A stretch of 64,000 nucleotides of DNA from Escherichia coli 042 (GTDB taxonomy: Bacteria; Pseudomonadota; Gammaproteobacteria; Enterobacterales; Enterobacteriaceae). Positions 1-64,000 of this stretch are shown here, one piece after another. Where the stretch lies: assembly GCF_000027125.1 (NCBI RefSeq), contig NC_017626.1. The stretch is one strand, 5' to 3'. Positions within the stretch are counted from its first letter, which is position 1. Every line of letters begins with the position of its first letter. The translations under genes were made by a program, and so were the position numbers. The notes under the pieces were generated by a model, which saw nothing but the letters and a program-made list of their open reading frames with translations, was not told the DNA's origin and made no database searches.

Positions 1-22275: not shown

Positions 22276-23916
22276 ATGGCAATCCACAATCGTGCAGGCC
22301 AACCTGCACAACAGAGTGATTTGATTAACGTCGCCCAACTGACGGCGCAATATTATGTACTGAAACCAGAAGCAGGGAATGCGGAGCACGCGGTGAAATT
22401 CGGTACTTCCGGTCACCGTGGCAGTGCAGCGCGCCACAGCTTTAACGAGCCGCACATTCTGGCGATCGCTCAGGCAATTGCTGAAGAACGTGCGAAAAAC
22501 GGCATCACTGGCCCTTGCTATGTGGGTAAAGATACTCACGCCCTGTCCGAGCCTGCGTTCATTTCCGTTCTGGAAGTGCTGGCAGCGAACGGCGTTGATG
22601 TCATTGTGCAGGAAAACAATGGCTTCACTCCGACACCTGCCATTTCCAATGCCATTCTGGTTCACAATAAAAAAGGTGGCCCGCTGGCAGACGGTATCGT
22701 GATTACACCGTCCCATAACCCGCCGGAAGATGGTGGTATCAAGTACAATCCGCCAAATGGTGGCCCGGCTGATACTAACGTCACCAAAGTGGTGGAAGAC
22801 AGGGCCAACGCACTGATGGCCGATGGCCTGAAAGGCGTGAAGCGTATCTCCCTCGACGAAGCGATGGCATCCGGTCATGTGAAAGAGCAGGATCTGGTGC
22901 AGCCGTTTGTGGAAGGGCTGGCCGATATCGTTGATATGGCGGCGATTCAGAAAGCGGGCCTGACGCTGGGCGTTGATCCGCTGGGTGGTTCCGGTATCGA
23001 ATACTGGAAGCGCATTGGCGAGTATTACAACCTCAACCTGACCATCGTTAACGATCAGGTCGATCAAACCTTCCGCTTTATGCACCTCGATAAAGACGGT
23101 GCGATCCGTATGGACTGCTCCTCCGAGTGTGCGATGGCGGGCCTGCTGGCACTGCGTGATAAGTTCGATCTGGCGTTTGCTAACGACCCGGATTATGACC
23201 GTCACGGTATCGTCACTCCGGCAGGTTTGATGAATCCGAACCACTACCTGGCGGTGGCGATCAACTACCTGTTCCAGCATCGTCCGCAGTGGGGCAAAGA
23301 TGTTGCTGTCGGTAAAACGCTGGTTTCATCTGCGATGATCGACCGTGTGGTCAATGACTTGGGCCGTAAGCTGGTAGAAGTCCCGGTAGGCTTCAAATGG
23401 TTTGTTGATGGTCTGTTCGACGGCAGCTTCGGCTTTGGCGGCGAAGAGAGCGCAGGGGCTTCCTTCCTGCGTTTCGACGGCACGCCGTGGTCCACCGATA
23501 AAGATGGCATCATTATGTGTCTGTTGGCGGCGGAAATCACCGCGGTCACCGGTAAGAACCCGCAGGAACACTACAACGAACTGGCAAAACGCTTTGGTGC
23601 GCCGAGCTACAACCGTTTGCAGGCAGCCGCGACTTCCGCACAAAAAGCGGCGCTGTCTAAACTGTCTCCGGAAATGGTGAGCGCCAGCACCCTGGCAGGT
23701 GACCCGATCACCGCGCGCCTGACCGCTGCGCCTGGCAACGGTGCTTCTATCGGCGGTCTGAAAGTGATGACTGACAACGGCTGGTTCGCCGCGCGTCCGT
23801 CAGGCACGGAAGACGCCTATAAGATCTATTGTGAAAGCTTCCTCGGGGAAGAACATCGCAAGCAGATTGAGAAAGAAGCGGTTGAGATTGTTAGCGAAGT
23901 TCTGAAAAACGCGTAA
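22276..23916 (+). CDS. pgm: Phosphoglucomutase, 546 aa
   Basis: [16 protein letters not shown] start; phosphoserine loop TPSHNP visible. Confidence 0.96.
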
Positions 23917-23930
23917 ACACATTTAATAAG

Positions 23931-23961
23931 AAAAAGGGCGGTCGGAAGATCGCCCTTTTTT
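23931..23961 (+). terminator. pgm rho-independent terminator
   Basis: AAAAAGGGCG-gtcggaagat-CGCCCTTTTTT. Confidence 0.75.
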
Positions 23962-23971
23962 ACTTATGATT

Positions 23972-24070
23972 GCCTGATGCGCTACGCTTATCAGGCCTGC
24001 GAGGATGGTGCAATATATTGAATTTGCGCTATTTTGTAGGCCGGATAAGGCGTTCACGCCGCATCCGGCA
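23972..24070. repeat. REP/BIME cluster between pgm and ybfP
   Basis: GCCTGATGCGCTACGCTTATCAGGCCT ... TAGGCCGGATAAGGCGTTCACGCCGCATCCGGCA. Confidence 0.8.
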
Positions 24071-24120
24071 TGAACAACGAGCACTTTGCCAACAAACTGA
24101 ATAGCTCAAGGGAATTCAAA

Positions 24121-24615
24121 ATGAAGACCAAAAGGAGTCTGGTCGTCAGAGTGGCATTAATTACCGCCACACTACTGCTGACAGCATGCGCCCAACCTGA
24201 ACAATCATCATTAGCTGGTGACTGGTTACTGACCCCTAAAGATAAAACCAGAGGATTAACGGGTAGCATTGCGGTAAATATTGCGCCTTCCCGGTGTAAG
24301 ACAAATTGCCGTGGCGATAACTTACCTGATAATACCCGCCGCTGGCAGTTGTCAGGCGGGAACGAAAAAGAACTTACTTATCTTCACGATATGTCACCAC
24401 AAGAAAAGAGCAGTTTAAATCGTGGCTGGCAGTGCTACACCTCATTTTTTATGCGGGTTTGCCAGGGCAAGCCTGGCACTCGACCGATTGTTAAAGAGGA
24501 TTATGTCAGCGAAAGCGGATTTTTTGGCTCGATGATGCATGTCGGGATTATTGAGTTGCGACGCTGCCAGTCAGAAAAATGCCAGCAAGAGTTGAAACAG
24601 ATAAATACGCATTAA
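24121..24615 (+). CDS. ybfP: Lipoprotein YbfP, 164 aa
   Basis: MKTKRSLVVRVALITATLLLTAC lipobox; ORF track includes upstream extension. Confidence 0.85.
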   Translation: MKTKRSLVVRVALITATLLLTACAQPEQSSLAGDWLLTPKDKTRGLTGSIAVNIAPSRCKTNCRGDNLPDNTRRWQLSGGNEKELTYLHDMSPQEKSSLNRGWQCYTSFFMRVCQGKPGTRPIVKEDYVSESGFFGSMMHVGIIELRRCQSEKCQQELKQINTH

Positions 24616-24646
24616 ACATATCGCGATGAGTGCCATGCCTGATGCG

Positions 24647-24717
24647 ACGCTGACGCGTCTTATCATGCCTACGGGACGATGTGTAGGCCGGATAAGGCGT
24701 TCACGCCGCATCCGGCA
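24647..24717. repeat. REP/BIME pair between ybfP and kdpE
   Basis: GCCTGATGCGACGCTGACGCGTCTTATCATGCCTAC ... TAGGCCGGATAAGGCGTTCACGCCGCATCCGGCA. Confidence 0.8.
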
Positions 24718-24726
24718 ATTCAGACC

Positions 24727-25404
24727 CTAAAGCATAAACCGATACCCAATACCGGTTTCAGTAATGAAGTGGCGGGGGCGGGCGGGATCCTGTTCCAGTT
24801 TTTGTCGCAGATGTCCCATATAAATACGCAAATAATGACTGTGTTCGACCGCGTTTGGCCCCCACACCTGGTTAAGGAGCTGGCGCTGGGTGAGCACTTT
24901 CCCGGCGTTATTCAGCAGCACCGCCAGCAGGCGGAACTCAATCGGGGTGAGATGCACCTCTTCCTCACCTCGATGGATCACACGAGCTGCTAAATCGACG
25001 GTAACATCGGAAAATTTCACCAGCGGATCGGGCGCGGTGGTGGCGGAGTGGCGGCGTAAAGCGACGCGCAGGCGGGCCTGCAATTCGCCAATACCAAATG
25101 GCTTACTCAGGTAATCATCCGCTCCGGCATCCAGCGCGGCGATTTTGTCGCTCTCTTCGCTACGTGCGGAAAGCACAATCACCGGCACCGCGCTCCACTG
25201 GCGCAGGTCGCGGATAAACTCAATCCCATCACCATCGGGCAGGCCGAGATCGAGAATAATCAAATCTGGCTTACGGGTTGCCGCTTCCAGCAAGCCGCGT
25301 TGCAGCGTTTCGGCCTCATAGACGCGCATACCGTCGCCCTCCAGCGCCGTGCGCAGAAAGCGACGAATAGCCTGTTCATCTTCAACAATCAGAACGTTTG
25401 TCAC
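24727..25404 (-). CDS. kdpE: Response regulator KdpE, 225 aa
   Basis: [17 protein letters not shown] receiver domain plus winged-helix output. Confidence 0.95.
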   Translation of the reverse strand: MTNVLIVEDEQAIRRFLRTALEGDGMRVYEAETLQRGLLEAATRKPDLIILDLGLPDGDGIEFIRDLRQWSAVPVIVLSARSEESDKIAALDAGADDYLSKPFGIGELQARLRVALRRHSATTAPDPLVKFSDVTVDLAARVIHRGEEEVHLTPIEFRLLAVLLNNAGKVLTQRQLLNQVWGPNAVEHSHYLRIYMGHLRQKLEQDPARPRHFITETGIGYRFML

Positions 25405-28085
25405 ATATCCTCATGAAATTCTTCAAGTTCAGGGGCAGTTTGCTGGGGAAGTGTAACACGAAAACAGGCACCACCTTCCGGTCGGTTGAACGCGGTAATG
25501 GTGCCGCCGTGTACATCCACAATCGCCCGACAAATTGCCAGCCCAAGCCCTACCCCCGGCACCGCCGACTCTTTATTCCCGCGAGCAAACTTATCAAATA
25601 TCGTCTGCTCCTGGCCTGGCGGAAGACCGGGGCCATTATCCCAGACATCCAGTTGTAGATTTTCGCCCTCAACGTGGGCATCGATACCAATTTCGGCCTG
25701 CGCACCCGCGTATTTCACCGCGTTCTCCAGCAGATTAATCAGCACCCGTTCAAACAGTGGCCCGTCAACGTGGATTAAGGTCAGCGGTTCTGGCAGAGAA
25801 AGATTGATGGGCGACGGTAAACTCGGTTCCAGCATTTGCAGCGCGCTGCCGACCACTTCTTCCAGCGTTAACCACTCTTTCTTCAAATTAAAGCCGCCGG
25901 ACTGAATTCGCGCCATATCCAGTAGATTATTCACCAGTCGGGTCGTGTTCAGCACATGCTGACGAATCTCGCTGGCCTGGCGGGCGTGGGGCGATCCTTC
26001 GCTCGCCAGATCGAGCGTTAAGATTTCTGCCTGACCGAACAGCACCGTAAGCGGCGTGCGTAAATCATGCGAAAGCGCCGCCAGCAGGGCGTTGCGGATC
26101 TGTTCTCGTTCGCTTGCCATCCGCGCCTGTTCTTCGCTGGCGGTCAGTGTCAGCCGCTCAAGGGCATTGGCGACTAACAGCGTAAACGTCTCCAGCAGGC
26201 GTTGCTGTTCCGGGATCATCAACTGGCGCAGATTCCCCGGTTCCACCACCACCAGCCCGTAGGTTTTCTCACCGCTTTTTAGCGGCAAAATCTGGTACGG
26301 TACACCGGGTAACGTGTCGGTGCCCGCGCCCGCAGGCAGGCCTTTATCAAAACTCCACTGCGCGATGGCATCGTCCCACGGCGTCATTCCTTGCGGATGT
26401 GTTAACGGCTGCAATTTACCGTTGTCATCGGGCAACAACACCTGACTGCGGGCATGAAACGTGGAGGCAATAAATTGTTCGCTGGTGGTGGCGATGTCCT
26501 GCGGACTGCGGCCCACCGCCAGAGCTTTCGACATTTCATATAAGTGCCGTGTGCGTTGCTCGCGGTAACGGGCTACCCGCGCCTGATAACGCACGCCAGC
26601 AGTAAGGTTCCCGATCACCAGCCCGACGGTTAACATCACCGCGAAGGTCAGCAGATATTGCACATCAGAGACGGCGAGCGTGCCGCGTGGGGCGATAAAA
26701 AAGAGATCGAAACTCACCACATTAATGACGGTGGCAACCACCGAAGGCCAGCGTCCATAAAATAGCGCCACCACCACCACGCCAAGCAGATACAGCATCA
26801 CCAGGTTGGCGGCATCAAACGCCATCAGCCACTGCATGGCAATTAAGGTGATAACGGCGCATAACGCGGCGGCAACCACGCATCCCTGAATCTGTACCCG
26901 CCACTTGTCTTTAAAAGAGCGGCTATCCGGCGCGTTGTTTATCGTGCGGGCGGGTGGTTCATCAAGCGCGACCAGCACCTGATCGAGATCGGGGGCGATT
27001 CGCGCCAGTCGGTCAGCAAACGTTTCCCGACGCCACCAGCGGCGCGAGGCCGGGCGACCGAGAATAATCTTGCCGAGATTATGTTCACGGGCATAACGCA
27101 CTACCGCTTTCTCTTCCGCTGGATCAGAAAGTGTTGCCGTCTCCGCGCCCAGCTCCTGCGCCAGACGTAAGGCGCTGAGAATTGCCCGACGTTTTTTCTC
27201 CGGTAAGCGGTGCAGGGCAGGGGTTTCAACATACACAGCGTGCCAGACGCTACCCAGCCGTGACGCCAGCCGCGCCGCCGCGCGGACCAGTTTTTCGCTG
27301 CCGGTGTTATGGCCGATGCATAAAAGGATCGCGTCGCGCGTGTGCCAGACTTTCTCTTCGCCAGGATGCCCCCGCCAGGCGCGCATTTGCTCATCAACGC
27401 GATCGGCAGTACGGCGCAGTGCCAGTTCGCGCAGGGCGATCAGATTACCTTTACGAAAAAAATGTTCAATGGCGCGTTCCGCCTGCCCGGCAATATAGAC
27501 TTTACCTTCTTTCAGCCGTTGACGCAGATCGTCCGGGGGCAAGTCCACCAGCACCACGTCGTCGGCGGCATCGAAAAAAGGATCGGGCACGGTTTCCCGT
27601 ACCTGAATTCCGGTGACGCCGCTGACCACATCATTCAGACTTTCCAGATGCTGAACGTTGACGGTTGTGAAAACATCAATGCCAGCTTCCAGCAGCTCTT
27701 CGATGTCCTGCCAGCGTTTAGGATGACGAGAACCTGGCGCATTACTGTGCGCCAGTTCGTCCATTAAGATCAGCGCCGGACGGCGGGCGAGGGCGGCATC
27801 GAGATCAAACTCGCTGATATGCCGCCCACGGTACGCCTGGCGTTTGGGCGGTAGAACAGCCAGCCCTTCCAGCATTGCGGCGGTATCTTTCCGCCCGTGG
27901 GTTTCAACCACGCCAACCACAATATCCAGCCCTTGCGCCCGCAGTCGCTGGGCTTCTGCCAGCATCGCCCAGGTCTTTCCGACGCCCGCACAGGCACCGA
28001 AGAAAACTTTCAGCTTCCCCCGATGCGGCGCGGCAGTTTGTTCCAGCAGACGATCGGGGTCGGGACGTAAGGGTTCGTTATTCAT
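25401..28085 (-). CDS. kdpD: Sensor histidine kinase KdpD, 894 aa
   Basis: [16 protein letters not shown] start at ATG 28083-28085; Walker [10 protein letters not shown] in the N-terminal KdpD domain; 4-nt overlap with kdpE. Confidence 0.95.
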
Positions 28086-28650
28086 CAAGCTTATCCAGCG
28101 CCAGATTGAGTTCGACAATGTTGACGACCGGCTGGCCGATATATTTCACCAGCGGTTGTTTGCTGTATTTTGCGATCAGTTGCGTGAGCTGTTCAACGCT
28201 GAGATTACGCGCTTTCGCCACGCGTGGGATCTGCCAGGCTGCCGCTTGCGGGGTGATGTTATTGTCCAGCCCGCTTGCCGATGCCGTCACCAGTTCAACC
28301 GGAACGTTCGCGCTGGCATCAGGGTTAGCGGCCCGTAATGCAGCAACGCGTGCGGCTATTAGTTTATCCAGCTCAGGGTTACTGACCGCCAGATTGCTCC
28401 CGCCAGAAGCCTGTGGATTATAGGGCATTTCTGCCGTTGCCGACGGGCGACCATGAAAATAGCCGTTGCCGGTAAAATTCTGCCCGATTAATGCCGAACC
28501 GCGCACCGTATCACCTTCACGGATCAACGAACCGTTGGCCTGCCAGGGAAACCACCATTGCCCCAGCGCGGTGGTTAGCAGCGGGTAAACGCCGCCAGTA
28601 ATCAATAACAGAAAGATAAATGTCGATAATGCCGGACGTAATCCACGCAT
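28078..28650 (-). CDS. kdpC: K+-transporting ATPase subunit KdpC, 190 aa
   Basis: [25 protein letters not shown]; start chosen at ATG 28648-28650. Confidence 0.93.
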
Positions 28651-28658
28651 GGTAAACC

Positions 28659-30707
28659 TCACACCAGACCGCAAACGGTCAGCAGTAAATCAATGACTTT
28701 GATACCAATAAACGGCACCAGCAGCCCACCCAGACCATAAATCCATAAGTTACGGCGCAACATGGCAGAAGCGGTAAGCGGTTTATAACTCACGCCTTTT
28801 AACGCCAGGGGAATCAAAAAGACGATAATCAAGGCGTTGAAAATCACTGCACTGAGGATTGCGGAGTCGGGCGAATGCAGGCGCATGATGTTCAGCGCAT
28901 TTAACTGCGGATACGTTGCCGCGAATGCCGCCGGAATAATGGCGAAGTATTTCGCCACATCGTTGGCAATGCTGAAGGTGGTCAGCGAGCCACGGGTCAT
29001 CAGCATCTGTTTGCCAATATGTACCACCTCGATCAACTTGGTCGGGTTAGAGTCGAGATCCACCATATTGCCCGCTTCTTTCGCCGCCTGAGTACCGGAG
29101 TTCATCGCCACCGCGACATCTGCCTGCGCCAGCGCCGGAGCATCGTTGGTGCCATCGCCGGTCATCGCCACTAAACGGCCTTCTGCCTGATACTGACGAA
29201 TCAATGCTAGCTTGGCCTCCGGTGTCGCTTCGGCGAGGAAATCATCGACGCCCGCTTCCGCAGCAATCGCGGCGGCAGTCAGACGGTTATCGCCGGTAAT
29301 CATCACCGTTTTAATGCCCATTTTACGCAACTGCGCGAAGCGCTCTTTAATACCGCCTTTGACGATATCTTTCAGCGCAATAACGCCAAGCACATGGGAG
29401 CCTTCTACTACTACCAGCGGCGTGGCTCCCTGACGCGCAACCTGATCGACTTTTTGATCAACATCGGCAGGGAAGTGACCACCGTTAGCCTCAACATGGC
29501 GGCGAATGGCATCGACAGAACCTTTACGGATCATGCGGTTGTCGATGTTGATCCCGCTCATCCGGCTTTGCGCAGTAAACGGTACAAAGGTGGCATGGAG
29601 CGACTGCACATCGCGCTCGCGCAGGTTAAAACGTTGCTTGGCGAGGATCACAATACTGCGGCCTTCCGGCGTTTCATCAGCCAGCGAAGCCAGTTGTGCG
29701 GCGTCAGCCAGCGTTTTTTCATCCACGCCCTGTGCAGGGATAAACTCCGACGCCTGACGGTTACCGAGTGTGATGGTGCCGGTTTTATCCAGCAGCAGGA
29801 CGTCAACGTCACCCGCCGCTTCAACTGCACGTCCGCTGGTGGCAATCACATTCGCGCCCAGCATCCGACTCATCCCGGCGACGCCGATCGCTGACAACAG
29901 GCCGCCAATAGTGGTTGGGATCAGACAGACCAGCAGCGCCACCAGTACCGTTACACTGACTGCATTACCGCCCCACGCGGAAAACGGCCACAGCGTGGCG
30001 GTTGCCAGTAAAAAGACGATAGTCAGGGCAATCAGCAGGATGGTCAGGGCAATCTCGTTCGGCGTTTTACGTCGCTGTGCGCCTTCCACCATCGCGATCA
30101 TCCGATCCAGAAATGTCTCGCCGGGGTTAACGCTACACTCAATCACCAGCCAGTCAGAAAGAATACGCGTGCCGCCAGTGACGGAGGCAAAATCGCCGCC
30201 GGATTCACGGATCACCGGTGCCGATTCCCCGGTGATGGCGCTTTCATCGACCGATGCGCCCCCTTCAATGACTTCACCATCGCAGGGGATAATATCGCCA
30301 GCTTCCACCAGTACGATATCGCCTTTACGCAGTTGATCGGCGGGAACTTTGTCCGCCGCAGCGCCATATTTCGGCTCACGCAGCTTGCGGGCAAAGGCAG
30401 TTTTTTTCACCCCTTTCAGACTGTTGGCCTGCGCTTTACTGCGGCCTTCTGCCAGCGCCTCGGCGAAATTAGCGAACAGTACGGTGACCCACAGCCAGCC
30501 GCTAATTGCCGCGCTAAACAGCGCATTGCCAGGCATCGCACCGCTTGCCATTGCGATGCAAATACAGGTGGTCAGCAGACTGCCGATCCAGACGATAAAC
30601 ATCACCGGATTGCGCCATTGCGCCTGCGGGTTTAATTTTTTCACCGCTTCTTTCAGCGCCTGAACGACAAGTGTTGGTTCGAATAGCGCCAGTTGTTTAC
30701 GACTCAT
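28659..30707 (-). CDS. kdpB: K+-transporting P-type ATPase catalytic subunit KdpB, 682 aa
   Basis: P-type ATPase motifs DKTGT and GDGTND visible. Confidence 0.96.
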
Positions 30708-30729
30708 ATTCAGTGCTCACTCAATATCA

Positions 30730-32403
30730 TCAGGAGAGATATTCCGCCACCGGACCAAGCGCCAGGGCAGGGATAAAGGTCAGTGCGCCAACCAGCAACA
30801 CGGTGCCGATTAACAGGCCAACAAACAGCGGGCCGTGCGTTGGCAGCGTGCCGGAGCTGGCGGGTTGGCTCTTTTTACTCACCAGCGAACCGGCAATTGC
30901 CATCACCGGGATAATCACCCCGAAGCGACCGACAAACATGCAGAACGCCAGTAAACAGTTCCAGAACGGAGAGTTGGCGCTTAATCCGGCAAAGGCGCTG
31001 CCGTTGTTGTTAGCGGCGGATGACACGGCGTACAGCACTTCGCTAAAACCATGCGGGCCAGGGTTGAGCATGGCGCTACGTCCGGCGTCGGTCATCATCG
31101 CCAACGCCGCGCCCATCAGCACCAGCGTCGGGGTAACCAGAATTGCCAGTGCAGTCAGTTTCATCTCGCGTACGTCGATTTTTTTACCCAGATATTCCGG
31201 TGTACGACCAATCATCAGCCCGGCAATAAACACCGCCAGCAGAACAAACAGCATCATGCCGTAAAGACCAGAACCGACACCGCCGAATACCACTTCACCA
31301 ATTTGCATCAGCCACATCGGCACCATGCCACCGAGAGCGGTAAACGAATCATGCATCGCAATCACCGCGCCACAGGAAGCCGCCGTAGTCACGACCGCAA
31401 ACAGGCTACTGACCAGCACGCCGAAACGGCTCTCTTTACCTTCCATATTGATGCTGCTGTCCGCGCCCAGTGCCAGCAGATGAGGATTACCCTGAACTTC
31501 TGCCCACATCACCACGCCTACGCAGATGACAAAAATCATCGACATCGCCCACAGCAACATGCGCCCCTGACGGTGATCGCCCGCCACTTCGCCAAAGGCA
31601 AAGCACAGCGCTGTTGGGATCAAGAAAATCGCCAGCATTTGCACGAAGTTGGTCAGTGCGGTTGGGTTTTCAAACGGATGCGACGAGTTGGCATTAAAAA
31701 AGCCACCGCCGTTAGTTCCGAGCATTTTGATCGCTTCCTGAGAAGCTACTGGCCCCATTGGTAACAGCTGTTGCGCTCCTTCAATGGTCGTCACAGCCTG
31801 ATAAGGCAAAAAGTTTTGCAGCGCGCCTTGTTGTATAAAAAACAGTGCGATCAGCAATGCTACGGGGGTTAACACCCATAACGTAATCCGCAACAGGTCT
31901 ACCCACGCATTACCCAGCGTGTTCATGCTCTGGCGGGTAAACGCGCGAATAAGCGCAAAAATCACCGCAATCCCGCTGGCGGCAGAAAGAAAGTTTTGTA
32001 CCGTTAGGCCTGCCATCTGGCTGAAATAGCTCAACGTGGTTTCACCGCTGTATGACTGCCAGTTGGTATTTGTGACGAAACTGACCGCGGTATTCAGTGC
32101 CAGATCCCATGACAGTCCCGGCAACTGCTGCGGATTAAGCGGCAGATAGTGCTGACCGAGCAACATAAAAAACAGCACCGCCAGCCCCAGCATATTCAGG
32201 CCAAGAATGGCTGAGAGATACTGCTTCCAGTTCATCTCGCGGTCAGAGACGCCAAGCGCGCGAAAAAGTACGCGCTCAACGCCCGTCGTACCGGGAAGAG
32301 GAATGTCATTAATCAGCCGCGCCAGCCCGCTGCCTAAAGGACGCGCCAGCACCATTAACACCAGTAAAAACGTGGCAATCAGTAAGAACCCTTGCGCAGC
32401 CAT
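30730..32403 (-). CDS. kdpA: K+-transporting ATPase subunit KdpA, 557 aa
   Basis: [19 protein letters not shown] start; ORF track 605-aa call is an upstream extension running through kdpF. Confidence 0.95.
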
Positions 32404-32492
32404 CAGAACGCCTCCGCATTGATCAGGGCATAAACCAGATAACCCAGTAATAAAAACACCAGCAACACGCCGGCTATCACGCCTGCACTCAC
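32403..32492 (-). CDS. kdpF: KdpF, 29-aa hydrophobic subunit of the Kdp complex (GTG start)
   Basis: GTG-initiated [29 protein letters not shown] preceded by GGAGGTG; stop overlaps kdpA ATG by 1 nt. Confidence 0.85.
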
Positions 32493-32573
32493 AGTGCACC
32501 TCCAGTGGCCTAAAAGTGATACCGGAAGGGTAGAATTCTGGCTGCAAAGATTTCGCAAAAATCTTCGGGCGGG

Positions 32574-32596
32574 ATGTAAAAAAAGTATAAAAATGG
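32574..32596 (-). promoter_or_regulatory. KdpE binding site / kdpFABC promoter region
   Basis: Minus strand reads TTTTTATACTTTTTTTACA (TTTATA-N-TTTACA direct repeat) roughly 85-105 nt upstream of kdpF. Confidence 0.55.
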
Positions 32597-32804
32597 CAAA
32601 AGCCATGATTTAACTAATGTTTAGTATTAATTTAACTTTTGTGTAACTTAATTACAGGGTGAATGTAAATAAACCATCAATAAGCAAAAATAAGTGGTCG
32701 GATGAGTAGTAAAATTACACAAAAGGCGGTACTATTTTCATCAGATAAACAAATTCATTTTTCCGGTGCCATTCACCGGGTAGATACAAAAGGGGGAGAA
32801 AAGT

Positions 32805-33011
32805 ATGGAACTCTACAGAGAATATCCTGCATGGCTTATCTTTTTACGCCGTACTTATGCGGTTGCAGCGGGCGTTCTGGCGCTGCCTTTCATGCTTTTC
32901 TGGAAAGACCGCGCCCGCTTTTACAGCTACCTGCACCGCGTCTGGTCGAAAACCAGCGATAAACCGGTGTGGATGGATCAGGCCGAAAAGGCAACTGGTG
33001 ATTTTTACTGA
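32805..33011 (+). CDS. ybfA: YbfA (DUF2517 small protein), 68 aa
   Basis: [68 protein letters not shown]. Confidence 0.88.
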
Positions 33012-33034
33012 TTGCTGAGTTCTGAATACATTGA

Positions 33035-33068
33035 AAACCGCCAGCGGAAACGCTGGCGGTTTTTTTCT
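33035..33068 (+). terminator. ybfA rho-independent terminator
   Basis: ACCGCCAGCG-gaaa-CGCTGGCGGT followed by TTTTTTT. Confidence 0.8.
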
Positions 33069-33112
33069 TTTCGCCGTCTACACTTACTCCTGTAAACCGT
33101 TCAGGAGCAGTA

Positions 33113-33622
33113 ATGAATCAGCAACGATTTGATGACAGCACCCTAATCCGTATCTTCGCCCTTCATGAGTTACATCGACTGAAAGAACATGGCTTAACGC
33201 GCGGGGCGCTTCTCGATTATCACAGCCGCTATAAACTCGTCTTTCTGGCTCATTCCCAGCCGGAATACCGCAAACTTGGCCCGTTCGTGGCTGATATTCA
33301 CCAGTGGCAAAATCTGGATGACTATTACAACCAGTACCGCCAACGCGTAATTGTTTTGCTTTCTCACCTCGCCAACCGACGTGACCACACCAATGTTTTG
33401 ATGCACGTTCAGGGATATTTTCGCCCACATATTGATTCCACAGAACGCCAGCAGCTGGCGGCGCTTATCGACAGTTATCGCCGTGGCGAGCAACCGCTTC
33501 TTGCGCCGCTGATGCGTATCAAACACTATATGGCGCTTTATCCTGACGCCTGGCTTTCAGGGCAGCGTTATTTCGAACTTTGGCCGCGTGTGATTAACTT
33601 GCGCCATGCAGGAGTTTTATGA
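33113..33622 (+). CDS. ybgA: YbgA (DUF1722 protein), 169 aa
   Basis: MNQQRFDDSTLIRIFALHELHRLKEHGLTRGALLDYHSRYK...; 4-nt overlap with phr. Confidence 0.9.
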   Translation: MNQQRFDDSTLIRIFALHELHRLKEHGLTRGALLDYHSRYKLVFLAHSQPEYRKLGPFVADIHQWQNLDDYYNQYRQRVIVLLSHLANRRDHTNVLMHVQGYFRPHIDSTERQQLAALIDSYRRGEQPLLAPLMRIKHYMALYPDAWLSGQRYFELWPRVINLRHAGVL

Positions 33623-35037
33623 CTACCCATCTGGTCTGGTTTCGCCAGGATTTACGTCTGCACGATAATCTCGCACTGGCTGCCGCCTGCCGCAATTCGT
33701 CTGCACGCGTGCTGGCGCTGTATATCGCTACACCACGCCAGTGGGCGACGCATAACATGTCGCCGCGTCAGGCTAAACTTATCAATGCTCAACTGAATGG
33801 GCTACGAATAGCGCTGGCGGAAAAAGGTATTCCTTTATTGTTCCGTGAAGTGGATGACTTTGCCGCCAGCGTCGAAATAATTAAACAGGTGTGCGCGGAA
33901 AACAGCGTTACTCATCTTTTTTATAACTATCAGTATGAGGTGAATGAGCGGGCGCGGGATGTGCAGGTTGAGAGAACGCTGCGTAACGTGTTGTGCGAAG
34001 GGTTTGATGACAGCGTGATCCTGCCGCCTGGCGCGGTGATGACCGGCAATCACGAGATGTACAAAGTCTTTACGCCTTTTAAGAATGCCTGGCTGAAACG
34101 GCTGCGGGAAGGGATGCCGGAGTGCGTCGCTGCACCAAAAGTTCGTAGTAGCGGATCGATAGAGCCCGCGCCATCCATTACGCTGAATTATCCTCGTCAG
34201 TCTTTCGATACTGCGCATTTTCCGGTGGAAGAAAAAGCGGCGATTGCGCAATTACGCCAGTTTTGCCAGAACGGTGCCGGAGAGTATGAGCAACAACGAG
34301 ATTTTCCGGCAGTTGAAGGTACCAGCCGTTTGTCCGCCAGCCTGGCAACGGGCGGGTTATCGCCTCGCCAGTGTCTGCATCGCCTGTTGGCGGAACAGCC
34401 GCAGGCGCTGGACGGTGGGGCCGGTAGTGTCTGGCTTAATGAGCTGATCTGGCGCGAGTTCTACCGCCATTTGATGACGTATTACCCCTCGTTGTGTAAA
34501 CATCGTCCGTTTATTGTCTGGACGGATCGTGTGCAGTGGCAGCGCAATCCCGCCCATTTTAAAGCCTGGCAAGAAGGTAAAACGGGATACCCGATTGTTG
34601 ATGCTGCCATGCGTCAGCTTAACAGCACTGGCTGGATGCATAACCGGCTACGGATGATTACAGCCAGTTTTTTGGTGAAAGATTTATTGATCGACTGGCG
34701 CGAAGGCGAGCGATATTTCATGTCGCAGCTGATTGATGGTGATTTGGCAGCCAATAACGGTGGCTGGCAGTGGGCCGCTTCAACCGGAACCGATGCAGCG
34801 CCGTATTTTCGTATTTTTAACCCGACAACCCAGGGCGAGAAATTTGACCGCGAAGGCGAGTTTATCCGCCGGTGGCTACCGGAACTGCGCGATGTACCAG
34901 GGAAAGCGGTGCATGAGCCGTGGAAGTGGGCGCAGAAAGCAGGTGTGACGCTGGATTATCCGCAACCGATAGTTGATCACAAAGAGGCAAGGCTGCGAAC
35001 GCTGGCAGCGTACGAAGAAGCGAGGAAAGGAGCCTGA
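33619..35037 (+). CDS. phr: Deoxyribodipyrimidine photolyase, 472 aa
   Basis: MTTHLVWFRQDLRLHDNLAL and conserved C-terminal FAD-binding region. Confidence 0.95.
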   Translation: MTTHLVWFRQDLRLHDNLALAAACRNSSARVLALYIATPRQWATHNMSPRQAKLINAQLNGLRIALAEKGIPLLFREVDDFAASVEIIKQVCAENSVTHLFYNYQYEVNERARDVQVERTLRNVLCEGFDDSVILPPGAVMTGNHEMYKVFTPFKNAWLKRLREGMPECVAAPKVRSSGSIEPAPSITLNYPRQSFDTAHFPVEEKAAIAQLRQFCQNGAGEYEQQRDFPAVEGTSRLSASLATGGLSPRQCLHRLLAEQPQALDGGAGSVWLNELIWREFYRHLMTYYPSLCKHRPFIVWTDRVQWQRNPAHFKAWQEGKTGYPIVDAAMRQLNSTGWMHNRLRMITASFLVKDLLIDWREGERYFMSQLIDGDLAANNGGWQWAASTGTDAAPYFRIFNPTTQGEKFDREGEFIRRWLPELRDVPGKAVHEPWKWAQKAGVTLDYPQPIVDHKEARLRTLAAYEEARKGA

Positions 35038-35078
35038 TAAAACGCAGCGAGCGTTTTATCAGGTATGGTGCTGGCCTG

Positions 35079-36743
<1,665 letters not shown>

Positions 36744-36830
36744 TTAATATGTCAAAAGATTGGCTATCGACGAACAGGCGAGGTAACGCTATGTTAACGG
36801 TGTAGCTATCAGAATACGGAAGGCGCGAAG

Positions 36831-37574
36831 ATGAAAAACACCGAACTGGAACAACTGATTAACGAAAAACTGAACAGCGCGGCGATTAGTGATTACGCGC
36901 CGAATGGTTTGCAGGTGGAAGGCAAAGAGACGGTGCAAAAAATTGTTACCGGTGTCACTGCCAGCCAGGCTTTGCTCGATGAGGCAGTGCGTCTGGGCGC
37001 GGATGCGGTCATTGTGCATCATGGCTACTTCTGGAAAGGCGAATCTCCGGTCATTCGCGGCATGAAGCGTAACCGTTTAAAAACGTTGCTGGCAAATGAT
37101 ATCAACCTGTATGGCTGGCATTTGCCGCTTGACGCACATCCTGAGCTGGGCAATAACGCACAGCTGGCGGCGTTACTGGGGATCACGGTCATGGGCGAAA
37201 TTGAGCCGTTGGTGCCGTGGGGCGAACTGACCATGCCTGTGCCGGGACTGGAACTAGCCTCCTGGATTGAAGCGCGTCTGGGACGTAAGCCGTTATGGTG
37301 TGGCGATACCGGACCTGAGGTGGTCCAGCGCGTTGCCTGGTGCACGGGCGGCGGGCAAAGTTTTATCGATAGCGCCGCGCGTTTTGGCGTGGATGCTTTT
37401 ATTACTGGCGAAGTTTCTGAACAGACCATTCATTCAGCCCGCGAGCAGGGATTGCATTTTTATGCTGCGGGTCACCATGCCACTGAACGTGGTGGTATTC
37501 GCGCGTTGAGCGAGTGGCTGAATGAAAATACCGATCTTGATGTGACCTTTATTGATATTCCTAATCCTGCATAA
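36831..37574 (+). CDS. ybgI: Nif3-family metal-binding protein YbgI, 247 aa
   Basis: Full-length ORF; conserved His-rich metal-binding residues. Confidence 0.92.
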   Translation: MKNTELEQLINEKLNSAAISDYAPNGLQVEGKETVQKIVTGVTASQALLDEAVRLGADAVIVHHGYFWKGESPVIRGMKRNRLKTLLANDINLYGWHLPLDAHPELGNNAQLAALLGITVMGEIEPLVPWGELTMPVPGLELASWIEARLGRKPLWCGDTGPEVVQRVAWCTGGGQSFIDSAARFGVDAFITGEVSEQTIHSAREQGLHFYAAGHHATERGGIRALSEWLNENTDLDVTFIDIPNPA

Positions 37575-37596
37575 CGAATAATCAGAGGGATCGAAA

Positions 37597-38253
37597 GTGC
37601 AACGAGCGCGTTGTTATCTGATAGGTGAAACGGCGGTAGTGCTGGAACTGGAACCGCCGGTGACGCTGGCTAGCCAGAAACGGATCTGGCGACTGGCACA
37701 GCGTCTGGTGGATATGCCGAATGTGGTTGAAGCCATTCCCGGCATGAACAATATCACGGTGATTTTGCGTAATCCTGAGTCGCTGGCGCTGGATGCCATA
37801 GAGCGTTTGCAACGCTGGTGGGAGGAGAGTGAGGCGCTGGAGCCGGAGTCTCGCTTTATTGAAATTCCGGTGGTTTACGGTGGTGCAGGCGGACCGGATT
37901 TAGCGGTGGTCGCGGCGCATTGTGGGTTGAGTGAGAAACAGGTTGTTGAATTGCACTCCTCCGTGGAATACGTGGTCTGGTTTTTAGGTTTTCAACCGGG
38001 CTTCCCGTATCTCGGGAGTTTGCCGGAACAACTACACACGCCACGGCGCGCTGAACCGCGCTTGCTCGTTCCGGCAGGTTCTGTCGGGATCGGCGGGCCG
38101 CAGACTGGTGTTTATCCGCTGGCAACGCCGGGTGGCTGGCAGTTGATTGGTCATACCTCACTCAGCCTGTTTGATCCGGCGCGTGACGAACCCATCTTAT
38201 TACGTCCGGGAGACAGCGTGCGCTTTGTACCGCAGAAGGAGGGAGTATGCTGA
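37597..38253 (+). CDS. pxpB: 5-oxoprolinase subunit B (allophanate hydrolase subunit 1-like), 218 aa, GTG start
   Basis: Full-length ORF; 7-nt overlap with pxpC. Confidence 0.9.
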
Positions 38254-39179
38254 AGATTATTCGTGCGGGCATGTATACCACTGTGCAGGATGGCGGTCGT
38301 CACGGTTTTCGCCAGTCGGGTATCAGCCACTGCGGCGCACTGGATATGCCTGCGTTACGCATTGCTAACCTGCTGGTGGGTAATGACGCCAATGCCCCCG
38401 CGCTGGAGATAACGCTCGGTCAGTTAACGGTAGAGTTCGAAACTGATGGTTGGTTTGCCCTGACGGGGGCAGGTTGCGAAGCGCGGCTGGATGATAATGC
38501 CGTCTGGACTGGCTGGCGCTTGCCGATGAAAGCAGGCCAGCGTTTAACGCTTAAACGCCCGCAGCACGGGATGCGCAGTTATCTGGCGGTCGCGGGTGGT
38601 ATTGATGTTCCGCCGGTAATGGGGTCATGCAGTACCGATCTCAAAGTGGGGATTGGCGGGCTGGAAGGCCGTTTACTGAAGGATGGTGACCGACTCCCGA
38701 TGGGTAAATCGAAGCGTGATTTTATGGAAGCGCAGGGCGTTAAACAGCTGCTGTGGGGCAACCGCATTCGCGCCTTGCCGGGGCCGGAATATCATGAGTT
38801 CGATCGCGCCTCGCAGGATGCATTCTGGCGTTCGCCCTGGCAGCTTAGTCCGCAAAGTAACCGCATGGGCTATCGCTTACAGGGGCAAATTTTAAAACGC
38901 ACCACCGATCGCGAACTGTTATCTCACGGTTTGTTGCCGGGTGTGGTGCAAGTGCCGCATAACGGCCAGCCGATTGTATTGATGAACGACGCACAGACCA
39001 CCGGTGGTTATCCGCGTATTGCCTGTATCATTGAGGCTGATATGTACCATCTGGCGCAAATTCCGCTCGGTCAGCCGATTCATTTTGTCCAGTGTTCACT
39101 GGAAGAGGCACTGAAAGCGCGGCAAGATCAACAACGTTATTTCGAACAATTAGCGTGGCGGCTGCACAATGAAAATTGA
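38247..39179 (+). CDS. pxpC: 5-oxoprolinase subunit C (allophanate hydrolase subunit 2-like), 310 aa
   Basis: Full-length ORF; 11-nt overlap with pxpA. Confidence 0.9.
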
Positions 39180-39903
39180 CCTGAACGCCGATCTGGGCGA
39201 AGGCTGCGCCAGCGACGCAGAGCTATTAACGCTGGTTTCCTCTGCCAATATTGCTTGTGGATTTCATGCAGGCGATGCGCAAACCATGCAGGTTTGCGTG
39301 CGTGAAGCAATAAAAAATGGTGTCGCGATTGGCGCTCACCCGAGTTTTCCCGACCGGGAAAATTTTGGTCGCAGTGCCATGCAGCTGCCGCCAGAAACCG
39401 TTTACGCCCAGACGCTGTATCAAATTGGCGCGCTGGCAGCGATTACCCGTGCACAAGGGGGCGTAATGCGTCATGTCAAACCGCACGGCATGTTATACAA
39501 CCAGGCGGCGAAAGAGGCACAACTGGCAGACGCCATCGCCAGAGCGGTATACGCTTGCGATCCGTCATTGATTCTCGTCGGGCTGGCGGGAAGCGAGCTG
39601 ATTCGTGCAGGCAAGCGATATGGTCTGATAACGCGCGAGGAAGTGTTTGCCGATCGCGGTTATCAGGCTGACGGCTCGCTGGTGCCGCGAAGCCAGCCAG
39701 GCGCGTTGATTGAAAACGAAGAACAGGCGCTGGCGCAAACGTTGGAGATGGTGCAACACGGCAGAGTCAAAAGTATCAACGGCGAATGGGCAACGGTCAC
39801 GGCGCAAACGGTCTGCCTGCATGGCGATGGAGAGCACGCACTGGCATTCGCCCGCCGACTACGCTCTACATTTGCCGAAAAGGGGATTGTTGTCGCAGCA
39901 TAA
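39169..39903 (+). CDS. pxpA: 5-oxoprolinase subunit A (LamB/YcsF family), 244 aa
   Basis: [20 protein letters not shown]... Confidence 0.9.
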
Positions 39904-39938
39904 CCCCGCTTAATAAAGAATGAAAAAAGGATATCACC

Positions 39939-40730
39939 ATGCCTGAAGGCCCGGAGATCCGCCGTGCAGCGGATAACCTGGAGGCGGCGATCAAAGGCAA
40001 ACCACTAACTGATGTCTGGTTTGCCTTCCCGCAGTTAGAACCTTATCAATCACAACTTATCGGTCAACACGTTACCCATGTGGAAACGCGAGGTAAGGCG
40101 TTGTTAACTCATTTTTCCAACGGTTTAACGCTCTACAGCCATAATCAGCTTTACGGCGTCTGGCGCGTGGTTGATACCGGCGAAGAGCCGCAGACCACGC
40201 GAGTATTGCGGGTAAAACTGCAAACGGCTGACAAAACCATTCTGCTTTATAGCGCCTCGGATATTGAGATGTTGACCCCGGAACAACTGACCACGCATCC
40301 GTTTTTACAACGCGTTGGCCCCGATGTGCTGGATCCGAATCTGACGCCGGAGGTGGTAAAGGAACGATTATTGTCGCCGCGCTTTCGTAACTGTCAGTTT
40401 GCTGGATTACTGCTCGATCAGGCGTTTCTGGCAGGACTTGGCAATTATTTGCGGGTGGAGATCCTCTGGCAGGTGGGGTTAACCGGCAATCATAAAGCGA
40501 AAGATCTCAGTGCGGCGCAACTGGATGCACTCGCACACGCGTTACTGGATATTCCTCGACTTTCTTACGCTACGCGGGGGCAGGTGGATGAGAATAAACA
40601 TCATGGGGCGTTGTTTCGCTTTAAGGTTTTTCATCGTGATGGCGAACCGTGTGAACGCTGTGGCAGCATCATTGAGAAAACCACGTTGTCCTCGCGCCCG
40701 TTTTACTGGTGTCCAGGCTGCCAACACTAG
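39939..40730 (+). CDS. nei: Endonuclease VIII (Fpg/Nei DNA glycosylase), 263 aa
   Basis: N-terminal MPEGPEI catalytic Pro2/Glu3; C-terminal zinc finger CxxC-N16-CxxC. Confidence 0.95.
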
Positions 40731-41773
40731 GCCGACCGCTTCGGCGCATAGGTTGAAATAAACCGCGCAATGGCTGGCCCCGTCAGCAAAATACTGAACA
40801 GGCGCAGGGTTTGCATCGCCATAATAAGCGCCATATCGGCATTGCTCCCTGCGGCGATGACCGCCACGGTATCAAGCCCGCCGGGACTGGTGGCGAGGTA
40901 GGCGGTCATAAAATCAATATGCATAAACCGGGTCAGCCCCCACGCCATACCTGCACAAATAGCCAGCAGAGCAAAAATCGACAGCAAGATTTGTGGCAGT
41001 GGGCGCAATGCTCGCAGTAAGATTTGCTTATCGAAACCAAGACCAATCCGCCAGCCAATTGCCATATACGCCATCGCCAGCAGCCATTCCGGGAGTTCAA
41101 TCGTGATGAGCTGACCAGACTGGAGCACTGCGCCCGCCAGCATCGGGATGAGCATTGTGCCGGAAGGAAGACGTAGCAAGCATCCCGCCGTACCGGCAAC
41201 GACCGCGAGCAAAATCGTAAGCAGGAGATTAATGCTCACTGGCGGGAACCAGACGATCTGCTGGTTAACCGCTTCAGCGTTATCGCCCAGCATCATGCGG
41301 GTGACCAGAACAGCGGCCCCCGCGACGAACAGCACTCGCAGATATTGCATAAATGCCACCAGGCGAATATCTGCGCCGTAATCTTGCGCCATAGCGACCA
41401 TTGCCGCCGCGCCGCCAGGAGAAGAACCCCAGGCACCGGTATTTCCAGGCAGTGAGCTATAGCGCACCAATAACCAACCCACGATGGCGCTGGAAAGCAG
41501 CGTCACCAGTAAAATGGCTAACACTATCGGCCAGTTGGCGGCCAACGTGGTGAGAATCGAACCAGTGAGGTTTTGCGCAATCATACAGCCAAGAATGGCC
41601 TGCGCGGCGAGAAAAGCGGAGCGGGGAAGTTGCAGAGTAATTCCGCGCATACTAAAGATGATCCCGGCGATCATCGGCCCAAGTAATAGTGCCGCCGGGA
41701 GATGTACCGCGAGGAAACCAATAGAAAGGAGAAGTGATAGCACACATAACATTCCCCACTGCAAAATTGGCAT
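40727..41773 (-). CDS. abrB: AbrB (AidB regulator) family membrane protein, 348 aa
   Basis: [20 protein letters not shown] start at ATG 41771-41773; stop overlaps the nei stop by 4 nt (convergent). Confidence 0.88.
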
Positions 41774-41924
41774 CCTTCGCTCCCTCATTATTTTTTCTTT
41801 GGTGTATCGATACAGCATAAAGAAAGCCGGGCCAGGAAAAAATAACAGCAATCAAGGAAAAGGGGAAAATCAGCAATTTTCTGAAAGAGATGCCCTTTCC
41901 GGCTGCAAAGGGCACCATGGCAAA

Positions 41925-42986
41925 TCAGTTATAGTTAATCTTAAAAAGCACCACTGTATCGAAGGGGCCAGCTTCGATGGGGGTACCTGGAATGGACGAA
42001 AGTTCAGCCGTATAGGTTTTTTCGTAGATCAACATATCGCTGGTGAAATCAGCATATTCGCTGTATTTGTTGAAAGTATAGGGTGAAGAATTTTCATCCA
42101 GCAAACGGAGCTTCAGTCCATTACCAATCAGCAGTGCTTTATCCTCTTCAATCAATGTTTCTTCGGTATAAAACGAAGAGCTGACCTTAAATCCGTCGGT
42201 GCACTGGTCATTTTGTGATTTTGTCGTCTTAATACTGAATGTTTTAGACATTGTGTGGCGGCGAATATCCAGCAGGTTAAATTTACCAAAATCAATCACC
42301 TGTGTTTCTGGTGAAATAGAAAAATTGACGCTGCAATCCAGTACACGAATGTTTTCCAGACCAGTAATATGGTATTTCAGGTTTTGGGCGGTAGGGTCTT
42401 CGTTAACGCTACCGGCACCATCAAATTGCACGACGATGTAGTCGCTAAGCGTACTTTGATAATCATGCGGCGGCATTTCGCGAATCTTAACGTATAACCG
42501 CATACGAGCGAGAAAGGTTCGCGACATGTGAATATTAGCGGGGTCACCCGAACATATTTTGTTCTGCCATCCCATCGCGATGATCTGCTCAGGGGTATAA
42601 ATGTCAATGTTCTTACTGTCGATACACTGGTTAGTGTCGATGCGGCTTTTTCCCTGGTTGGCGTCATAATCAACGCCATTGTAAGTTACGCCGAGTTGAT
42701 AATAGCGATCCTGCACCCCCGGGTAGGGGTTTACCCAGGCGTAGACATGCTCACTTTCAAAGTTGCCGTTGGTATTGTTGTCACAATAGACGGGAATTTT
42801 AATATCGTCAGATTCCCAAATCTTATCGCCGGGTTTGGCATTGCCTGGTACAGCAAAAGGTTGAATCACTTCTGATTTTTCTACCGAACCACCGGATGAA
42901 CCAAAGTAGCAGTTCAGGGCAAGCGCAGACTTCAACGGCAGAAATACCAGACAGATGACGAGCAACACTCCCTTGCCAGCACTCAT
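41925..42986 (-). CDS. ybgO: Fimbrial adhesin-like protein YbgO (cryptic chaperone-usher operon), about 353 aa
   Basis: Signal peptide then fimbrial-like domain; start at ATG 42984-42986 with GGAGG; ATGA overlap with ybgP. Confidence 0.85.
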
Positions 42987-43714
42987 TTCTTCGCCTCCAC
43001 TGCTTGTAAACGGCATTGTCCGCTGCAGTTGAGCGTCGTCATGCGTAACGCGCCGTAATCATCCATATAACCGAGATAAAACTGCCTGCCGCTATAACTT
43101 CCGGTGTTTGTAATTACTGTACTAAAAGGCGCAACCATCACGGTTTTGAAGCCCGGGAGAATACCTTGCTCATTTCGTCCCAGGTAGGCGATTGTCAGGT
43201 AATAGCCGGTCGGGTTTTTTAAGTTAAGTTGATTGCCCTGCTGGCTGACTTGTAACTGTAGCTCGACTTTTTCTCCTGCTTTCTTGCGTAACGCGGACGG
43301 TCTCCAGAACACTTTGATACGACTCTGGATGGCGACCTGCAGAACGGCATGGCCGCTGTTTTTTTCCGGGGCGGGAGGAATTTCACGCATATTGTAGAAA
43401 AATAGCGTTTCGCGATCGCCCGGTAATTTTGTGGTCGAGACTTGCTTTACTATCCGTACCTGCGTTGTTGCTTTCGGTTCCAGACGTTGTATCGGTGGCA
43501 GGGCAACCAGAAGATCATCGCTTTTCTCCCCTTTTTCATTTTCGAGCCAGGAATAAGCGAGGTAGGGGAGTTTATCGCTACGATTATCCACTCGCAGGCT
43601 GGTGGCTTTATCATTAGCGTTAAACACAATGCGAGTGCGATCGGGTTGTAGTGCGGCGTGGCTGCACAGACTGGCAACCAACAACAAAAGGGGTAGTCCT
43701 TTCATAAATGTCAT
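42983..43714 (-). CDS. ybgP: Periplasmic fimbrial chaperone YbgP (PapD-like)
   Basis: [31 protein letters not shown]...; PapD-like fold signature; start inferred at ATG 43712-43714. Confidence 0.88.
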
Positions 43715-43728
43715 TTTCATTTCCTTAA

Positions 43729-46188
43729 TTAATGACAAGGTAAAATCAGGCGATTTGCGGTGTCTTCCATATGTTCAGGAAGATGGATCGAGCAACGCTG
43801 GCTATCACCCCAGATCACGGTAAATTGTTGATTTTCAGCGACTCCACTTAACCAGGCGTGTCCTTCCTCGCCAACCATTCCCACGCTAATGCCGCTATCC
43901 TCCTGGCGGATATCCGCACCGAGGGGAGGGAACTGACCGCTGGCGTTGCGAATGATGACGTTAACGTCTTTACCGGAACGGGAAGCCAGCGATTTGTAAC
44001 CTATCGCGCCTTCAATCCACGTTTCTTTGATAACGTTATCTGCCACTGTTACGCCGTCGGGTAAATCATTCATGTTCACCGCCACGGTGGAAGGCTGATA
44101 ACTGGAAATCAACGGCACCACCGCAATGCCAAAATGGTTGGTGTAGTCGAGATTGCCCTGAACCGGAATATCTGCCACGCCATCGGTACTGACCATCAGA
44201 CGTGGTTCATTGGTGGAGCTGCGACGATGGAACGCCGCACCATATTGAGTTGCCGTGAAAGAACCGCTCCAGCTGCTGCTGACGGAACTGTAATCATTGG
44301 CGGCATAGGTACCAGAAATATCCCACTCACCCGCTGAACTCAGGTGCTGATAGTTACCGCTCACCTGGGCTCCATTATCCGGACGGTCGGATTGCAGTCC
44401 GGTAGACATGCCCCAGCTATTACGTTCATCTAACGTATCATTCCACGACATGCGGTGCGTGGTGCTGTGACCACTGTTTTGCATGTCATAACCGACCCGC
44501 CCCCCGTTACCGAAGGGGAGCGAAATCGACAGGTAAATCTGATTGTCGCGATCTTTATCTTCGTAATGGGTTGTATTGAATGACGTCGAGATCGAGATAT
44601 CTCTCCAGTTACCAATATCAACATTAAAACCCGCCGTGATGTTGGCGGTCGTGGAGGCGTCTGCATTCCACCAGGTTTGATGCAGCAGGTTGGCGTACAG
44701 ATTGAGGTTCAGTGGAGTAATCGGTTGCCCCACAGATAAGCTGATCGTCTGTTTTTCGTCCTGCGCATCGTTGTCGTTGTATTTGTGATCCAGATAGTTG
44801 GCGTAGCTGTGAAAATGACGATCTGAGAAGCGATAAGCGGCGAGCGAAATCGTGCTGTTAGTGGCATCCACTTGTTTGCTGTAATTAAAGCGGTAACTTA
44901 AGCCCCGCTCGTCCTGCTGAGTATCAAACTGACTACTGGCCCAGGTGACATCAAACGACAATGCACCAAGCCAGAGCATATTTTGCCCGATACCCATTGC
45001 GGCAGAATGGTAGTTGTCACCCGAAATCAGCAGGCCGCCGTACAGCGAGGTATTTGACAGCATCCCCCAGGAAACTTCATTGCTAAAAAAGGTTTCATTT
45101 TCAGTTTGATGTGACATGGAGGGCCGTGGCTGACCCGCGGTCAATTTATAGCGAACCTGTCCCTGGCGAGTCAGGAAGGGTGTCGATGCTGCCGAAACCT
45201 GGAAATTGTTCACCCGACCATCTTCTTCCGTCACTTTGACATCCAGCGTGCCCTGAACAGACTGATTGAGGTCATCAATAATAAACGGGCCTGGCGGGAC
45301 TTTTTTCTGGTAAATGACGCGGCCTGATTGACTGATCGTCACCGTGGCATTGGTCTGTGCAATACCGCTAATTTGTGGGGCGTAGCCACGCAGCTCCCAC
45401 GGTAACATTCGATCGTCACTCGCCAGTGCCGCGCCGGTATAAGAAAAACTATCGAAAATATTGGAACTGAAATCGGTTTCGCCGAGGGTTAACTTAGAGC
45501 CTAATTGCGGTAATGGACGAAAAAGATAGGTGCGTGATATTTCGCCTGACTGGTCATGGTTATCTTCGCTATCGGTCTTATTAAGCTGGTAATCACTGCG
45601 TAAGCGCCATGCCCCGGCGTTAATTCCGGCGGTACCGTAGGCATTCAGATTAGTGCTGCTGCTGCCGTCCTGTGGGCGGTAGCTGCTGGCAAACAAGTTG
45701 TAATCCATCAGGACACCGGCAACACCTTCTTTCCATGTAGAGGGGGGAGCCCAGTTTTCTGAGTGCCACGCCAGCCAGGCTTGCGGAATACTAATATTCA
45801 GTTGCTGATTGGCTTGATCGAAATTGAAGAGCATTTCAGGTCGGGAACTGAAATCAATACACCGATCTATCTGTGGCAAGGACTGACGGATATCTGGTTT
45901 TAAACCAAATTTATCGACCAGTGAATCATTGATGCATGGAATGGTTTTGTCACCCTTTTTTTGCCAGTTGATTTTTTGCCCATTACTGATTTGGTTGTTA
46001 TTCACCGCAACGCTAACAAAATATTCACCGGGAGCAATGACTCCTTTTTCCTTTAATAATGAAATATCAATGCGGTCGCGCATTGATTTATCGAGAACAT
46101 TCAGATTGAATTCGACCGCCAATGCGGAAGGCATCGCCATGACCAGGCAGGATATAAAAGAGAGTCGATAAATATTCACGGTGTCCAT
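43729..46188 (-). CDS. ybgQ: Fimbrial usher outer-membrane protein YbgQ (start approximate)
   Basis: More than 800 aa with usher-family sequence; start at ATG 46186-46188 inferred from signal-peptide position. Confidence 0.85.
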   Translation of the reverse strand: MDTVNIYRLSFISCLVMAMPSALAVEFNLNVLDKSMRDRIDISLLKEKGVIAPGEYFVSVAVNNNQISNGQKINWQKKGDKTIPCINDSLVDKFGLKPDIRQSLPQIDRCIDFSSRPEMLFNFDQANQQLNISIPQAWLAWHSENWAPPSTWKEGVAGVLMDYNLFASSYRPQDGSSSTNLNAYGTAGINAGAWRLRSDYQLNKTDSEDNHDQSGEISRTYLFRPLPQLGSKLTLGETDFSSNIFDSFSYTGAALASDDRMLPWELRGYAPQISGIAQTNATVTISQSGRVIYQKKVPPGPFIIDDLNQSVQGTLDVKVTEEDGRVNNFQVSAASTPFLTRQGQVRYKLTAGQPRPSMSHQTENETFFSNEVSWGMLSNTSLYGGLLISGDNYHSAAMGIGQNMLWLGALSFDVTWASSQFDTQQDERGLSYRFNYSKQVDATNSTISLAAYRFSDRHFHSYANYLDHKYNDNDAQDEKQTISLSVGQPITPLNLNLYANLLHQTWWNADASTTANITAGFNVDIGNWRDISISTSFNTTHYEDKDRDNQIYLSISLPFGNGGRVGYDMQNSGHSTTHRMSWNDTLDERNSWGMSTGLQSDRPDNGAQVSGNYQHLSSAGEWDISGTYAANDYSSVSSSWSGSFTATQYGAAFHRRSSTNEPRLMVSTDGVADIPVQGNLDYTNHFGIAVVPLISSYQPSTVAVNMNDLPDGVTVADNVIKETWIEGAIGYKSLASRSGKDVNVIIRNASGQFPPLGADIRQEDSGISVGMVGEEGHAWLSGVAENQQFTVIWGDSQRCSIHLPEHMEDTANRLILPCH

Positions 46189-46238
46189 ACCTGATAAATA
46201 TTTGAAGAAAGGCGGCGATGACGCCGCCAAAGTGATAC

Positions 46239-46805
46239 TTATTTATAATCCAGCACGTAGGTCGCATTCGCCGTAACTGCGCCTGGCGTTACAGGTGTAG
46301 CCTGATCAATTTGTTCCATCCACGCAAAGAAATTTAACGTTTGTTCGCTGGAGGTCGGAGCCAGGTCGATATCTGGAGTAGCGGTGCCTAAAACGATATT
46401 GCTTTGATCTTTATTCATTAAACGCACGCCGACGCCGGTGGCTTCACCCGTGCTGGTGTTGTTGAGAATCGGATCTGCGCCGGTGGTTTTCGCTGAGCTT
46501 TCAAAGGTGACTGCAACTTTAGAAATCTTGCCGCCGGAACCGTTGTTGGAGTTTTCCAGATCGCAGTTGACTAAGCGCAGGTCGACAGCAACGGCATCGC
46601 TGTGATGCGACTGATTAATATGGCTGGTGGTCACCTGACCGAGTTCAACCTCTTTATCAATATCATCCTGATGTATTTCACACGGTGCTTCAATAACTTC
46701 ACCTTTAAAGTGAATTTCACCGGATCCTTCATCAGCCGCATAAACAGGTGCTGTGAATAGCAGAGATATGGCCAGTGCGGCCAATGTTTTTTGTCCTTTA
46801 AACAT
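46239..46805 (-). CDS. ybgD: Fimbrial major subunit YbgD, 188 aa
   Basis: MFKGQKTLAALAISLLFTAPVYA signal peptide; AAGGA Shine-Dalgarno; first gene of the ybgDQPO operon. Confidence 0.88.
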   Translation of the reverse strand: MFKGQKTLAALAISLLFTAPVYAADEGSGEIHFKGEVIEAPCEIHQDDIDKEVELGQVTTSHINQSHHSDAVAVDLRLVNCDLENSNNGSGGKISKVAVTFESSAKTTGADPILNNTSTGEATGVGVRLMNKDQSNIVLGTATPDIDLAPTSSEQTLNFFAWMEQIDQATPVTPGAVTANATYVLDYK

Positions 46806-47133
46806 AGCTGAGTCCTTTAAATAATGAGATAGAGTGTTGCGAGGCAAGAATATATTAACTGACAGTTGAATGTATTTGGTTTTATTTAACAATATTAAAA
46901 ATCTTGTTATATAAAGAATGGAATAATTGAGTGTATAAATTTATTGTTTAATGAGATGAAAGATGGGGTGGGATGGATATGCATAATTTTCATTGGGTTA
47001 ACAATGCTACCGGCAGGAAAGTATAAAAATAAACTTATCATTCTGCTCAGTATGTGACTTGTCACATTTTTTCACCTTATTAATGGGTATTTGCATCTGG
47101 TTTAATTTTTACAATTTATTATGTTCAGCCATA

Positions 47134-47167
47134 TAAAAAAGAACCCGCTCTATTAAAGGCGGGTCCG
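47134..47167 (-). terminator. gltA rho-independent terminator
   Basis: Minus strand GGACCCGC-ctttaataga-GCGGGTTC followed by TTTTTT. Confidence 0.6.
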
Positions 47168-47194
47168 GAAAGTAAACGGCTTAGCAATCAACCA

Positions 47195-64000: not shown

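Follow-up and report, generated by a model that had tools for sequence, protein, structure and literature searches.

SpeC is a constitutive ornithine decarboxylase, its paralogue SpeF is induced by low pH and ornithine, and PotE is a putrescine/ornithine antiporter. In a pangenome study, speF was among the metabolic genes that are most often pseudogenes (PMC13322260). REP elements are imperfect palindromes with GTAG/CTAC ends that are arranged in inverted pairs outside genes, occur in many copies and differ from strain to strain at the same locus; BIMEs are classed as BIME-1, with a long linker, or BIME-2, with a short one (PMC3333891). REP and BIME sequences have been reported to terminate or attenuate transcription, to stabilise mRNA and to be bound by IHF, gyrase and Pol I (PMC3333891).

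In the window, by which we mean the whole 64,000-nucleotide stretch of Escherichia coli 042 (NC_017626.1) that was analysed, the gene order is fldA, ybfE, ybfF, seqA, pgm and ybfP, met convergently by kdpE, kdpD, kdpC and kdpB. The original prediction was that ybfP ends at 24615 and kdpE at 24727 with a REP pair alone between them, and that this pair marks the empty site of a segment that K-12 carries in the order ybfP, ybfG/ybfH, potE, speF, kdpE. We verified these coordinates on the sequence: the ybfP stop codon occupies 24613-24615 and the TAG stop of kdpE (minus strand) 24727-24729, and the 111 nt between them (24616-24726) hold a y-type REP (24637-24672) after a 21-nt spacer and, beyond a 9-nt linker, an oppositely oriented z-type REP (24682-24717), which a 9-nt spacer separates from kdpE. 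The order given for K-12 was likewise found in the K-12-type record BM28, and the two REPs do form the junction at which K-12 carries 5,150 bp. No canonical intrinsic terminator was detected between ybfP and kdpE by a terminator scan, and no coding match to SpeF, PotE or YbfG was obtained anywhere in the 64-kb window. The features from pgm to kdpD are as follows (form 0 is a shorter form of the locus described below):

22276-23916, plus strand: pgm (phosphoglucomutase), the left conserved flank; 99.6% to K-12 Pgm by tblastn, and annotated in an identical genome.
23930-23961, no strand assigned: intrinsic terminator hairpin of pgm, from the terminator scan and intergenic comparison.
23972-24000, plus strand: REP1, a short y-type REP seen in the sequence and shared by the form-0 genomes L007, L008 and L089.
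24001-24034, no strand assigned: long linker between REP1 and REP2, resembling the L linker of BIME-1, AATATATTGAATTT; class from the description in PMC3333891.
24035-24070, plus strand: REP2, a z-type REP upstream of ybfP, 36 nt identical to 24682-24717.
24071-24120, plus strand: ybfP leader, from intergenic comparison.
24121-24615, plus strand: ybfP, encoding a predicted lipoprotein of 164 aa; annotated CDS in an identical genome.
24637-24672, plus strand: REP3, a y-type REP and first arm of the ybfP-kdpE BIME, from the sequence.
24673-24681, no strand assigned: 9-nt short linker of this BIME, from the sequence.
24682-24717, plus strand: REP2', a z-type REP and second arm of the ybfP-kdpE BIME; ortholog of the only REP2 of form 0, which lies next to kdpE.
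24718-24726, no strand assigned: 9-nt spacer ATTCAGACC from REP2' to the kdpE stop; its form-0 counterpart in E. whittamii is the 10-nt ATTCAGCCCC.
24727-25404, minus strand: kdpE (response regulator), the conserved flank on the right, ending in TAG; from annotation in an identical genome and comparison.
25401-28085, minus strand: kdpD (sensor kinase); from annotation in an identical genome and comparison.

Both elements at the junction are true members of the REP family and show every testable defining feature; the membership criteria were taken from PMC3333891, and the assignment of the copies to the y, z1 and z2 types is tentative. Both are palindromic, the element at 24637-24672 ending in CTAC and that at 24682-24717 having GTAG one base in (TGTAGG). 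They lie as inverted arms 9 nt apart, outside genes, with the stop codon of ybfP on one side and that of the convergent kdpE on the other, and on either strand the pair folds as one long hairpin (-48.9 and -51.2 kcal/mol, z about -3.8). With up to 3 mismatches allowed, the 30-nt core of the kdpE-side REP occurred in 6 copies in the window and the core of the ybfP-side REP in 4, as against 0 in shuffles of the window for both; the kdpE-side core is also identical at two unrelated places in the window. Across the complete E. coli collection, a REP-containing query matched a median of at least 38 places per genome. The window REPs thus share palindromic structure, GTAG/CTAC ends, inverted pairing, extragenic location and multiple copies with the described E. 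coli REP/BIME sequences and do not differ from them in kind. With regard to the BIME classes, REP2 and REP2' are identical, yet one belongs to a long-linker and the other to a short-linker BIME. Further clusters of y- and z-type REP/BIME sequences were seen in the window at 8271-8300, 16620-16649, 52460-52584 and 56861-56986; in two of them the 30-nt core of the kdpE-side REP recurs unchanged.

Inspection of individual loci revealed four forms of the pgm-kdpE interval in E. coli, whose shares were obtained by subtraction of feature counts among 5,426 complete genomes. Form S (about 59%; examples are O157:H7, E2348/69 and E. albertii) has the order pgm, terminator, potE, speF, speFL and kdpE, with a pgm-potE gap of 56 bp, and form K (about 34%) has ybfP, ybfG, a kdpE relic, potE, speF and speFL. 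Form W, that of the window (4.6%), consists of pgm, terminator, BIME, ybfP, BIME and kdpE, and in form 0 (about 2%; ETEC4069) pgm and kdpE are 163 bp apart with only the terminator and one BIME between them. The speF-potE/speFL operon, which fills the pgm-kdpE slot in other strains, is wholly missing from the window locus. The contiguous ybfP-kdpE junction was found in 249 of the 5,426 genomes, and the pgm and kdpD flanks were near each other in 369. ybfP was present in 2,112 genomes, always as a single copy, and ybfG in 1,855; the difference of 257 is near the count for form W. The carriers of the junction include one titled O15:H18 strain ST69, a sequence type that belongs to phylogroup D, and form W also occurs on the diverged backgrounds L090 and L092, giving at least three diverged backgrounds in all. 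In the literature on speF/potE with phylogroup and on ybfP we found no description of the four-form polymorphism or of the kdpE relic of K-12. As a gene-content polymorphism, the lack of speF-potE is ordinary and of a known kind, and it calls for no new mechanism.

Variation was also seen in the operon and its right border. speF falls into two deeply diverged allele classes, about 1,950 genomes having a match of at least 95% to K-12 speF and about 3,095 one of 90-95%. The spacer between speFL and kdpE exists in two non-alignable versions (L005 6850-7125 as against L006 6797-7031), one of which has an extra small annotated ORF. We attempted to count speF-kdpE adjacency with a query composed of the speF 5' end, speFL and kdpE, and abandoned this count since, with two such spacer versions, the coverage classes failed to separate the forms. 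The window, L090 and the form-0 genomes have TAG as the kdpE stop codon, against TGA in forms K and S and in the W genome L092.

The K-12 arrangement is itself a composite, and it is a minority form. In BM28 (L001), the 5,150 bp between the ybfP and kdpE stop codons contain ybfG, a DUF2625 pseudogene broken by an internal stop, then a partial winged-helix pseudogene, and potE, speF and speFL. Window and K-12 are 97.6% identical up to the ybfP stop and 97.5% identical from the kdpE stop on, and the homology breaks within 1-2 nt of both stop codons. The sole part of the K-12 segment with a match in the window is the 142-bp pseudogene, a relic of the kdpE 3' end with 89% identity to the real kdpE. 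This relic follows ybfG and is itself followed by a 43-nt copy of the REP2 tail and ybfP leader (81%), then by a second, diverged pgm terminator and then by potE (relic, leader copy and terminator together at L001 9395-9612). The pgm terminator is thus duplicated in the K-12 type, whereas in the S type a single one is common to pgm and potE, and the S-type intergenic sequence resembles a fusion of the left half of the first K-12 terminator with the right flank of the second. This arrangement implies that ybfG at one time directly adjoined a kdpE gene, in a lost ancestor with the order ybfP, ybfG, kdpE. No such form was found: in all 30 sampled rows with ybfG, from the 1,855 genomes that carry it, the relic is adjacent. 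Form K and the window have the flanks in common, as well as the BIME and leader that precede ybfP, and their ybfP genes are orthologous (93.9% nucleotide identity); K-12 differs in having no REP pair after ybfP, in a kdpE that ends in TGA, and in the 5,150 extra bp with the ybfG pseudogene, the relic, the partial leader copy, the second terminator, potE, speF and speFL. It should be underlined that, for the pgm-kdpE interval, K-12 is no neutral reference, being a minority composite with a kdpE relic, and that most E. coli are without ybfP.

Forms without speF-potE are not confined to E. coli. We scanned one genome per species, giving 80 kdpE loci that were typed by tblastn, and found neither ybfP nor ybfG in any of them. 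Among distant Enterobacterales such adjacency is the rule: pgm directly adjoins kdpE in Pantoea, Serratia, Dickeya, Pectobacterium, Buttiauxella and Mangrovibacter, and in some Serratia and in Yersinia the two genes are 1-2.4 kb apart with no speF-potE between them. Within the Enterobacteriaceae, speF-potE lies between pgm and kdpE in many species and is absent from this position in others, even within Citrobacter and Enterobacter, several members of which have pgm directly beside kdpE. Form 0 was found in E. whittamii (Sa2BVA5) and in a genome deposited as E. coli SCPM-O-B-8794, both 5-7% diverged from the window, with the order terminator, REP1, long linker, REP2, 10 nt and kdpE with a TAG stop.

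The form-0 loci of ETEC4069, E. whittamii Sa2BVA5 and SCPM-O-B-8794 are like form W in having no speF-potE, in the order REP1, long linker, REP2 and in having REP2 followed by a short spacer and TAG; they are unlike it in having none of a 647-bp stretch that comprises the ybfP leader, ybfP, REP3 and the second REP2. For L007 and L008, alignment with the window breaks off at 24070 and is taken up again at 24682, with an overlap of exactly the 36 nt of REP2, from which it follows that form W equals form 0 plus leader, ybfP, REP3, linker and second REP2; the 647 bp are made up of 611 bp with ybfP and a second copy of the 36-nt REP. On the kdpE side, the junction reads GGCA ATTCAGACC CTA in form W and GGCA ATTCAGCCCC CTA in E. 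whittamii, whereas forms K and S have AT-rich DNA from upstream of speFL and a TGA stop at this position. In addition, an 11-bp deletion in the spacer between terminator and REP1 is common to form W and the E. coli form-0 genome ETEC4069, and is not found in K-12 or in the other Escherichia species. As judged from these alignments, the kdpE-side junction and the 11-bp deletion tie form W to the speF-less forms and not to K-12.

The gene that sets form W apart from form 0, ybfP, encodes a predicted lipoprotein with the lipobox LLTAC and has no Pfam family. It is present in 39% of the complete E. coli genomes, and no homologue was found outside E. coli, either by protein search or among the 80 kdpE loci of other species, where a donor arrangement was sought; ybfP is an orphan gene restricted to E. 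coli. The only distant protein match, of 65% identity, proved to be a frameshifted, partly divergent allele in an ordinary W-type E. coli (L092 8001-8474). In the genomes examined, the ybfP leader adjoins ybfP only, save for the 43-nt copy downstream of the K-12 kdpE relic. The 647-bp stretch holds ybfP, its leader and REPs, and has neither mobility genes nor the terminal inverted repeats that would mark a transposable element. A direct repeat of 36 nt, without a mismatch, flanks ybfP, with empty sites in L007, L008 and L089, and this repeat is the REP whose core recurs at two unrelated places in the window; because the 30-nt core is identical elsewhere, the repeat alone cannot tell an insertion of ybfP from a deletion that gave form 0. 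A deletion between both 36-nt copies would yield the same picture as an insertion.

Taken with the distribution of the forms, these comparisons suggest that form W, a naturally segregating form without speF-potE, is probably an old alternative haplotype and not the product of a recent deletion from a K-12-like chromosome. The haplotype would have been kept or reshuffled by recombination. The last 400 bp of kdpE (24729-25129) differ by 3-7.5% among E. coli as against 1-3% in kdpD, a diversity two to three times higher, which fits long-standing haplotypes, and diversity is also raised at the 3' end of pgm (23300-23913). In neither the kdpE nor the pgm flank did the four forms separate into clades, and the distance matrices give no ancestral form. 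This indicates that the pgm-kdpE region is, by its sequence, a recombination mosaic, and for that reason the flank distances point neither to an ancestral form nor to a direction of change.

The main alternative to an old haplotype is a recent, REP-associated deletion in which ybfG, the kdpE relic, potE, speF and speFL were lost at once from an ancestor of K-12 type, the REP pair being the scar. The ending of K-12 homology almost exactly at the two stop codons would fit such an event, and intergenic polymorphism and recombination are known to arise at BIMEs (PMC3333891). Forms W and K moreover share the left junction of REP2, leader and ybfP, which implies some common history. Against a recent deletion, K-type sequence is missing on both sides of the REP pair. 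The kdpE-side REP, spacer and TAG match form 0 of E. coli, of E. whittamii and of the SCPM-O-B-8794 lineage, from which K and S differ; REP3 is found in neither K-type nor form-0 loci; and the 11-bp deletion joins form W to E. coli form 0, not to K-12. The W and K-type alleles of ybfP are also 4.4-6.1% different, and form W occurs on at least three diverged backgrounds. We therefore regard a recent deletion as unlikely. A variant in which the segment was lost from a K-like form that then recombined with a form-0 right flank is in our view improbable to the same degree.

A more far-reaching version of the old-haplotype reading is that the pgm-kdpE interval may carry a trans-species polymorphism maintained by selection, in which haplotypes with and without speF-potE predate the split of E. 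coli from its sister Escherichia lineages, the REP/BIME sequences act as joints for swapping the cassettes ybfP, ybfG and speF-potE, and the K-12 form is a fossil of such a swap; we put this forward as a speculation with rather little chance of being correct in full.

A further alternative is that speF-potE has moved to another chromosomal or plasmid site, with the inducible system retained. speF was full-length in 5,042 of the 5,426 complete E. coli genomes, and in 380 the best match was of only 60-80% by sensitive blastn; in the rows sampled, this match was speC, at 70-71%. We queried the genomes with a composite sequence in which the locus flanks, with the REPs left out, were joined to reverse-complemented potE-speF; carriers of the junction ranked first for it. 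About half of the W genomes gave a second place for this query, as a relocated operon would, but the second place was gone once the potE-speF part was dropped from the query. Among the genomes that are 100% identical to the window, C4, HYM1, ECA64 and CB6837 (identical over 4.2 kb) gave one place only, while 2021CK-01784 (identical at the locus) gave two with the composite and one with the flank-only query.

The extra place in 2021CK-01784 is best explained, by inference from its sequence, by speC. The speC allele of this genome (NZ_CP104371.1; L088 33888-36023) has a 29-nt exact word in common with K-12 speF and a megablast match to speF of 72% over 1,690 bp, and so yields just such a second place, whereas K-12 speC gives no megablast match to speF and their longest common word is 18 nt. 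Four sampled genomes with an intact speC as best speF match (70-71%, blastn) likewise had that one place only; in a fifth such row, H320, two places were matched, and the gene there bears no more than the annotation 'ornithine decarboxylase'. Plasmid-borne speF accounted for only 1 to 3 places in the whole collection. Since the second place was lost without potE-speF in the query and speC explains it, translocation is very unlikely, and a translocated or foreign speF in the W genomes was rejected on the strength of the flank-only query and the speC allele with the 29-nt word. About 354 genomes (from 273 extra places and 81 weak best matches) would behave like 2021CK-01784, on the assumption that all of these matches are speC. 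Such speC alleles with the 29-nt speF word are a trap for calls of speF presence or absence.

Finally, although repeated REPs flank the junction, loss of the segment from the assembly by collapse of these repeats is negligibly probable, as the junction occurs in 249 independent complete genomes and 36-nt REPs are too short to collapse 5 kb of unique sequence.

The original prediction had further held that the strain lacks the inducible ornithine decarboxylase system, and this was borne out in that no SpeF or PotE was found in the window, nor, beyond speC, in the identical complete genomes. Compared with carriers of speF-potE, the closest complete genome has the constitutive paralogue speC only; speA, speB and speC are all present in 2021CK-01784. 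Judged from gene content, cells with form W would make putrescine via constitutive SpeC and via SpeA/SpeB only, and would be without the SpeF induced by low pH and ornithine and without the PotE antiporter. About 7% of the complete E. coli genomes, among them strains of the clinically important lineage ST69, are without this SpeF/PotE system and its induction by acid and ornithine. Their lack of it may matter for ornithine decarboxylase tests, for acid-stress physiology and for metabolic models based on K-12.

With regard to the REP pair itself, its hairpin would lie at the 3' end of both the ybfP and the kdpFABCDE transcript, which converge; there, by analogy with REP/BIME sequences elsewhere, it most likely blocks 3' exonucleases for both and attenuates transcription. 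REPs close to stop codons have reportedly lowered the synthesis of the encoded protein, and the REP at 9 nt from the stop codon of kdpE might, as a lead only, lower the synthesis of KdpE.

IS1397 is an insertion sequence reported to target REPs. It is absent from the BIME of the window, and in some K-type genomes it lies between pgm and ybfP, at the BIME (L004 5355-6703; L091 5580-6928). It was also seen between pgm and kdpE in some W genomes, namely MEW and O158:H23 CFIAFB20140388.

Follow-up and report, generated by a model that had tools for sequence, protein, structure and literature searches.

Start and control region of the kdpFABCDE operon in Escherichia coli 042

Which reading frame opens the kdp operon of E. 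coli 042, and what kind of DNA lies in front of it, is a question raised by the open reading frames (ORFs) themselves: within the 64-kb window, which is the whole stretch of DNA that was analysed, mechanical ORF calling masks the 29-aa kdpF with two spurious ORFs, a 605-aa kdpA and one of 67 aa. The span 32403-32600 almost certainly represents the canonical kdpFABCDE operon of E. coli at its 5′ end, together with the control region, and no observation spoke against this reading. The start of this operon is already known; its biology stands in textbooks, its annotation is a routine matter, and the relevance of the present analysis is one of annotation quality control only. The kdp control region of this strain is intact and essentially that of K-12, and knowledge of Kdp regulation is unchanged by it.

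The first gene and the gene junctions

All six kdp genes lie on the minus strand, and two Shine-Dalgarno sites precede the first two of them:

32499..32503, minus strand: Shine-Dalgarno site GGAGG of kdpF, with a 6-nt spacer to the GTG
32403..32492, minus strand: kdpF, GTG start at 32492..32490, 29 codons, TGA stop at 32405..32403
32411..32415, minus strand: Shine-Dalgarno site GGAGG of kdpA, inside kdpF codons 26-28 and 7 nt before the kdpA ATG
30730..32403, minus strand: kdpA, ATG start at 32403..32401, 557 aa, 1-nt overlap with kdpF
28659..30707, minus strand: kdpB, 682 aa, 22-nt gap after kdpA
28078..28650, minus strand: kdpC, 190 aa, 8-nt gap after kdpB
25401..28085, minus strand: kdpD, 894 aa, 8-nt overlap with kdpC
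24727..25404, minus strand: kdpE, GTG start, 225 aa, 4-nt overlap (GTGA) with kdpD

The product of the first frame is a member of the KdpF family, as it exceeds all three curated cut-offs, scoring 74.3 bits against 56 on NCBIfam NF011332, 31.5 against 26.85 on NCBIfam TIGR02115 and 27.8 against 21.2 on Pfam PF09604. With a GRAVY value of 1.98 over its 29 aa, it also has the character by which the family is defined, namely a length of about 25-31 aa, one hydrophobic helix and a position directly 5′ of kdpA on the same strand. When compared with the 29-residue chain 6hra_D of the solved KdpFABC complex, 28 of the 29 residues were identical, and this near-identity to the chain in PDB 6hra and 5mrw suggests that the window protein would be a physical part of KdpFABC. 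The GGAGG in front of kdpF was also kept in Superficieibacter and in the enterobacterial MAG L067 in a cross-genome comparison. The proposal of a GTG-initiated, 29-aa KdpF, which had been made in a sequence-only reading of the window, is borne out by the K-12 annotation, the family cut-offs and the PDB chain.

Absence of the kdpF frame from relatives had been named as one observation that would speak against this proposal. In a cross-phylum survey, one genome per species was scanned with a conserved kdpA peptide pattern, which yielded 120 loci from many phyla, and the upstream region could be evaluated at 75 of the 120. A short hydrophobic ORF was found upstream of kdpA in 72 of these 75 loci, and a KdpF-like C-terminal motif in 68 (about 70 by eye), so that a KdpF-like ORF is present in 68-70 of the 75 loci. 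The 1-nt kdpF-kdpA overlap seen in the window recurred in 17 surveyed loci and a 4-nt overlap occurred in 8; such counts of ORF presence, gap and overlap are free of circularity from the choice of start. The KdpF-like ORF was exactly 29 aa long in 47 of the 68 loci and GTG was the likely kdpF start in 29 surveyed loci, counts that are partly circular because the survey starts were picked for the length nearest 29 aa.

The same sequence-only reading had described chained overlaps running through the operon. Its three overlaps, of 1 nt between kdpF and kdpA, 8 nt between kdpC and kdpD and 4 nt between kdpD and kdpE, are all exact in the sequence, and three of the five junctions do overlap; the chain, however, is broken by the 22-nt gap between kdpA and kdpB and the 8-nt gap between kdpB and kdpC. 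The geometry of translational coupling, in which a stop codon overlaps or adjoins the next start codon and a Shine-Dalgarno site lies in the upstream gene, was found at the F/A, C/D and D/E junctions and not at A/B or B/C. At the first junction, the base A at 32403 is common to the kdpF TGA and the kdpA ATG (TGATG). Ribosomes would initiate kdpF at its GTG through the GGAGG 6 nt upstream, giving a 29-residue, single-helix KdpF, and termination at TGATG with a GGAGG 7 nt upstream would favour termination-reinitiation coupling of kdpA. Translation of kdpA may reasonably be taken to be coupled to that of kdpF on the strength of the overlap and the embedded Shine-Dalgarno geometry. The overlap geometry likewise suggests that kdpD and kdpE may be coupled to the genes upstream of them, and the 8-nt kdpC/kdpD and 4-nt kdpD/kdpE overlaps could in this way couple the regulators to read-through translation.

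Two longer ORFs compete with these boundaries. The kdpF frame is open for 39 codons 5′ of the GTG, and a 67-aa ORF at 32403..32606, with an ATG start at 32606, would make the true product of this frame an N-terminally extended KdpF. We give this product next to no chance: its ATG precedes both the KdpE operator and the promoter and so falls outside the induced transcript, the KdpF family models cover only residues 40-67, and KdpF as solved in structures is 29 residues long. Moreover, an in-frame stop stands 1-4 codons before the kdpF start in Providencia, Superficieibacter, MAG L067 and Morganella, while the ATG at 32606 is a GTG in E. coli L102 and is absent in the other genera compared.

The second, a 605-aa ORF at 30730..32547 in the ORF list, has a TTG start and lies in the kdpA frame. 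The earlier statement that kdpF is merged into this ORF is incorrect, since the two frames differ (offset 2) and kdpF is overlapped and hidden rather than fused. The accompanying advice to reject a 605-aa KdpA was right: such an ORF exists mechanically, but the chance that it is the protein is negligible, given that the TTG at 32547 is upstream of the predicted transcription start, that the 48-aa extension has no family match, that the 557-aa KdpA chains in the PDB align to residues 49-605 only, that kdpA-frame stops occur 5-11 codons before the ATG in Providencia, Superficieibacter, MAG L067 and Morganella, and that kdpA is annotated as 557 aa in K-12 and in strain C4. A family search with the N-terminal extensions of both the 67-aa and the 605-aa ORF returned no match; as products, a 605-aa KdpA and a 67-aa KdpF were both rejected as artefacts, each of them starting upstream of the predicted transcription start. 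The kdpF GTG at 32492 and the kdpA ATG at 32403 are retained as the starts.

The KdpE operator and the promoter

K+ limitation leads to autophosphorylation of KdpD and from there to KdpE~P, whose binding to the half-sites S1 and S2 activates kdpFABC. The KdpE~P dimer binds head-to-tail on TTTATA/TTTACA, 11 bp from centre to centre, and activates a weak sigma-70 promoter downstream. The corresponding elements of the window are the following:

32575..32591, minus strand: KdpE operator TTTATACTTTTTTTACA, with S1 TTTATA at 32591..32586, the 5-bp spacer CTTTT and S2 TTTACA at 32580..32575
32566..32595, minus strand: equivalent of the 30-bp oligonucleotide kdpFABC_BS, containing the 23-bp DNase I footprint, placed by alignment to K-12
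32527..32558, minus strand: putative weak core promoter, with TTGCGA at 32558..32553 and TACCCT at 32532..32527, 20 nt apart

The half-sites S1 TTTATA and S2 TTTACA, 5 bp apart, were defined by footprinting, EMSA and mutagenesis, the TTTA cores being essential and the 23-bp footprint extending from -72 to -50 (PMC3264566); the kdpFABC_BS footprint itself goes back to Sugiura et al. 1992, as cited in PMC3264566. In K-12, genomic SELEX identified the kdpF/ybfA spacer as the only target of KdpE~P (PMC5934670). The direct repeat upstream of kdpF in the window, which had been proposed as the KdpE site, has half-sites identical to the experimentally defined S1 and S2 (PMC3264566). A search for the motif TTTATA-N5-TTTACA, which had been suggested as a check, gave a single, exact match in the 64-kb window, against an expectation of 0.01 for an exact match and 0.23 with one mismatch allowed. 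One base in the 30-mer differs from K-12, a T for C at 32574, which lies directly 3′ of S2 and inside the minimal 21-bp binding fragment. The distance from the operator to the kdpF GTG is the same as in K-12, and the alignment between them is free of indels, which would give the operator its K-12 position relative to the transcription start as well.

Conservation of the operator was also seen in other genomes, where it stands 96-100 nt before kdpF begins, unchanged in Providencia, with one spacer change in MAG L067, and also in another E. coli. Variant operators occur in Superficieibacter (TTTACG) and Morganella, and the flanking sequence diverges across genera. The KdpE of the window has the phospho-acceptor D52 and the DNA-contact residues R193, R200 and T215, and F29Y is its sole change relative to K-12 KdpE. 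Binding of KdpE~P at the window allele is to be expected, by extension from the EMSA, footprinting and SELEX data on the K-12 sequence. Judged from its sequence, the locus shows everything that Kdp signalling would need to run unchanged in this strain.

The T-rich repeat might alternatively be mere A/T-rich DNA, such as a UP-like element or curved DNA, that resembles a KdpE box by chance. Its intergenic surroundings are indeed very A/T-rich, and with one mismatch allowed a match to the motif appeared in 22 of 100 shuffles of the window. An exact match, however, is expected only 0.01 times, and the repeat equals the experimentally defined KdpE site base for base, lies at the K-12 distance from kdpF and is kept across genera while its flanks diverge, which together leave a chance resemblance extremely improbable. 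We take the repeat to be the KdpE operator.

A scan of 32350..32850 for consensus sigma-70 promoters found no promoter-like site, which agrees with an activator-dependent promoter. A TAnnnT hexamer is present at the same alignment position as TACCCT in five of five other genomes compared. In an engineered promoter derivative, the half-sites occupy positions -67..-62 and -56..-51 (bioRxiv 10.1101/256826). Back-calculation from the published half-site and footprint coordinates places the probable transcription start at ~32520-32524, downstream of TACCCT; it is given as a range because two published coordinate systems put it 2-4 nt apart. The mRNA would accordingly begin ~28-32 nt before the kdpF GTG.

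At a permissive threshold, Rfam returned no RNA family in 32350..32850, and hence no riboswitch or leader RNA. Two terminator-like hits, at 32474..32458 (inside kdpF) and 32606..32593, were set aside, as their stems have only 5-7 pairs and lack supporting context. At the second hit, a small inverted repeat ATGGC-TTTT-GCCAT, ATGGCTTTTGCCAT, at 32593-32606 on the minus strand and flagged as terminator-like, abuts S1 and runs into its T-tract. At the equivalent position in Morganella, an upstream gene running in the same direction ends in a strong terminator hairpin that stands right against the KdpE site.

The ybfA spacer and the flanking DNA

The gene divergent from kdpF is ybfA, which encodes a 68-aa membrane protein of the DUF2517 family and adjoins kdpF in Escherichia, Superficieibacter, the enterobacterial MAG and Providencia. 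The spacer that it shares with kdpF contains a further conserved element:

32718..32693, minus strand: 26-nt non-coding block GTAATTTTACTACTCATCCGACCACT, between kdpF and ybfA

Superficieibacter and MAG L067 have this block without any change, and Providencia has it with two bases changed. In all of these a divergent ybfA homologue accompanies it; in Morganella, which has no ybfA at this place, the block is missing. A functional or regulatory tie of YbfA to Kdp through the shared spacer can be imagined from this arrangement, but we regard it as improbable; the block is more probably just a promoter or regulatory element of ybfA in a syntenic region. In the literature examined, only two items linked ybfA with kdp, namely the SELEX peak in their common spacer and Ssr3, a predicted sRNA of Shigella. 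The latter, predicted in Shigella flexneri and RT-PCR-positive, is placed in the ybfA-kdpA interval, on the strand of kdpA (PMC4782007), and it is probably unannotated kdpF mRNA with its leader rather than an sRNA.

The surroundings of the operon differ from those in K-12 on both sides. At 24616-24727, between a ybfP-like ORF (24070..24615) and kdpE, ~5.1 kb of K-12 sequence (ybfG′, ybfI′, potE, speF and speFL) is absent, and kdpE comes immediately after pgm-ybfP, an arrangement also present in strain C4. K-12 carries, as the pseudogene ybfI, a copy of the 3′ end of kdpE at 89% identity, and this copy has the look of a scar left by the speF-potE insertion. Short repeats that are probably REP-like, with ~39 matching places per E. 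coli genome, lie between pgm and kdpE (23916-24727). On the other side, at 33012-33112 between ybfA and ybgA, ~9.6 kb of K-12 sequence with the rhsC element (rhsC, ybfB, ybfO′, ybfC, ybfQ, ybfL′ and ybfD) is absent, and ybfA is followed directly by ybgA-phr. The ybfA-ybgA interval of strain C4 holds small orphan ORFs, including a CDI immunity protein. Elsewhere in the window, Rfam matches above the gathering scores comprise three naRNA4 (CssrE), one ES036 (CssrF) and a cluster of seven tRNAs, at 52420-52585 (-), 56913-56983 (+), 8305-8347 (+) and 4845-5546 (-).

Comparison with K-12 and other known kdp systems

Among 5,426 complete E. coli genomes, the span from ybfA to kdpA (about 441-451 bp) was present at an identity of at least 95% in 5,422-5,423, and kdpF was annotated in all of the matches listed. 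The closest complete genome is that of strain C4, in which the kdp genes have the same lengths, start codons and boundaries and the pgm-kdpE junction matches at 100% identity. In E. coli strain S51 (NZ_CP015995.1), the match upstream of kdp is interrupted near position 32626 of the window, ~35 nt before the KdpE site is reached, and resumes elsewhere in the record, which suggests an insertion or rearrangement.

An alignment with the K-12 locus had been named as the way to check the gene starts, and in it all six kdp genes agreed in length, in start codon and in their boundaries. The reference is kdpFABCDE of E. coli K-12 MG1655 (b4513 and b0698-b0694, NC_000913.3 721056..728821), with which the window shares the gene order, the six starts and stops, GTG as the start codon of kdpF and kdpE, and the five junction geometries, as well as both half-sites of the operator, the Shine-Dalgarno sites and the hexamers TTGCGA and TACCCT. 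Gene by gene, the nucleotide sequences are 95.6-97.8% identical, and the genes are without internal stops. The amino-acid changes relative to K-12 are T7A in KdpF, which is also found in E. coli L102, and F29Y in KdpE, together with 10 in KdpA, 5 in KdpB, 4 in KdpC and 5 in KdpD; the kdpE stop codon is TAG in the window and TGA in K-12. Over a 451-bp alignment that runs from the beginning of ybfA through the intergenic region and kdpF into the first part of kdpA, five bases differ, two in kdpF and three in the intergenic region; the half-sites, promoter hexamers, Shine-Dalgarno sites and start codons are all free of these differences.

When set against the experimentally characterised kdpFABC_BS (PMC3264566), the window has the same direct repeats, spacer length, TTTA cores and three bases 5′ of S1, and it differs by a C-to-T transition at the single base 3′ of S2. 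The solved KdpF proteins (PDB 5mrw, 6hra and others) have 29 residues that form a single hydrophobic helix, from which the KdpF of the window differs by T7A.

Follow-up and report, generated by a model that had tools for sequence, protein, structure and literature searches.

The region described here lies within a 64-kb stretch of the Escherichia coli 042 genome, referred to below as the window, and consists of two genes, ybfA and ybgA, separated by an intergenic spacer of 101 bp (33012..33112) whose limits were taken from the list of open reading frames and from direct reading of the sequence. On the left of the site, ybfA (32805..33011, plus strand) encodes a 68-residue DUF2517 protein that matches PF10725 at 117.1 bits, against a Pfam gathering cut-off of 25; on the right, ybgA (33113..33622, plus strand) encodes a 169-residue DUF1722 protein that matches PF08349 at 119.3 bits, against a cut-off of 22.5. 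Both genes are annotated under these names in matching genomes. The start of the deoxyribodipyrimidine photolyase gene phr (also phrB; 33619..35037, plus strand), assigned from Pfam families PF00875 and PF03441 and from synteny with K-12, overlaps the end of ybgA. The minus-strand kdpFABC genes are upstream of ybfA, and dtpD is found downstream.

The stop codon of ybfA is separated by a post-stop spacer of 17 bp (33016..33032, plus strand), identified in alignments as the K-12-like allele, from the predicted intrinsic (rho-independent) terminator of the gene (33033..33071, plus strand), whose stem occupies 33033..33064 and whose T-run extends to 33071. A terminator scan gives it a 14-bp G+C-rich stem with 8 G-C pairs, a 4-nt GAAA loop and a T7 run, and the 101-nt intergenic spacer as a whole folds at −38.1 kcal/mol (z = −4.9), a value that none of 200 shuffled sequences equalled. 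With a predicted stem-loop and a U-run located 3′ of a gene, the segment 33033..33071 has the features by which an intrinsic terminator is recognised. It is kept in all E. coli alleles, and an altered version is found in Salmonella. Rfam, searched at gathering and at permissive thresholds, gave no family at the junction and just sub-threshold matches to the hairpin.

The breakpoints of local BLAST alignments with K-12, at 33065 and 33075, define an insertion point of 9 bp, TCTTTTCGC (33066..33074, with no strand assigned), and the nearest conserved block on its right-hand side is the motif GTCTACACT (33076..33084, plus strand). The conserved hexamer TACACT could serve as a −10-like element for ybgA-phr; a promoter scan of the spacer predicted no sigma-70-like site. 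Ahead of ybgA, a leader hairpin predicted with ViennaRNA, CUCCUG-N9-CAGGAG (33087..33107, plus strand), pairs the Shine-Dalgarno sequence, and the same CUCCUG/CAGGAG hairpin appears in ViennaRNA folds of the window, MS14385, THO-006 and K-12, in empty and occupied alleles alike. A pairing over longer range, of the post-stop spacer with the ybgA Shine-Dalgarno sequence, was also considered and was dropped, not being conserved in the B2-like allele described below. The original prediction placed the start of ybgA about 45 bp beyond the ybfA terminator, a figure that agrees well with the measured distances, which are 41 nt when counted from the last T of the run and 48 nt when counted from the last base of the stem.

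In the K-12 strain MG1655 (NC_000913.3) there is a gap of 9,660 bp between the same two genes. Here ybfA lies at 729134..729340, rhsC at 729583..733776 and ybgA at 739001..739510, and the gene order between ybfA and ybgA is rhsC, ybfB, ybfO (pseudogene), ybfC, ybfQ, ybfL (pseudogene) and ybfD. The prediction had started from the premise that K-12 carries rhsC and associated ORFs at the ybfA-ybgA junction; the MG1655 annotation, checked for a location of rhsC elsewhere in K-12, agrees with that premise. Local BLAST aligns window positions 32000..33065 with K-12 up to 729394, at 97.0% identity, and positions 33075..34000 with K-12 from 738963 onwards, at 96.2% identity. Between these breakpoints the window has the 9 bp noted above, whereas K-12 has 9,568 bp (NC_000913.3 729395..738962). 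The alignment across ybfA-ybgA that had been proposed as a check thus gives colinear flanks that break at 33065 and 33075, with the island missing. The K-12 rhsC element (position 5) has the same flanking genes, terminator and ybgA leader as the window, with flanks that are 96-97% identical, but none of the genes from rhsC to ybfD listed above is present in the window.

Searches for island sequence agree with this comparison. No match to K-12 RhsC was found by tblastn in the whole 64-kb window at E ≤ 0.01, nor did the same 64 kb give any match by tblastn with YbfB, YbfC, YbfD or a VgrG fragment from E. whittamii, or by blastn with the entire 9,568-bp K-12 island; the H-repeat sequence is also absent. 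From ybfA to phr no ORF exceeds ybgA, and a Rhs YD-repeat core (∼1,400 residues) with a C-terminal toxin tip is absent. The island leader, which begins GTATCAGGAAGA, does not follow the T-run of the ybfA terminator in the window, where the ybgA leader stands instead. The claim that this is a strain without the rhsC locus, with an unoccupied junction, is borne out by the lack of any DNA or protein match to the K-12 island in the window. Since flanks that are colinear with occupied K-12 are contiguous in the window, we conclude on the strength of the alignments that this is an unoccupied integration site, and the basic statement that the site at 33012..33112 is empty leaves hardly any room for doubt.

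The empty junction was compared between alleles in an alignment of the window with N3, MS14385, strain B1 (calf), THO-006 and B20123. All of the aligned empty alleles have one architecture, in which the hairpin is followed by an interrupted T-run, CG(G/C) and then CGTCTACACTT, and the empty junctions of three divergent haplotypes align colinearly. A homologous T-rich segment of 8-9 bp is kept in every empty allele examined and occurs at neither edge of the K-12 island. The window shares its architecture, with a spacer of 100-101 bp, with MS14385 and with a B2-like empty group (including THO-006 and B20123) that comprises ∼1,155 genomes. The B2-like group differs from the window, to which it is ∼87% identical over 211 bp, in having an unrelated 17-bp post-stop spacer and in the interruption of the T-run (TTTTCTTTTTTCGG versus TTTTTTTCTTTTCGC). 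The post-stop spacer TGAGTT(C/T)TGAATACATT is common to the window, N3, MS14385, K-12, O157 and E. whittamii. Across E. coli, there are at least three alleles of the 17-22 bp after the stop codon, none of them related to the others (K-12-like, B2-like and CFSAN061763-like), with conserved sequence on both sides.

The state of the site was surveyed in 5,426 complete E. coli genomes, 5,424 of which match the junction region. A contiguous ybfA-ybgA junction, corresponding to an empty site, is present in 1,306-1,310 of the 5,426 (∼24%), and a few of these hold an IS1 (H8, for example). A further 171 genomes (∼3%) carry a 1.66-kb immunity-gene islet without a Rhs core, and ∼73% carry larger inserts, of which the three inspected (K-12, O157:H7 and CFSAN061763) are all Rhs islands. 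Where the junction is split, the left match ends at 33065/33066 and the right match starts at 33075, as in K-12, in every row of a sample of ∼50 junctions viewed individually from roughly 4,100 that are occupied. The exact 83-bp junction of the window is found in only four complete genomes, N3, PapM-32-1, NY1601 and MEW.

The occupants of the site differ in size and content. The insert in O157:H7 F8798 (∼7.9 kb) comprises an RHS core, ybfC, an NTF2-fold immunity gene, a DUF6258 gene and an ISAs1 remnant, and that in CFSAN061763 (∼6.6 kb) an RHS core, a small ORF, an orphan RHS tip and an ISAs1 remnant. The 1.66-kb islet, as seen in ECA64 (NZ_CM144250.1, L019:3599..5250), consists of an ERIC-like repeat and three small genes, for SMI1/KNR4, hypothetical and CDI-type immunity proteins respectively. 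The insertion lies within the T-run of the ybfA terminator, with the same flanks as the site in the window, but the islet has no Rhs core, its ends are unlike those of the K-12 island, and the window contains none of it. At least two inserts that are unrelated to each other, namely the vgrG/Rhs island and the islet with its ERIC repeat and orphan immunity genes, have used the T-run, and so has IS1. For the K-12 island, neither a search nor inspection of the junctions gave convincing target-site duplications or terminal inverted repeats. The right-hand inverted repeat of the H-repeat ends ∼35 bp inside the island, so that the boundary is not set by the IS.

A different type of Rhs occupies the same site in GCA_047199055.1 (CP178302.1, L020:6307..10899), a Shigella-like genome whose kdp operon is fragmented and where ybfA is followed by IS1 and a gene for a 935-residue PAAR/DUF6531/RHS-repeat protein; this agrees with the clade III Rhs reported at position 5 in Sh. 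flexneri (PMC2935791). P0010, tried as an Escherichia outgroup, was rejected as Shigella-like, with a pseudogenised kdp operon and with IS1 and PAAR-RHS after ybfA.

The outgroups that were viewed directly are E. whittamii, Salmonella and Enterobacter. In Salmonella enterica, kdpFAB and ybfA are followed by a hairpin, a T7 run, ∼10 nt, GTCTACACT and later TTCAGGAG before the start codon, with no Rhs; the hairpin differs in sequence from that of the window and, there being no ybgA, the spacer runs straight into phr. This ybfA-phr spacer measures 110 bp (L012:4208..4317), with both motifs, which in E. coli belong to the ybgA leader, preceding phr; GTCTACACT stands as far beyond the ybfA terminator as it does in the window. 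Enterobacter also has no Rhs between ybfA and phr, and keeps GGCTACACTT before phr. In E. whittamii Sa2BVA5 (L011:1..1745, minus strand) the site is occupied, with a K-12-type left junction followed by a vgrG-like gene. The island leader of E. whittamii enters this gene and not rhs directly, whereas K-12 has no vgrG at the site; the vgrG frame appears to be interrupted, with 23 stops in a one-frame translation. Alignment shows that the left leader of the island and its junction are homologous in K-12, O157, CFSAN061763 and E. whittamii, and the sharing of both by four genomes points to one old insertion event.

When species-representative genomes were scanned for the terminator, three loci only were recovered: one in E. 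coli E69, where the locus is cut at the junction, one in E. whittamii and one in a Rhizobiaceae MAG contig (CAJYRE010000207.1, L010:1592..1630). The last of these, an identical hairpin AACCGCCAGCGGAAACGCTGGCGGTTTTTTT associated with an unrelated gene and with no other DNA or translated similarity, was set aside, and looks like convergence of a palindromic terminator sequence.

Other parts of the window also differ from K-12. Identity to K-12 is 97.1-97.6% on the left side, 95.0-95.7% over 33075..52495 (ybgA to sdhB) and 98.5% over sucA-sucD; the stretch dtpD..ybgQ is only 90.5% identical to O157, in a region of strong mosaicism to which the ybgOPQD fimbrial operon belongs. At 24620..24729 the 5.1-kb K-12 block ybfG-ybfI-potE-speF-speFL (NC_000913 715910..721058) is absent and a REP-like repeat of ∼110 bp links ybfP to kdpE, leaving the strain without the inducible ornithine decarboxylase/antiporter operon. 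This ybfP-kdpE junction is contiguous in 253 of the 5,426 complete genomes, several of them at 100% identity, and E. whittamii likewise has no speF-potE between ybfP and kdpE.

After sucD, at 59215..64000, four genes stand in place of the K-12 genes mngR-mngA-mngB. One of them, at 59773..60678, encodes a LysR-type regulator; two are on the minus strand, a cobalamin adenosyltransferase-like gene (60712..61314) and one for a class I fumarate hydratase (61324..62976); and the fourth encodes a dicarboxylate-type transporter (within 59215..64000). The same arrangement is found, colinear, in 2,113 complete E. coli genomes. A segment of ∼426 bp (5803..6229) that separates the metT tRNA cluster from asnB has no K-12 counterpart and holds a small ORF, starting at ∼5882, with a signal-peptide-like N-terminus. 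Rfam gave three matches to naRNA4, a REP/BIME-derived nucleoid-associated RNA, in the sdhB-sucA and sucB-sucC spacers (52420..52585 and 56913..56983), and one to ES036 (8305..8347).

We conclude that the window very probably holds the intact, unoccupied ybfA-ybgA region of a lineage without the rhsC island, with the empty allele most likely the ancestral one. The coordinates, breakpoints, population frequencies and outgroup layout are matters of direct observation, and it is from these that we infer the polarity of the change. Both the Salmonella layout, which is without Rhs, and the 8-9 bp that neither edge of the K-12 island has argue that the empty allele is ancestral, and we regard it as probable that this allele is the original arrangement and not a deletion scar. 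The outgroup layout is empty in Salmonella and Enterobacter, whereas E. whittamii is occupied and E. albertii is reported to be so; both alleles are therefore old.

The empty state could also have arisen by secondary loss, either through deletion of a former position-5 Rhs island or through replacement of the region by an empty allele from another strain. Rhs is found here in E. albertii (PMC2935791), in E. whittamii and in the ∼73% of E. coli genomes with larger inserts, and the flanks of the window are nearer to occupied strains (97% identity to K-12 and CFSAN061763) than to the B2-like empty alleles (94-95%). The region is, moreover, a recombination mosaic, N3 being nearly identical to the window over 31.7-33.7 kb and only 98.4% identical over 13 kb, and recombination with an empty donor would give exactly the junction that is observed. 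A plain deletion from a K-12-type island, however, cannot recreate the 8-9 bp that are missing at both island junctions and shared by the empty alleles; the match to the Salmonella layout and the absence of any island remnant in the window likewise speak against loss, which we consider unlikely.

Rhs cores are multi-copy repeats and can break short-read assemblies, so that a repeated element might have been collapsed or skipped to give a false ybfA-ybgA join. The same contiguous junction is nevertheless present in ∼1,306-1,310 complete genomes, four complete genomes have the identical 83-bp junction, and the 9 bp are unique to empty alleles and could not be made by collapse of K-12-like sequence; the chance that the junction is an assembly artefact is negligible. 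The window might, alternatively, derive from a sister species whose site was never occupied, the difference then being one between species and not a strain polymorphism. Over the 25 kb of window positions 39001..64000 every complete E. coli genome is at most 98.5% identical, and identity to K-12 is just 95% from ybgA to sdhB. Over most of the window, however, identity is 97-98.5% to K-12 as against 93% to E. whittamii, the four genomes that share the exact junction are labelled E. coli, and synteny with K-12 is complete except for known variable islets, making a separate species very improbable. The drop of N3 to 98.4%, together with the lack of any complete genome above 98.5% over 39001..64000, indicates instead a poorly sampled, mosaic lineage of E. 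coli.

The island-bearing strains share a single insertion junction directly after the terminator T-run. In place of the 8-9 bp they have 6.6-9.6 kb of DNA with a Rhs core gene and its toxin tip, together with immunity genes, remnants of H-repeat/ISAs1 and orphan tips, and in E. whittamii vgrG comes before this content. If the empty allele is ancestral, as we prefer to read it, the lineage would either have kept it throughout or have regained it through homologous recombination across the flanks; that it stems from deletion of a K-12-type island is unlikely.

The presence or absence of Rhs elements from strain to strain has been described since the 1990s, and Hill and colleagues reportedly correlated Rhs elements with the population structure of the ECOR collection. 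The empty rhsC site is a real and ordinary strain difference of this kind, and one that is already known. The site corresponds to Rhs position 5 (kdpA..phr) of Jackson et al. 2009, who found it to be variably present among strains, described a complete rhs at this position in E. albertii, inferred that the ancestral E. coli was occupied, and noted one group of pathogenic strains without the clade I expansion (PMC2935791). Rhs variation in laboratory strains, including the region b0699-b0706, is tabulated in the paper on the E. coli W genome (PMC3032704).

For the strain itself, the consequence would be the lack of a RhsC-type toxin/immunity pair at this locus, with ybgA-phr placed directly downstream of the ybfA terminator. 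Significance beyond strain typing is small, but the clean junction offers a marker, by PCR or in silico, of the state of Rhs position 5, and the count of three states of the site across 5,426 complete genomes is a mildly useful addition. The sequence evidence against an origin of the empty allele by deletion from a K-12-type island slightly qualifies the published scenario of ancestral presence and later loss. It is also possible, although we think it doubtful, that the T-run of the ybfA terminator is a recurrent and perhaps targeted integration hotspot, at which the alternative alleles have coexisted since before the split of E. coli, E. whittamii and E. albertii; were this true, the site would represent a long-lived presence/absence polymorphism, and not the ancestral presence followed by loss that has been published.

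Follow-up and report, generated by a model that had tools for sequence, protein, structure and literature searches.

We conclude with high confidence that the interval from 36,831 to 39,903 in the analysed window (the whole 64,000-nucleotide stretch of the Escherichia coli 042 contig NC_017626.1) covers all but the last gene of ybgI-pxpB-pxpC-pxpA-nei, a known operon of five genes, and that the tight joining of ybgI to the 5-oxoprolinase genes is most likely the outcome of a historical fusion. The ybgI-pxpBCA-nei operon is an already annotated and published core unit of E. coli. Comparison of the pxp module among species indicates that co-transcription of ybgI with pxpBCA most likely reflects a historical, lineage-specific fusion and not a role of YbgI in 5-oxoproline metabolism.

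The features of the locus are collected in Table 1. The five genes are encoded on a single strand, their successive distances are short or negative (22, -7, -11 and 35 nt), and no intrinsic terminator lies between them, as is expected of an operon. A site scan returned no terminator-like site at the ybgI-pxpB or pxpA-nei gap, and neither gap folded into a hairpin with a T-run behind it. In a table derived from RegulonDB, 'nei,ybgI,ybgJ,ybgK,ybgL' form a single operon entry (PMC4448311), and Gifford & Wallace 2000 (cited in PMC6467930) describes nei in its title as transcribed as the terminal gene of an operon. The first-pass annotation had presented a compact four-gene operon and proposed operon mapping as a check. 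The order and strand of ybgI-pxpBCA stand and the listing agrees with a single unit, but both the sequence and the listing (and, as far as its title goes, the 2000 paper) extend that unit past pxpA to nei. Its other structural statements are borne out: the four gene identities agree with NCBIfam, Pfam and the MG1655/RefSeq annotation, the 7-nt and 11-nt overlaps are exact in the sequence, the GTG start of pxpB is upheld by the evidence given below, and the label of core sequence fits a 4.3-kb stretch found in 5424 of 5426 complete E. coli genomes. The coordinates of MG1655 b0710-b0713 show the same pattern, and the closest complete genome to the 042 stretch, that of a dog isolate with 99.7% identity, is annotated with the same layout.

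Table 1. Positions of genes, junctions and candidate regulatory features at the ybgI-nei locus, in window coordinates.
Feature	Position	Strand	Description	Source
phr (photolyase)	33619..35037	+	annotated	ORF list
dtpD	35079..36560	-	opposite-strand gene between phr and ybgI	
Inverted repeat, perfect, 12 nt	36650-36661 + 36672-36683 (feature 36650..36687)	.		repeat search
Candidate ybgI promoter	36767..36795	+	-35 TCGACG, 17-nt spacer, -10 TATGTT; predicted start near 36802	
ybgI	36831-37574	+	ATG start, 247 aa	ORF list and sequence
ybgI-pxpB spacer, 22 nt	37575..37596	+	holds pxpB Shine-Dalgarno GAGGGA; K-12 spacer identical	
pxpB (formerly ybgJ)	37597-38253	+	GTG start, 218 aa	ORF list and sequence
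pxpB/pxpC overlap, 7 nt	38247..38253	+	ATGCTGA	sequence
pxpC (formerly ybgK)	38247-39179	+	ATG start, 310 aa	ORF list and sequence
pxpC/pxpA overlap, 11 nt	39169..39179	+	ATGAAAATTGA	sequence
pxpA (formerly ybgL)	39169-39903	+	LamB/YcsF family; ATG start, 244 aa	
pxpA-nei spacer, 35 nt	39904..39938	+	small hairpin without T-run after it; Shine-Dalgarno AAGGA	
nei (endonuclease VIII)	39939-40730	+	final gene of unit; beyond interval first reported	
nei stop/abrB stop convergent overlap, 4 nt	40727..40730	.		annotated coordinates

All five products scored above NCBIfam equivalog cut-offs, each with the expected Pfam families. YbgI has a full-length Pfam match to PF01784 (225 bits against a cut-off of 23.4), NCBIfam matches to NF008064 (531.6 bits, cut-off 414) and TIGR00486 (276.9, cut-off 130.55), and an alignment of residues 1-247 to PDB 1NMO with an E-value of 1e-168. 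The His, Asp and Glu residues of the dinuclear metal site are kept, as judged by identity with K-12 and the 1NMO alignment rather than residue by residue. By these matches YbgI is a Nif3/DUF34 protein with a predicted dinuclear metal centre. Nei scored 498.4 bits against the NF007763 cut-off of 252 (NCBIfam) and carries the Fapy N-terminal (PF01149), H2TH (PF06831) and C-terminal zinc finger (PF06827) domains; its sequence starts with MPEGPE, which includes the N-terminal Pro-Glu, and ends with CERC...CPGC.

5-Oxoproline forms spontaneously, and the ATP-dependent prokaryotic 5-oxoprolinase recovers glutamate from it. PxpB matched TIGR00370 (355.6 bits, cut-off 145.55) and PF02682, PxpC matched NF045499 (595.8 bits, cut-off 500) and PF02626, and PxpA matched NF003812 (516 bits, cut-off 378) and PDB 1XW8 (E-value 7.5e-152). 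PxpA, PxpB and PxpC jointly form the prokaryotic enzyme, and their genes are clustered (PMC13274462; PMC10448178); conversion of 5-oxoproline to glutamate by PxpABC with ATP, for which none of the three subunits is dispensable, is reported for Bacillus subtilis and Corynebacterium glutamicum (PMC13274462). In 042 the three genes are contiguous on one strand and cover each of the three subunit families, and we predict that their products form an ATP-dependent 5-oxoprolinase.

The GTG start of pxpB is well anchored. An in-frame stop at 37579 lies 18 nt upstream of the GTG with no start codon between them, residues 5 and 9 are the first covered by the Pfam and TIGR00370 matches, and the MG1655 and RefSeq annotations use the identical start. 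The homologous position holds a start codon in 50 of 52 other species with pxpB at the locus, and this codon is GTG in 34 loci, TTG in 14 and ATG in 2 (non-ATG in 48/50). The conserved weak start could set the entry level for the PxpB-PxpC pair.

The overlap of pxpB and pxpC by 7 nt is kept in 50 of the 51 species where both genes can be placed, and the junction of pxpC and pxpA measures -11 in at least 26 loci, -4 in six and -17 in one. Such conservation of the 7-nt and 11-nt overlaps argues that the arrangement is not a chance pattern of open reading frames. The start and stop codons overlap in both pairs across species, which is the structural hallmark of translational coupling, so translation of pxpC and pxpA may be coupled to that of the preceding gene. 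A strong Shine-Dalgarno sequence for pxpC (AAGGAGG, duplex energy -12.2 kcal/mol) lies within the last codons of pxpB. The Shine-Dalgarno sequence of pxpA is weak (-4.8 kcal/mol), and for this reason its translation probably depends on ribosomes that terminate on pxpC.

We also examined the region for regulatory elements. Transcription of the unit would start between dtpD and ybgI, at a weak promoter of the sigma-70 type for which the sequence listed in Table 1 is our candidate. Both of its hexamers are conserved, with a variable spacer, in an alignment of 10/10 dtpD-containing genomes, and its position is a prediction by phylogenetic footprinting. The consensus scan returned no promoter on the + strand in 36400-41000; the candidate matches 8 of 12 consensus positions, which is why the scan missed it. 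An extended -10 sequence, TGATATAAA at 36703-36711, was rejected as the ybgI promoter because this stretch is not conserved between genera. The 12-nt inverted repeat overlaps a 29-nt block (36659-36687) that is conserved across six genera in the 10-genome alignment. We considered it as a site for a regulator of ybgI; however, the repeat lies nearer to dtpD and its right arm alone is conserved, and it is a candidate promoter or operator of dtpD that probably does not belong to the ybgI unit. A further promoter may lie within ybgI or pxpA. No entry for ybgI, the pxp genes or nei is present in the SMRT-Cappable-seq or eLife 3'-end map supplements. Literature searches on 'ybgIJKL' and its variants, or on YbgI with radiation, gave nothing usable, and an apparent mention of ybgI in a ChIP-exo paper was rejected as a typo for ygbI. 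A riboswitch or leader RNA at the locus was ruled out by zero Rfam matches at the E-value threshold in the 35-42 kb part of the window and in eight related loci.

In order to determine how widely the arrangement is conserved, as the first-pass annotation had proposed, we compared 80 species loci taken from a genome scan; the protein homologue listing covered relatives with at least 75% identity. The gene order holds within Enterobacterales but not beyond: pxpB directly follows ybgI in 52 of the 80 loci, and this adjacency is limited to that order. Spacing differs between families. The tight spacing of 11-22 nt occurs in Enterobacteriaceae only, whereas in Yersiniaceae and Erwiniaceae the gap measures 100-420 nt and mostly contains a conserved promoter-like motif before pxpB. 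The fuller form of the cluster is phr-ybgI-pxpBCA-DUF969-DUF979-pcp-nei, in which the inserted genes were identified as DUF969, DUF979 and Peptidase_C15; DUF969 and DUF979 are a transporter-like pair and pcp encodes a pyroglutamyl peptidase. In Pluralibacter, Cedecea and Shimwellia, no pxpA stands next to pxpB and pxpC.

The motif, TTGACA-N17/18-[CG]ATAA[CA], is located 33-125 nt upstream of pxpB in 16 of 28 long-gap loci, against a background of only 15 other matches in 2.47 Mb. It has no usual final T of the -10 hexamer, and the consensus promoter scan did not call it in Serratia, Pantoea or Yersinia. Its conservation suggests a promoter, and it could instead be an operator.

These observations are consistent with the following history. 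The pxp genes would form a self-contained pyroglutamate module, accompanied in many genera by DUF969, DUF979 and pcp; ybgI precedes this module and nei follows it, and phr opens the cluster. A promoter-like element of its own would govern the module in Yersiniaceae and Erwiniaceae, while in Enterobacteriaceae the ybgI-pxpB spacer would have collapsed to its present length and so fused ybgI to the module. In Escherichia, DUF969, DUF979 and pcp would have been lost and dtpD gained between phr and ybgI. From the distribution among families we infer that the direction was fusion in Enterobacteriaceae and not splitting elsewhere.

An alternative view of the same cluster is that it is a selected 'damage-control' unit, in which photolyase, YbgI, 5-oxoprolinase (as metabolite repair) and endonuclease VIII are needed under the same stress. 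The most persistent link of ybgI is indeed to phr, which is found upstream in 55 of 80 loci, directly adjacent and on the same strand in most Enterobacterales, and frequently with the phr stop codon overlapping the ybgI start codon; in 33 of these 55 loci the two genes are -11 to +108 nt apart. At the other end, nei stays in place whatever gene precedes it, at a distance of -1 to 87 nt from the same-strand gene before it in 37 of the 39 species with nei, and the RefSeq name of YbgI is 'radiation resistance protein'. We nevertheless regard this explanation as unlikely. We found no expression or phenotype link among the four functions, and the cluster is absent from Morganellaceae and all outgroups. 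The E. coli lineage itself separated phr from ybgI by the insertion of dtpD, a gene that occupies this position in 9/80 loci and only in Escherichia, Citrobacter, Kluyvera, Superficieibacter, Pseudocitrobacter and strain RIT691. Moreover, inheritance alone can preserve gene order within one bacterial order. A stronger form, in which phr-ybgI-(pyroglutamate module)-nei is a selected damage-control unit, YbgI acts in support of at least one neighbour and the E. coli fusion is adaptive and not accidental, appears to us quite unlikely. Under it YbgI might bring metal into the zinc-finger protein Nei or into PxpA, or might act on damaged DNA together with photolyase and Nei.

That YbgI is a functional partner of 5-oxoprolinase, for example a divalent-metal loader for PxpA or PxpBC, with compactness serving co-production, would account for the adjacency in 52 loci and the short spacers of Enterobacteriaceae. 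The pxp operon of B. subtilis and other bacteria holds the Mn2+ importer gene ycsG/mntG (PMC10448178), which means that metal-related genes recur beside pxp genes. The association is confined to Enterobacterales, however, and does not hold throughout that order: unrelated genes flank ybgI in Morganellaceae, Pasteurellaceae, Vibrio, Aeromonas and Zobellella, ybgI is split from pxpB by opposite-strand or unrelated genes in Hafnia, Rahnella and Phytobacter, it remains with phr and nei in the absence of pxp in Budvicia and Klebsiella sp. BIGb0407, and the motif described above gives pxpB a separate promoter-like element in Yersiniaceae and Erwiniaceae. The pxp orthologous groups that we searched for (COG2049, COG1984 and COG1540) are absent from the main text of the DUF34 review, including its table of 20 top co-occurring COGs (PMC8469502). 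Because the arrangement is compact in Enterobacteriaceae only, with a long gap or inserted genes elsewhere, it is weak evidence for a functional link, and we consider such a partnership very unlikely. The earlier description of the connection between YbgI and 5-oxoproline metabolism as poorly defined was, in our judgement, correct.

It is highly improbable that pxpBCA(-nei) is transcribed apart from ybgI by a promoter in the 3' part of ybgI, so that the operon is one in appearance only: other families do carry a promoter-like element just upstream of pxpB, and ybgI contains one match to that motif (37129-37157) and a weak terminator-like hairpin (37372-37392), but the match lies about 440 nt upstream of pxpB, far beyond the range of the motif elsewhere and to be read against its background frequency, the region's count of terminator-like sites, 10, is no clear excess over the shuffled expectation of 5.8 +/- 2.2, the 22-nt gap leaves no room for a terminator and a promoter, and the RegulonDB-derived data give a single five-gene operon.

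Under the fusion that we favour, gene neighborhood should carry little weight as an argument for placing YbgI in 5-oxoproline metabolism, since the tight linkage would be a recent event confined to Enterobacteriaceae. Within Enterobacterales, ybgI has older and more persistent neighbors in two DNA-repair genes, phr and nei. The operon itself matters little, as its description restates a core operon, and the comparative results offer modest context for work on Nif3/DUF34 proteins. The locus also shows, as clean examples, a 7-nt overlap and a weak start codon that are both conserved, together with an operon that appears to have been remodelled by loss of an intergenic promoter.

The closest known system is the K-12 operon ybgI-pxpB-pxpC-pxpA-nei (b0710-b0714; formerly ybgIJKL-nei), which has the same genes, order and strand, the same spacers of 22 and 35 nt, the same 7-nt and 11-nt overlaps, and the same GTG start. 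The two operons share 97.6% nucleotide identity with zero gaps and differ only allelically: YbgI and PxpB are identical in amino acid sequence, while PxpC, PxpA and Nei carry 3, 11 and 6 amino acid changes, respectively. The extended cluster, seen for example in Citrobacter, Serratia, Yersinia and Pantoea, shares with 042 the backbone, the orientation, the 7-nt overlap and a non-ATG start of pxpB. In contrast to it, 042 is without DUF969, DUF979 and pcp, has dtpD between phr and ybgI, and has a ybgI-pxpB gap of 22 nt in place of one of 100-420 nt with a promoter-like motif.

More distant counterparts are ycsF-kipI-kipA of B. subtilis and pxpTABC of C. glutamicum, which encode the same three families as 042 (LamB/YcsF, CT_C_D and CT_A_B). 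Their clusters differ from that of 042, where the order is B-C-A with pxpA last and the genes are set between ybgI and nei. They also have a dedicated transporter and regulator (pxpT and pxpR in C. glutamicum, ycsG/mntG and kipR in B. subtilis), and the E. coli cluster has none. Within the Nif3/DUF34 family, which includes YbgI, YqfO, NIF3L1 and HcgD, the 042 YbgI sequence is that of the protein crystallised in PDB 1NMO/1NMP. Across bacteria the usual neighbors of DUF34 genes are COG1579, sigA and dnaG (PMC8469502); unlike that neighborhood, the pxp/nei context of ybgI in 042 is lineage-specific.

Four consecutive plus-strand genes, ybgI, pxpB, pxpC and pxpA, lie exactly where the first-pass annotation had placed them, and both overlaps that it described can be read in the sequence: 7 nt between pxpB and pxpC (ATGCTGA) and 11 nt between pxpC and pxpA (ATGAAAATTGA). 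The gap between ybgI and pxpB is 22 nt. The GTG start of pxpB, also claimed there, has good support: the frame is closed by a stop codon 18 nt upstream, the interval holds no alternative start codon, the PxpB domain models start at residues 5 and 9, and the same start is used in the RefSeq annotation of MG1655 (b0711) and of the closest genome.

Features of the ybgI-pxpBCA-nei region and its upstream flank (ybgI to pxpA positions from ORF table and sequence; Shine-Dalgarno strength as duplex energy of pairing with the anti-Shine-Dalgarno sequence)
Feature	Coordinates	Strand	Description	Shine-Dalgarno (kcal/mol)	NCBIfam equivalog score (cut-off)
phr	33619-35037
dtpD	35079-36560	-
Inverted repeat region	36650-36687		perfect 12-nt arms
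Conserved island 1	36659-36687		29-nt block, closer to dtpD
Conserved island 2, first element	36767-36772		TCGACG
Conserved island 2, second element	36790-36795		TATGTT
ybgI	36831-37574	+	ATG start, 247 aa	-5.7	531.6 (414)
Weak terminator-like hairpin	37372-37392	+	within ybgI coding sequence
pxpB	37597-38253	+	GTG start, 218 aa	GAGGGA, -6.3	355.6 (145.55)
pxpC	38247-39179	+	310 aa	AAGGAGG, within final pxpB codons, -12.2	595.8 (500)
pxpA	39169-39903	+	244 aa	-4.8	516 (378)
nei	39939-40730	+	35 nt after pxpA	AAGGA, -5.4	498.4 (252)
nei/abrB stop codon overlap	40727-40730		4 nt, convergent genes

All five products match the expected Pfam families, and YbgI and PxpA match the E. coli crystal structures 1NMO (YbgI, E 1e-168) and 1XW8 (YbgL, now PxpA, E 7.5e-152). 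The region belongs to the E. coli chromosome; a 4.3-kb query from it hit 5424 of the 5426 complete E. coli genomes, the best at 99.7% identity. Identity to MG1655 is 97.6% with zero gaps; YbgI and PxpB have the same amino-acid sequence as in K-12, PxpC differs at 3 positions and Nei at 6, and PxpA is the most diverged product, in which 23 nucleotide changes alter 11 amino acids. An Rfam search of the region gave zero family matches. One 425-aa NCBI protein (P0002), carrying both PF01784 and PF02682, resembles a YbgI-PxpB fusion and is 100% identical to YbgI across the matched part; being a singleton, it probably reflects a frameshift or an error in assembly or annotation.

The gene set of the proposed ybgI-pxpBCA operon was correct, but the unit had been cut off too early. 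It runs beyond pxpA to include nei on the same strand, and the ybgI-pxpBCA-nei operon is already known: it appears as the single entry 'nei,ybgI,ybgJ,ybgK,ybgL' in an operon table derived from RegulonDB (PMC4448311). No terminator-like sites were reported at the ybgI-pxpB and pxpA-nei gaps, and folding of both yielded no more than a small hairpin that lacks a T-run. The 10 terminator-like sites in the region are not clearly more than the shuffled expectation of 5.8 +/- 2.2. The overlap of the nei and abrB stop codons leaves no intergenic room for a terminator; the mechanical abrB ORF has 374 aa from a TTG, and the annotated gene 348 aa. Within the unit, the Shine-Dalgarno energies and the overlaps are compatible with translational coupling of pxpC, and of pxpA above all, to the preceding gene. 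The 7-nt overlap is kept in 50 of 51 loci of our species comparison; between pxpC and pxpA, at least 26 loci share the 11-nt overlap, six have one of 4 nt and one has 17 nt. At the homologous position, 34 loci have GTG as the pxpB start and 14 have TTG; only two (both Dickeya) have ATG, so the weak start of pxpB seems to be maintained.

The comparison started from a YbgI genome scan that returned 80 species, with identities running from 100% in E. coli down to 58-66% in Vibrio, Aeromonas and Pasteurellaceae; neighboring genes were placed by tblastn at the 80 loci and counted. The arrangement had been called conserved core sequence, which holds among E. coli genomes but is overstated more widely: pxpB follows ybgI on the same strand at 52 of the 80 loci, every one from Enterobacterales (Enterobacteriaceae, Erwiniaceae, Pectobacteriaceae, Yersiniaceae and Hafnia). 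None of the Morganellaceae, Edwardsiella, Pasteurellaceae, Aeromonas, Zobellella and Vibrio loci has a pxp neighbor of ybgI; in these groups ybgI is flanked by unrelated genes, namely DUF1853, dienelactone hydrolase, a formyltransferase, a radical-SAM protein, an enoyl-ACP reductase family protein and an MFS transporter.

Upstream, phr precedes ybgI at 55 loci, with a gap of -11 to +108 nt at 33 of them and overlapping stop and start codons at seven. Only -11 to +35 nt separate the phr stop from the ybgI start in most Enterobacterales, which suggests that an ancestral transcription unit may have run from phr through nei. The presence of dtpD between phr and ybgI at only nine of the 80 loci (Escherichia, Citrobacter, Kluyvera, Superficieibacter, Pseudocitrobacter and RIT691) points to a later, lineage-specific insertion. 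When ten genomes from six genera are aligned across the dtpD-ybgI intergenic region, two conserved islands emerge from otherwise variable sequence. The first covers the right arm and spacer of the inverted repeat TATTTATGCAAT-N10-ATTGCATAAATA, invariant in all ten genomes; the repeat is probably a dtpD promoter or operator. In the second, TCGACG and TATGTT are separated by 17 variable nt, as the elements of a weak sigma-70 promoter would be, and we infer a candidate ybgI promoter, from which transcription would start about 28 nt upstream of the ybgI ATG. A consensus promoter scan of the plus strand found none in 36400-41000.

The variable part of the cluster is the ybgI-pxpB junction. Nearly all Enterobacteriaceae have a gap of 11-22 nt, compared with 100-424 nt in Erwiniaceae, Pectobacteriaceae and Yersiniaceae; in Rahnella, Hafnia and Phytobacter a stretch of 1.8-4.2 kb with other genes lies between the two (an opposite-strand MFS transporter in Rahnella; PhnA-like, phosphorylase and other genes in Hafnia, all on the opposite strand; same-strand genes in Phytobacter). 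Aligned long gaps carry GC-rich hairpins directly 3' of ybgI, often preceding a conserved motif, TTGACA-N17/18-[CG]ATAA[CA], which lies 33-125 nt upstream of pxpB at 16 of 28 Erwiniaceae, Yersiniaceae and Rahnella loci (for example, 8830-8858 in locus L032 and 9068-9096 in L046) and has only 15 other matches on both strands of 2.47 Mb of locus sequence. It still adjoins pxpB in Rahnella despite the insertion, and is absent from the short Enterobacteriaceae gaps. Because its putative -10 element ends in C or A instead of T, the motif was not called by the consensus promoter scan; it could be an operator and not a promoter. Promoter or operator alike, pxpB has a conserved upstream signal of its own in the families with the motif. 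The simplest reading of the E. coli state is that the intergenic region was lost, which would have joined ybgI to a pxp-nei unit that had once been separate.

YbgI is a dinuclear-metal Nif3/DUF34 protein, now named 'radiation resistance protein' in RefSeq. The name reportedly goes back to studies of survival after ionising radiation that used transposon sequencing. PxpABC is the prokaryotic ATP-dependent 5-oxoprolinase (PMC13274462; PMC10448178). A comparative study of DUF34 disputes 'GTP cyclohydrolase I type 2' as an annotation and puts forward a role as metal chaperone or insertase; the pxp groups COG2049, COG1984 and COG1540 do not appear in its main text, including the table of the top-20 DUF34-co-occurring COGs (PMC8469502). 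For ybgI and pxp we favor historical linkage over a shared pathway. A role of YbgI in metal delivery is possible, and the pxp operons of Bacillus and other bacteria include a Mn2+ importer (PMC10448178).

Downstream, nei is found at 39 loci, at 37 of them -1 to 87 nt after the preceding gene, which is pcp (21), pxpA (9), pxpC (5) or ybgI (2). Budvicia and Klebsiella sp. BIGb0407 have phr-ybgI-nei without pxp genes. At the locus level pxpA is absent from L014, L020, L025, L026 and L029, and also from L028, L059 and L061; in Pluralibacter, Cedecea, Shimwellia and two other Enterobacteriaceae, pxpB and pxpC are intact and nei begins 8-20 nt after pxpC. At L036, L041, L054 and L059 (several Erwiniaceae and Dickeya) the cluster appears to adjoin gltA (minus strand) and sdhCDAB directly, as assigned by ORF sizes and order only (427-428 aa on the opposite strand, then 115-198 aa, and 592 aa in two of the four). 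These loci lack abrB and the ybgOPQ fimbrial operon, whereas E. coli has both between nei and gltA.

Such comparative details (the Enterobacteriaceae-specific fusion, the loss of DUF969, DUF979 and pcp, the dtpD insertion, the 7-nt overlap and the non-ATG start) are tidy but incremental. In many genera DUF969, DUF979 and a pyroglutamyl peptidase (Pfam Peptidase_C15) lie between pxpA and nei, giving a full cluster of phr-ybgI-pxpB-pxpC-pxpA-DUF969-DUF979-pcp-nei. Together with the pxp genes these three form a coherent pyroglutamate unit; in contrast to the full cluster, Escherichia and Enterobacter are without them.
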